From Atractiella rhizophila (taxonomy: Eukaryota), in NCBI GenBank assembly GCA_021432655.1, contig MU271268.1, positions 1 to 64,000 of the forward strand: a stretch of 64,000 bases of DNA, read 5' to 3'. This document shows, in pieces, positions 1 to 64,000 of this stretch. The notes beneath the pieces were generated by a model. That model searched no databases, was not told the DNA's origin, and saw nothing but the letters and a program-made list of their open reading frames with translations. Each line of letters starts with the position of its first letter. Positions within the stretch are counted from its first letter, which is position 1. The position numbers were made by a program, and so were the translations under genes.

Positions 1-188
1 CTGCATCTTTCCTCCTGTATCGCACTAGCTGTTTTCATTTCGTTCGTCTGCGTTACGGTAGCGTACGGAGTGGGAGTGTTGAAGTTATTACGTTTTCGAC
101 TTTTACTTTCTTTCTGCCCTTTTGAGCTGGCTATCGCATCTGGTGTCAGTTCCGCCCGCTCCCGTAGTTTAGTCTGTTTTTCAGCTAT

Positions 189-304
189 CTGAGGTTCATC
201 TTTTCTTCGTCCTGTCACTCTGATGAACCTCAGGTAGGTGACTCCTCACCAACGTTCATGCAATGCTGATCTTTTCTTCGTTCTGTCACTCTGATGAACC
301 TCAG
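189..304. repeat. Inverted repeat plus ~37-bp direct repeat
   Basis: CTGAGGTTCATC...GATGAACCTCAG is a 12-bp inverted repeat (189-233). ATCTTTTCTTCGT(C/T)CTGTCACTCTGATGAACCTCAG occurs at ~197-233 and ~268-304. Confidence 0.85.
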
Positions 305-900
305 TTTCAACAGTAAACTGAGTGTCTTCAGCGACGTACAACTTTGGCCGACCCTTTCTTACAACTCATGACAGGAGGTGACTACTTCTGTCACCTTGAA
401 AGGGTGCAATTTAAAGCAGGGAGGAATCAGTCACCAATTCGCCGTTTGCGTCGGTCGACAAACACTTCAGTTTGTATAACTTAGTTTGTATAAGTTAGTT
501 TGTGTCGTCTAAGCAGACGTGTGCCGGGGTGGGTTTACGCTTTAAATAAGTGTTTTGAAGCCAGAGGCTTTGATGCAATCACTTGAGGACTTGCTCAGAG
601 CTTGTGATAAATAGAGAAAATTGCGATACATAACACATTATGGGTTCGCTTGGGTACATTTCTAGATCAATCGGTCTCTGTCAGCCTCAGTCGCCTCTCA
701 TTTACGGCTTGTAAATAGGGCTTAACGCTGTTATAAGAATTTCATGTATTCCTTGAAGAACTTTAGCCCTGCACTGTTCTCGCCAGCCTGAGGAGAGCTA
801 GGCCCAGAGGACACCTCTCCAGATGTAGTGCCCAGAAAAGCCCTTTCATACCCTATGCAGCATGTCAAGAGATGCACTCTCCCGTAGTACCAAATCCTTA

Positions 901-1272
901 TATAAAAAGCACGAAGGGTTTTGATCATGACTCACGCAGGTACTTTTGAGCCCTTATATCACCGCCCACAACAACCCTTTCAGAATTCTGAGTAGACCAC
1001 CAGAATACGCGTGTCGGCGCCTTTCGAACCGTGTACAGCAAAGACTATTTGAAACGCAAAAAAAAATGTTTTTACCACTGAGTCATATAAAAAGCATGAC
1101 GGGTTTGACCATGACTCAAGCATGTACTTTTGAGCCCTTATATCACTGGCCACAACAACCCTTTCAGAATTCTGAGTATACCACCAGAATACGCGTGTCA
1201 GCGCCTTTCGAAGCGTATACAGCAAAGACCATTTTGAGACACGAAAAAAAAATTGTTTTCACGACTGAGTCA
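901..1272. repeat. Two-copy ~185-bp tandem direct repeat
   Basis: Units 901-1085 and 1086-1272 both start TATAAAAAGCA, contain CATGACTCA..TACTTTTGAGCCCTTATATCAC..CACAACAACCCTTTCAGAATTCTGAGTA..CCACCAGAATACGCGTGTC and an A-tract, and end ACTGAGTCA. Confidence 0.95.
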
Positions 1273-2129
1273 GGTGACTTCTCCCCGAGGGACGAGGGGG
1301 CCGCTCAGCTTGTAGTCATAATATACAAGGAATGGTGCTCACAGCTTAGGTCCACAGTGAGGAGGTGACGATTGCACAATCTAGAGCATAGGCGGAACCC
1401 AACACATTTAGGAGGCTACAGAACTCCTTCAAGAGTTCTACCTTTGCTCTGCACTTTTCGGTCGCTCTAATCATCAACATCGCGGACACATATCTGATTC
1501 CGGGACGGAGGTACATTCCTCCTGCGATGATGCTACACACGGAATCACGCTCAGATTCAGGGAGAAGGGAATATGGGGAGAAAATATGGACGATTCAGCC
1601 GGAGGCGACGACATTTTGTGATGTTTGATGAGTCACGTGAGGGAGACAGGGAAATAGGTGAGGACCTAGGAGCTAAGCCGAGGAGAGATAATACCGCGAG
1701 GATCATGAAGGATCATTACTTACAGGACGACCCGGATGAGTCCTTCTCTATAGTGGAGATTTAGGGTTGAGATCCTGAGGCAACGAGTTAAATATGAGCA
1801 GTAGAAGTTGAAATCCTGTCAACCGACTGGAGGGTGGTCAAATAAGATTTCTGAACAAACGATGCGCGCTCTTGTACCGAGAGCAGAGCACTTATTGAGT
1901 CGTGATGCGAAGGCTGAGTAAAGGAAGGTGGCAGTTTGCCTCAAACATGAGCTCACGTTTCCGCCTCCTACCGCGTTGTCTGTCCTACGTAGGTACGTAC
2001 TGATCAAAAGGCAGCTCTTTAATCACAGCAGTGAGATCAGTCAAGTCTCCAGTGGCGTTATTCGCAACTTGAATGCACGAGTGTGCTAACAGGTTGACCA
2101 TTGACGCTGGCTTATCTCTTTTTTGTACA

Positions 2130-2885
2130 ACATTTAGCTCTGTTGAACCATACTCTCTCTCGATTTCTTCACACCCTCGAGTATATCTTTCCCATCAGGA
2201 TCATCGATCAACATCAATAACGAGCAGAAGGCAGACCTTTTTTCCGCATGTGTGTCTGTTTCGTCGTTAACAGTTACGTGGACGCTGGCTTCTTTGTGCT
2301 TTCCCACACTTGAAGATGTGCCTCAGGCGGCTCGTGAACATCAGGTTTGTCAAGTCCCCGAAACTTAGGAACAGTATTACTTCGTGCAGAGAAACGACCG
2401 CGGGTAGTGCCTTCCTCTCGTGAGTGTGGGCGAGGAGCGGCAGATCAAAGGTGGAGTATAATCCGTGATGCCATCATCGTTGTGAATACTATGGTCAGTG
2501 GACCATTTAAAGTTGGATTGAGTGCTGTAGGGATACTGTTTTGTGAGATTTATGTCAGTTCAGAGAGAAGGACAGATCAAGAAGGCAGGATATGTCGACG
2601 AACGTGAAGTAAATTACGTTAACTAGGTTGCAAATTGATACAATTATGAAATAGAGGACGCCATCTCGCATGAAGATTGAGATGAGACGCGTTGGAGTTG
2701 TGTTGGGCCAGTGAGTGATGAGAGGTCTATTGGGGTGTGAGCAAGTAGTGAGACGGAACATCAAGTGACGAACACGAGCATGAATATAGTAGGGGTTGTA
2801 TCGTAGAGGAGAAGCGGGATCCTGTGCTCCCCATTAATCATCTCACCCAAAACTGGTGAGAGCACGGACCAATAAGCCCATGTGC
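2130..2885 (-). pseudogene. 5'-truncated pseudogene of the 7-TM DUF6533-type family (copy A)
   Basis: Keeps exons IPLLLYDTT, RLISIFMRDGVLYFIIVSICNLVNVIYF and LNGPLTIVFTTMMASRIILHL. An in-frame TGA follows at 2445-2447 where the paralogues have Arg. No TM1-4 exons upstream. Confidence 0.85.
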
Positions 2886-4614
2886 TCCTATGTTCTTCAT
2901 CTTCGGCGACCTAAAACTGTCTCTCGAAATCTCACTCTTCCAAACGAAATTATAGAGGCGAGATCAAGGGCATTTCGCAAGCGAAGCTCTACTTGTTGAA
3001 CATAAGCAACTGAGCGTAAGACTTTGTCTGAGTTAAAAACTTCAACAACACAAGAGAAATAACTCCTGCTCGCTGACATCCACAGCTGTCCACATGATTA
3101 GAAGGGTGTATTAAGTGTCGGTATGGGCAAAGGAGAGGGAGAAAGTAAGATAGAGAGATGTAAACGGGGTTGATCCAGAATAACCAGAACTCTTCCTAAC
3201 ACGCTGGAAAACACAGCATGAGGAAAAGTTCAGGATCTCCATCAGAACATCGTCAAATTTCTCCGTCGCTTGTGCTTGACTCAGCTTCAGGCTAGTGGAG
3301 CTCGACAATTCTGTTGCCCACCAAAGGACTATTCAGTTTCACTGCGTACAGCATTTGCACAGTAAAGATCGTCATCTGTCCATCCACGGCAGGCTGTGGT
3401 TCAAGTGAGGTGAAGAATGACAGCGAGGCGTACTGTATTGAAACTTTGTTTCAGGAGAGCTTCGATCTGCTGGATTGGAAAAGACACTGTTTATTGGGTA
3501 CAGGATTTCTACCTTCGTCTATCAGCAAGGGATGAATGAAAGCACTACTGAAATTTGGACGTCCTTAAGGATTCGTAACTTCGACAGTGAAGAGGAGGGC
3601 AGGAGTATAACGCGACTAAAGTGAGAGCTGGCAAGGCTTGTTTAGCGGCTGTGAGTTCGAAAGAATGGGTTCTAAAACATGTTTGCATAGTATAAGAAAA
3701 GGAACATAGAAGCATAAGTAACAATGAAGTATGCGTACCTAAAACACCCAAAGAGTCCGCGAGGGCTAACAGAGAGCGGACATGGCTGTTGGCACAGCCC
3801 TACGAAAGAGAACGGACATGAATAAGCGAGAAGAGGGTGAAAAGGAAATAACACACCCTCTTTGAGTGTTCTAGAACGATAAAATACCTCGAACTCGGAA
3901 AGGGAGATGAAATGTGACCTTAAACAAGTGCCCAATGAGCAAAGCACAATAAAGGTAGAAATTAACGAGTACTCACCTCACACACAGCACTAGCTATACC
4001 TCAATACAGGCAAGCTCAGAGAAGATGGTGGTTGTGTGTGAGGGAGAGAAACGAGGTCACGGAAGCAAGACTGCGACAAAAGAAAATGACTCATAAAGTA
4101 CGACGAATGCTCATTTATGTTATTCGTATTACAAGGAGAGCAGTGCTGACCCAGTATTTTCGTCGTCGATAAGAACAAGAACTTCTAAGAGGTTTGTCCA
4201 AGACACATAGCCGGATCGACTCCACCTAGGTTGACGCAGTAAAAAATATGGGTCGCAATGACACGGAGCTTGTTGATGCTACGGGTCATTCGACTCCTTT
4301 CCCTGAGAAGCTCGCCACCCGTGAGAAGAGCAAGAGAATCCTCCCTTTATATTTCCGTATTTCGACTTCATTTTCATTTCATATTGATCCAACCCCCCAC
4401 CCGCTGATGATAGACCTCAGCCAGCTGTCTGATTGTTTGGTTTCTCGCCATGTACAAAGAGGAATTGTGAAGTGCGAGATGGGCAGGGACGCCCTCAGTG
4501 TCTTGCGGGGGACGCGACTTGAACGACCCAAGTTTCCCTGTAGGGGGAACTGTCTACTAAGGAAGAACCTGAACATTTATGACGTCATTCCGTTCACCTC
4601 CTTGATTTGGCAGG

Positions 4615-4760
4615 TTGAGATATAGAAACAAATGTTATCGCCATGATTTGTTTGCTTCGTCACTCTCGTCCAGATGCCAATGTGGAGGAGAGACATACCG
4701 GTGTCACAAGTGCTTCAATCAGGGCTGCTTTGATCGGATGAATGTAGTGTTGTTGCGTGA
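4615..4760 (+). mobile_element. Possible degenerate KDZ/CxC-type transposon fragment
   Basis: Translation YRHD...RCQCGGETYRCHKCF resembles the cysteine cluster upstream of KDZ transposases. Short, with no catalytic domain seen. Confidence 0.3.
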
Positions 4761-5459
4761 ATTAACCTCGAATTTCCCTGGCGACGACGAGGTTGGAGAG
4801 CTCTCTAGTAACGTATAAGATTATCCTAGACCTTGCAAGCGGTATTCCATAGGAATATTATCTATTATCTGAGTTCACACTTCCACTCGATCAAATTATC
4901 GTTGTGTTCCTACATCTGAAGTCAGCAAGCAGTACCTAAGGCATTCCGTACTCTGTTCAGTAGGGAGTAAAGGAGGGACGGAATGGACGTACACAGGATG
5001 GTTTGGAAGTCACAGACGCTTGAGATGCTTCCACGAGCTCGACGAGGAATGTTAGTGTTAAAGCGTGCGCGTCGGCTGCTGTACTACTTTGAACTGTTCC
5101 ACGGCTCCATCCCTCGCGTGATAGTAGCAGCATCTTTTGACAACTTGGATTGGATCATGGAAGCAGCTTGGAAGTGCTGGGGCTTCGAGTTGTACTTTTG
5201 AATCATGAACGGATGAAACGGAATGCATGACGACTACTAAATATACACTAGTAGCATGAAAATGGAATATATAGCTTTATTTTGCAATCATGTCGGCGCA
5301 CAGAGAACATATATCGCCGGAGATACTTGAGCTCAAAGCAGCGAGCTCCATAGCCGTTCCAGTTACGCTGACTGCTGCTGTAGTAAAACAACGAATGAAG
5401 TAGTAACAGAAGATACTGGATATTACCTGGACAGGATTTGATCGGAAACAGCACAGTCA

Positions 5460-7028
5460 TTACTTCTTGTGAACACCAGCGCCTTCATCCGACACACGAT
5501 AGTCTCTCTCTAGACCTTCAGCATCCTCCGCAGCCTCAAGTCTGTCTTCCCGTCAGGAGGATTGACTGGCATGCAAGAAATGAGGAATCGGCGGACCTCT
5601 TGTCAACATTTGTCTCTGTCTCAACCTTTACTATCACACCGGAATAACTAAGGTGTAAACCCTCTGGTCGCCTGCCTACGGTTTGAAGGTGAACGTCTGG
5701 TGATTGAACATCAGGTTTGTTAAGGGACCGAAATTTTGGAACAGTATTACTTCGTCCAGAGGAGCCACTGCCTCCTTCTCGCGAGTTTGTGCCAGGCACA
5801 ACAGATCGAAGGTGGAGGACGATGCGAGAAGCCATGATTGTCGTGAAAGTTAGGGTAAGGGGACAATTCAATGTTGGGTTGACTTCTTTCGGGAAGCTGC
5901 AATGTTAAGTTGATTCAGTCTTGTTGAGGATGAAATGAGCTCGCTACGAACGAAAAGTAAACCACATTAACCAGATTACAAATTGATACGATGATGAAGT
6001 AGGCGATTCCATCGCGCATGAAGATCGAGATGAGGCGGGTAGGAGGGGCTTCGCGCCAGTGAGAGATGAGCGGCCTATTAAAGGTTAGGAACAAGCCGGG
6101 AGGAACATCAAGGAACTTACACCAGCATGAAAATTGTCGCAGTGGTGTCGTAAAGCAGAAGCGGAATCCTGTCGCCACCATCAACAATCTCATCCATGTT
6201 TCAATGAGGACACGAACCAATAAACCCATATGTAGCTAGAAGAAACATTAGCATTACTAGTACTCGACTGACGAGAAGACGAAGCACCTGTCGCGTCCTC
6301 TAACAGAAATGCATCCCCTCAAGCCAGGTAATCTATGGAATCCGTCAATGTTTGTCGTGCTTGTCCCGACGACCTACAAAGGCAAGGTGTTGTCCTCTGC
6401 AAACGATGCCACTTGAACGGCGGTACCAGCAATGGCGAATGTTGCAAAGAAGTAAGCAACCCATTTGCGACGGTTCCACATTACCCATACTCTTGCTCCG
6501 AGGAGGAACTCGCAGTTCACTACATCCATATGAGAGCGATGACCTATCAAACTGAGAGCAGGTACGTACGAAAGAGGATGGTGGTAGCGACAGGTTCGAG
6601 AAAATGAACCCTGTTGCACAATTTTGGGGTGAATTCAAACCAGAGAAGGCACATGGCCAGGACGAAGGTCAAGAGGCCCCAGTAGCTTCAGAAATCTCGC
6701 GTAAGTCTACATTTTGCGGCGCAAACTTGTTGGAGGAGGGCTACGTACCGATTAAAGAAGAAAGAGACGCGGACTGGCGTCCAACGCTCTGCCTTCCACA
6801 TTGCCCTGTATTCCGCTGGGAAAGTAAGGATAAAGTCCCATCCATAGAGTGCGAAACAAGCTGAGTTCCATTTCAGTCGCACTCGCATGACGAGGGAGGA
6901 AAACACGTACCTGTGAGATAGACACGACTCGCAGAAAGTACACCTTCTATGTCTGCTCGGTGGATTGCGAGATCGAGCTGTTCTTGAACTGAAGGACTCG
7001 CATCCGCTGAAAGACCGGACGACGACAT
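5460..7028 (-). CDS. 7-TM GPCR-like DUF6533-type membrane protein (copy B), ~10 exons
   Basis: ATG at 7028 (MSSSGLSADASPSVQEQLDL). Spliced exons give CFALYGWDFILTFPAEYRAMWK..FFFNRYWG..NCEFLLGARVW..LRGCISV..IPLLLYDT..RDGIAYF..ASRIVLHL. Stop TAA at 5460. GT-AG junctions keep frame. Confidence 0.88.
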
Positions 7029-8989
7029 GACGTGCCAAGTGCCAAGAAACTTGTAGGAAACGCTGTCTGCAACAGCTAAGACCCTGGCCAAGAGGCAAAG
7101 CGGGCTTGGCTGTTTTATACGTCTCGTTTGAATTAAATTGTTCTGAAAGTAAAAATCCTTCTTACTGCAGCATTGAAGCTCTGAGAAAGTCTTGGCTTTG
7201 CAAACATAAAAAATTGAAGCCCACGCAATGAAGGACTCAGAAGGAAGACCCACCAATTGGGCTCGAAGGACGTGAACGTTCTGAACAGCGGTCACAGTTT
7301 CAACTATGAGAATGAACGAAGAAGAGAAAACGTTTCCCTCGCTCTGTCACCATAATCGGACGAGAGCTTTTGTCTTCTGCCTTCCCAGACTTCTGCGAGA
7401 ACAAACGTAATATTCTCGGAACGAGATGAAGGCACATTACCATTAACTGGTTTGAGCATAGCACTTCTTGCTCATAATCCAGTTGATGGACATCCTCACA
7501 ATTGAGTAACTGTGTAATTCGTAAATCATGAAAAGTCTTAACGTGATACAATGATCAATCATCCGTCATGAAGACGTTCCATCCAGTAATGACCCGGAAA
7601 TATTGTTTTTACGCTGTTTATTTCGACGAGGAAAACCCGATCACTAGGTAGTGCTTGGGTCTGGTTCTCATTGGTTTAGGAGAACCTAAACCGGAGCAGC
7701 TTGAAGGATAGAGTTATTAGACGATCGTTTTCATATATGTCCCGAGAAGCAGATAGTCAAGACACGCATTCACCTAAAGTATCTGTAAGAGTTGGATTTC
7801 CCAAGGAGCTACAGGAATGAATGTTGCGTACGACTCAGTTTCCTCGTGTCGGAACACTAAGATCGAATGGAATTAGGCAGGAGCACCAGGGTTACGGACC
7901 TTCTGGGCTCACTTGTTGTCGATCGAAAAGGATAGAGACGAAGCTGAATTCAAGTGGATCAAGACTTGCTTAGCTTGAGCGAGCGGAGAATGAGGACTTT
8001 GGTTCGCAGTCCGTGTCTAACCCCCTCGAATCAGTGGACAGTCAAAGTCGCAGCTGAAGCTACCAGCATAGGAAATCACAAGTCTGGTCCTTTAAAGTTT
8101 ACTATCTGTGTAGTCCGTATGACACTATTGACCAGAGGCACAGTTGTAAGGGCAGGCAGAGGTTTTTGAACCCCCGCTTAACCGTCGATTCATCAATCGA
8201 TCGATCAATATCTACTGTGGAAGGAATGACTCCTCCAATGTCTGGCATGGGTCACCGTCAATCGGTAATAGCGTGAATATTCGACTATTTCCAACGGTAT
8301 CAGTAGTGCTTATCCTTTCTCTGAGGAAGTGAATCATACACCCTCGGAGGAGTCCATGTCCTTCTTATTTAGAGAATGCTTGCCTTTCCTATGTTGCAGA
8401 GCACTTCTGGTCGTGCAAGTCGCGTCGTGTACGAGGCATTGGACTTCTCGGCTCTCCTGTCGTCTCACGCTTAGGCATTTGTCTTTTGTCCATGGAAAAG
8501 AGCGAACCAACAGAAACCGAGGTTTCAGGACTATCTAATAACTAGTTATCCCATCAGCGTCATCGTCAGATATGGACAATGAAAGCAGAGCTGAAATACG
8601 CACACATGGAGGAGGATGATAAAGATTGTTTCCGAAGGGTGCTTCAAATTCTATTGAAGGCGTTGCGTTAGGGAGACAGATGTTAGTCGCTAGATGCCTC
8701 CTCCTTCATTCCCGCTTGAGCGCAAAAGAGGAGGATGGACCGTGTTACAGGAGAAAATCTATCCGCCCCGCTGATGGATTGGACGAATGCAGTGCTGTTG
8801 CGCGAATTGATGAGCGTGAAAGATCTCGAAAGACCCTCGGCGAAGGGATGGAGAGGAACTGATGCAGCTGTTATTCCCGCCTGAACAACCTCAAGATATG
8901 TCCGCGCGTCTGCTCGATCGAATCGTTGCCCTGCTCTCACAGACCATCTGAAGCGAGGACGTGGTGCATAAAGTAAATGTTGGGCGCTC

Positions 8990-9595
8990 GCCGTACTCTA
9001 CTATAAATAGAGGCAAGACCAGGGACGGGAATGTCGTCCAAAAAACCATTGAATTGTTGGTCACAGCCCTTTGATAACTCTCGAGCGTCTCTCGAGAAGT
9101 CGGGCACTACAAGGGAGAAGACGATGAGAATCGCTCACCACATACAAGGTAACACCTGTCCTCAGCATATGTCATGGTCTTACATATACATGAGAGAAAG
9201 AGAAACATGCCTGGTAAAGTTATCGAGGGACAGAATAGTCATTGGGGAGAGAAGAGGCGTGCGCACAAGCGATCCAAGGCGAGAAGACATCCTTTGCCAC
9301 GGCGCGTGGTCGACCAGTTTCTCACTTTTCTCCTTCGTGCCAGTAGGAGAGCATCGCCACAACCAAGCTCCTCGCCATGCAGCTCGTCACAACTCGCGGC
9401 TTCGATCGCAGCCCATCTGCCTGCTTTATCCTGCCCTTCACTGCCGCTCTCTCTAGCATCATCGTCCAGTTGTAAGAACGAAAGCGGAACCGACAGTGAA
9501 GGGAACCAGTTTCGGAGAAAAGTGTAGTTGTCAACATTCTGAGTTGGGACTCTGCTAGGATGATGTAGGTGAGATGGAGAGCGAGGAAAGTGCAA
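8990..9595 (-). pseudogene. Degenerate nucleotide-sugar (UDP-galactose-type) transporter fragment
   Basis: LQLDDDARESGSEGQDKAGRWAAIEAAS aligns with VQLDDGAGGKSGLGNEGEDKVRGLLAIGAAS of 16597-17806. The DNA also matches 16730-16860. Multiple frameshifts. Confidence 0.75.
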
Positions 9596-11193
9596 TCATT
9601 ACCATGCCGCTTGGAGATAACAGCGGAGCAGCGCACGGATATGTTTGCAATTAGGGCCAGAAATCGCATAGCACACGAAACGAGAGAAAGGTAAAATATA
9701 CGGCTTATATCCAACCGCGCGCACCATACGTGTCAAATTCGACCCGAAGCAGAACCAATATGTCGGTACAGGTCCAATGGCAAATGTCATATCTTATTTA
9801 CAACCATGTCCGCAGACACAAGGGAATGATGTACACCACAGGGATAGCACTTGAAAACTTATGCAGCGTATGGAGAGTGCGCGAGCCGTTCCGGTCACGC
9901 CAACCGCGTTTTGCAACGAATGAGCAACAGATGATGGTATTGGGCAATACCAAGATCGATCAGATTTGAGTGAAAACTGCCTCATTATTTCTTCTTTCCA
10001 CCAGCACCCTCATCAGACGCACGATAATCTCTCTCTAGACCTTCGGCATCCTCCGCAGCCTCGAGTCTATCTTTCCCTGTTAGGAATAGAGGCAAGACCA
10101 GGGACGGGAATGTCGTCCAAAAAACCATTGAATTGTTGGTCACAGCCCTTTGATAACTCTCGAGCGTCTCTCGAGAAGTCAGGCACTACAAGGGAGAAGA
10201 CGATGAGAATCGCTCACCACATACAAGGTAACACCTGTCCTCAGCATACAGCAATGGTCTTACATATACATGAGAGAAAGAGAAGCATGCCTGGTAAAAG
10301 TTATCTAGGACAGAATAGTCATTGGGGGGAGAAGAGGCGTGCGCACAGGCGATGCAAGGCGAGAAGACATCCTTTGCCACATCGCATAGTCGATTTTCCT
10401 CTTCCGTACACCATCTAGTTTCTCACTTTTCTCCTTCGTGCCAGTAGGAGAGCATCGCAACAACCAAGCTCCTCGCCATGCAGCTCGTCACAACTCGCGG
10501 CTTCGATCGCAGCCCATCTGCCTACTTCATCCTCCCCTTCACTGCCCTTCTCTCTAGCATCATCGTCTAGTTGTAGGAACGAAAGCGGAACCGACAGTGA
10601 GGGACCAGTTTCGGAGAAGAGTGTAGTTTTAACAGTCAGAGTTGGGATGCTAGGATGATGTAGGTGAGATAGAGAGCGAGGAAAGTGCAATCATTACCAT
10701 GCCGCTATTATTCAATTTCTAGCCTTGTAGATAGAGGAGCGGCGCACGGATATGTTTGCAACTACGGCCAGAAATCGCATCGCACACGAAACGAGAGAAA
10801 GGAAAGAACACAGCTTATATCCAACAGCGCACACCGCACGTGTCAAATTCGACCCGAAACGGATCGAATATGTCGGTTCCAATGGGAAATGACATATCTA
10901 TTTACAACCATGTCCGCAGACATTAGGGAAAGATGTACACAGCAGGGATAGCACTTGAAAACTTATGCAGCGTATGGACAGTGTGCGAGCCGTTCCCGTC
11001 ACGCCAACCGCGTGTTGCAATGAATGAGCAGCAGATGATGGTATTGGGCAATACCTTGGTAAGATCGATCCGATTTGAGTGAAAACTGCATCATTATTTC
11101 TTCTTTCCACCAGCACCCTCATCAGACGCACGATAATCTCTCTCTAGACCTTCGGCATCCTCCGCAGCCTCGAGTCTATCTTTCCCTGTTAGG
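9006..11193. repeat. ~1.1-kb tandem duplication (9006-10085 / 10086-11193)
   Basis: Both units start AATAGAGGCAAGACCAGGGACGGGAATG and end CCTCGAGTCTATCTTTCCCTGTTAGGA. Highly similar, with indels. Confidence 0.95.
10086..10690 (-). pseudogene. Second degenerate nucleotide-sugar transporter fragment
   Basis: Duplicate of 9006-9595: LQLDDDAREKGSEGEDEVGRWAAIEAAS. Confidence 0.75.
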
Positions 11194-12648
11194 AGGACCT
11201 TTCTCACAAGGTGGTAGACAGACCTCTTTTCCACGTTTGTCTCCACTTCAACATTAACCATCACAACTGCATTACTAACCTGCAGCCCCCCCTCTATTCG
11301 CCTTCCGACACTGTGAATGTGTGCATCTGGTGGTTCACGAAAATCAGGCCTGTTAAAGCTCCTAAACTTTGGAACTGTGTTAATTCGTCCAGAGGAGCCA
11401 CTGCGGCTGCTGCCTCCCTCTCGTGAGTTTGAACCAGGGGCGACAGACCGAAGATGGAGCACGATTCGAGAAGCCATGATCGTCGTGAATGTCAGAGTAA
11501 GCGGACAGTTCAGAGTTGGGTTGATTTCTGTTGGGATGCTGTAGTATCACGTTGGTTTAGGAGAATCTTTGGCTGAAGGTGGTTACGAACGAGAAGTAAA
11601 CCACGTTAACCAGATTGCAAATTGATACGATAATGAAGTAGGCGATGCCATCGCGCAAGAAGATTGAGATGAGGCGGGTAGGAGGGGCTTCGCGCCAGTG
11701 AGAGATGAGTGGACTGTTGAAAGGTTAGGAACAAGTCCGGAGGAGATTATCTAGCTCACACGAGCATGAAAATCGTCGCCGTTGTATCGTAAAGCAGAAG
11801 TGGGACCCTGTCGTTATGATCAGCGGTTTGATCATGGAAACGTGCGACGAACCAATAAATCCAGATGTAGCTTTTACGCGAAACATTGCGTCAGTTTTTA
11901 AACCACATAGACGTGAAGACGAATTACTGGTCACGTCCTCGGATCGAGATGCAACCCCTCAGGCCAGGTAGTCTATAGACAGGTCAACAAATGTCTCCTT
12001 TTCCTCGCAGACGTACAAACGCAGGGCATCGTCCTCAGCAAATGACAGCACCTGGACAGCCGTGCCAGCTATGGCAAAAATCCCAAAGAAGTATGCGATC
12101 CATTTGCGACGGTTCCACATTACCCATACTCTTGTGCCGAGGAGGAACTCGCAGTTCACTGCACCCATGATTGTCAATACTTATTTAACTACATGGTTTG
12201 AGGTGAGCGGACGCACAGAAGAGAATGGTGGTGGCAGCAGGCTCGAGAATATGGAACTTGTTGCAGGTTTTCGGGGTAAATTCAAGCCAGAGAAGACACA
12301 TCGCCAGGACGAAGGTCAAGAGACCCCAGTAGCTGCAGAATTCTGAGGTGAGTCTTCTACTTGTTGAACAAACTTGCGGAGCTGTAAACACACCGATTGA
12401 AGAAGAACGAGACACGGACTAGCGTCCAACGTTCAGCCTTCCACATCGCCTTGTATTCTCCTGGAAAAGTGAGGATGAAATCCCAGCCATAGATCGCAAA
12501 GCAAGCTGTTAGCTCATTTGGTTAAGCTCACATGAGGTGGAGGAAAACACAAACCAGTGAGATAGACGCGACTAGCTGAAAGGACTTCTTCCAAAGATGC
12601 TCGTTGGTTAACGAGATCGAGCTGTTCTTCTAGCGGGGGGACGGACAT
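11094..12648 (-). CDS. 7-TM GPCR-like DUF6533-type protein (copy C)
   Basis: ATG at 12648 (MSVPPLEEQLDL). Same exon layout as copy B, frame kept. Ends DEGAGGKKK* at 11094. Confidence 0.88.
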
Positions 12649-14158
12649 GATTTGCCAAGTGCCAAGGTACTCAAGAAATTGAGAGAAATATGGAGTCTCC
12701 AGCTAAGACTGGCCAAGAGGCAAAGATGCTTTGGCTGCTTTATATGTCTCGTTTGAATTACTGTAAGTTGCTCTGTTCTGAACGTCCTTCTTGCCATGAA
12801 GCTCTCAGAAAGCCTTGGCCTTGCAAATAAAAAAAATTGAAAGACACTGGATACAAGGCTCAGAAGGAGACCCACCCATTGGACTTGATGGACCTCAGCG
12901 TTGGTTAACGTTTCAACTGTGAGAACGAATGAAGGATATTTCTTTTCCGTAGCTCTGTCACCATAGTCGGGCGAGAAGTTTGTTCTACATTGCGTTTGCT
13001 GACTTTCTGACAGCGCGAGAAGAACCGCAACATTCTCGGAACGAGATTTCAGGGCCTTGAGGGTCACCTCGATCTTTTTCTCATATTTCGTTGACTGGGA
13101 GGACGGAGCCTATGGGCAGTCGTGTCACGACCGCAAAGCACTGTCACTGTGCTTCGAACACTGATGCCTAAATCAATCCGCTATCATCTCTTTGACGACT
13201 CGAGAAGGGTTCATGATGGAGGACAAACCCTGGATGCTTGCATGTAGCCTGAGGCTTGAACTCTGTTTCGTCTAGAGAGTAGTTGGGAACATACAATAAT
13301 CGGACATGCGTTTTCAGACTCTACAGCGGAATGTCATGAGTTAGACAGTAATCGGCTGCAAGTAACAACCTATGCGTTTCCAAGCTCGACCGTAAGGAAC
13401 CTACATGAGAGAAAGGTTAGGATACCTCGAAAAAGTTTTCCAGCTACAAACCAGTCCATTAGGTATTGTTTTCCTTCGTAAATGGGTCGGTCGGTAATAA
13501 TCGGGAGGGACAGCGCGAACTTGACGACTTGCACGAGCCCATCCGCTTAGGACCACACCCGCTTGCCACAAGCTGTCGTGTCGTGGCCGCAATCATGAAG
13601 GAAACGATGGCCTTTGTCTAGATCGTGTGTTCCAGATATTGCATTGGCTGCTAAAGATAGCTTTAGCAATGGATTCAAGCTATTAGAGAAAGCAGACCTT
13701 CCATTTGGGAGAGGGAATTGCCTGATAACCTGAGGTGCGAAGTTGCTTGCTGAAGTGCATTTTCGCAGGGTTCGAGGGAAAGCCTACGGTAAGGTGTTGA
13801 TAGGCCATATTGAAATACGGCCTTTAATATTGGATTCGCGAAAGGAACGAGAGGAACAGGAAAGAAGAATGTGCGCGTCATCCTCTCCTCAATTATGAAC
13901 CGCCAGTCGTCTATTGTATAACTTTGAAGAGAAAATGGTTCCGCCAATGTTCTGCTTACAGCCTCGACTGAGGAATCTAAATAGTATATCTTCAAGTGTC
14001 CCGCGCACGAGAAACTGGAGAAAGCTACATGACCTTCCAAGTACCCCAACCCAGTTAAGTTTTGCAGCAAGTCATGTATAGCGTGCCAATCTAAAGATGG
14101 CGGAGACAGGGTGTGATCTTGGACAAGGCCGCGTAAGCGGGCACAAATTGCATTGGTG

Positions 14159-15757
14159 TTATTTCTTCTCGATTGCATCTGCATCATCTGACGAACGATA
14201 GTCTCTCTCTTGACCTTCCGTATCCTTATGAGCCTCAAGTCTATCGTTCCTATTAAAATCTCCATCAAACATATAAATTGCGCGGTAAACAGACCTCTTT
14301 TCCACGTTTATTTCTGTTTCAACGTCAACTCTCACACCTCCATAACTGAGATGTAGATCCCCCTCTCTTCGCATCCCTCTCCCTACACCCTGAAAATGCG
14401 AGTCTGGTGATTCGCGAACATCAGGTTTATTAAGAGATCGAAATTTTGGAACCGTATTACTGCGTCCATTGGAGCCACTGTGGCTGCTCGCACCTCCCTC
14501 CCGCGAGTTCGAATTAGAAGCGACAGATCGTAGGTGCAGCACAATGCGGGACGCCATTATCGGTGTGAATGTGAGTGTAAGCGGAGAGTTCAAAGTTGGA
14601 TTGACTTCTGCAGGGATGCTGTGTTGCAAATGCTCGTTAATGAGACAAAGTCTGGCTCGAAATAGGAACTACGAACGAGAAGTAAACCACGTTGACTAGG
14701 TTGCAGATTGATACTATGATGAAGTAGAGGATTCCATCATGCATAAACGTCGAGAGGAGGCGCGTAAGTGGTGCGTTACGCGACTGAGTGATGAGCGGAC
14801 TTTTGAGGACTCAGCAGACACTCAGTGGGAGTTCAAGTGACGCACACGAGCATGAATATCGTAGCTGTCGTGTCGTAGAGGAGAAGCGGAACCCTATGCT
14901 TCCATTCATCAATCTAATCCCTAATTTGGCAGGAGACGCAAACCAATACAGCCATATGTAGCTATGGGAAGGATCAGCATGGTTAATCCGACATTGGTGA
15001 AGACAAATCACTTTTGGTCTCCTCTAACAGAGATGCATCCCCTCAAGCCAGGCAGTCTAAAACATTGTGGTCAGCATTTTCTTTCCCACAACCCAGTGAC
15101 CTAAAGGCATACAAAGGCAAAGTCTTGTCCCCAGAAAACGACCACACTTGAATAGCCGTCCCTCCAATGGCGAATATCACAAAGAAATAAGCAACCCATT
15201 CACGACGGTTCCATAATACCCAGACTCTTGCACCAAGGAGGAACTCGCAGTTCACTTCATCGATGTTACGCCAATCATTTTATATTGTATTGCGAGGAGT
15301 GGACTCACAAAACAGTATGGTGGTGGCGACAGGCTCGAGAATGTGAACCTTGTCACACGTTTTTGGAGTAAAATTGAACCAGAGCAGGCACATCGCCAGG
15401 ACGAACGTCAAGATGCCCCAGTAACTTCGAAATTGTTCCATGAGCCTTCTGGTTACGCGAATTTCGAGGAGACAGACGTACCGGTTGAAGAAAAACGAGA
15501 CTCGGACTGGTGTCCACCGCTCCGCCTTCCATATGGACCGGTATTCGCTTGGGAAAGTTAGGATAAAGTCCCAGCCATAGAGCGCAAAACAGGCTGCCCT
15601 CAGTTTAGTCAAGTTCCGCTGGGCGAGGACAGCGCGAACCCGTGAGATAGATACGACTACTAGAAAGGACTTCCTCCAAAACTGCACGCCGGACAGCGAG
15701 ATCAAGCTGTTCTTCGACATTAACATTTATGTTCTCTGAAGGATCTGATGATGACAT
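14159..15757 (-). CDS. 7-TM GPCR-like DUF6533-type protein (copy D)
   Basis: ATG at 15757 (MSSSDPSENINVNVEEQLDL). CFALYGWDFILTFPSEY... Ends DADAIEKK* at 14159. Confidence 0.88.
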
Positions 15758-16596
15758 GGCACTTGTGTGCCAAGGAACTTGTGAGGAATGTGGACCAGAG
15801 CCGCTAAGAAGAAAAGAGGCTGGGCCACTTTATAATTCTTGTTTGAATGTAGACTGTTCTGAAAGCTCTTCTTGCTTGAAACTCTGGGCAGCTCTTGGCC
15901 TTGCACATAAACATGACGTGCCGCGATGAAGAAGATGAACTCAGAATAAGAACCCACTGTTGGGCCCAAAGGGAACTTAACGTTCACCGTTCAACAGCGG
16001 TGCAGGAAACGAACGAAAAGTATATATCCTTCTTGCACGCATGTTTCTCACCGTATTCGGACGAGAGCTTTGTTTTACCTCTACAGTACCAGCTTCGGTG
16101 AGAATAATCGCGACATTCTCGGAACACGGAACAGGTTTACGGCGAATATACTTCAACTCGTCTCACAGCATTTCTTGCTCATATATTTGAGGTGCTGTGA
16201 GAACGGAACCGGAGAGCACGCGTCCCCCCAGCAGATGAAATAAAATCATGAGAAGCAACGAGTTTGATGAATTTTGCATTCCAAGAGAGAATACAGAGCA
16301 AAGGCAGCTGGATTGATCCTCAGTCCTCATACATTCAAGGAGAGATTCTAGTTTTTTGAATATAGAAGTTAAAACAAGCGTTTTCATACGCCATCGCGGG
16401 AAGCAACCATTTGCCAGATCAATTCACCTGTATGATCCATCAGTGACGCATTCTTCGAGAGGCATATCTGGAGGAAGTGGTGCGTACTACTCGGCTTTCC
16501 TCAAGGGAAAAGCGAAAGATGGCAAGGATTCAGCCATGGGACACGAGTCTACTCAAGGCCATCCATGCCATAGTAGTATCCTGCTTTCAATTTTCT

Positions 16597-17806
16597 TTAC
16601 CCTAAGCTCCACACTCCTGTCGCTCCGATCACCGCCATTGCTCCAAAATACCATCTGAGCCCTGGACGTAGGGCATAAAGGTACATTCCACCTGAACTGG
16701 TCACTGGACATGCCATGAATGAGCGGCGTACTCTGCTTAAAGTAGATAGAAGGAAGAACCATGGAAAGGGAGAACATACATACGATCGACCCTGAGGTCA
16801 CAAAGCCCTTGGTGACGCTTGAGAAGTCGCGCACGACGAGGGAGACGAGGATACCGCCGAGGGATTGGAGTAGAATGACTCCCCAGACAAGCGGGGTATA
16901 ACCTATCATAGGGGTGAGTGTTATTTCCAATAGGTAGGACGGGGCAGCATGCCTAGAAAAAAAATTTCTAGGGACAAACTCGTAGGTGAGCCGAGGAGAG
17001 GTGAGGCCGCAAAGGCGATAGAAGGCAAGGCGAGGGAGACATTCTTAGTCCACAACGTATCGTTTTTCATCCCCTTCTCTCGTTCCTCCCTCTCCTTTGT
17101 TCCTTCCACTTTTGCCGGAGTGGGAGGAGAGCGTTTCAGCAACGACTCAAACCAGCACCCCGCCACGCCGCTCGTCACACTCGCTGCTCCGATCGCAAGC
17201 AATCCGCGTACTTTGTCCTCTCCTTCATTGCCCAATCCACTCTTCCCTCCAGCACCGTCGTCTAGTTGGACGAGAGCCACGCCGACGACTAGGAGGAGAA
17301 AGCGAACCATTTCCTCAGTGACAGCCTGTGCGAGAAGAAGAAGGAAGAAAAGACAGCAGTTGTCAGCAGTTTGAGTTGGTATGTCAGGACGTAGGTCGGT
17401 GGGGAGAGTGAGGAGAGCGCTATGTACTGTCACTTCCTTTTCAATCCAATTCCAGAGAAGATGGATGGAAGACTGCGCACTAACAAGTTGTTCTGCAACC
17501 ACATATCGTTAGAAATTGAAGTCCGGAGGGAAGGCAAAGACAAACCTGAAGTGTGTACAGGAGTGAAGGAACACACATCATCCCTACTTCTCCGCCTTTC
17601 AGTTGGCGAATGACCTTCCAAGGTGGCGTCCCGCTGACGGACAGTTCCATCGCCAGCGAAAAGAGCAACTTTACGACCTCTGTAACCAAAACTGCAGTGC
17701 GCGGATCGTAGGAAGTGGCGTGGAGCGAGTGCGAAGTGAGGAGGGAGATGGACGAATTCTGGATGAGGAGAAGGAGGGGGAGCAGAGGACGCGGTATGGA
17801 GAGCAT
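16597..17806 (-). pseudogene. Nucleotide-sugar (SLC35A/UDP-galactose-type) transporter with an apparent 1-nt frameshift
   Basis: Motifs AVLVTEVVKL, VPSLLYTLQNNLLYIA, TYQLKLLTTAVFS, GVALVQL, SGVAGCWFE and GGILVSLVV..SSVTKGF. After RKWFA the frame hits TAG near 17290, while LLLVVGVALVQL continues in another frame. Confidence 0.8.
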
Positions 17807-19239
17807 TCTACGAGCTTTCTAGTGTAATTTAAATACTAGCTCATTCAGCAAGTCCTTGCTGTTGCGCGACTCTAATGTTGTTAATGGTAATTTGAAAGTT
17901 TGCCTGGGTTTGAACATTGGCAGGGTCGGTTCCAATTTTCCAAGTTTGGAAGAACCTTTTTCTGTTACCATTCACTCATTTCTTTTTTACGTTCTTTAGC
18001 TGAACAAAGGATTGTGTATTCCTGACGATAAAGCTTGACTACAAGTTACATGCGTCGCAGAGCTCCATGATGCGGTCTCTCGTTTGATAGACACGTCGGC
18101 TCCTCGCGCACAGAATGAGAAGTGACAACGCACCCCCGAGAAGTTGACATCGACTGAAGCACGTGTTTGTGATCTTTCCGTCTATTTCGCATTGATGAGA
18201 TGCCATCTAGCAGGCGAATGCGGGAAGTCGACGATGACGGGGGAACTAGAAAAGGAAAAAAAAGTCATGCACGAGCAGAAATGCCTCCTCGCGTTCGCAC
18301 TCTTATCAACTCATCGGCCAGATTGTGGTTGGACAAGTATTAGATGGAAGCTTTTGTCTAGTTCTCTCTCTGGTGGACGAGAGTGTTGACAAGTATGGTT
18401 ACTGCAAGTTATACGCCACTTGTAAGGGGATTGATTTTCGTTTCCTCAACCTTCCCTGTTGACTGCGATAATTTCTGTCACCAGGGAAGGGATCTGCGTA
18501 TCATTCCCATCCCTTGGCACATCCTTAGCCTTGCCCTCGATTCCTTTCTATTTATAGCTGAACTGTGCCGCTCAATCATATTATCAATCCAGAGCGACCA
18601 GAACTGGCGGAAGACGGAATCTGCACCTGCACTCCTGGCCTCGAATGATACATGATAGCAATGACATTGGTTGGAAGCGATGAGAATGTCGTGATTAGGG
18701 TAGAGATCTCAATGATTTTTGAAAAAAGCTCACGACCAGTGGGTGGGAATGTGATCGTCAACGGCGCGTACTATATATCAAGCCGGCTCCGTTTCATTTG
18801 ATCTTTGCCTTCCACTGGCAATCGGGGAAGTTGAATTGTACGCACCTCGTCTTCCTGATATTTCTGCTGGAGGTGTGAGACTGACCAACGCCCAGGCGAC
18901 TCGCTCTCTTGATGCGCTGTTTCCCATATTGCGTATGAAAACGCTGATATTGTATCTTACCTTTCTGGCTCGTTGCATTTCAAGCAGTCCTGAAACTTTG
19001 ATGAATCAAATGCGAGCACCCACGCTTTGCGGTTTGTTGTGGCAAGAAGATTTCGAAAATAACGTTGCTTTCTCATTCCAGACCTTGACTGAGAAAGCTT
19101 CTGGAGAAACAGTTGACCCAGTTCTCAGTACTTCGAATTGCATCGCATGGCCTTGCTTGTAAAATGTCCTCTGCAACTGAATATAATGAGCAAAAACGCT
19201 TTGCTGAAACGAGTTTGAAAGAGATGAAGCTAACGTGAG

Positions 19240-19666
19240 GTAGTCTTGTTCCGAGAGTCTTGCGCGCTTACTCCGGCAGAAGTCTGCGGTGAGCAGAAGC
19301 AACACTCTCGTCCGAATATGATGAGGGAAGGCTTCGAACAAGTATAATTCTTTTGTTGTTCTCTTAGTTGATACCCGTTGATGTCCCTGGAGCCCAATTG
19401 GTGGGTCTTCCTTCTGAGTCCTTCAGCGCGTATTTTATGTGCGAGCCAAGACTTTCCCAGAGCTTCCTTCCCAACCTTTGAACGCCCAAGGTTGGAGGGA
19501 CGCACTTCGAGAATAAGGTCGATGGTGTTCATCTTGCAAGAAAGACTTTTAGAATAATTTATATTCAAACAGGACCTATAAAGGAGCGTGCTTGGCTCCT
19601 TGGCCTCCCAGCTTGGACTTCCGTCTTCCTCACAAAATTCCTTGGCACCAAGACTAACCAAGGAGA
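19240..19666 (+). promoter_or_regulatory. Promoter shared by the 7-TM paralogues (also 7030-7430, 12650-13050 and 15760-16130 on the minus strand)
   Basis: TATAAA 70-100 bp upstream of each ATG (7113-7119, 12739-12745, 15829-15834, 19577-19582). Conserved TCTCGGAAC and TCGG(A/G)CGAGA blocks in all four. Confidence 0.7.
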
Positions 19667-21270
19667 ATGTCATCGTCCGCTTCAGCGGGTCCGAGTCCCA
19701 CTGTCCAAGAACAGCTCGATCTCGCTCTTCAGCGTGCAGATTTAGAAGGAGTACTTTCCGCCAGTCGTATCTATCTCACTGGTTTGTATATTCCTCATTC
19801 CTCCAGCCAGCTTAGCAGAAATTACACACAGCTTGTTTTGCGCTCTATGGTTGGGACTTTATCCTTAGTTTCCCAGCCGAATACAAGGCAATGTGGAAGG
19901 CAGAACGCTGGACGCCAGTTCGAGTCTCATTCTTCTTCAATCGGTATGCCTCACTCCTCTGTTGTTCGCTCCGTAAAGTGAAAGACTAATCAAAATTGTG
20001 CAGCTACTGGGGTCTCCTGACTTTTGTCCTGGCGATGTGTCTTCTCTGGTTTAAATTCACCCTGAAAACGTGCAACCGAGTTCATATTCTGGAACCTCTG
20101 GCTACCACGATTCTCTTTTGTGAGTCCCTTCCTCTCAAGCCGAGTATCGATAAATAGGTTGACATGACGTGAACGCAGTGAACTGCGAGTTCCTCCTTGG
20201 TACAAGAGTTTGGGTAATGTGGAACCGTCGTAAATGGATTGCCTACTTCTTTGGATCATTTGCATTCGTTGGAACGGCTGTTCAAATTTGGTCCTTTGCT
20301 GAAGACGACGCCTTGCGTCTGTAAGTCTTCACGTTGATCACCGTACAGACGACAAATGCAGACGCCTCGGTTAGATTGCCCGGCTTGAGAGGATGTATTT
20401 CTATTCGAGGACGTCAACAGTGATTCGTCTTCACGTCCATCTAGCATGAGTAAAGCTGATATATCCACAAGCTACATATGGCTCTATTGGTTCGTACCTC
20501 CACCAAAATATGAATCAGATTGCTAACAATACTCACAGGATCCCGCTTCTCCTTTACGACACTACAGCGACAGTATTCATGCTCGTGTCCGTCGCCGTAC
20601 CCCTAACTGACTGGTTACTCATTTATTTGAAGACCACTCCTTACTCAATGGCGAAACGCGCCTCCTACCCACCTCATCTCGACCTTCATGCGCGATGGCA
20701 TCCTCTATTTCATCATCGTATCGATTTGTAATTTGGTCAACGTGATTTATTTCTCGTTCGTAGTGACCTTATCCTAGCTGAACTTTCTCCATGAACTGAC
20801 GGATATCTGCAACACAGCATTCCTAAAGAACTCAATCCGACTTTGAACTGCCCGCTTACCCTGACGTTCACAACGATGATGGCTTCTCGCATTGTTCTCC
20901 ACCTTCGAACTGTTGCTTCGGGTCCAAACTCACGAGAGGGCGGCAGTAGTAGCCGTAGTGGTTCACATGGACGTGTTAACACAATCCCAAAGTTCCGGAG
21001 CGCTAACAAGCCTGATGTCCTTGAATCACCAGACCTTCATCTCCAGAGTGTAGGGAGGCGGAGAGAAGGGGATTTACATCTCAGTTATGGAGGTGTTAGG
21101 GTCGATATTGAGACAGAAATAAACGTGGAAAAGAGGTCTGTTCGCTCGCCATTCTTGGTATTGAATGAAGATCCTGATCCGTGAACAGGCTTGAGGCTGG
21201 AAAGGATGCGGTGGATCAAGAGACAGAGTATCGATTGTCAGATGAACCCGTTGTTGTAAAGAAGACTTGA
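19667..21270 (+). CDS. 7-TM GPCR-like DUF6533-type protein (copy E, inverted)
   Basis: ATG at 19667 (MSSSASAGPSPTVQEQLDL). Same exon layout as B-D. Last exon RLEAGKDAVDQETEYRLSDEPVVVKKT* ends at 21270. Confidence 0.88.
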
Positions 21271-21849
21271 ACCTAGCGAATGACCATTTGACTTTCTCCC
21301 ATGAGAAAAATTGGCACTTCAACAGCTAAGTATGCAGGAGTGAGATGGTGTTGTCATGCGTTCCCTTTGCTTTTGCAAAAGGACTGCTCCAAACTGCTTC
21401 TGCACGTTTATATGCCAAGACGTAGCCGAAAGGGCAGAATTCTATGGAAGGTAATGGCATTATTTCTGTATTATCGGCCCCCCACTTCAGCCTGAAGGGA
21501 GTTTTATAGTCGGTGACAAAGAAAACGAGTTAAAGAACGCTCGAAGAGCGATCGGAGCGAAAGAGCAGCTAGCTAGGAGATTACTCGATCCTACTATAGT
21601 CCGTACGTATGGGTACGAAGAAAAACGACATAATAGAAGCAGCTTTCGATCATCAATTGAGATGAAAGCTGATCGAAATAGAAGCGAAGTTGACTGCGGT
21701 TACAAAGAAGAACGAGGTTATAAATCCTTCAGCTAGGGACTTGAAGGTCGAAAGTGAAGTCTAAGCCTTTCAGATCGAGTCTTCAAATCGAGCAAAAGAC
21801 TCGACCTCTATGAGCTGCGGTGTAGTACGTATATTAGACCGCTCGAAAA

Positions 21850-23165
21850 CGAACGAACGGATAAATTAGGATCGAGGAGCGTCCATCAGGAAACGACCAC
21901 CGGAGCACTAAAAGGCCCATTATTTGAGGAAAACCAGCAAGAAATGTTGAAGTAGACTTACGGATACCTGACGCTTTGAGCCTCGAAAGGAACGACGGAT
22001 GCTTGTGCTTTGCGTTGTTGCTTGCGAGGGACAGAGAAAGACAGTCTTGCCTAATCCACTCCTCAGCCTTTAATCCTACAGATGGGGAGGTAAAGGAAGG
22101 GATAACGAACCAGTGCAGTTGCTATGGATCATTTTCAAGGACGAATGCGTTCCCTACCTCCCTCGAAGGGAAGAACGATCCCGCTTCCTGCTTGTCGCCA
22201 AACTGAGCTTGAGGGGAGGAGGGGTGAGCGAGCTGCCATGCTTCCGGTGTAAACACGAACAGAGCCTTCCTCCGTTTATTGTCTACTTGGAGGAAAGTCA
22301 GTTGTGGAGCTCCCTGCCCCTCCACTAGGAAAGAGCGACCTTTTTATCCTCCTAAACTCTCAACAAAGCCATCCAGCTGACGCATCCAACAACGAGCGTG
22401 ATCGGATCTCCAAACACTTACAGCTCCAAGGTTGGTCCAATCAATTGCCGTGCAAGAACAAAGGCTTCAATACATCAACTCCGAACCGACGGCCCAGCAG
22501 CAGTTCTCCGCTCCGATCTTGATGGCCATCATTCAAAGAAGGTCAAAAGAGACTATGGGACTTTTTGTTTGCTGCAAATAAAGGCAAGTCGTGACATGAG
22601 AGCTCTTTTGTCCAGTATTCGTTCAAAGCACAGATGCGATCGGCCTTTCAAAGAAAGCAGACAGCTTGCTTTAGCTAGAAATTTCCAAACATATCTCGCT
22701 TTGTGCATCAAAATGAAGAAAGACGAGTATTGACTGCTCCTGGAGGGAGCGAGACGGAAGCTCCCAGTGGCGATGGATCTCCTTCGCCTCAAGCCGTCAA
22801 GGTCTGAATGTTCAAGGGAAGGGTGAACCTTCCGAACAATTCGGGACAAAGCACAATGTATCTCGTTCGTTATGAATGTGCATGTCAGACGACGGGATCC
22901 CTTGCATCCCAAACGAGTTTCGTGGGATTTGCCTATTCCTCTTCTCCAATATCGTGATATTGAAAGAACATTCTGGTCAGCTGACCAATAGCGGAAGGTC
23001 AGGAGTACTGAAGGACGAAGATTGGGGACCCCAAATTCTAGCAGTTGTAGTAGGAGGATTTGGAGGAGGTAGAAGCTCGTCAGCCGCCTCTGTTTCACCG
23101 GGCACCGGGCCTGTGAACATGATCTCTGCTCGTTTGTCCCCATGCTTTCGCGAGATATATCGCAT
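21850..23165 (-). CDS. Possible multi-exon hypothetical gene or pseudogene
   Basis: Open segments (MRYISRKHG..., QLTFLQVDNKRRKALFVFTPEAW...) bounded by plausible splice sites. No recognisable domain, and a full model was not resolved. Confidence 0.3.
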
Positions 23166-23316
23166 ACAGTTGCGCTTCACATCATTCATGTCATTGGACA
23201 ATCCGTGGACAATGCCTCTTTACTTTCACAGCCCTGGACGACGTGACCGACGCATCCTTGAATGTTACTTCCCTCCTCCGTTCGCCACCTAAAGTTCAGC
23301 TCAAGATCTCTCCACC

Positions 23317-25153
23317 ATGCTGGGGTCCAAGGGAAAGAAAAAAGTGAGGACAAATACCAGTGTACGTTCGCAAACGCCCCCGGAGCCCACAGAGGAACCA
23401 GCTAGTCCTTCAGCACTAGTGGCGTCAGCATATCCGGCAGCGGTGGACGAAGGGACCACGTCGAGGTCTCGCACTCTTGACAATACTGAACTAGATGCGG
23501 CGATAAATTCTTCCTTGGATTGCGGTGAAGAGCGAGCGCCAATACGCGACATTGTAACTGGGAATAACGACTGGTTTGGAGATGGGAAACGTCTTATGGT
23601 GTGCATCCTCTCACGTCGCGGTCAATGTGATCCTGATTTTAATGTAGAAGCATTTCATTTGGGACATACTGTGGGTGGATGGATCGCTCGTGATGGTTCC
23701 TTTTGAAGAGGAGGATCGCAACTGGACGGTGCGTGCTGTTTGGCACTGCTTTATCATATTTGCTCCTCAATGCTGCCATAGGTGGGGTTATCAAAGACTC
23801 TCCAACCAAATTGCTATCGCCTTACAGTTTCTGGGCAGACTTCTATAAATCATTGGGCCGCCATTGAAGTAGGTCCACTTCTCAAAGTCTTGAACCAGGC
23901 TTTTACTCATTCATAGTACAGATTTCTTCGTCAGATGGTAGCAAACTTTCATCTGAGTTACGAATTGGGTCAGATAGTCCTCAACCTGTATCTTTCCCCA
24001 CTGTTTGGACTACAGGCAAGGTTTGGACACCGATTGTGCTTAACATTATGATGATTGCCTGATCAGGTATGCTGGACAGGTTACAGCTCGGATGACACTT
24101 TGGATTATTCCTGAACGTGAAAGATCCATCAATCACATTGTGAATCGCTTCAACAACCTGCAAAATCATCTTCAGCTCTTCGACGATCCTCTTTATTCGG
24201 ACGTGGCTTTCGCTTTCTCAGGACCACATGGAAAGATGGTTAAGATATATACAGCCAGTAAGTTGCTCCGAACTGCCAGTGAGTACTTCAGTGACAGTAA
24301 GTTTATACTTGTTGTTGTCCCCAAAACACCCATGATATCATAGTGTTCGCCTTTGGCGGGTTTGGTATGGGACCTAGTTCAATAAGGGATGATGATTCGG
24401 ACAAAGAACTTGATAAAGCAATTTTTCATCAACCATTGGTGCGTCCGTAGCAATAGCGTATGAGCTCACCTAATAGCTTATCGGTAGGAACCGAGGGACA
24501 ACCCTCACTCTGTCACCGTTGTTGCCATTAAACACAGCTGCTATTCTACTTACCGTGCTTTGTTATATTATCTGCTGTCTGGGTGTGTTCCTCTACTAAT
24601 ATGCTCGGTTAATGTTAACGCTCACTGAACCTCGCAGGGAAATCTCTTTTGCCCCACTGAGGTCATCAAAATTGCCCGACAAAGAAACGGAGGCTGAACA
24701 AGAAGCGGATCTCAGTTCGAACACATCTCCATGGGCTTCTAGGCCAATTCGAGTTTCGCCCAAGTCCATTTACAGACTTGCAGATGGTTGGTTTGTTGTT
24801 GCAGCAATTGGGACAATAGCTTACATCACTTCCAGAACACAGAATCATACCATTGCGCGAGCTGGCGTTGCAGAGTATCACTGCTGGTTTAACGGTTCAA
24901 GGAGTTCTGGCTGAAGTATCCTCATCCTTTGCGCGAGAATACGATGAGGTGAGACACGCAGGAATCCAATTTTTGGCTCAGCATTGGGTCCGCTTTAACT
25001 TCTGTATTTCTGATGTCCAAAGGTTTACTGATCTTGGGACAGGCTGATGTCAAAGAAACAACAAGTTACGAGGTGTTTAAATCAAGGGAAGATTTATCCG
25101 GCTCCCTTCTGGGAGAGATTGTCGAAGAGGTTCGCCGACAGAGTGGATTATGA
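23317..25153 (+). CDS. BTB/POZ-domain protein
   Basis: LFDDPLYSDVAFAF..IYTASKLLRTASEYF, TYRALLYYL, ISFAPLRS, SPKSIYRLAD and LAEVSSSFAREYDEV are typical of basidiomycete BTB proteins. Last exon ends RRQSGL*. Confidence 0.85.
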
Positions 25154-27089
25154 GGGGTATGAGGGAAGAATGTTTGCATGTCAAGAGCAGTTGCCGCTTT
25201 CGATGCAAACTTCATAAGCACTTATATGAAACCAATTTATTTCTTGAAATCTGTAATACTGGAAGACAAGATGTGACATACTACGCAGATGGCCGAATTG
25301 AGTCTAATCGTCTAACCGACTAATGGATCTTGCTGATGCTAGCTACACATAGCCCAGGGTTCTTGTGGAACACACGGGATATTTGAAGCCTATATGAGGA
25401 TTAACTAACACCAAATGATTCAACAAAAATGGGATGTTATCTCACCAAGGTCTCACATTAAATTGTCTCCCACATACAGCTAGATTGTGGGCCAGGATTG
25501 TCCTTCAGAACAGTTCCATCAAATTGCCAGGTTTCACATGCTTCACATCAAACACTCTAGTTAATTACCGTCAGGATGGATTGCAGGAGGACTCCATTCT
25601 TTGATCTGAAAAATCTACTCATTTTGATGCCTGGCTGCTGATTCTGGACTGGTCCCGTAGTTGTAAGCTCATTGACTTGTTTCTTGACCATATGACGCTG
25701 TAGCCATGCTGTCTTTATGAGCTCCTGTTTCGGCCCACAACGAGACAAAAGCTCAATGGGATTTCTGGCAACAACCAAGCGGTGAACGAGAGCGTTTGAT
25801 TCGCGCTCAACATGGATATAACCAGCTTTGTTCTCATGACAATATTTAATCTTTCTCGCCTTAAATTATTGTAATTTGTCAAGTCGCCCCAAATCACGTT
25901 CAAACTTCTCGCACACAGAAGGCTACCTCGTTCAAAATAGTGCGGCAAAAGTAGATACTTTCACACTAACCCTCCTATCCCACTACGTCTTGGATTTGCA
26001 TTTGTTTAGTTGTTTTCTTATGGAACCTCTTCAAGTAGTGCCTACATCAAAGGACAGCATAAACCAGATCCCTGCCCCTTGCAAATGAAGCGGTTGACCT
26101 ATGTCCCGAGGGAGGGCATTTACATAGTTGGAGCCGACAAAAGCTGATACAATCATGGGTATATGATTAACTGTTAGAAGGTTAGCTTGAGGAGTGCTCA
26201 CGAAAGGGATGCGCATGGGACATACGAAGAATAACGAAATTGCACGATCGTTAAGATTCACTCAAAATGAGCTTTCTTACGCATCGCCATCAGATATATC
26301 TAGCAAAGGAAATAAAGGGAAAGGGAAAGGAAAGAAGGAGGGCTAAAGTCTCTAGCTTTGCTTCAATATGACCTTTCCAAAACCCCGAAGTCCAAGTCCA
26401 AGTCCAAGTCCAAGTGCAGTGCATGGACCGACATGGCTGCGCAAATCGCTTTCCTGGACTGCAACATCAAGAGAGTAGCAACACTAGACTCTGAACCTTT
26501 GTGTGAACCCGCACAGCCTGTTTCCTTCGAAACTCGAGTCAGCTCCATGATATGCTCCTTCTCAGATCGCTGCCCTAGATATCCATGACTTTGGCGTAGA
26601 AATGCTTCCTTTGGGACATTCTTTGGATGGAGGGATCACCCTTGCTGGTTCCTTCCGCTGAGGACGACCGCAATTGGAATGTGCGTGTAGTGTTCATTGT
26701 CTTGCTTACATCAGCAATTTCCCTGGGTGCTATACGGTCTATCCTAGCACCACCGTATAGACCCTTCCTAGGAGCTGCTAGGTGGTCCTATGGTGCTATA
26801 GGAACCTATGGCAAACTTTAAACGCAAACTTTGAAACTAATCCATGACTCCAGAGTGACTCACCGCATTTCCATTGCATAGGGGGCCAGTGGGTTAGGGG
26901 CTGTTGCCCTCCTTGAAAACTTTTCACAAAGTCCATCCGCATCGAACATTCATCTGCATCTTCTTCAACATCTCCTTACCCAATTTTCCGCAGCTGTCGC
27001 CTTTGTGCAAACCTTCCCTTTCTCTCGACATCCTTTCTGGACATGGAAGCTGCATCTCAACTGACCAACTCACACCTTCTGCAATCTAG

Positions 27090-27435
27090 TGCTGCCGGAG
27101 AAAGTGATATGGGTCCCTCCTCGAGCTCTGACGTGACATAGCTGTCCTCCTACCTTCCGAAGCATTTCATGAGTTCGTTACTCAAACTCGATCACAAAAA
27201 TGTAAGGAAAGAATCCAGAGGGACGAACAGTTTCATCCAGCGTCCTAAAATCGTACAAAGCCACAAGAGAACTCCAAATTTGCTCCGTGGTAGGGGGTGA
27301 AGCTGGAAAAGTTTGAGAGAGCTCGGATGCTAGACCTAGCATGCACCAGTGCTTGGACATCCCGATAGGTCTGTGCTTGATCACCCCTCGAAAGAGTGCT
27401 ATCTCGCCCTCGACTGTCTTCAGCACATCTGTCAT
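27090..27435 (-). CDS. Eaf7/MRG-binding (CT20 family) NuA4 subunit-like, apparently partial
   Basis: MTDVLKTVEGEIALFRGVIKHRPIGMSKHWCMLGL...QIWSSLVALYDFRTLDE matches the CT20 N-terminus. Downstream homology could not be followed. Confidence 0.65.
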
Positions 27436-27788
27436 ACTGTGGAACGGTATCTTGTTGACAGCGGCTGGACAGAAACTGTGTGAACGCGTTCGAGGTTTCG
27501 CGCTGTTGTTGGTCGTCACAGTTCGCCTCTTTCAAATAGGGTTCGGATAAATTATGCCGCAGCCGAGGCTTCCTTCAGGAGACTGATGGAGATGGACAAT
27601 GACAAGGATACGGGTGCAGCTGAGTATCTATCTGGATCTGTCTCCATTTCCAAATCCACGATTTTTTTTTGACTATGCACTTGCTACTGCACTGAAATCT
27701 AACTGTCATGCGTGTGATCAGAATGTTCATTTCAGAGAATGCTCAGAGGAGTCAGGAGGGGTGGTAAATCCACAAAAACTTCGTAAGA

Positions 27789-29327
27789 TTAGAGGGCATC
27801 ATTAAAATAATCTATGATCGCTTCCTGAACTTCTTTGGAAGAGTAGTGATTCAAAGTTCCATGTCCAGTATCTTTGAAGATCTTCACGGTGAAGTCCGCA
27901 TTAGGGAAGAAAGCGGCTTCTCCAGCCATGCTAGCCTCACTGCATAAAGAAAATCAAATGACATCCCTGTACAATCAATAGCCTACCCGTTGCAAACACC
28001 GTTGGGGCAGAACGCGAAGTCATGATCTCTGTTGCAGTAGTTCAAAATTCGTTGGACTTGAAGGAAGCATGCATACCCGTTGAAGATGGCAGCATGGCCT
28101 TTGAAGTCCTCCGCAGTCACTAGGACGTGAGGCATGGTGACCATCTCTCCCAGTCCAGCAGGGGCTGGAACCGCAAAAGTCGCCGCTGCAAGTTTCGGAT
28201 CATACGTTCCTTTTGGCGCGTAGAAACCAGCCAGTTTCGCTGCTAGATTTGGAATTGCAACATAGGAGCTAGGCCAGTTGACGGTAGGGGACGCGACTGG
28301 CATCATATTGCTCATTAGTGAAATGTTCATTTGAGGTTTCATTGACGGCTTACGTGCGGGCACGGTCACGTCGATTGCGGAAATGAACGCTGGGTTCACG
28401 TTGTGTCCGTAACCTGGATGTTGTCAGAAATTTGATGTCAGAAAAGTAGGAATTGCATACCAAGCAAGACGGCTGCCTCGACAAGGTCGGGGCTCTTGGC
28501 CAACAATCCGTTGACGATTGCTGAGCCCATGGAATGGCCCATGAGAACGACCTATTTCATAGTGAAGAACATCAGGTGATGTGTTCGGGAGAACAGCGAA
28601 TTGTAATGGACGCACCCTGTCATATTTCCTTTGCTGTCCATGCCCGAAAGAACCGTCCTTAAGTTTGGTAACGATTTGCGTGAGGATTTCTGTGTTCAAA
28701 GGTGCCTGGACCTCTCTTCCGTCGATGCTTTGGCTCTTCCCCAGACCCAACCGATCATAGGCGAATACGGTGTAACCTAACAACCGTTCGCCTCAACCTC
28801 TTGCCAAATACAAACGAAGCGAGCGTACCCTGAGAGGTGGCATAGTCGATGTAGTTGTATTTCTCGGGCTGATAGGCTATTTCGTATTCTGCTTCCACCT
28901 CCCATGCAGCATGCACCAGCACTTGAATCGTGTCCGGATTCTTCGCTGCTGTGTATGCAGGGGGATAACAGAACTTTCCAAAGTGAGTAAATGTGGCTGT
29001 GGTGTTTTCGGATCCCTACTCCTCTCTGAGCCCACGTTCGCTGCTGAAAGAAGAAGCTACAGTGACGGGGTTGATCACGCCGCCAAAGATGTCTTCGAGC
29101 AGCTTCTGTGCTTCAGCTTGGGTGGTCGGAAGAGTCAAGTCAATATCGAAGCGTTCGTACGTGGCTTCTACTTCAAAGTAGAACTTGGGAACTACATCAG
29201 TATCCTTCTCTTGATGCATAGAAATACGTACGGAGTTGCAGTTTGCTGCCTGGTGTTGCTGAGTGGTCGGCGCACTGATGACGCCCAGGATGAAAGATAC
29301 CAGGGAAACTGCTCTGATGGAATGCAT
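27789..29327 (-). CDS. Secreted alpha/beta-hydrolase
   Basis: Signal peptide MHSIRAVSLVSFILGVISA. GYTVFAYDRLGLGKS, nucleophile motif GHSMG, DHDFAFC and DTGHGTLNH. Stop at 27789. Confidence 0.85.
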
Positions 29328-30562
29328 TTTATTGGCGCTTTATGATGTTGAGATATTGGTGTAATGTTGCTCGAGTGATGGCATTCTCCACATCTCGACA
29401 ACCTTTTATATCTCGCGCGTTCAGCCAACCTCATGAACCGTTTCACAGAGCTGTGAAGTGTGTAGGGGGCGGGTCAGAATCCCTAACGGCTCTAGGTAAC
29501 TTGCAACCTGCTGTAGCGTAGAAGTATCTTGATTGAAAACTGCATCTCCGTGAGCATTCTTTGCCCGAGAGGAGAGTCCGTCAAGTCTTGAGACTCCGAC
29601 GAAATAAAAGTTTTCGCGAGTGGAACAACTGTCCCCCTGTCCCCCGTTTTTGCTTATGTCAAAAGTTCAGTGTCGGGTTAGCAGTTCAAGTTGAGGAGGT
29701 TGATAGAGGAGAGTCGGTCGACCCGATGCCAAAGACCTTATCTTCAATCACCCAACATTTCAGATGTCGCTTTTGAGTTGTTAGCCTTCTACTCTTCGTG
29801 GTACCGCCATACAACGTCGTTGAGCCTGTACCCGAATACCTGATCAAAAGTCGTTCCCAAGATGACAGGCTCAGGCTACTTGACGGACATTCCACAAGTC
29901 GAAGTGGACTGATCATTCTGGTTAATTCTTTGAGCTCTTCAAGCCTATGGTACAGTTCGACTCTCATAAAAGGCTAAGCTCTCGTACTTTCGATTCAGCA
30001 AACAAGAGATGCATCAGCCTGATCGCAACCAGGAGGAGGAGGAGGACGTGGCGGTTCCATTTAAGTTTGGCTCAAGAACGTGTTTCGACTGCATGATTAA
30101 CAAAGCAGTCTTTTCTTTCAGGCTCTGAATTCTGGCGCTGGAAATGTTTCTGAAAGACAGAGACAAAGATTTGCTTCCTTTGTTTGCCTTTGCGCAGCAA
30201 AGCATTATTCCACCAGCGCACAGACGTAAAACGTAACACGGTCAGATAACGCATCTGTATCTCTGGAAGCTTAGGCGCTGGACATCAACTGGATTCTACT
30301 ATAGATCGAATGCATGATTGCCCTTGTGTCCTACCGACGCAACGCAGGTTGGGATGACCTCTTTGTCAGCATTGCGTTCCGCCGTTGATGCCTCCGTATT
30401 TTGGTAGAGGCATCAAATATTCGCTCCGTCTCGCCCGTCTCGTCGGCGACCATGGCTGTTCCGGAATTCTCCCGGCTTGAGCTCAGCTCATCTCATAAAA
30501 GAGCATAGAGAGAAAAAAGGCTCTGACCTCTCCATCCATCTTTTTCATGTCAGCTTCGAGAC

Positions 30563-31831
30563 ATGGCACCAATCACCCTCCTCGATCTGCCATACGACCT
30601 TCTCTCTTCTCTCCTCCACTCACTCTACCTCGACGCCCAGCCAACCGTCGCCCGTCCAAGTCCATGGTCTCCAGCGCTCACAAGCTGGATCTCTCTCGTC
30701 CGCCTCACCGCCTCCACCCGCCTACTCTACCATTTGTTCCGACACCTCGTCTTCCGCCACGTCCGCTGTCGAATCTGGGGACGGCGACACGGAGAACGGG
30801 CCATGGAGCTGTTGGACATTCTGAGGAACCGGCCGCGAGGGGAGCTGAGGGGCATCGATCTGTTCCTCGGCGTCGATTCTGGCGTTGAGGAGAGCTCTAA
30901 GATCTGGGACCTGTTTGTGGAAGAGGGCGGAGTGAGGAGCATAAAGCTGACGAGCGCAGCTGGACTCACTGGTTCTCATTATACCATCTGCCATTCGTCT
31001 TGGAGGGCAATCTCGATGTTACCCCTTGAATCCCTCGACCTGACAAGCATCGAACTCCCCTTTCCTCGGGATGAAACGGTGTCGTTCGCGTGGAACTTGA
31101 CAAGTCTCAAGCTCGAACTCTGCGACGCATCAACTTTTGCATTGCTGAACCTGTGCAAGAACCTGAAGACGCTTGATATCTTCCCTGCTTCACTATGGTA
31201 TCAGCGATTCGATGCATCTATCCATCTGACTCCTGATCACTGGGAATCGTTGGTAGAAGTCACTTTCAGACGATTCCAAAGATCGGAGGTGTTACAACTC
31301 GTGGATTCTCTTCAGGTTAGAACTTCTGATGCTTTTTACAGACTCTAACTTTATAGTCCACTCCAGACCGCAAAATCTGCTGGCATTCAACACAAGCTCT
31401 CTTCCTTCACGCTCATTTCCAAAGAGACCATCCCTCACACTGACACGCGTGCCCTCCTCTCCCTGCTCCCCTCCACCTTATACACGCTCCAACTAATCGG
31501 TCTATCCTCCATCCCGATCTCCTCCCTTTCCCACCTAACCCAACTCTCGAATCTTGAATTCACCGACAGCGTCCTCCTCCACCCTTCTCTCCCTCTCCCA
31601 CCTTCCATCCCGCTCAAAAAGCTTACCATTTGCACCGATGGGGAGAAACCGTCCGATAACCAAGCGTTGGACGTAGCGAAGTCCTTTCCTTCTCTCAAGC
31701 TTTTGTGTTTCAAACGACCCGCCGATGTCGTTTGGAAGTTCAGAGTGTCTTGGAAGGAGGATGGACAGGTGAAGAAGAGGGAGGCGAGCTGTGACGTCGA
31801 ACTCATCCTTGACGATGGATCTTACAGCTAA
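30563..31831 (+). CDS. F-box/LRR-like protein (2 exons)
   Basis: N-terminal LLDLPYDLLSSLL and LxxLxL repeats (LESLDL, LTSLKL, LKTLDI). Intron ~31316-31366, then exon 2 is open to TAA at 31831. Confidence 0.75.
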
Positions 31832-32283
31832 TTATTCTTAGACACGCCCTTCATGCCCTTCATCATTGTATCAGGAATGTTTCTTCAGAATCAGACTATT
31901 TATTTGGAATCAGCATTTCTGTTGGAATCGTTTTGATACCCTACTTACTCCTCATAGAGGAGCGGGACTAGATTTTGATTTTGATTTTGATTGATTGTTT
32001 AGTAAAAGATACCAAGAATGCTGCATTATACGTAAGCTAATGAATTTTGCTAGTAAAAAGACATGCAAGCTTATCCCTCCAAACGAACTCCATCTCAAAT
32101 CAACAATGACTAACGCGTGAACACAGGATGTAGAAAGGTGTAGATAAACCTCATTGGATTCGAACGATTGGACCTCAACGAATGGAAACTGGAAACCAAT
32201 ACTGCTCGCTCAGCCTTCCATGAAAGACGATGAAGAGGAAACAAAAACGATAAATAGAAGCAACCAAGTACCCGAACGATTTT

Positions 32284-34760
32284 CTATTTAGAAATACCCT
32301 CCTTGATCAAAGCGCCTCTCAGACGAGCCCTCAAATATTCCAACCGCTCTTCATACTTCTCCTCTACGGTTCGTCTCCGTTTTCTCAGCTCTTCGAGCTC
32401 TTGGACCAATTTCGCGTCCTCATCATTCGACCCCTTCACTTCCACCACCACCTGTCCATCGACGACTTGAACTCCGTTCGTCGACTTGCCATTTCCGATC
32501 TTCATATCGGCTTCCGAGAGCTTGGAACTCGGGAAACTGGACGGCGGCTTTCGAGAAGGTGAGGTGGAAGATTCGGACTTGGGCTTCGGCTGATTCTTAG
32601 CAAGGAAGCTACCCATCCTCCTCAACGAGCTCGTTCGAGAATTGATCGACTCTCGATCCCCTCCCATCCCGCTCCTCTCGACTGACGGACTCGTGGGACG
32701 CGAATTCGTCGGCGTCCTCTCGTCCGTCAGCTTTGTCAGGTGCTGCAAGCCGGGTGGGAGCACCGGTCCATGGCTCGTTGGCGTCGCTCGATATTTGGCC
32801 AGCGTCCGAACTTCCAGACCCTCGAAACTTTCTACCACTCGCTTACACTCGCTCTCAAGGTCTGCAATCTCTTGACGCAGCTCTTCCGACGTCGGATCGT
32901 CTCCAGGTAGTTCGTTAGGATCGGATGCGCCTAAGGAATCAACGCGACTTCGGTTTCCGGTGCGTTTCGAGATAGACTGAGAACGGGTAGGACGAGAGGT
33001 GGTATTGGAATAAGAGGTGCGAGAGGGAAGGGGAAGGGTGGCAAGGATGTCGTCGTGTGATGTTGCGGAGGTGAGGATGGAGGCTGATGACGGTGCGGTT
33101 GAACGAAGAGAACGGTTTGAAGAGAAGAGTGAAGAGCTGTTTTCGTCGATCCGCGAGTGTTTGGGCTCGTAACTCCCATTCGTTCGCACACTCCGCGCAA
33201 CGCTGGGAGTGCTGTCGAGCCCCACTGAAATCGCATACAGCTGGCTATCGCTCATATTTCCTCCTCTACCACGAGTGGATGCGGGAGCCTCAAGTGTACC
33301 CGCTGAGCTCTTCCGCGGAATTGCAACTGACGGACGACGAGAAGGAGTAGTGGGTTCATCTTTTCTAATCGACGACTTATCTTTGAAGGAGGAAGTGGCA
33401 CGACGGAAAAGAGAGGAGACGCCGGTAGCGCTGGATATTTTTGAGTTTTGAGAATTGCGAGAATTGGAGGCGAGGGAAGGAGCGTGAGATCGGGTGGGTG
33501 TTGCGCCAACAGCCAATGGAGGAGGAGGAGAAGACTTTCGGCGACCTACACAGAAGATTAGGAATCAAAGTGCAAATTGAAAAAGGATCGGCAAAGTCTA
33601 ACCTTTATCGTCCCATCGTATTCTTCCACCAGTACTTCCTAGACCGTAATCTAATCCCCCACTTGCTGTATCACCCGCTGCAAAGCGCTCAAACAGCTCT
33701 CCACGTAATATTCGATACTCCTGATCATCCAAAAGACCATCAGCATGACTAGTAGCTAGCTCCTGCAGCCGGGTTGCCAGACTCTTTGTGTTCGAGTCTG
33801 TCTCGGCAGGATCTTCATGGATGACTTCTCCGTGGAGAGAGCTCGACGAAGGAGGTGAAACGAGGGTGTTGGATGGTGTGGGCACGGTGCCGGGTAAGGA
33901 ATAGGGAGAGGCGTAATCTGTCGTAAACATAGGAGCAGGAGTAGGAGGAGGACGTGGAATGAGCGTGAAACCTTCAGAGGTAGAAAGTGTAACGTCGGAG
34001 AAAACAGAAGAGGGGCGAGAGGAGGAGCGACGGTGGAGTGAAGGAGCTTCATCGTACTCGTACTCGTTCGAAGAGCGGACGTCTAGCGTCCTACTGCGCT
34101 TCTTCGACGATTCACCTTGAGCTGCATTGGTCAAGACCTCTAAGAGGTCACCGGAAGATCCAGAATCCACTAAGCCTTTCGAAGGATGGCGTTCGAAAGC
34201 AGAGAGGAACGAAGAACGTCTTGGACTGGAATTGAGCGATCTAGAGCTACTGACGAGATATCCACCAGGAGAAGCGCCAATTCCATCTCCATCGCTATCG
34301 CTGCCTCCTTTCCCATAACCTCCGAACAATCTCAAGCTCCGCTTGGACCGACTGGACCGCAACGAAGCGGAGGATTTCTTTGTTCGGACTGTTAAGAAGT
34401 CCCTCTCCCCTTCTCTCCCCTTTTTTGGCGAAGAGACGTCCGACTCGCTCACCGTGTATCCGATCCCTCTGCGTTCCCTGCCAAAGGTACCTGGAGAACT
34501 GGGAACTTCAACAGCTTTCCCTTTGTCTTTTCCACGTATTGAAGCCAACCATGACCGTTCTTTCTCTGCCCGAGCTAAACAATCTCGTAAGCTACTGCAG
34601 GATAGGAAGCTAGAAGATGCATGCCGCTTTGAGGAGGTGGAGGAGCTGGCGGTTCCACTACTTTTGGTGGGCGAGACGGAGCAGGAAGCGAGGGAGGTTG
34701 CTGGGGGGTGAAGCTGGTGGACGACTCCTTTACTGGAGTCCTTCTCATGAAAGACAACAT
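32284..34760 (-). CDS. Ser-rich hypothetical protein with SHOCT-like motif and C-terminal coiled coil (3 exons)
   Basis: ATG at 34760. A GC-AG intron (34624-34575) and a GT-AG intron (~33602-33547) join the long ORFs. LATRLQELATSHADGLLDDQEYRILRGELF; LEELRKRRRTVEEKYEERLEYLRARL. Confidence 0.8.
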
Positions 34761-34917
34761 GGTCGATGTGCTCAGCTTTCTCATCACCTCGGTTCCGCCA
34801 ACAGCTCAGAAAACGACGATCTCGCATATATTTCCTGCACCCGCGACACAAGAACGAATCAAGATTATTTTCAACACATTTATAGTTGGGAGATTGTTTA
34901 GAAGTACCGCTAGGCTC

Positions 34918-36160
34918 ATGGATAGAACAGTTAAAATCAGTACGTGCTCAGGATCTACGGGAATGGGTAGCTTGGTGAGGCTGTCGCTCTTTCGCCACTT
35001 CTTCTTTGATTTCGCCACATCTCGAAACCTCGCCTAGCTATCCAGACTTTGTAGTCTCAAGAACGCTGTATAGCTTACTGCTTTGCTGCTCTACAGCGTT
35101 CGTTCGTCACGGTGAATCCACGGACAATTGCGGAAGTTAGTTCCATGGTCTCCTGAATGGTCCCTTCTGCTGACATGGCTACGTTAGTTCTCTGGGCTGG
35201 CCATAGAGACGCACCACTTACAAATCACGGACATAATCAAGCTCTTCGGGTTGGCGAGTTCTTTTCTGAGATTCCTATCACTGGTGAGCCTTGCATTGAT
35301 TTGATCGTGAGCGTGTCGTGTGACACTGAACAACTTGCTTTCAGCAATATACACTTCTGACCTCAAGCGAGCACACAGTACTGCTCTAGCTATAGCTGAT
35401 GCCAACAAAACCTCACCAGTGCCACCATTCTCCATCACTCCACTTTTGCGTGAGCAATTCTTTGGTCAAGCAGAAGGTCCGTGCTTCTCCCCCCTCAATT
35501 TTGGGCTGTTCTTATGGCACATAGGCCAACCATGGGATAAGGGTCCATTTTCTGGACTTCCATGGGAGGATCAGCGGAAGTTCAAATTTGAAGGAGGAGA
35601 ATCTCTCGAAGACGTCTCGCGACGTGCAGACACATTTATAAAGTCCTTTCTCCGTCCTCACATCACCTCTTCGCCCACATCCACTATTCCCGATCCTGAT
35701 CCATACGATCATATAGTAGTTGTTGCTCAGTCTGTGTTCTCCTCTGTGCTCCTTTCTTTAGGCAACGTGTATGCTGATCTTGCGTAATAGCGGTATCATG
35801 ATCCGGGAGCTCATTCGTGCCCTTTACAAGGGTCAATCGATACCACGAGAAGTCGCTCGTCTCGGCGGTCTCCTCAACACAGCTTGGAACCAAGTGGAGA
35901 TCAAACATCTTGGAAGCTACGTGGGCGAAACGGAAGAAGGGGAGTTTGAGCTCCCGCTATTGAGCGTTCAGCTCGTCTGCCAAAACCAGCATACACATCT
36001 AAACGGGCTCGTTAGGCAGAAAGGAGGGATAGGAAGTTGTGCGCATGATGAGAAGCAGACCAAGCTAAGCGACTTCTTTGGAGGAGCCTTAACCAGTGGC
36101 AGGAACACGCCTGTGCTGACGACTAATGGCATGAACGGGCATGGGGAGGAAAAGAACTAA
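34918..36160 (+). CDS. Histidine phosphatase / phosphoglycerate mutase-like protein
   Basis: Spliced MDRTVKITFVRHGESTDN, DAPLTNHG, IYTSDLKRAHSTA, LREQFFG, GGESLEDVSRRA and LNTAW. Confidence 0.9.
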
Positions 36161-36483
36161 AGATTGAGCAACTAATATGGACGTTCGGGTTTCTCTTCGT
36201 GGTTGGGTTCACTACCTACATTAGGTAGATTTAGACAAAGTGCTCTGTATATACCAGCTTGACTTCACTTACCTAGATGAATAGAAGCAATGCCGTGTTC
36301 CTTGACGCCCTGCTCACCGTGACTTCCCAAGTGTGACGCTCTGCAACTCTCGACTAAAGAGTATTCCGACCCCACGAGCCGCTCCGTTTTCCTAAGCAGC
36401 AGCGGCGGCATAAATGAATATCCTTTTGATCACGTCAAGCCAAATCGAAGCTTGCATCCACTGGCACTCGACAACCATCAATC

Positions 36484-38379
36484 ATGTCGTCGCTATCTGT
36501 AGCTCAGCGAGAAGCAATCAAACAAGCTTCTCATGCCGTTCTGGACGACTGTGTCGATTTCCTGAAAGATCTGGCAAGTACTTGCCTCTGACCCTTGCAG
36601 AATATCTCGACTAACCAGTTGAGCTTCAGATTTCCATAGATACGACGAATCCGCCTGGACTCAAGTGCGCACCTCCTCCTTATTTACTTGGATAGAAAGA
36701 ATAATCAATCCACAGTTATCCTCAAATTGCCGAACTGATAGCCTCAAAGCTCTCACAGCTAGGCTACGATGACACCAACTTACTTCACGTTGCAAAGGAG
36801 GATCTACCAATTCTGGCTCCGCATGACCCAGACCAACATCCTCGAGTCAACGTCGTCGGAAGACTGTTTTCCAAGTCTCCCAACCCAAATCTCGTGGAAT
36901 ATGTCGAATCTGATGGGTCACTGAAGAAACGGCAAAAGTGCCTGCATTTCAACGGCCATACTGTGCGTTGTTTAACAAAGTAATAAAGGACAGGACACTG
37001 TTAATGAATCGATGAATTCTAGGACGTTGTTCCGGCCGGAAACTTGTCCACCTGGACATCAGATCCCTTCAAAGCGACAATTCGCAGCAATAAGGATACA
37101 GGCGAGCCGGAGCTCGTTGGTCGAGGAGTGAGCGATATGAAAGGTGGAATAGCTGCTCAAGTACGGCGGGTCCATCTCTATTAGGTTTTTATTCTCAAAT
37201 TGGCATGGCTAGGTATTCGCGATTGAAGCTGTTCGGAGAGCTGGCCTCACGCTCCGAGGAACTGTCGAGCAAAGTGGCGTTGTGGATGAGGAGTCTACTG
37301 GGATTCGTAATGCAGGTATGCCTCGTCAATATTTGAGAAGGACTAACTTACTGACTGTAATTTCAGGCGCTGGATGGCTCGTGGAACAGGGCCATGTATC
37401 TGCCTCCAAAACCGACGGGGTAATTATCACAGAGCCATTAGGTTATCAAAATGTCTGCTGTGGCCATCGAGGTATGTTACTTTGCCCATGCTTTCCCTCC
37501 ACCCAACTCGAAGGGTAGGAGCCATATGGGGGACAATTACTTTCTATGGCCGCGCATCTCATGGATCAACGCCTCAACGAGGTGTCAACGCCCTTGAAGC
37601 TGCTGCGGAATTTATCGTCAAGGCTAGGGCGTCGATTGGCCCATCAATCAGCGGTCTTCGTGATGAGAATGTGATCCCAGAAGAGGCGAGAGCAAGCAGT
37701 TTGACATTCACTGTGCGTATTCCCCTTCTTCTGTGAGACCGGAGGCATTGCTGATTTTCCTGGCGCTGTTACCAGGTCTTGAACGCTGGAGCGAACACAA
37801 ACTCAGTTCCTGACCTTGCAACGCTCAGATTTGACAGGCGTCTGGTTCCTGGAGAGACCCTTGATGAATCTCGGGAAGCGTTGAAGACAATTCTCCGACA
37901 GTGCTTCCCAGAGGGTTCAGAGGTGAAATATGAATATCACGAGAGTACGTTACTCATCCATTTACATATGTTTTATCGACCTGGCAATACATAGACTATT
38001 CTACTGATCCTATCTGGGTTGAACCCACCTCATCTCCAACCACTCAAGCTCTGCAACATTCCATCGGATTGGTCATCCAGAAGGAGGCAGGACTGGTTTG
38101 CAGCCCAGGAACTGTTAGTCTTCATTCGAGTGGCCTTGGTTCATCATAACAATATTCCAGGATGACCAGCGGTTCTTTGTCCGCAAAGGAATGGATGCGA
38201 TTGTGTACGGACCTGGCAGAATCAGAGACGTTCACAATGCGGATGAAGCTTTGAGGTTAGAAGACCTCCGTCTATCCATCGAAATAATGGCCTTGACAGC
38301 GATCGAGGTCAGTTTTACACTTTCCTTAATATGGACGTGTACAAGCTGATTTGTTCTTCAGTTCCTTGGCATCGACTGA
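36484..38379 (+). CDS. M20 family ArgE/DapE-type deacylase, many introns
   Basis: [63 protein letters not shown] and YGPG..HNADE. Confidence 0.9.
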
Positions 38380-38652
38380 CAGTGGAGATGTAGACACGTA
38401 TAATATTGCGCCGAAGTTGTACATCTTGGTACAGGTAACGAAAGAGTAGTAGAGACAAATTGTAGAGGCATAGAGCGGAGAGGAAACAACCAATGCATCA
38501 AGACTCGGAAGACTTCTATCCAATGAGTAGAGAATAAACAGCAGCAACTAAGCAAGAAGATATATCACGACTCAAACAACGCTTTGCAAAAATAACTGAC
38601 AGAAAGACGAAGGTACAGAGGGCTATATTTCAGACAATTCTCAGTCATGTCT

Positions 38653-41600
38653 CTAACCGCTGCACCTAATCACACTAAATCAGCCTTTATTCGTTCCAAA
38701 GTGGGAAATGCTTACATCATGCAAGCCTCCTTGTTCTCAATCGAGCACAACAGTTTGGCCTCTTCCAATGCGCGTTGCTCGGCTTTCAACTTCGCCTCTT
38801 CGAACGACAGGACTTTCTCAACAATCGCGGGCTTCTCTGTGTAAGCCGGTGCTGGTGCTTCATCATCCGAGTTATCGGGAGATGGCAGAGCGGGTTGAAT
38901 GTTGAGGGGAACGGTAGGTTTGGGTCGAACGAACGGAGTGAATCCGTTGACTTTGGTGGAGGCGGCGGAGATCGTTGATGCGACCGCTACCTTTCCACTG
39001 CTGGAAGACGCTGAAGTCTTGCCCTTCACTTGCTCCGTGATCTTCGCATCAACCGTAAACTGGATAGCGGCAGCAGCAGGTTGGGTTCGAAGGTAGTACT
39101 AAAGTCAAAGTCAGCGGAGAACGAGGACATGAGGCAGGGGCATACCATGCCAGTCTTGAGTCCACGTTTCCATCCATAAAAGTGCATACTGGTCAATTGA
39201 GCCATCGAAGGATTGGCCAAATGAATATTCAAGGATTGAGACTGATCGATGAAGGCTCCCCGGTCTGCAGCCAAATCGATAACAGCCTTCTGAGAAATCT
39301 CCCAGACTGTCTTGTATACTTGCTTCAAATCGTCAATATCAGCACTGGAGGGTGATTAGTCAGGATGCAGAGTGACGAGGAGAAGAACGGACATAGGGAG
39401 GTTCTGGATAGAACCGTTATTGGCAATGATCATGTTGCGAATTTCATCGTTCCACTTCTTTCTCCTGACCAGTTCCTTGAGAAGCCAGGGATTAACCACC
39501 TGGAACTCGCCGCTAAGAACTCGCCTGGTGTAGATGTTTGAGGTGTAGGGTTCGAAGCATTCATTGTTCCCCAGAATTTGAGAGGTAGAAGCAGTAGGCA
39601 TGGGTGCGACCAAAAGCGAGTTCCTCAGTCCGTGCTCAGCGATCTTCGCCTTGAGGCCTGCCCAATCCCAAAGCTCCGTTGGCGTGACACCCCATAGGTC
39701 GTATTGCAGTTCACCCTTGGAAGCGGGTGAGCCCTCGTATGTGGAATACGAGCCTTCCTCCTTCGCTAATTCGCAGCTAGCTTCCAACGCGGCGTGATAA
39801 ATAGTTTCGAAGATCTGCTTGTTGAGTTGACGAGCTTGAGGAGAGTCGAAAGCGAAATTCATAATCATGAAAGCATCGGCGAGGCCTTGGACACCCAAAC
39901 CAACTGGGCGGTGACGCATGTTCGAATTCTTCGCTTCCTGAACAGGGTAGTAGTTGACGTCGATAACTTTGTTCAGATTTCGGGTGACGACCTTGGTGAC
40001 CTCGTGAAGTTTCTCAAAGTCGTATTGATCGTAGACAACGTTGTCTTCCTCATCTCGACGTCCCACACAGAATGTGGGAAGAGCGATGGATGCAAGATTG
40101 CACACAGCACTAACTATAGGTCAGCTTGGTCGTAGAACGGAGAACTGTCGCATACACTTCATCAGGAGCACAATATTCAATGATTTCGGTGCAAAGATTG
40201 GAGTTCTTGATCGTTCCTAAGTTCTTCTGGTTCGACTTGCCTGCAAACGTGATTAGTGTACAGCATGAACCACCGAGGAGCAGCAGACTGACGATTGGCG
40301 GAGTCCTTGTAGAGCATGAACGGGTTCCCAGTCTCGATCTGCGCCTCCAGAATGGCGTACCAGAGTTTCTGAGCCTTGATTGTCTTCTTCGCCCTTCCTT
40401 CTTTCTCGTATTTCGTAAACAAGACTTCGAATTCATCACCATAAACATCTGCTAATCCTGGAGCCTCCGCAGGACAGAACAGCGGCCAGTCCGCATTCTG
40501 CTCCACCCTCTTCATGAATAGATCTGGGATCCACAAAGCGTAGAAGAGATCTCTCGCTCGAACCTCTTCTTTCCCATGGTTCTTCCTCAAATCTAGAAAC
40601 TCGAAAACATCCGCATGCCAGGGCTCGATATAGATCGCGAAAGCACCAGGACGCTTGTTTCCTCCTTGGTCCACATAGCGAGCAGTGTTGTTGTAAACTC
40701 GAAGCATGGGAACGATGCCGTTCGAGTACCCATTCGTTCCTGCGATATAAGATCCAGTGGCACGAATGTTGTGGATGTTCAGACCAATTCCTCCCGCCGT
40801 CTTCGAAATCATCGCACAAGTTTTGAGAGTATCGTAGATCCCCTCAATCGAATCTTCTTTCATACATACGAGGAAACAGCTGGACATTTGGGGATGGGGG
40901 GTACCAGCGTTGAAGAGTGTAGGAGAGGCGTGAGTGAAGTACTTCTCCGACATCAGGTTATAGGTCTCGATGACCTTCTCGATGTTTGATCCGTGAATGC
41001 CAACCGCAACACGCATGAGCATGTGCTGGGGACGCTCCGCAACCTTGCCGTTGATCTTGAGAAGATAAGAACGCTCGAGGGTTTTGAACCCGAAGTAGTT
41101 CTGCATCACCTGTTAACACAAGGCGGTCAAAACAGCAAGAAGACACTAACATAGGTGAAATCTCGTTCGTAAATCACAGCTCCATTGAGCTCTGATGCGT
41201 TAGCCATCACGACATCGTAGGTTTCCTTCGAAATCATGGGCGAAGGACGACCATTCTTAGGGTTGACTACATGACAACATATTAGGAATGGATGAGGAAC
41301 TGTCACTATACGAACCATAATTGAACAAATCATCAATCACTTGACTGAACTGCTTCTTGGTCTCCTTGTGCAAGTTTGAAATAGCGATACGGGCAGCGAG
41401 GACTGCATAGTCGGGATGTCGCGTGGTCATGTAAGCGGCGGTCTGCGGATGCGTCGCTCAGACAGGTAACGAGCACGAAGGAAATGCAAACCTCAGCAGC
41501 CAAATTATCAAGTTCGACGGTCGTCACTCCAGCATATACACCGTTAATGACTTTCTTTGTGATCTGTCAAAGTGCTCAGTCAGCACAGTGGTACACGCGC

Positions 41601-41968
41601 AGAAAACAAGACGCGTTTTGGTCGCGCCGAAAACTCCACAAAAAGCACTGTCCCTTCCCAACAATATAAACAGGACTGCCTCACCTCAATTGGTTCAACG
41701 TGATTAAGGTCCAATCCATAAGATAACTTGTTTATCCTCGCCGTGATTTTGTCGAAAGCAACGCGTTCCTGACGTCCATCTACACGATTCCAAAACAAGC
41801 AAAAAGGCGCGAAAGAGCACGGTTAGTGATTCACAAACAACTTTCGCGCGAAGACACAGCTCACCTCTCTGTTGACCGTGACGCGAACAAGGTGCGAAAA
41901 AGATGAAAGTTAGTGACATGAGACGCGTCAGAAAGTAAACGCACCTTGTAGACGAACATCTGAGACAT
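38653..41968 (-). CDS. RNR1: Ribonucleoside-diphosphate reductase large subunit
   Basis: [24 protein letters not shown] (ATP cone), [40 protein letters not shown] and C-terminal CMMCSG*. Confidence 0.98.
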
Positions 41969-43830
41969 CTTGAGGAGTTACCGTGAGATATTGCACAAAC
42001 TGATGAGTAGCTAGCGTGTTTGGAAGTGGTGGGAGTTGGGAGAAAACAGGACGTGTTTTTGAGTTTTAAGGCAGCGTACATAGGGTTAGGGCTCAGAAAA
42101 CAGAATCGGATTTGACTCCACTAACGCCGAAGACACTGGAACGACGCGCTTTCAAAGTATAAACTTTCGCGGTGCGCGTCACAACAAAATTTTATAGTTT
42201 TCCCAAGGTTTTCCATAAAGTTTTCCTGTACAGGATTGAGCTTGCACAGGATCAAATGCAGGAGATGCCCATGACTCAGGTCGAATCATGCTCCAGCCCG
42301 GCCACCGGGCCGAGGTCTTCACGTTCGATCACATTTCTTCGACCAAGACCCTCATACACTCCACTCAGGCTGAAGCAACCTGCTTTGAGGGGCATTTTCG
42401 AATCGTCTTTCCTGCGAAATAGTTGGTCTGTATCAATATTCAGACAGGGTAGAAGCTTTTTGGTGAAAAATTCAACAAGATTCCGGTTTAGTCGGGGTGA
42501 GCATCTTTTCAGCTACTTGGCAGTGGTCAAAGGGTTTGGTAACAATGAAATCTCCTCTTGGTCAGACATTCTTACTTCGGAATGCCTCTTCCTCGACGCA
42601 TATTTCCGTTGCGGAGGACATTTCGCACCGCAGCGTTCACTGTAGCTGCCGCTTCAACGTCATACGCTGCCTATTCCTTCTTCTCTCCGCATATCCCTCA
42701 GGATGAGGACACGATTTCCGAGGAGCAGGCGCGTAGCCTCTACTACTCCCCTCCTCCCAACGGCATTGCTCTAGACACTCCCCATCCGAGCAATACCCGA
42801 CCATCACTTTTCTGGACGCCGCCAACGAAAGAGCACGGTTAGTGATTCACAAACAACTTTCGCGCGAAGACACAGCTCACCTCTCTGTTGACCGTGACGC
42901 GAACAAGGTGCGAAAAAGATGAAAGTTAGTGACATGAGACGCGTCAGAAAGTAAACGCACCTTGTAGACGAACATCTGAGACATCTTGAGGAGTTACCGT
43001 GAGATATTGCACAAACTGATGAGTAGCTAGCGTGTTTGGAAGTGGTGGGAGTTTGGAGAAAACAGGACGTGTTTTTGAGTTTTAAGGCAGCTAACATAGG
43101 GTTAGGGCTCAGGAAACAGAATCGGATTTGACTCCTCTAACGCCGAAGACGCCTGGAACGACGCGCTTTCAAAGTATAAACTTTCACGGTGCGCGTCACA
43201 ACAATCTTTTATAGTTTTCCATAAGTTTTCCTGTACAGAATTGAGCCTGCACGGGATCAAATGTAGAAGATGCCCATGACTCAGGTCGAATCATGCTCCA
43301 GCCCGGCCCACGGGCCGAGGTCTTCACGTTCGATCGCATTTCTTCGACCAAGACCCTCATACACTCCACTCAGGCTGAAGCAACCTGCTTTGAGGGGCAT
43401 TTTCGAATCGTCTTTCCTGCGAAATAGTTGGTCTGTATCAATATTCAGACAGGGTAGAAGCTTTTTGGTGAAAAATTCAACAAGATTCCGGTTTAGTCGA
43501 GGTGAGCATCTTTTCAGCTACTTGGCAGTGGTCAAAGGGTTTGGTAACAATGAATCTCCTCTTGGTCAGACGTCCTCACTTCAGAATGCCTCTTCCTCGA
43601 CGCATATTTCCTTTGCGGAGGACATTTCGCACCGCAGCGTTCACTGTAGCTGCCGCTTCAACGTCATACGCTGCCTATTCCTTCTTCTCTCCGCATATCC
43701 CTCAGGATGAGGACACGATTTCTGAGGAGCAGGCGCGTAGCCTCTACTACTCCCCTCCTCCCAACGGCATTGCTCTAGACACTCCCCATCCGAGCAATAC
43801 CCGACCATCACTTTTCTGGACGCCGCCAAC
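41811..43830. repeat. ~1-kb tandem duplication of the RNR1/GUT2 head-to-head region (41811-42826 / 42827-43830)
   Basis: Both units start GAAAGAGCACGGTTAGTG and end TTCTGGACGCCGCCAAC. Few SNPs and indels. Confidence 0.97.
42582..42842 (+). pseudogene. Truncated 5' duplicate of GUT2 (targeting-peptide region only)
   Basis: MPLPRRIFPLRRTFRTAAF...LFWTPPT is identical to the GUT2 N-terminus, followed by KEHG* across the junction. Confidence 0.85.
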
Positions 43831-46290
43831 AAGACAGCAGATGATTCGCGCGCTCAAAGCTTCCTCAGTCGTCAGCCCTTCAGAAGAGTATGGTGATCCT
43901 TCTTCTTGGTTCAACTTCAGCAGTACATCCCGAGAGGAATCGACCAAGAAGCTGGCGGAACAAGAGAACGAGTATGATCTTCTGATCATCGGAGGAGGGG
44001 CCACCGGGGCAGGAACAGCTTTGGACGCTGCGAGCCGGGGACTGAAGGTCGCAATGGTGGAGAGGGACGATTTCAGCAGTGGGACGAGCTCAAAGAGCAC
44101 AAAACTAGTGCACGGAGGAGTGCGATATCTTCAGAAAGCCGTTTTTGAACTCGATTACGAGCAGTACAAGCTTGTCCGAGAGGCTTTGCATGAGCGCAAA
44201 ACGTTCCTCCACATCGCACCTTATCTCAGTCACCAGCTGCCAATCATGCTCCCCATCTACAAGTACGTCTATTGATTGACAATGTGCACGCCAGCTCAGC
44301 TGATGCCGCTGAAGATGGTGGGGCGTGCCGTACTACTGGTCTGGTTGCAAGATGTACGACATACTCGCTGGGAAGGAGAACATGCAGTCATCCTATTTTC
44401 TTTCAAAATCACGAGCTTTGGAGCAGTTTCCTATGTTAAAGAAGGATAGCTTGGTGGGAGCTTTGGTTTATTATGATGGTACGGCTGTCCTCTAACTTGA
44501 GTTATTCAACTAATCCAACTTCATCTAGGTCAACATAACGACTCTCGCATGAATATGGCTCTCGTTTCGACTGCTATCCACCATGGCGCCGTAGCCGTCA
44601 ATCACTGCGAAGTCGTCCAGCTGCACAAGAAACCCAATGAAGTGGGCGAGCTTAAATTATGTGGCGCTCGAGTGAGGGATGTGTTTACAGGCGAAGAATG
44701 GGATGTCAAAGCAAAAGTGAGTACGAATCCGCATCACATCGCCCACTCATGAGTTGATAGGGTATCATCAATGCGACTGGACCGTTTTCAGACGGCGTCC
44801 GAAAGATGGATGACCCGTCCTGCATGGAGATTGTTGCTCCCTCGAGCGGTGTTCACATCACTCTACCCAACTACTATTCCCCTGGGAAAATGGGTCTCTT
44901 GGATCCTTCGACCTCCGACGGACGCGTTATCTTCTTTCTGCCTTGGCTGGGGAACACAATCGCAGGCACGACGGATGCTCTGACGACTGTGGAACAACAT
45001 CCTATACCTCAAGAGAAAGAGGTCGACTGGATCCTTGACGAGGTCAAACATTACCTCAGTCCCGATATCAAGGTCAGGAAAGGCGATATCCTCAGTGCTT
45101 GGAGCGGTATTCGACCTTTAGTTCGTGACCCAGACGCGAAAAATACAGAATCCTTGGTCAGAAACCATATGATCAACCTCTCACCATCAGGACTGCTCAC
45201 AATCGCAGGAGGGAAGTGGACGACATACCGAGAGATGTCGGAGGAGACGGTGGATGCAGCACTCAAAGCCTTCAAGCTCGAGGCTCAGCGTTCCTGTCAG
45301 ACGAAGGAGATCCAACTGCTAGGATCACATGGATGGTCGAAGCTGATGTATATCAAGCTTATTCAACAGTTCGGTCTCGAAACAGAAGTAGCCAAACATC
45401 TAGCTGACACCTATGGCGATCGAGCCTGGACGGTTTGCTCCATGGCCAATCCAACTGGAAAGCGATGGCCCGTCCATGGGACGAGGATAGATCCCAATTA
45501 TCCCTTCCTTATCGAAGAAATCATCTACGCCGTTCGCAGGGAATTTGCCGCTACTGCCACTGACATCATTGCGCGTCGTACTCGCCTCTCCTTCCTGAAC
45601 GTTCAAGCCGCGCTTGAAGCTCTGCCAACTGTGATCGAAGTCATGGCAGGCGAGCTTGGATGGGACAAGAAGCGCCAACGTAAGGAATTCGAAGATTCTC
45701 GCGATTTCTTACAATCCATGGGATTGCCGACCTCTCTCCAGAATGTAACTTACGATCAAGTCAAGTCGGGAAGCTGGAAGAAGACGGTCACTGAGCAGAA
45801 CTTGAGCATCAGCAGAGCATTGTTCAGTCATGACGAGATGGAATATCTCGTCCGAAAGTTCAAGGACTTCGATGTGGATAACGATGGCCGAATTAGCACA
45901 AAGGATCTTGAAAAGGTGATGAGCCGCATGGGATTCACGGACTTGACGAAAGTAAGCGGTTATTACCCTTTCCACAATAGGTACTAATGGGCGGCATTAG
46001 GAAAAGCTGGAGAATATCATCAAGGAGGTTGCTGGTCGAAGTGAAGGCACTCTTCAGTTCAAAGAGTAAGCCGTATCTCGTTGGAGAGTATGCTTCTAAC
46101 GAAATCGCTTAGCTTCTTGGATATTGCTGCTGGAGTGAAGGAAGTGCATCTTCACAGCGCGTTCTCACGCCTTATGAAGGACTACAAAACAGATGATTCG
46201 ACACCGGACCCAAGCTCGGATGAGAAGGACAAGAAGCAGCAGTGGTTTGGAAAGCGGATTCCTGTCGAGCGAAGCGGTGGAGGAACTTAA
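43586..46290 (+). CDS. GUT2: Mitochondrial FAD-dependent glycerol-3-phosphate dehydrogenase with C-terminal EF-hand
   Basis: DLLIIGGGATG, GTSSKSTKLVHGGVRYL, TSDGRVIF, WSGIRPL, AGGKWTTYR and DVDNDGRISTKD. An alternative in-frame ATG lies at 43550. Confidence 0.97.
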
Positions 46291-46467
46291 TTGACAATCG
46301 GAGCTCAAAACCGCCACTTCAATCAGAATGTTGAAAAATGCAGCAGTTTGGTGAGAAGTGAAGCCGATTCTATGTTTTGTTAGCACGTTAAATTTATGCT
46401 AAGTACACTTGTACTAATAGACAACTCAGACAGTAAACCATGAACAGCAACACACAAGGCAAGCACT

Positions 46468-48789
46468 TCAAGCAGCAATATTTTGTATCCATTCCTCGCT
46501 AAGTTCCGACACACGTGTTGAATTGGAGGAACTTCGAAACTTTTCTAAACGTACGAAAGCCCTCTGTACCGTCTTCAATGTCTCTTGATATGTCCCTCCG
46601 ACTTCGACAAACTTCACTAGATCATACCACCTCGACGGGCCCCCTATTTGAATTGAATCTTCGATTGAGCGCATCATGTATCCAAGCGTGCGCGATATGA
46701 GCATAAAAGAGAAAGAGCCCATGGGGAACAGGGGAGATGTATTGATATCAGAGGGAAAGGAGTCCGACAAGAGCAGCTGCAGTGCTTCTGGGAAGGTTGG
46801 CGGATGCTTGTACGTTGGACCACCGGCAGCCCAAGCTGTGGGGCAGACAGCGTTCCATAGATCGTCATGCGCGGGAAGGGTGAGGCTGAGCTCAGCGAGG
46901 GGAAGGAGAGGGGCCTGTTCGAAGCGCAGAGCGCACTCTAGGTCGCTAAGCCAGACGAGGAAAGCGGCGCGACGCCACGTTTCAACATCGATCCAGTTCT
47001 TCCAGCGTCGCTCCAAATCAGTGTTGGCGAATGTATAGAGAGGAGGGAGAAACTCGTTTTCTTGTTTCTTCACCATGGCTATTAGGCCCAATTGGCGCAT
47101 CATCATGACCTAAACTGTTGTCAGCTTTCGGAATCTTACGCCGACAAGACCTACCGCGGAGCCGTGAAATGTATGACCCATCGACCTATGATGTGCCTCT
47201 CTGTGTCCAAATCCGACGAGTTGGTAGACCAACAATGCTTGCAGAGAAGCGAACTTGACAGCAAAACTCGTTCCTGGTGCCGAAAAGTCGCGCACCATAT
47301 ATATTCGCTTCTCAGTTAACATCTGATCACCGAACAAGCTGCCTTCTGGTGTCGCGGCCAATAATGCACCTGGTTTGTTGTTAGTTTTAGAGGGCCAAGC
47401 GTGAGGGAAATCGACGAACCCGCGACGGCGATTGCGTACGCTAAATGTGTGTCCATTTCTGCCATTCGCAGACTCGCTCCATGCGCCACAGGGATAGCAG
47501 GGAGGAAAGCGGTGACTGCGAGTTTTGCGTACTGTGAGAGGACGGGGAGGGCAGGGATGGACCATTGATGGAAGGCGTAAGCTGTTGGCATGACATAAGT
47601 AAGGAAACAGAGCCAGAACGACAAACTCGCCTTTGAGAAACTGTCGAACAGGGTCAATAAACATTCATGGGACACGAGAAAGCAAACACACCTTTTCTGG
47701 AGGAATGTAATATTTGCTTGTAACATTGGAGTCGATCCCTACATATGCACTATCTGGCATCATGCAAGGCTCCTTCATTCGAGATGGGGAGTCTGCCGCC
47801 TGTTCTTCTTGTTGCTGTTGCTCTTCCTCCACCTGTCCGCTCACCCACTGTTCCCAAGCAGCCAAAGTCTTCGCTCTTGCTGTCGATGGAGTAAAAGCCG
47901 CCAAAGCATTCATGTATTTCTCCGCCGCCTGCTTTTCTTTGTCCTCATCCGGATCATCACGGCTGAGATACAGGCCCGTCGAACTGAGGTTGAGCAGATC
48001 GGGGGTAAAATCCTCGGGTTGGAACCTCAGCGGACCACTTGGATTCCAATCTCGAACATTGAGGTGTTGATCTGAGCTCGCAGTCTCAGGTGAATCCTCT
48101 GGTGCTACGTCGAATTGTGCCAAAGCGGGATCGCCAGAGGGGTTGAGCAGTTTATCAATAAGGTCTGAGGCGAAGACTCCTCCAGGCTCAAGAGTCTCCG
48201 AGCTAGCGGTAGAAAGATTGGATGTTGAGGGTACATTTGTAGAAGTAAGGAGGCTCGTGGAATCGAATGAGTTAGGAATGAGGAAGTCGAGACTCGCGTA
48301 GAAATCGGCTGCTGTTGGAGACAACACTTGTGGGAGTCCTGAGTTACAGGATGTGCCACCCACAGTGTTTTCACCTTCCCGCTGGGTAGGGCTCTCCGAA
48401 GAGTCTTGATTGCCTCTCGGAGCATCCTTTGCAATTCGGCGCTTCTTTCGCACCTTGACGCTCCCGTCAGGATTCAACGTCGCCTTGCCTGGGCAGGTCT
48501 TCAAGTGCCTTTTGAGAAGATCAGAACGACTAAAGGCAGCCGATTGACATTGAGTACATTCGAAAGGGCGCTCATCCAAGTCTAGATAGTAACAATGAGA
48601 TTGGACAGGATTCAGGTAAAGATGCATACGCTGCAAACGCCTATGCCTCTCCACAAACTCTTTCCGACTGTACGATTTCGAGCAACTACCAAGCCATTGG
48701 CCCTCCCCCCAATTCATGGGATAAGACACTTACTCTGGGCACTTAAACTCCTTTTTTGGTTTGACTTGTGCTGTACTATTAGACAACAT
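46468..48789 (-). CDS. C2H2 zinc-finger transcription factor with fungal-specific TF domain
   Basis: FKCP-CSKSYSRKEFVERH, ERPFECTQCQSAAFSRSDLLKRHLKTC and ETWRRAAFLVWLSD..LPAHDDLWNA. Confidence 0.88.
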
Positions 48790-50650
48790 CTCAACCCCCT
48801 TTCTAACTTTTGACACTTTTTTGAAACTTAATGCCCTTTCTGTGGGCAGAGAGGGGTGCCGAGACTCTGAAAGAAATCGAGTCGTGAGGTCGTCGTTGAT
48901 GAGATCACCGAGTTCGGTTGTCGGTTCGAGGTCTTCATCAACGTGCGTCACTCCTTCGCTTAATCATTATCGCAATTGCATTCTTGAATGTTGCTTAATT
49001 TCACCAGTACAAAATTTGACGAGACTGGGCTAGATTGAAGCCCTCTAATTACTCTATTGTACAAATGGTGTTGAACAATTTGTCAAATTTTGTTGAAGGT
49101 GTGTTCTCCTGTTCTGCATCTTGTTGCCTTGAGTGTAAAACATGCTGGTGTCGTTGGCTTATTGAAGCGAAAGACATCCATTTGGAGCATTGTTCCGTTA
49201 TTTTAGGCGTGTTCAAGTTCTGGGAGGTTCCGCCATTTGTTCAAGGTTACTGTATCCCATGGCGGACCGCCGAGGTCTTTACTCGCAGCATCTATCTCGC
49301 AATTGAGACCTTTTGTAATACAGAGAGGACTTTAGAATTGAGGGATTCATTGTGGAGATGAGAAGTGCAGTGTCCTCCTCATCCCTTCCCGATTCATCCA
49401 CTTACAATCTGTCTACAATAATATTCTCTTCGCGACACGGTCAACAGTGGCAACGTTCCGAAGAAGTCAGCCTCGACGCGGGAGGTGGTTTTCCTTTTAT
49501 TGAAGCTATTTTATATGTTATTGAACGGCTTGCGCTCACATTTTTCGACACCGAAAACCGGTGACTCTCTGATGAAGCACAGCATGAGCAGGATGTGAAA
49601 TTTGCATGATAGGTATGCTCACCATGAAGGCAGAAAAACGACTTCACCACACCAAATTCGATGTAAACAGGTTCCCTTCAAATTTCCTTTAACACACTTC
49701 ACTACCCCGATCTTAGTCCTACCAATGTTTTCAACAACGACCCGAAGGCATCTCCTAATATCGCTGCTGTCCCCAACTGGCAATCCAGTGTCATCGCCCA
49801 ATTTTTTATAGGCTCAAATCCCTCGTCATCTTTGCCGAGATGCTCGCAATCGAACATGGTCGAAATCACTCTCAGCGACTCCCGCGCACGTTGGAACACT
49901 CGGCAAGGAAATGCAAGACCTGGTCGATGAAGATTTGAGGCAGGCACGGTTTCACCAAACGTGTTTGTTACGCCTGAAGCAAGCCAACCGCAACATAACT
50001 GAGGTGCTGTTGATCCAGCAGCTCTTCGTTTCCACGCACTATTCAGGCCCGTCCGGAAACTTGGAACGAACACACGCTCTTTTTCTTGCGACAATATCTC
50101 GTCAAGTTTCGAGACATTTGGTGTAACCTATTCGAATTTAACCTAGGCATTATTCAATTATCACCCGGGGAGCGATCTGGAATCGAAAGAGAATTGGACA
50201 ATGTCAGCCTCAGCGATGGCTTTCGCGCGACTGGGACAAATCTTTGGTGATGGATGGAGGAGTAAAGGAATGGGAATACAAATAGGCACAATCGACTTTA
50301 GAGAAGAGAATATAAAAGCCTCTGCCAGATGCATGCCGAAGGAAAGATTTCTCGTGGGGAGCTTGAAAGGCTCTGACCCTCTGACCATTCCAAGATGGAG
50401 TATACTAGAGTTCAGCAGAAAGCTGCTGGTGAAGATTGTCGCCACGTGATTTCATGAAATGCTTGGATGTAACTAGCTTGTTTACCACTTTGAGAAAAGT
50501 TCGAATGTCACTCGGTAGTAAAACTGCACAAACTGCACTTCTCTAGCTTGTGTGACTCCTCATTTACAGTCTGACTCCTAAACGACGACTTAGCTGCGAG
50601 CTTGGGGCCGGCGCTTGCGGTTCTGTGAAGTTTTAACTATAAGAGCAAAG

Positions 50651-51532
50651 ATGACGGCCTCTACTAAATTTGTGCGCCAGGTAGGTTTCGAGCCGTTCAA
50701 ATTCCAACGATATTCTAATAGTCTGATGTAGGTCTGGGCTTCATTCCTAAAAACGAATGGGCATGATGCTACTTGTTTCCCTAACGTTGGTCTTCTGTCT
50801 GCTCAGAAAGGAACACGGAGCTGACATTCAAACGTACACAGCTTCAAATAATTTCTGCGAAGCCAGGCTACGTCAAAGCATCCCTCAAGGTAGAGCCTTA
50901 CAATGGTGTGTCTCCGCTGTTCCCAATTGGCAGTTGTTGCGTGATAATCAAACACTCTGACCTTGGACTGTAGTCAATCGGCTCGGTGTAGGTTTCTCCT
51001 ACAGCCGTTCGGATTCACCTCATATCTAAGCTCATGCTGTTAGACATTACACGGTGGACTCATAGGGAGTCTGGTGGATACCATGGGATCCTTGTCAGTG
51101 GCATCTAAAGGTCTTTTCATGACCGGCGTCTCCACGGACATCTCTACAACGTTTGGGCTCCCTTTTACTTTTCGGAGGGGATGATTCTGAAATTGTTAGC
51201 AGGTATCTCAAAAGCTCAAAGCCAGGCGATACCATCATCTGTGAGACCTCCTTGCTAAACTTGGGGAAGACCATGGCCTTTACCCGGTTCGTCCTCAGGC
51301 AGTTTTCCGAATTAAGATCGCTCATCCAATCTGCTAGAACTGAGATCACTAACGATGGGAAGCTGGTAGCCTTCGGTGAGTGCCACGACTTTTCAAAGTG
51401 CCTGATGTTGAACGGAGCAAAGGTTCACACACGAAAGCAGTCAAGCCAGCATGGGGTCATCCGAAAAATGTCACCTTCGATGAGACAGGTGACACCGTGT
51501 TGGAGGGCAAGATAGATGAAGACGTGGATTGA
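50651..51532 (+). CDS. PaaI/ACOT13-like hotdog-fold thioesterase with several very short exons
   Basis: NRLG-TLHGGLIGSLVDTMGSLSVAS..GVSTDIS, GKTMAFT and KLVAFGSHTK. Stop at 51532. Confidence 0.88.
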
Positions 51533-52062
51533 TGTGAAGGAATTTCTTCATTTGAATGGTTACGTTGCATCCCTGAAATGAGCATAATGCATGACATTGC
51601 ATCTATTCAGAAAGTGAACAACCTTCACGGACGCAGGTAGGAGGAATTCAAGTTCGAACATGAAAATAAACATGGTCCACGCCACAGTATCAAGTCATGA
51701 AAGCATCGGCGTAAACCAGAGCAAGTCAACTACGTAGTCATAGTTGTCAGCGCCTTTGGAGGGGACGGAAAGGTTTAAAGACCCACCAGGCAACCTAGCG
51801 AATGCAAGGATCCGTCCCTAGCCTCTTCTTCAGGTCATTCATGTCGTGAGAAATGCTATTCGCTTCACTTCTTCTTCTCATTACCTCATTGAACCCCACA
51901 ATGCCCTCATGTCCGGCCCGTGCCCGTAAGCCCATTAGAACCGGGAAGCTTAAGTGACCCTACTTCTTCTTCTTCCACATCCAACAGTTTGTATCTCTTG
52001 CCGTCTTCAACCAGGACCTCAGGTCTTTCCGCTGGTCAATTTCTCCAGGATCAACCAACGAG

Positions 52063-52850
52063 ATGTTTGGAAACTATGTTCCCAAAGGAAAGAACTACTT
52101 CGGTGGCGTACGGCCTGTTTCCCTCCACCTGAGATACACTCACCATCCTGACTTTGTAGAAACGAGGTGACACAGGGAGCGTGTTCTCCAAACACAATCT
52201 CAAAGGCGTGCCGGCCAGCAAGAATACACAATGCCAGAAATGCGAGCAGTATGGGCATTTCACTTATCAATGCAACAGTACTGCGTGAGTTCTCCTCTCC
52301 GCTCACATTCCATTGTGGACAGTGGTTGATGATCTTGCCAGGCAATACAAACCACGTCCTAGTCGAACCCAACAACTTTTGAACCCAAAGGTCGCAAAGA
52401 CTACTCCGAGTGTCGAGCTTCCGGACGAGTTCAGAAACAAGTAAGTGTTTCTCAATGCAAAGGGTACGTTGGGTTGAAAGTACACTTTGTGTAGGACGGG
52501 AGTGGCGGACGAGATCCTGAAGGGGAAAGAAAAGGAACGGGAGGCACAGGAAAGTAAGAAACGAAAGAGGTGCGTCCTTGATTTGCAACTGCGTTCTTCG
52601 TCACTAATAACTAGTTTCTCACAGAGCTGATTTGTCCTCCTCCTCGTCCGACTCAGATTCCTCCGATTCCGATTCCGATTCCGATTCTGATGATTCTAGT
52701 GGATCCTCGAGCGATAGTGACAGTGACAGTGATTCCTCGGGCTCTCACTCTTCTTCCTCCGCCTCTCGTTCTAGAAGGGCAACTCGAAATCCTAGAAAGA
52801 GGCGTCGCAGTTCATCCTCTGCCAGTAGGCGGTCAAGATCGCCTTCTTAG
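52063..52850 (+). CDS. CCHC zinc-knuckle protein (ZCCHC10-like) with Ser/Asp- and Arg/Ser-rich tail
   Basis: TQCQKCEQYGHFTYQC, YKPRPSRTQQLLNP and SDSDSD repeats. Confidence 0.85.
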
Positions 52851-53277
52851 TGGTGATGTGGTTTGAGTGTTGGAGTGTGGCAAGGCTCCTCAACTTTGAA
52901 GCTGTGGAATCCTGACATTTACCTTTGGTCTGATTTGTGTTGATGATACTGTGTAATTGCATCTTTGTCCCGTTCTCCTTGACACGCAGTTAAGAAATCA
53001 GATCCAACCTTCTGTAACCTCCTCCACTTTCAGGTTGTTTTCAAGTCAGCTCGGTTCAAAGAAGGGGAAGGTGGTGCAGAACAGTGTGCGAAGAAGCGTG
53101 CGCTGTGTTGTGGCTCGTCGCGGGAGCGTGTGGGAATGCTCAACTGGTACCAAGACAAAGTTTGGTAGCAATGAGCGCAGCGCCTTCGCCCGTCCAATAG
53201 CGCCCTCCTGCGCCAGAAAAAATTTCTCCACAACAAACTTGAACCAGAACGCGACGACTCCTTTTTATTCTTTTGTG

Positions 53278-53838
53278 ATGGGCCGCCTGAATTTATCGGA
53301 TTTGGAAGATGGAGATATTGAGCGAGACGACCTTCGGCGACAAGCAGCTGAAGCGGAGCGTCCCGACTCCTCAGATTCAGACCTTGACCTTGACGCACAG
53401 CTGCACAAGATCCGGTTTGGAGGAAATGCATCTTCCAATCCCACTCCCACTCCCACTGCGTCCACTTCCGATTCCGCTGGTGCTTCAGCAGCTTCAGCCT
53501 CGGCGTCACAAGTGGATGCCCCGACAGATATGCAGAAACGTCCTGGCCCAGGAAAGTGGTTGGAGGGAAACAAGATGCGTCCTTCCCGCCCTTTGAAGCG
53601 GCCGAAAGGAGTCATTCCTCCGCGGATGGAGACGGAGGAGGAGAGGAGGGAGGGAGAGGAGGGAGAGGTCGAAAAGTTTAGGAGCGATATGAAGGCCGCT
53701 GCGGAGGCTGGCAGATTGAAGAGCTCAAACATGGCGATGGATGTTGTGAGCGAGGGAGTGGGCAGGAGCGTGAATGCGGGGATTGATGATTTTGTGCCGG
53801 AAGAAGAGAGCGACGATGATGCGACGAAGGAAGGTTAA
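53278..53838 (+). CDS. Low-complexity hypothetical protein (~186 aa); probable snoRNA host gene
   Basis: Open frame from ATG 53278 with charged composition. A 3'-UTR intron (53864-54066) contains a snoRNA. Confidence 0.7.
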   Translation: MGRLNLSDLEDGDIERDDLRRQAAEAERPDSSDSDLDLDAQLHKIRFGGNASSNPTPTPTASTSDSAGASAASASASQVDAPTDMQKRPGPGKWLEGNKMRPSRPLKRPKGVIPPRMETEEERREGEEGEVEKFRSDMKAAAEAGRLKSSNMAMDVVSEGVGRSVNAGIDDFVPEEESDDDATKEG

Positions 53839-53899
53839 TGTGTCTTTGTACCGTTTGGTAACGGTGAGCATTCTCTTCTATTTCTTCCATACAAATGGT

Positions 53900-54014
53900 G
53901 TGGTGGTGGGTCGCGAATGATGAACTTGGATATCAAAGTGGAATCTCGTTTGTCTGATTGATATTTGACGATAATGTATCCATAAAAATTCTTCTGATGC
54001 GCACCTACCACCAC
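53900..54014 (+). ncRNA. Box C/D snoRNA, U30/SNORD30-like (copy 1)
   Basis: C box ATGATGA 53917, D' CTGA 53954, C' TTGACGA 53965, D CTGA 53994. Terminal stem GTGGTGGTGGGT/ACCTACCACCAC. Guide GGAATCTCGTT is complementary to LSU rRNA AACGAGAUUCC. Confidence 0.88.
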
Positions 54015-54612
54015 GACCAGAGGGAAAAAGGAATGGTGCTGATGCTGACGGTTTTTTTTTACACAGTGTTCCCATACCACTTCAGCAACAAAGGATGTAC
54101 TAGTAGTTGCCTGTCATTAACTCACTTGTGATTTCTGTACCACCGAAAATGTATTTCTAGGGAAACACAATTAATTCAAATACCTTGCCTACACAGTGAT
54201 CCGTGAACATTCCATCGCCTGTCGCTCTGAAACCTCAAGCCTTCTTTATGCCTCTACTTCTACTACGCTTCAACTCCAACTATTTAAATCCCGCTCTATG
54301 TCCGCTTCCGCTTTGATTTTCCAAATGCGGACTACTCACCCGCCTCCGACTACATTTTCGGCCCGTCCCGACAGAACCGAAAGAACACCGACAACAACTT
54401 TTGTATAGCTGAGCGGGGGTTTAAGACTGATTAGAAAGGCATACGCATTGTACGGTGAAATTAAGTGGGTGTACGTTGTATCAGCGTTATATTATTAGCG
54501 AGACGTCTTTAAAGTCTTTACGCGGTGCGTTTTCTTCATCACTGGTGCAAGGGTCGAGCGGTTGAGGCATAAGTGAGCGTAGAATCTTTATTGCGAAAAA
54601 AAAAAAAAAAAA

Positions 54613-54727
54613 GTGGTGGTGGGTCGCGAATGATGAACTTGGATATCAAAGTGGAATCTCGTTTGTCTGATTGATATTTGACGATAATGTATCCATCAAA
54701 AATTCTTCTGATGTTACCCACTACCAC
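54613..54727 (+). ncRNA. Box C/D snoRNA, U30/SNORD30-like (copy 2)
   Basis: Same boxes (C 54630, D' 54667, D 54708) and guide as copy 1. The stem is kept with a different 3' arm, ACCCACTACCAC. Confidence 0.85.
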
Positions 54728-55303
54728 GACAAAAACGAATGGTGCTGATGCTGACGGTTTTTTTACACAGTGTTCCCATACCAGTTCAGCAACAAAGGAT
54801 GTACTCGTAGTTCTATCATTAACTCACTTGTGATTTCTGTACCACCGAAAATGTATTTCTAGGGAAACACAATTAATTCAAAGACCTTGCCTACACAGTG
54901 ATCCGTGAACATTCCATCGCCCGTCGCTTTGAAAGCTCAAGCCTTCTTTATGCCCATACTTCTACGCTTCAATCAGGGCCGACTATTTAAATCCCGCTCT
55001 ATGTCCGTTTCCGCTTTGGTTTTCCAAATGCGGACTACTTACCCGCCTCCGACTACATTTATCGGCCCGCCCCGACAGAACCGACAGAACACCAACTTTT
55101 TGTTTCGCTTTGCAGGGGTTTAAGACTGATTAGAAAGGCATACGCATTGTACGGTGGGATTAAGTGGGTGTATTTTATATCAGCGTTATATTATTAGCGA
55201 GACGTCTTTAAGGTCTTTAAACCGTGCGTTTTCTTCATCACGAATGCGAGGGTCGAGCGGTTGAGGCATAAGTGAGCGTAGAATCTTCATTGCGATTGCA
55301 GAC

Positions 55304-57542
55304 ATGCTTCAATCTTCCCGCACTGGGTTGCGCTCTGCCACGTGCACTGCCAACCCGCCCATCCCAGTCGTCCTCCGTCCCAAACGGCGCAACATCTCAC
55401 GCTCCTCCACACTGCTCACTCCTGACCTTCTCCCTTCTGCGCCTCTCTCCGACGTATCCCACGCGCCGCCTCCAATCATAATGTCTACGCCACAGACGGT
55501 GCGTGTCTTTTGGTTGGAGCCTTGTTCTGTCAAAGTCTAAGGTGGATGTAGAGCCTCCGCCCACATAGAAGGCAAACGAGGGTCCTGCCACCGCTCGCGC
55601 GGAAGAACCTGCTTACCAAGAGCGACTTGAGGGATTTTGCCTTCTCGAAAACACGGCCTCTCGAATCTTTCATCCTTCAGTCGACGACCAGTGTCGGAAG
55701 CACGAGCGCACGCCGTGAGGAAGCTTTTGCTTCTCTTGTACAGTCCTCCTCAGAGCGTAGCTCCCCGTCGCAGAGAACTCCACCCAATCATCTTCGACGC
55801 ACTGGCGACAACACAGGCCTCCGTTCAACTCATGCATCACCGACATCCAACCCGATCGGGACGAGTTCTACATCTTTTCCTCCGCGCGGGGTTTCAACCT
55901 ACGGAGATTCGCATTCCAAGAATTCACTCTCAGGCTTGAATGTTGGCGGATCTTCGAGTTTGTCTCCGTCGGCGGAGCAAGGGCCACGGTCCGATGACGC
56001 ACTTATTTCAAGTAACGATATTCCAACAACAAGATCTTTTAAAGACTACTGGAAGAATCGTCTGCAGGTCAACAGATATGAGGACGCCTTTGCTTCCCTG
56101 TCTCAATCGACGCCCAAACTCTCCAAGCCATCGCAAACTGAGTGCCCACCAATCATCCTAACTTCTGGCCCTGGATCGAGGACATCCTCGCGGCCGCCAC
56201 TGAGGTCCTCTTCGAGTCGCACCGACATTCCACCACGACTCTTGAAAGAGGAGCCGAAAGTTGGTGGCTTCGAGAATCCTGTTCATACCAACGAAGATAG
56301 TCAGCGAGCAGAACGACAGAAAGAGGCCCTTGCTACGATCGTCAAGTCGGCGGTCAAACGACCACGGCCGTCTCCCTTAGTTCCCCCCCCTACTACCTCA
56401 ACGTCGTCCCTCCCATCGAAGTTGCCCATCTCGAATCCCTCAACCAACTCGGACTCTCTCACTCCTCCGTCAATACCGCTCCCTCATTCTGACCCTGAAG
56501 CAGGGGAAGGAGAAGTCGCCTTCGTTTATCGACCTCCATCACGTTCCCAATCTTCACGGTTCGTCGACACTCGTCCGAAAACAACAAAAGAATTTCAGGA
56601 CGCTCTGAAAGCGATAGAATCCAGCTCGCACGCATCGACTTTCGATCCTTCCGACCGACTCTACCGAGACCTTCGCAAATACCTCCAGAACTACGTCACG
56701 CACCTACTCGACGGCGGATACGCTCGAGAAGCCGTCGACATCGACGCCACATTCTTCGGTCCCATCTCCTCTTCCTCGCCCGCCTTCCCCAACATACGGT
56801 TGAAGCGCGACCCCGCGTTTTGGGCGACGGCCTTGAAAGCTTTGTGCGAAGCGAACTCTCCAGAATACAAGAGACGACATTTCCCTTCCGAACTGTCCAA
56901 TAGGGAAATCGCGCTCCCCATATCGTTTCCGGAGTTCGAAATGGCCTTGAGACGTGTGGCGGCGGATGGGGTGATCACGAACGAATGGTTCCTCAAGTTC
57001 TTGATGGCCACCATCAAATCGATCATCTCCGAGATCCAGCGCGTCGTATACTCTCCGGCCCCGAGCGAGGTGAGAGAGCTGGTGAGGGAGGAACAGCTGA
57101 CGCCTTACGAGGAACTTTTGAATAACCTCCAGAACCGTTTTTCGGAGGTCAAGAGGAAGGTTCATGAACATCGACGGGTGAGACAACATAAATCCTGGTT
57201 GCGCTCCTTTTCTAAGGCACAGTTTGAGCGCAAAGCATTGCCTTGGGACAAAACGGTACGCCGAACAACGTCTCGTCCAGAGCGACCTGTGACAACGTAG
57301 ATTCCAATGAAGCGGATGGAACATTGTGCGCTGGTATTGGGGAAGGGAAAGTCACTACTCTCAACCGCATTCTGGATTGCCTTGAGCAAATGGAACAACG
57401 ATCTCGAGACTTACTTCGCAAAGCTGCCGATGTCGATGTCGTGGACAAGGTAATCGCCATCGCCATCAAGGACGATAGGAGTGGGAGGGCAATTATCTTG
57501 AGACTCAGAGGGATTCAATCTCTCTTAAGCTTATCAATGTAG
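55304..57542 (+). CDS. Hypothetical protein (Ser/Pro-rich N-terminus, helical C-terminus)
   Basis: The 557-aa ORF joins in frame to an upstream exon through intron ~55499-55550. The start and 3' exons are uncertain. Confidence 0.65.
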
Positions 57543-57735
57543 CGCATATAATACTGCCTCAATACTATTGACATCTCTCCAACATAATATCTGCATATAT
57601 TTCGCTTCTCTGAGTGAGTTTGTTTCATTTGCCTCCCATTGTTTGCATGTGATTGTACCGCATTCTTCAGTTCGAAAATTTTGTTATCTCGCAGTCCAGA
57701 GAAAACCTCTCCCCTCTCCCGTGGAATAGACATCA

Positions 57736-60700
57736 ATGTCAGAAATGGAAGGAGAAGAGTTGGATATACTGCCTGCACGAGCTACGAAAGTCTCGAAGCG
57801 TCAACGGAAGGCTGATGAGCTCAAGGAGAGGAAGGAAAAGAAGGAGATGTCCAAGAAGAGGAAGCGGAAACTGGAGAAGTATATAGACTCGAAGCTCAAG
57901 AAGGAGGAGCGTAAAGAGTTGCTCGGAAAGCTCGCGTAAGTGTTCTTTTGATTTGATGGCGGGTTTTTGTGGTTCAGTACGATCGAAGCGACACTGGCAT
58001 GTTTATATGATCCTCTATACTCAAAGCAGCCACAGGGTCTAATATTCTTGAGTGGATATTCGTTCTTCGATATAGTATTTGTCTATTTACTTGTCAGCTA
58101 CAGCCCACTCACGTTGACTGACGAGGTGGCTTTCTGCGTATTTAGAACTTCATCTTTGGATCCCACTTCGAAGGAATCACTTTCCTTGATCTCAAGTGCG
58201 ACCTTGGGCTCACGCAAACTTCTCACAAATGCTCAACGGTTAAACGACATCGATCAAAAAAAGCAGACCGTCCGGGATGAACGAAGAGCGAGGAAGAGAC
58301 GAAAACTGAATCATGAAGGAGAGGGAGATGACGAGAGCGAAGATGAAGAAATGAAGGTCAATGAGGATGGGACAAATAAACTTCAGCTAGGAAAGGATAC
58401 GGTAGAGGTGAAACCTACTGCTTTTGGAGGAGCTTTGAAAGACGGCGTAAAACCTGTCATTGTAGTTCGGACTCGACAGAAGGTTTGTGATGCATCTTCT
58501 TTTGGAGTGAGAGTTGATGGAAGCACTAGAGACAACCCGTCCAACCTCCGTCTGAGGAATCTTCCTTTGATTCATCAGCATCTTCAAATGATTCCCCTTC
58601 ACCCGACTCCTCCGATGCAGAGGCAGACTTGCCCATACCTCACAAAACCTCCGAATTGTCGCATGCTAAAGGTTCCTTTCGCGAATGGGCCGAACAACAA
58701 GTGCGCAACATGACCTCGACCAACGACGCGACGACCACGACAGGAGAAACGCTGTCAGTTCCCCAGTTCCAATCACGACCGGAAGGCATGACGTTTTACC
58801 ACGAGACTCTGCCATCCATCATCAAAGGTCCTTTAGGAGAAGAAATAATTGTACCTCACGACGAGCTTCCTCAACAGAATTTCACCCCTATCCTACTATC
58901 TCGCCCACCAGATCTGCCTAAGCTACCCATTGAGGAACTCGAGCACGAGATCATGTCCACGATTCGTTCCAACGTAACGACAGTGATTGTAGGGGAGACA
59001 GGGTGTGGAAAGACGACGCGTCTCCCTTCAATGCTCTATGAGTACGGATGGGGAAACCCCTCAAGCGAGAACCCAGGAATCATCGGCGTCACACAGCCGA
59101 GGAGAGTTGCCGCTATGTCCCTGGCTCAGCGAGTGGCATGGGAGATGGGACTGAAGAGTCCTGAAATCGCGTATTCTGTGCGATATGATACAAAAGCAAG
59201 CAAGGCCACCAAGGTTCAGTTTATGACCGACGGCGTTCTTCTGCGAGAATTAGGGGACGATTTTCTGCTCAAGCGGTACAGTGCGATTGTGGTGGATGAG
59301 GCCCACGAGAGAAGCGTTAACACGGACGTTCTTCTCGGCGTGTTGGGGCGTGTTGCTAAATTGCGAGAAAAGCAATGGCGGAAGGAGTTAGAGAAAGGCG
59401 ACAACGCAGATCTCAAGAACATTTATCCCCTTCGGCTTGTCATCATGTCCGCAACTCTACGACTGGCTGATTTTCTTGAGAACAAGCATCTCTTCCCTAT
59501 CAGGCCGCCGTGCGTCGAGATCCCAGGAAGGGCGCATCCTGTCACAAACCACTATTCCAAGAAGACGTCTCCAGACTATGTTCAAGACGTCTACAACAAG
59601 GTGTGCAAGATTCACGTTAAGCTGCCGCCAGGAGGAGTGCTTGCCTTTTTGACGGGAAAGGACGAAATCAACTCTGTTTGCAGGAAGTTGGAAAAGAGGT
59701 TTGGTGTTAAAGCTTTTGAGCGAAGAAAGAAGGAGAGAGAGATGGCGAGAAAGCGCCCTCGGGAGGACAAGGAGGAGGAGAAAGAAGATGAGGTACTAAA
59801 CGGATTATTGGCCAATGAAGTCTTGGAAGCGGAGAACGTTGATCTTGGTCTAGGAAGGATGGATCATTTCGATGCAGATGTTGATGAGAATGCCGAACTT
59901 GAGCCACAAGAGCTGGATTTGGATGAGGACGAGGACGAGGATCAGCTCATAGGCCTGGAGGATGAGTCTCAAGGTGCATTCCCAACCTTGCATAAGTAAA
60001 CCTCCTGACTGGGGCCCAGAGCCTATGTATATTCTTCCCCTCTACGCACTGCTTCCACCGGAGAAACAGCTACAAATATTCTCTCCGCCACCACCTGGTA
60101 CCAGGCTCGTGGTCATCGCCACGAATGTCGCCGAAACATCTCTTACTATCCCTAACATTCGATACGTCGTCGACTCGGGACGTGTGAAGGAACGGCACTT
60201 TGATCCTATCAGTGGTATACAATCGTTTCAAGTCTCCTGGATCTCGAAAGCTGCAGCGGCGCAAAGAGCAGGGCGAGCAGGACGAACGGGACCAGGACAT
60301 TGTTATCGCAGCTATTCGTCAGCAGTCTTCGACCAGTTCTTTGCTGAGCACTCACAGCCAGAGATACTGCGCATGCCTATTGAAGGCATTGTTATGCAGA
60401 TGAAGAGTATGAACATCGACAACGTCGCTAACTTCCCATTTCCCACTCCGCCAGATCGGACACGTCTTCAGCAAGCTGAGGAGCTCCTCACGCACTTGGG
60501 AGCTATCACTCAGACACCCTCTAATAACAAGAGACCTAGCGTCATAACCGATCTTGGAAGAGCCATGGCCGCCTTTCCTCTCAATCCTAGGTACTCCAAA
60601 ATGCTCGTCACTGGTCAACAACACGGATGCTTGCCGTATGTCATCTGTATGGTGGCTGGATTGAGCGTTGGCGATCCATTTGTTCGAGATTCCGACGCTG

Positions 60701-61705
60701 GAGAGCAAAATGTGGAAGTAGAAGAGAGAGCAGAAGCTCAGCACATCAAGAGCGAGGACCTTAAGAGAAGGGAGGCAGAAAAGTCAAAACGCAAAGCATA
60801 TTTCGAAGCTCAACAGGTTAGTGGCTGCGAAGGTCGAGTCATTCATGTTAACAATGGTGTAGACGTTTTCTTCTCTTGGAGGAGGTGTTAGCGACGTGTT
60901 CAAGATTCTGGCAGTCGTTGGGGCTTACGAGTATGATGGAGGCAGCTCCACATTTTGTACAAAGAATTTCGTCATGCCAAAGGTAACCTCTCGTCTTTGT
61001 TTATGGCACATGGGATGACCAAATACCAGGCAATGGAAGAGATTCACAAACTTCGAGGGCAACTCACGCGAATCGTCGCAGGAATGTATCCCAAAATGCT
61101 GTCAATTTTCGAGGCAAAGCTAAAGCCTCCGTCTGAACTTCAGGTATTGCAAGAGTTCCATTCTTAATCGTCAAGCTCACTGTGCTGGATAGCTCAAAGT
61201 CCTGCGCCAGCTTATTACTGCCTCCTTTGTCGACAGCGTTGCGATTCGACTAGATCTTCTGGACAAAGTTCCTCAGGCTAACCAACAGCGTCTCGTACCT
61301 TATCGAGCCCTCGGAGTCGATGAGGACGTGTTCATCCACCACACGTCTGTGCTCTCCCACTCACCTCCCGATTTCCTGGTTTATCAAGAGCTCTTTCGGT
61401 CTTCTCGTGTTTGGTTGAAACGTGAGAATATGTTTCTGTATTGCACACCATTTATTGATGGCGTTACAGATAACACGAAAATTAATGCAGCCTGGTTGCC
61501 CATCCTCGGCAAATCCTTGTGCACCTTCTCGAAACCAGTAGAAGATCCGCTGGTAACTGCAAAGTACCTTAAGGGCTCAACAAGCAAAGATCCCAACGAG
61601 CGCGACTGCATGGTGATCCCCAAATTCGGACCAGGTCTCGGTGTCGAACTCCCCCTTGTCAAAGTGAAGCAAAAGCGAGTGGGCAACAAGTGGGTCTTTG
61701 TCTGA
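57736..61705 (+). CDS. DHR1: DEAH-box RNA helicase Dhr1/Ecm16 (DHX37)
   Basis: [14 protein letters not shown]-terminus, [59 protein letters not shown] and NFPFPTPP. Confidence 0.95.
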
Positions 61706-61709
61706 AGGA

Positions 61710-64000
61710 TTAGGCGGTATTGGAGAAGGAGATTCTGCGCATGCGATTGAGCGCCATGCAGACCTCGATCCCTCTGCAATACGCTGCCGTTCCATGACTG
61801 TACGAATTGGTTGGCGTTACACCATCCAACCCATCGCTTGCCACTTTATCATCGTACAGCTGAACAAGATCCCGCATGCTCAACTGCCGGTTCATGCTCA
61901 AGAACCAGGAGAAGGCGTCCACGATGTTTCGGGTCTGGGAAGGAGAAACCAACTGCTCTAAACCTGCCAGGTCCAGCAGTTCGTTCCCCATCTGAACGCC
62001 TCTGAGGCTCTTCACGGCTGTCTTCTCAGAGAGGATCTGAGCATCCACAACTGGGAACCGCTGCTTTACTGTGCCAAAGGTGGAATCTGCAAGCATGTTA
62101 GCGCTGATGTTGATTCAAAGGTGGGAAGAGTGAATCGCACGTTCTTCGAGCAAATTCGACGATGGTTCCTCCTGAGATATCTTCCGTGCCAGCTCCGTCT
62201 CATCCCTGAACCCTAATTTAGCCATCTGTACCTGAGAGCGAAAGTCACAACCCACAATACTTCGTAGTTCTTCATGACAAGGCAAAGATCGGCGACGTCC
62301 ATATAATCCCCACAACCTCCAATGACAAGAACGCAGCTCACTCCATGCTCCTTGAACAATGCTCGGACCTTTCACAACGAAGCGTCATAACTCTGATCCA
62401 GAACAGAGAAGCTAGCAGAACATACCTTGAAAATGAGCGCCACGATGGGTTCTACAATTCGATAAACGGAGTGAGGGAACAGATGTAGGGAAAGATACCA
62501 GCATCTGAAGATATTAATTTCTGCATTCGACGATCACCTATCCATCAGAATAAAGTCAAATTATCTTTCAGGTCTAAGGAGGTGGGACGAACGAATCAAA
62601 AAGTTAGTAGCCGCCGTGTCCTCATCCAAGCAAATACACGTTGCACCAACCTCGATACCTGCATTTCCTCGTCGCATCAGCTCCCTCCTGGATCCTGCAA
62701 CGAATGCCCACACCTTCGATCACAGAGGCGCTCATAGAAGTCGAGCCTGAAGCATCCTCGGTCGAGAAGTTTTCGGTGACCGTTCCGCCAGGTAGGTGGC
62801 GTATGAAAGGGGATATGTCAACCGTATGAATCATCCTCCCGTCTTCCACCTTGACGTGTACAGTGTTTGGATCGGTGACCACCAGCTCCCTTCCGTCCCC
62901 TGGTATATGGTTGTAGATTCCCGTGCTGATGGCTGACAGCAAAGTCGACTTCCCCTATAGGCGCCAATCACATCGAATCCATCGAACTGATGATGGAAAG
63001 CAAAGAGTGCCTACGTGGAATCCACCACCTGCAATCATCGTGACACCTTTCTTGATGCCCATCCCTTGGACTGTCCCGCGGTGGGGAAGAACGAGCGTGA
63101 GCTGGAGAGAAGGGGGGGATTTGAAGGGCATGAGGGATGGGGAGGACATGGGTTGGTCTGAATTGCCCGCTTTGCGAGGGAGGATGGAACCATTGGCTAT
63201 GAAGCACACTAAACCTGCAACCGATAGTCAAAACACAAAGGGGGGGTATGTATATTAGGAAGGAGGGCACGGACCTTGTCGCACGGTTTCAGAACGTAGG
63301 ACTTCTTGGTCCTCTATGGCGTCAACAAATGCTTCCACGCTTCTTTGGTCTTGATTCTCCCAAGCGATGGCCGCCACGAGGCTGGGGACTCTATCCTTGA
63401 AGAGTGCCGCTTCAAGCAGGCAAAGACTATGTTAGCCATTCGACGGAGAAGATGCCCAGAAGTAGAACGGAGCGTACCTGCTTCCCTTCCCAAAATGCTC
63501 CGTCCTGCGGCAGGTAGGTTGATTGTGCACCTGATCACTACGTGTCCTCTTTCTAGGTCGATCGTGCACGCCGTCCTCTCCAGCACCTGTTGACCGGGAA
63601 CGTCGACACCTACGTCACCTCCTTTCTTGCCTCCCCATCCTCCGCCGCCGTGAGAAGAAGATTGATGGCTCTGATTCCACCCCTCTGAAGTACAGGTGCC
63701 ATGAAAAACGCGGAGGATGTAGTCCTGTAAAGCGATGCGTCGCACCCGGACTTGGTAGAGCGAAGCGGGGTAAGCGTTCGGTATTAAGATTGTGAATTTT
63801 GATGGCGGAGCATAAGGGTCTTCAGAGCTCCGCTGTCAGCAAGGAATTATCGAATATTTGGTGCCAACACACCCGACTGTGCCCGAACGAAGGAAAGGAT
63901 GTAGTTTGGGTCAGCGAATGCCCAGTCCCCTAGAGAATCCTGGAGTTTAAGGCCAGTCGAAGGCGAGAGAGAGCAGCGGACCGTGCAAATCCTTATATGA
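61710..64000 (-). CDS. ABC-class ATPase (PF09818 / MRB1590-like), 5' end outside the window
   Basis: SYKDL, QSDPYAPPS, PGQQVLERTA, LPAAGRSI, GGGFH|GKSTLL (split by an intron), YNHIPGDGRE, EDGR, DISPFI, TEDASGSTS and DEDTAATNF. Confidence 0.9.

Follow-up and report, generated by a model that had tools for sequence, protein, structure and literature searches.

No function had been described for DUF6533 proteins until a 2026 study linked a structural relative, Gpe1 of Ustilago maydis, to peptide sensing in plant colonization (PMC13652807). In the passages of that study on this basidiomycete GPCR family, Gpe1 is presented as a structural relative of the DUF6533 proteins that binds a peptide and co-evolves with its ligand, and the family is described as carrying conserved patches: a TM1 glutamate together with K-Y of TM2, a basic amino acid at TM3 position 3.50, and a TM6 pair that is NN in Gpe1 itself and DG in other relatives (PMC13652807). 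Recombination is not mentioned in the DUF6533 passages that we consulted in the literature on this domain, and among titles on gene conversion in tandem fungal GPCR paralogs we found nothing on the DUF6533 family.

Ectopic gene conversion and unequal crossing-over are known in tandem chemoreceptor, immune, and fungal gene clusters. Here we describe a tandem cluster of DUF6533, Gpe1-like seven-helix putative receptor genes in the root endophyte Atractiella rhizophila, which belongs to the Pucciniomycotina, a different subphylum from the smut fungi that harbor Gpe1. The window that we analyzed comprises 64,000 nucleotides (positions 1 to 64,000 of contig MU271268.1, assembly GCA_021432655.1). 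Like tandem families shaped by interlocus gene conversion or unequal crossing-over, this cluster has pair-specific tracts of high identity that run over silent sites and intron sequence, segment trees that are discordant at the protein level, an apparently chimeric paralog, and a partial tandem duplicate. In contrast to such systems, its tracts are old (5 to 9% diverged) and few, without ongoing homogenization, and one partner, the paralog P0003, lies on another contig. We conclude that old duplications were probably followed by ectopic recombination that swapped a few stretches, leaving a nearest relative that varies along the gene. In our view the exchange was ordinary and happened long ago; ectopic recombination of this sort is textbook behavior for a tandem family and brings no new principle.

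Four intact genes and a decayed copy form the cluster

We identified four intact 10-exon genes between positions 5460 and 21270, B, C, and D on the reverse strand and E on the forward strand, which together with a decayed copy, A, make up the cluster (Table 1). A reading made from the sequence only had placed four paralogs in this interval, and its limits are exact, 5460 being the stop codon of B and 21270 that of E. Copy A has 70 to 71% DNA identity to B to E. All nine introns of B are GT..AG, and the public models of B (P0001) and D (P0007) depart from the 10-exon models within exon 9 and in exons 9 and 10, respectively. Gene E is apparently unannotated, with no counterpart among the annotated A. 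rhizophila proteins retrieved. Its transcripts confirm both expression and the modeled splicing, with 9 of 9 introns found as joints in contigs from the public runs X15 and/or X16, and these joints cover the 18-nt micro-exon 6. Among raw RNA reads from runs X20 and X22, of which about 6 in 100 per run were covered, none matched E, a sample that carries no weight against its expression.

A. rhizophila as a species has expanded this Gpe1-like family to at least 34 copies, among them those of the cluster; 34 of 34 matches at E <= 1e-10 came from this species. On its 5′ side the duplicated unit ends with a shared upstream region of ~400 bp, and no homology was found among the copies 3′ of the stop codons. 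The copies are old, with ~0.5 synonymous differences per site in every pair (pS, 0.49 to 0.56), and their overall divergence is about 27 to 30%. Because synonymous sites are near saturation, homoplasy is high.

Table 1. Features of the DUF6533 gene cluster, by position in the window, and predicted helices of the C protein
Feature	Position	Strand	Description
Copy A, pseudogene	2313..2820	-	5′-truncated; only exons 7-9 recognizable (tblastn); stops in frame
Gene B	5460..7028	-	10 exons, 367 aa; P0001, BT69DRAFT_1101014
B-D fragment, borderline	B 5695..5751; D 14402-14461	- (B)	Exon 9; 53/57 identical
B-C tract, B side	5942..6104	-	Exon 8, flanked by the 3′ end of intron 7 and the first bases of intron 8
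Shared upstream region, B	7029..7427	-	~400 bp; conserved TATAAA ~100 nt before ATG
B-E upstream fragment, B side	7136..7310	-	116/139 identical; 36-nt block 7229-7264 with CCAAT-like motif
Tandem repeat pair	9006..11194		Copies 9006-10085 and 10085-11194, 89% identical
Gene C	11094..12648	-	10 exons, 364 aa; identical to P0002, BT69DRAFT_1348604
B-C tract, C side	11582..11744	-	Pairs with B 6104..5942
Shared upstream region, C	12649-13047		
Gene D	14159..15757	-	10 exons, 375 aa; P0007, BT69DRAFT_1318132
D-E tract, D side	14288..14388	-	Spans the exon 9-intron 9 junction
Shared upstream region, D	15758-16125		
Shared upstream region, E	about 19244-19666		
B-E upstream fragment, E side	19361..19559	+	Identical block 19390-19425 (B 7264..7229 = E 19390..19425)
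Gene E	19667..21270	+	10 exons, 372 aa
D-E tract, E side	21048..21142	+	Pairs with D 14288..14388
C model helices	Residues 6-53, 60-84, 89-121, 126-147, 177-200, 205-233, 240-264		AlphaFold2

The encoded proteins resemble the Gpe1/DUF6533 family

B to E are like the Gpe1/DUF6533 basidiomycete GPCR family in having a DUF6533 domain at TM1-TM2. The Pfam scan, which covered B, C, and D, matched PF20151 (DUF6533) in exon 2 of B (42.8 bits) and in D (49.5 bits) and C (P0002; 45.9 bits, E = 5.9e-12), all above the gathering cut-off of 24.1, and exon 2 of E is 83 to 89% identical at the DNA level to exon 2 of the other three. Translations of exons 4, 8, and 9 matched no Pfam family, and there was no match to 7tm_1. 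The AlphaFold2 model of C has seven helices (pLDDT 82.4, pTM 0.75), and in a Foldseek search of the PDB class A GPCRs, chiefly receptors for peptides, made up the best 21 of 50 listed matches (probability 1.00, E from 5.9e-4). The proteins are thus predicted to form a seven-transmembrane bundle with a class A-like (rhodopsin-like) fold and are likely receptors. The best structural matches to the C model are animal peptide GPCRs (neurotensin, orexin, and somatostatin receptors; ~280 columns), and a TM3 arginine on the cytoplasmic side is common to both. In contrast, identity is only 8 to 16%, with TM-scores of 0.20 to 0.53 and rmsd of 6 to 11 Å over the 50 listed matches. The modeled likeness is a resemblance in fold, not membership of the animal class.

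The motifs EY(K/R), NRYW, G(A/T)RVW, and (R/H)DGI occur in B to E, and conserved patches in C numbering lie at E48, at R69-Y70, at R117 in TM3, and at D-G in TM6; across 105 relatives, E48, R69, Y70, and R117 show little or no variation. The seven helices and the predicted fold agree with the family features of Gpe1, and the residues would fit its patches in kind and place, with residue equivalence judged from the descriptive text of PMC13652807 and not from an alignment with Gpe1. One difference is that the TM2 pair is K-Y in that description and R-Y in the A. rhizophila genes.

Pairs of genes share tracts along the gene

The sequence-only reading had proposed that the closest partner changes from promoter to ICL3. 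Its pairing of B with C in the promoter holds overall, with 78% identity over 280 ungapped upstream columns versus 58 to 72% in the other five pairs, and the two genes are collinear upstream from -399 to -45. Within this region, we also found a fragment shared by B and E (permutation P = 0.0002 unstratified, 0.0003 stratified) that includes a 36-nt block identical in these two genes, where B and C match at 28 of 35 positions.

For the N-terminus, B had been paired with E and C with D, and only the first pairing stood. Exon 1 DNA is 83% identical between B and E versus 70 to 78% in other pairs, the (B,E) clade has support of 92/91 in the protein tree of exons 1 to 3, and the Q, D, and G that B and E have in common are derived states. 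The two glutamates shared by C and D are the family majority (18/23 and 15/23 of other paralogs with a residue there), and C-D identity in exon 1, at 70%, is the joint lowest with B-D.

In TM3-ECL2, where the proposed pairs were B with D and C with E, the latter is seen at the amino-acid level as a weak clade (support 73/92) with derived T, D, I, and H in common. At the DNA level C and E are not especially close there compared with other pairs (exon 4: 82% identity, pS 0.58), and throughout the 5′ part the C-E likeness exists only at the amino-acid level (pS, 0.58 to 0.73); recent conversion between C and E was ruled out by this synonymous divergence. The likeness of B and D consists mostly of ancestral states, with GARVW present in 25 of 29 other paralogs, and polarity ruled it out as a true affinity. 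The closest partner of B in this part is P0003 (94% identity).

The near-identity of B and C at ICL3, said to extend into the intron, was borne out by a tract of 164 nt that includes ~30 nt of intron 7 and has 91% identity versus 70% overall (core, 105/111 identical). Exon 8, within this tract, encodes the end of TM5, ICL3, and TM6 with the RDG motif, and its B-C pS is 7/30 = 0.23 versus 119/227 = 0.52 in the other exons (tract permutation P = 0.0018 unstratified, 0.020 stratified). The companion pairing of D with E in the ICL3 part is seen in intron 8, at 80% identity. A further D-E tract is identical at 86 of 95 positions versus 71 to 77% for D or E against B or C (P = 0.0002 unstratified, 0.001 stratified), and a borderline B-D fragment gave P = 0.0086, or 0.013 when stratified, both uncorrected for six pairs.

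The nearest relative appears to change near intron 7

The GENECONV-like permutation used 838 polymorphic sites among 1808 ungapped columns and found no significant fragment for C-D or C-E. After six-pair correction, only B-E and D-E were significant in the stratified test, which on its own B-C exon 8 (P = 0.020) and B-D (P = 0.013) fail. The 165 informative sites were distributed along the gene as 34/30/26, then 28/13/7, then 17/0/10, a broad-scale heterogeneity of site patterns that was significant by permutation with one breakpoint (P = 0.002) or two (P = 0.016).

We compared protein trees of the two parts of the gene with other paralogs included; all comparisons that reach beyond B to E are at the protein level. 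The 5′ part groups {B,P0003} and {C,E}, with (B,P0003) support of 97/96, and the 3′ part groups {B,C} and {E,P0003}, with (E,P0003) support of 96/95. In AU tests, the 5′ part rejected (E,P0003) (P = 0.021), whereas the 3′ part rejected both (C,E) (P = 0.0003) and (B,P0003) (P = 0.001); across the protein trees these P values range from 0.0003 to 0.041, for segment boundaries and clades that were chosen after the data and trees had been seen. P0003 is represented by a public protein model whose N-terminus is faulty, and it could be a mis-joined gene model. Per-segment trees, which the sequence-only reading had put forward as a check, conflict between 5′ and 3′ protein clades, whereas no DNA segment of B to E rejects ((B,C),(D,E)).

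The changes of partner could also arise with no exchange at all, from a single history ((B,C),(D,E)) overlaid by homoplasy, ancestral residues, and uneven constraint. That reading, which we consider unlikely, is consistent with the DNA quartets of B to E, in which 4 of 6 segments are unresolved (delta lnL <= 2.5) and ((B,C),(D,E)) is favored by 28 lnL units over the whole alignment. The PHI-like index is weak (P = 0.045 to 0.18), adjacent informative sites show the same pattern no more often than by chance (P = 0.68), and pS is close to 0.5 in all pairs; the B-D and C-D likenesses are family-majority states, and most residues cited for a patchwork differ conservatively (V/I or A/T, for example). 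Against a single history stand the lowered synonymous divergence of a B-C tract that reaches intron 7, the D-E and B-E fragments that are significant in the stratified permutation, and the rejection of the swapped protein clades. Unlinked branch lengths were also better than proportional ones across segments (LRT 63.2, df 20, P = 2.3e-6), and partner switching is limited to the subgroup of B, C, E, and P0003, while the nearest partner is constant over four segments in other family subgroups.

As judged from sequence comparison, segment exchange is supported by the tracts with their synonymous and intron sites, the permutation tests, the branch-length test, and the protein clade conflict. From these patterns we infer recombination as the cause, together with its direction and the number of events, which appear few and old, with the main breakpoint near intron 7. 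In the history that we favor, a unit that starts ~400 bp before the ATG and ends at the stop codon would have been duplicated long ago, and ectopic homologous recombination (gene conversion and/or unequal crossing-over) would then have replaced a few stretches; parts of one gene would have different closest relatives because of these replacements. The main switch would lie at the cytoplasmic end of TM5, with {B,P0003} and {C,E} paired 5′ of it and {B,C} and {E,P0003} paired 3′ of it, D being near the latter pair. Smaller tracts would connect the promoter and N-terminal exons of B to those of E, and the last part of exon 9 in D to its counterpart in E. The proposed patchwork stands for the pair-specific tracts and the 5′/3′ conflict, and much of its finer detail reduces to ancestral letters or chance. 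Recombination among the paralogs is likewise supported in part, minus the two of eight affinities (B-D and C-D) that are ancestral.

Selection does not point to adaptive diversification

The same reading had held that exchange diversifies the receptors. Regional averages of pairwise dN/dS are 0.01 to 0.27, with a maximum of 0.39 in any pair; these values, under 0.4 throughout, do not demonstrate diversifying selection. Adaptive reassortment of promoter, extracellular, and intracellular modules that would diversify specificity and signaling seems very improbable to us. The four combinations of two 5′ and two 3′ types do exist (B, P0003, C, and E), the switch at the TM5/ICL3 border separates an outward-facing half from one with ICL3, the TM6 DG, and the tail, extracellular parts evolve faster than helices (dN/dS 0.20 versus 0.08), and Gpe1 itself is described as peptide-binding and co-evolving with its ligand (PMC13652807). 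Against this, no region or pair comes near a dN/dS of 1, exchange was infrequent and long ago (pS of 0.23 in the tract versus 0.52 for B-C elsewhere), conversion reduces the differences between copies, and the promoter “module” is itself a patchwork with unclear borders.

We give equally little credence to the idea that exchange at TM5/ICL3 splits the putative receptors into a ligand-facing and a signaling half and so couples sensed peptides to outputs in combinations. The former would run from the N-terminal helix to ECL2, and the latter would comprise ICL3, the TM6 DG switch, TM7, and the tail. If true, the four 5′/3′ combinations in a root endophyte would amount to combinatorial sensing in an expanded Gpe1-like repertoire.

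With its 34 or more copies, of which some lie in clusters with probable segment exchange, this root-associated fungus is a natural case in which to follow how a receptor repertoire grows and changes. Practical gains are the corrected 10-exon models of B and D, the expressed gene E, and a defined breakpoint as a guide for chimeras.

The cluster also contains a tandem repeat (Table 1), whose two copies combine the terminal part of C, from intron 9 onward, with the C downstream flank. A stray exon-10 fragment lies at 10003-10074 inside the first copy and, with the 89% identity of the copies, points to later unequal recombination in the cluster.

The putative receptor cluster and its gene models

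When the first 24 kb were compared with the whole window, full-length repeat units B, C, D, and E emerged (table below), with a pairwise identity of 69 to 74% in every pair. The gene models, built from a four-way genomic alignment, each have 10 exons and 9 short GT..AG introns, and the outer limits that the sequence-only reading gave to the receptors, 5460 and 21270, match the stop codons of B and E, respectively. The model of C agrees in every letter with P0002, a public hypothetical protein of Atractiella rhizophila, while B and D correspond to the public proteins P0001 and P0007, which depart from our models in exons 9 and 10. Since contigs of two public sequencing runs (X15 and X16) contain spliced E, joined wherever the model places one of its nine introns and including the 18-nt micro-exon 6, E is expressed and the exon structure common to B to E is right. 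Gene E is intact but was absent among the annotated A. rhizophila proteins from two homology searches that recovered B, C, and D; the public annotation may lack it. In the partial copy A, only exons 7 to 9 are left, with in-frame stop codons; it is a pseudogene.

Coordinates of features in the receptor cluster
Feature	Position	Strand	Remarks
Repeat unit B	5435-7427		~2 kb, full-length
Repeat unit C	11072-13047		~2 kb, full-length
Repeat unit D	14159-16125		~2 kb, full-length
Repeat unit E	19376-21265		~2 kb, full-length, inverted
Gene B	7028..5460	minus	367 aa
Gene C	12648..11094	minus	364 aa
Gene D	15757..14159	minus	375 aa
Gene E	19667..21270	plus	372 aa
Partial copy A	2289-2884		70-71% identity to each of B-E
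Exon 9	B 5597-5896; D 14295-14618		part spliced out in public P0001, P0007
Intron 9	B 5542-5596; C 11176-11223; D 14241-14294; E 21136-21188		position conserved in all four
ATTCAAAC..TATAAA block	near 7130 (B), 12760 (C), 15850 (D), 19570 (E)		~100 nt before ATG, conserved in all four promoters
B-C tract	B 6104..5942; C 11744..11582		164 nt, 91% identity
Tandem repeat	9006-10085 / 10085-11194		89% identity
Transporter relic	10284-10573		290 nt, 68% identity to 16946-17268
Nucleotide-sugar transporter gene (PF04142)	16553-17807	minus	between D and E, ~0.8 kb upstream of D
Short direct tandem repeat	900-1085 / 1085-1272		89% identity

The public models of B and D look wrong in exon 9, because the E transcript contigs cross the equivalent exon without a joint. 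The P0007 model also reads into intron 9. This intron is open in frame in C and D, so a transcript retaining it would still encode the whole protein; a retained intron 9 in B or E cuts the protein short. Two X15 contigs track E to positions 20917 and 21136 and then continue for 255 letters of unlike sequence. The assembly probably strayed there into transcripts from other paralogues; several family members therefore seem to be expressed in that sample.

Putative receptor family and predicted fold

Exon 2 matches Pfam DUF6533 (PF20151) over the cut-off. Among 1.84 billion representative sequences, 2281 relatives passed a threshold of E ≤ 0.001, and 413 also passed 1e-10; at the latter threshold, the named collection yielded 34 matches, every one from A. 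rhizophila and several encoded on shared contigs. These genes form a large and partly clustered expansion in this species. An AlphaFold2 model of C, made from a 105-row alignment (pLDDT 82.4, pTM 0.75), has a long N-terminal helix continuing into TM1 and six more helices; the second outer loop forms a hairpin, and the tail is disordered from about residue 265. In a Foldseek comparison with the PDB, the model came closest to class A GPCRs, for the most part receptors for peptides (neurotensin, orexin, and somatostatin), with E values from 5.9e-4 and modest TM-scores of 0.20 to 0.53 among the 50 matches listed.

According to a recent report, the Ustilago maydis protein Gpe1 is a GPCR whose activating peptide is cut by host proteases from the fungus's own Pit2, and its structural relatives are basidiomycete proteins, many with DUF6533, that share conserved patches (a TM1 E with a TM2 K-Y, R3.50, and a TM6 DG) (PMC13652807, 2026). 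Judged by that description, B to E have EY(K/R), NRYW, G(A/T)RVW, and (R/H)DGI in fitting places, and E48, R69, Y70, and R117 vary little or not at all among 105 relatives. Because of the DUF6533 match, the predicted fold, the class A GPCR matches, and the residues that fit the Gpe1 patches, "7-TM receptor" appears a reasonable label for B to E, which are new members of the DUF6533, probably Gpe1-like kind. The supplementary list of Foldseek relatives in PMC13652807 might already include these proteins.

Probable exchange of segments among old paralogues

The six pairs of B to E differ at 0.49 to 0.56 of synonymous sites (pS). The receptor paralogues are old, and their synonymous divergence is near saturation and almost star-like, which limits the history readable from four sequences and makes chance agreement common. 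Among 165 parsimony-informative columns, 79 favored the split BC|DE and 43 each BD|CE and BE|CD; in this order, the counts were 34/30/26 for the stretch between promoter and exon 7, 28/13/7 for that between exon 7 and the middle of exon 9, and 17/0/10 for the gene end. The mix of site patterns shifts along the gene (permutation P = 0.002 with a single breakpoint and 0.016 with two). By quartet likelihood, BC|DE was strong in exon 7 to intron 8 (ΔlnL 16) and in the last 300 columns (ΔlnL 20), and no tree stood out (ΔlnL ≤2.5) in the promoter, from exon 1 to intron 3, from exon 4 to intron 6, or in the initial 200 columns of exon 9. BC|DE was rejected by none of the segments, so the DNA of B, C, D, and E is without significant topological conflict. 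This is what would be seen without any exchange, if one tree, homoplasy, ancestral states, and uneven constraint had produced the patchwork. The fine-scale recombination tests are weak as well, with same-pattern agreement of adjacent informative sites at chance level (P = 0.68) and a PHI-like index at P = 0.045 to 0.18. Unlinked branch lengths nevertheless beat proportional ones on one tree (likelihood ratio 63.2, df 20, P = 2.3e-6), with an inner branch of 0.03 to 0.07 in four segments and 0.26 to 0.30 in two.

The 838 polymorphic columns were scanned in the manner of GENECONV, and again with permutation stratified within promoter, exon, and intron classes; pair-specific fragments emerged for B-E upstream (P = 0.0002; stratified P = 0.0003), D-E from the end of exon 9 into intron 9 (P = 0.0002; stratified P = 0.001), B-C in exon 8 (P = 0.0018; stratified P = 0.020), and B-D within exon 9 (P = 0.0086; stratified P = 0.013), and none for C-D or C-E. 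After correction for six pairs, only B-E and D-E were significant in the stratified test.

The strongest point of the sequence-only reading, that B and C share the third inner loop (ICL3) with near-identical DNA running into the intron, was confirmed together with its coordinates. In pairwise alignment, the B-C tract also covers the last 30 nt or so of intron 7, where the four-way alignment is misaligned; overall identity of the two genes is 70%. In the core of the tract, 105 of 111 positions are identical, compared with 76 to 82% for other pairs. B and C differ at 7 of 30 synonymous sites in exon 8 (0.23), at 119 of 227 in the remaining exons (0.52), and at 1 of 93 non-synonymous sites in exon 8. 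This silent and intronic likeness argues for copying of DNA and against selection at the protein level. The tract codes for ICL3 and its flanks, the end of TM5 and the RDG-bearing TM6.

Protein trees that included other public paralogues (ultrafast bootstrap/SH-aLRT) placed B with E in exons 1 to 3 (92/91). In exons 3b to 7 they joined B to P0003 (97/96) and C to E (73/92), in exon 8 B to C (98/89) and E to P0003 (93/86), and in exons 8 to 10 E to P0003 (96/95), with D adjoining (83/87). P0003, which clusters with P0010 and P0027 on another contig of 50,871 bp, is available solely as a public model with a faulty start. For clades picked post hoc, once the trees were known, AU tests rejected (E,P0003) (P = 0.021) and (B,C) (P = 0.041) in the 5' part and (B,P0003) (P = 0.001), (C,E) (P = 0.0003), and (B,E) (P = 0.001) in the 3' part. 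In a nearest-neighbour table, partners were constant over four segments for P0023/P0025, P0005/P0032/P0009, P0028/P0031, and P0012/P0021 and changed for B, C, E, and P0003. The latter four show all four combinations of two 5' types with two 3' types, so at least one exchange near intron 7 would be needed.

Recombination of this type is well known in tandem gene families. We think it probable that these genes form a tandem cluster of old receptor paralogues with a handful of old ectopic recombination events, and we regard an account without exchange as unlikely. The main switch would lie near intron 7, and smaller exchanged tracts would comprise the B-E promoter and N terminus, the D-E end of exon 9, and perhaps B-D in exon 9. 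In the literature surveyed on DUF6533 or on gene conversion among fungal GPCR paralogues, we found no report of recombination in the DUF6533 family.

Residue polarity, promoters, and selection

With residue polarity read from 31 other paralogues, the proposed N-terminal likeness of B and E held, resting on derived Q, D, and G. That of C and D is no affinity, because the common residues are family-majority states (E in 18 of 23 and E in 15 of 23). From TM3 to the second outer loop, C and E do have derived T, D, I, and H in common, but DNA support is absent (pS 0.58 to 0.73), and most of the residues said to unite B and D are ancestral (25 of 29 have A, and V accounts for 13 of the 21 counted among the five most frequent states).

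Homology of all four copies extends from about 400 bp upstream of the ATG to the stop codon. The promoters of B and C, proposed as closest partners, do have the highest overall identity (78% across 280 columns) and are collinear between -399 and -45, but B and E share an identical 36-nt block that holds a CCAAT-like motif. Besides the TATAAA-containing block, the promoters have conserved blocks at about -330 and -395. All these blocks probably represent core promoter elements retained since duplication.

Mean pairwise dN/dS was 0.20 in extracellular parts, 0.08 in helices, 0.01 in inner loops, and 0.21 in the tail, with a single maximum of 0.39. The outer parts are under less constraint, and pairwise dN/dS by structural region gave no sign of diversifying selection among B to E. 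Adaptive shuffling of modules, as the sequence-only reading proposed, strikes us as highly improbable.

Neighbouring repeats and transporter sequences

The 89% tandem repeat beside C bears a stray exon 10, a trace of more recent unequal recombination within this cluster. Two ORF pieces of the transporter gene match PF04142 (E = 1.6e-9 and 2.2e-11). The transporter relic lies downstream of C, inside this 1.1-kb tandem repeat, with a second copy in the unit 9006-10085; its place there hints that earlier duplications moved transporter and receptor as one.

Follow-up and report, generated by a model that had tools for sequence, protein, structure and literature searches.

Known snoRNA hosts and the locus described here

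In N. crassa, most box C/D snoRNAs are encoded in introns, and their host genes are either coding or non-coding (PMC2780460). snoRNAs are described as moving, duplicating and persisting wherever their expression suffices, a behavior called "constrained drift" (PMC3511168). Fungal snoRNA-associated introns relocate and recombine (PMC3596301), and the SNORD115/116 genes are reported to have multiplied through tandem duplication (PMC11028025). That snoRNA-bearing introns duplicate locally and relocate in fungi and animals, and that N. crassa has non-coding hosts, is therefore already known. New snoRNA hosts and the origin of non-coding host genes have mostly been inferred from old, eroded cases.

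Here, we analysed a 64,000-nt stretch of DNA from the root-associated basidiomycete Atractiella rhizophila (hereafter, the window), in which a box C/D snoRNA lies within a 0.7-kb tandem duplication between two orphan genes. Because the locus is young enough, both breakpoints, the filler between the copies and the parental copy can still be read. In the known cis duplications and relocations, whole intron-exon units are copied within one host or whole introns are inserted elsewhere, whereas at this locus the break falls within the intron, and foreign leader sequence takes the place of the missing 5' half. Like the non-coding hosts of the UHG, GAS5 and SNHG type and those of N. crassa, the candidate host of copy 2 would be a short spliced RNA without a meaningful ORF that carries the snoRNA in its intron. 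Unlike them, it would be a two-exon chimera, predicted from the sequence, of the neighbour's leader and the parent's last exon, and it would have arisen only a few per cent of divergence ago. The novelty would lie in a host being put together in one step from half an intron and the leader of a neighbour, possibly via reverse transcription; no case of host assembly of this kind was found in a limited, word-based search of the literature. Among papers on A. rhizophila, none concerned its RNAs, as judged by title.

The single most likely reading, which we put forward tentatively, is that copy 2 is a functional snoRNA carried in a hybrid intron that follows a captured upstream region, that is, that a new autonomous host gene has formed. 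The features of the locus are listed in Table 1.

Table 1. Features of the duplicated snoRNA locus, in window coordinates.
Feature	Position	Strand	Details
Upstream ORF, 186 aa (P0001)	53278..53838	+	Stop codon TAA 53836-53838; presumed host of snoRNA copy 1
Predicted intron 1, 203 nt	53864..54066	+	Donor GTGAGC; CTGAC at 54045 (branch A 54048); ACAG ends at 54066
Duplication unit, copy 1	53900..54596	+	697 nt; contains the snoRNA, the 3' end of intron 1, the exon or intergenic DNA that follows it, and duplicated upstream and leader DNA of the next gene
Box C/D snoRNA copy 1 with external stem	53900..54014	+	Box C ATGATGA 53917-53923; guide and D' 53938-53957 (D' CTGA from 53954); C' TGACGA 53966-53971; box D CTGA 53994-53997
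Duplicated upstream region and leader of the next gene	54479..54588	+	TTATATTAT block 54479-54512; candidate donors at 54525 and 54573; identical block 54550-54588
Predicted hybrid intron, 198 nt	54573..54770	+	Donor GTGAGC; A17; snoRNA copy 2; CTGAC at 54751 (branch A 54754); ACAG ends at 54770
A17 run at the duplication junction	54596..54612	+	Sole homopolymer of at least 12 in the 64,000 bases
Duplication unit, copy 2	54613..55295	+	683 nt
Box C/D snoRNA copy 2 with external stem	54613..54727	+	Box C ATGATGA 54630-54636; guide and D' 54651-54670 (D' CTGA from 54667); C' TGACGA 54679-54684; box D CTGA 54708-54711
Next gene, 647 aa (P0002), hypothetical protein	55304..57300	+	ATG at 55304; intron 55499-55551

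A tandem duplication carrying a U30-type snoRNA

The two units are arranged head to tail. Their global alignment gave 631 identical columns out of 700, with 49 substitutions (28 of them transitions) and 8 indels, which corresponds to a substitution divergence of ~7%. The unit starts at the first base of the external stem of the snoRNA, inside the snoRNA intron, and ends 8 nt upstream of the ATG of the next gene. Both boundaries are sharp, because the flanks are unrelated to the unit ends: the DNA to the left of 53900 showed no homology to the unit end (1544 and 387 of 2000 shuffles scored as high), and neither did that to the right of 55295 to the unit start (1081 of 2000 shuffles). The window contains no N, and since the copies are in addition ~7% diverged, a collapsed-repeat artefact is unlikely. 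RIP-like mutation was ruled out, as transitions made up just 28 of the 49 substitutions. Judging from the alignment and the boundaries, the duplication is genuine and moderately old.

Both genes flanking the duplication are orphans. The translation of the 186-aa ORF is identical to P0001, a database protein from the same contig; it matched no Pfam family, found only itself among 1.84 billion representative proteins, and its Atlas model was poor (pLDDT 0.51). The 647-aa protein of the next gene also found itself alone in a word-based search among proteins of near lengths, and the Atlas gave no match above chance level for the flanking genes. The 53-nt intron of this gene has the form GTGCGT...CTAAG...TAG. 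Upstream of the orphan ORF, a gene at 52200-52850 encodes a CCHC zinc knuckle (CQKCEQYGHFTYQC), recognised by eye, followed by a Ser/Asp- and Arg/Ser-rich tail that matched no Pfam family when scanned alone. Because the presumed protein-coding host is an orphan 186-aa ORF without relatives, it is unsure whether coding and non-coding hosts can be contrasted at this locus.

Predicted intron 1 begins 25 nt past the stop codon of the 186-aa ORF. Its predicted fold has long-range helices in which the 5' part pairs with the 3' part (z = -4.33; none of 200 shuffles was as stable), and the outer helices, among them 53878-85/54029-36 and 53867-72/54041-46, bring the 5' part to the branch region.

Both snoRNA copies have the general features of box C/D RNAs, namely terminal boxes with a stem, and internal D' and C' boxes with a guide of at least 10 nt. 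The guide GUGGAAUCUCGUU is followed by 3 nt and then by the D' box. The 20-nt stretch of guide and D' box, GUGGAAUCUCGUUUGUCUGA, is the same in both copies and absent elsewhere in the window (none of 100 shuffles contained two matches). Over the first 100 nt, the sole difference between the copies is an extra C at 54697 (CATAAAAA vs CATCAAAAA). Five differences follow within 54000-54009 of the 3' arm, right after box D. As judged by eye against the fold, all four substitutions among them are C/T exchanges opposite a G of the unchanged 5' arm, so that pairing of the 3' arm survives; the changes affect one side of the stem only, with G-C pairs becoming G-U plus one deletion, and do not form compensatory pairs. 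The terminal stem comprises 12 + 4 bp with 4 more outside in copy 1, and 12 + 3 bp in copy 2. The stem folds had energies of -41.9 and -37.1 kcal/mol for copies 1 and 2, respectively, and in each case none of 200 shuffles was as stable. The initial annotation had stated that both copies keep all boxes and the guide and that their differing 3' arms both still pair; the motif positions bear out the former, and the folding of both terminal stems the latter.

The family of the snoRNA was examined using Rfam. At gathering thresholds, no match was obtained across the window. snoU30 (RF01283) scored 19.0 bits with copy 1 and 18.2 bits with copy 2, below its gathering threshold of 45. In E-value mode, the other snoRNA-type match on the plus strand was snoR44_J54 (20.5 bits, gathering 48), and the rows for ncr1575, PCA3_2 and sR17 (minus strand) were discarded as chance-level. 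The sR17 (archaeal) matches, which are box C/D-like, lie in the duplicated upstream region at 54493-54543 and 55192-55242 (13.8 and 13.0 bits, gathering 36, E = 3.5 and 5.5). The snoRNA stretch AAUCUCGUU..UCUGA aligned letter for letter with the consensus D' guide of RF01283. SNORD30 is reported to direct methylation of A3804 in 28S rRNA (PMC5389715). The candidate U30/SNORD30-type D' guide implies 2'-O-methylation of a conserved A in the large-subunit rRNA. We take the target to lie in the conserved large-subunit stretch GAACGAGAUUCC.

Metagenome contigs were scanned for the combination of box C, guide core and D' in the same frame; the 35 stretches obtained are distant U30-like RNAs of other eukaryotes, none of them a close relative. 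The guide was extended by GU, as in this fungus, in 25 of the 33 stretches re-found by a regular expression (35 in total). Because the 3' halves of these RNAs differ from that of the fungal snoRNA, they are considered distant counterparts. By its boxes and guide, the snoRNA pair is a U30-type guide, not a proven member of RF01283. It has box C, the D' guide, a C'-like box and box D in common with U30/SNORD30, and differs in its sub-gathering scores and in its host, here a 3'-UTR-like intron in a fungus. The main text of PMC5824354 does not mention U30.

The predicted hybrid intron and the fate of copy 2

Before copy 2 stand, in this order, the upstream region of the next gene, its leader with two candidate donors, and the A17 run; after it come the branch site (A 54754), the acceptor at 54770 and the copy of the downstream exon. 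The initial annotation had proposed this architecture, in which duplicated upstream DNA of the next gene, followed by a GT donor and an A run, precedes an intact snoRNA with a branch site and an acceptor. The architecture and its coordinates agree with the motif positions and the unit alignment, and the intron lengths given there (203 and 198 nt) match those in Table 1. TATA-like motifs occur upstream of copy 2 at 54281-54289 (TATTTAAAT) and 54487-54495 (TTATATTAT). The TATA-like block (34 nt) and the donor-bearing leader (39 nt) are among the longest identical runs between the units. We infer that a promoter or transcription start lies within 54479-54588.

The hexamer GTGAGC occurs near the locus at 53864, 54573 and 55272, and 43 times on both strands of the whole window. 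The donor at 54573 (and 55272) is unrelated to that at 53864, because the left flank has no homology to the unit end; the earlier claim that the new donor did not descend from the original one thus stood up to the flank shuffle test. A second candidate donor, GTGCGT, is present in the same leader at 54525. Donors were left unscored, since the ORF-pair method and hexamer enrichment were too noisy and a stricter screen for ORF-joining introns yielded just 13 candidates. These measured 44-70 nt and had 13 different donor hexamers. Compared with these and with the annotated intron of 53 nt, the two predicted snoRNA introns are 3 to 4 times as long. As donors look degenerate (all 13 hexamers differing), the occurrence of a GT followed by G at +5 within a leader of 100 nt is unsurprising. 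A bacterial promoter and terminator scan was inapplicable to a fungus and was set aside.

The stretch from branch site to acceptor is kept in copy 2, save for a T run that is 2 nt shorter. The distance from box D to the branch A is 51 nt in copy 1 and 43 nt in copy 2. As Hirose and Steitz reportedly found in 2001, ~50 nt is optimal for intronic C/D snoRNAs; the spacing in both copies is near this value. In the predicted fold of the hybrid intron, the outer helices of intron 1 are missing (z = -1.83; 9 of 200 shuffles were as stable), and the 7 nt absent from copy 2 (54018-54024) fall in the 3' strands of those helices. Since the boxes and stem are kept and the outer helices are lost, copy 2 retains what a snoRNP needs but has not kept the wider folding of intron 1. 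The RNA predicted after splicing (54480-54572 joined to 54771-55100) contains one ATG-initiated ORF of 30 aa, the ATG of which is made across the junction, and a 50-aa ORF running off the examined stretch; it holds no long or conserved ORF.

A possible 78-nt leader intron before the ATG of the next gene extends from GTGCGT at 55224 to a TTGCAG ending at 55301, with no clear CTRAY branch site. If this intron were real, both breakpoints of the duplication would be intronic, and a hybrid intron would follow automatically.

In the reading that we prefer, both snoRNA copies would function as guides. Transcription of copy 2 would start in the duplicated upstream region and yield a short RNA that lacks any meaningful ORF; the snoRNA would be freed from the hybrid intron (donor 54573 or 54525, acceptor 54770) by debranching and then trimmed back to the 12-bp stem. 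Among the points in favour of this reading is the hybrid donor GTGAGC, which is the same hexamer as the donor of intron 1. We infer transcription start, splicing, accumulation of copy 2 and selection from the arrangement of these elements.

The divergence between the units was compared inside and outside the snoRNA. In the snoRNA body, a single event was counted over 100 columns, whereas the rate outside it was 9.3 per 100 (Poisson P = 0.0009 for events, or 0.027 for clusters, in which events within 3 nt were merged to give 34 clusters). Among 601 sliding 100-nt windows, nine had at most one event, two of them on the snoRNA and seven on 54114-54219. Between the units, this block of the duplicated "exon 2" (corresponding to 54816-54921) matches the snoRNA in its degree of conservation: identical runs of 67 and 38 nt are separated by one substitution. 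It had no Rfam match, and no stable fold was detected in 54100-54230 or 54400-54530 on either strand (z = -0.12 to +0.84). Both units may use this block as a regulatory or 3'-end element.

These data bear directly on the strongest alternative, a possible but somewhat doubtful one, in which copy 2 is a silent or decaying by-product of local duplication. Its intactness would then reflect limited time, chance or gene conversion, and the intron-like frame would be unused. Tandem duplications of 0.2-1.1 kb are indeed frequent in the window, another 100-nt block is conserved like the snoRNA, and copy 2 has a weaker external stem and has lost the outer intron helices. However, the distribution of changes, with 1 event in the 100-nt body, 5 in the next 10 nt and ~9 per 100 elsewhere, is that expected under RNA constraint. 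The sole change in the body sits before box D, and all 4 of the 4 substitutions in the 3' arm retain pairing with G. We know of no target for the snoRNA region before box D.

The argument for selection is weakened by the equally conserved block at 54114-54219, the one-sided changes in the 3' arm, the second donor and the read-through alternative considered below. Evidence that copy 2 has been kept by selection is hence suggestive only, and local gene conversion or chance may instead account for the low divergence of the snoRNA.

It is unlikely that copy 2 is expressed by read-through instead of from a new gene, with the transcript of the upstream ORF spanning unit 1 and carrying both snoRNAs in one long 3' region. 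Copy 2 would in that case be freed either by way of a second intron in the 3' UTR or, with no splicing involved, by exonucleolytic trimming. Human RNAs with a snoRNA start and a poly(A) end (SPAs) are known (PMC11028025), and the 12-bp external stem could define the RNA ends unaided. If the A17 run was copied from a local poly(A) tail, a plus-strand RNA would once have spanned the region from before 53900 to the unit end. On the other hand, copy 2 lies ~550 nt past the acceptor of intron 1, the conserved block 54114-54219 with its AATTAA could be a normal 3'-end region, and the duplicated TATA-like block and leader would offer a nearer start.

An assembly artefact, in which two diverged haplotypes of one locus were placed side by side, is very improbable: basidiomycete cultures can be dikaryotic, and two DNA-like sequencing runs contained 0.65 and 0.59 of the sampled words, against 0.12 and 0.05 in two further runs, which is no real evidence, but the window lacks N, the junction is clean and unique with an A filler of 16-17 nt, the units have sharp boundaries and unrelated flanks, and at another tandem duplication in the window the copies meet in an ordinary short overlap.

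The A17 junction and the origin of the duplication

The first A of the A17 run also aligns to the last base of the unit, and because it doubles in this way the filler is 16-17 nt long. Three other tandem duplications were found in the window, at 900-1272, 9006-11194 and 41810-43839. With four in all, local tandem duplication seems frequent in this stretch. The first of the three is a 184-nt unit repeated twice with 89% identity, and the second has a unit of ~1.1 kb with 93-99% identity. The third has a unit of ~1,010 bp with 97-99% identity, in which an upstream region and the first ~280 nt of an ORF are duplicated (ATG near 42546 and 43551). The junction of this last duplication is an ordinary short overlap, without filler or A run.

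Because the A run is unique in the window and is found at the junction of the snoRNA duplication alone, a copied poly(A) tail is indicated. The odds for and against an RNA-linked origin of the duplication are roughly even. The A17 run suggests a reverse-transcriptase-primed break as its candidate source, for which two routes can be drawn. In the first, target-primed reverse transcription would have halted within the tail, and its resolution would have left a target duplication of 697 bp; this route is disfavoured by the break site, TGGT|GTGG, which is unlike an L1-type site. In the second, a break at 53899|53900 would have been repaired from the locus's own polyadenylated read-through RNA or its cDNA, joined by homology at one end and by end joining at the other. 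It is also possible that a non-templated filler later expanded into A17.

Two observations from human systems are relevant to these routes. In an experimental human system, L1 insertion sites are reported to carry small tandem duplications (PMC11702581), and snoRNA-started, poly(A)-ended read-through RNAs (SPAs) are reported in human cells (PMC11028025). The locus resembles the outcome of human L1 target-primed reverse transcription in having poly(A) at the rearrangement junction and a flanking direct target duplication. It differs in that no element sequence is present other than the A17 itself, that the "target-site duplication" would be 697 bp, and that the break is at TGGT|GTGG rather than a site of the TT/AAAA type. 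A retroposed snoRNA copy (snoRT) or processed retrocopy was rejected: the A run trails a 697-nt genomic unit, not the snoRNA, the copy adjoins its parent, and the flanks have no shared short repeat or homology.

A reverse-transcriptase-primed break within the snoRNA intron would join the promoter and leader of the neighbour to the snoRNA-bearing 3' half of the intron. We consider improbable, though worth stating, the full scenario in which such a break, either through insertion of poly(A) alone and duplication of a 697-bp target site or through repair from local RNA, created an autonomous non-coding snoRNA host in one step that has since been kept by selection.

If copy 2 is silent, the locus is one among several ordinary tandem duplications in the region. 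If copy 2 is transcribed and spliced as drawn here, the locus would be a clean case of one-step promoter capture and hybrid-intron formation giving rise to a new snoRNA host. Such an outcome would agree with "constrained drift", under which snoRNAs are retained at any site where they are expressed, and the A17 junction would add a possible role of reverse transcription in local fungal duplications.
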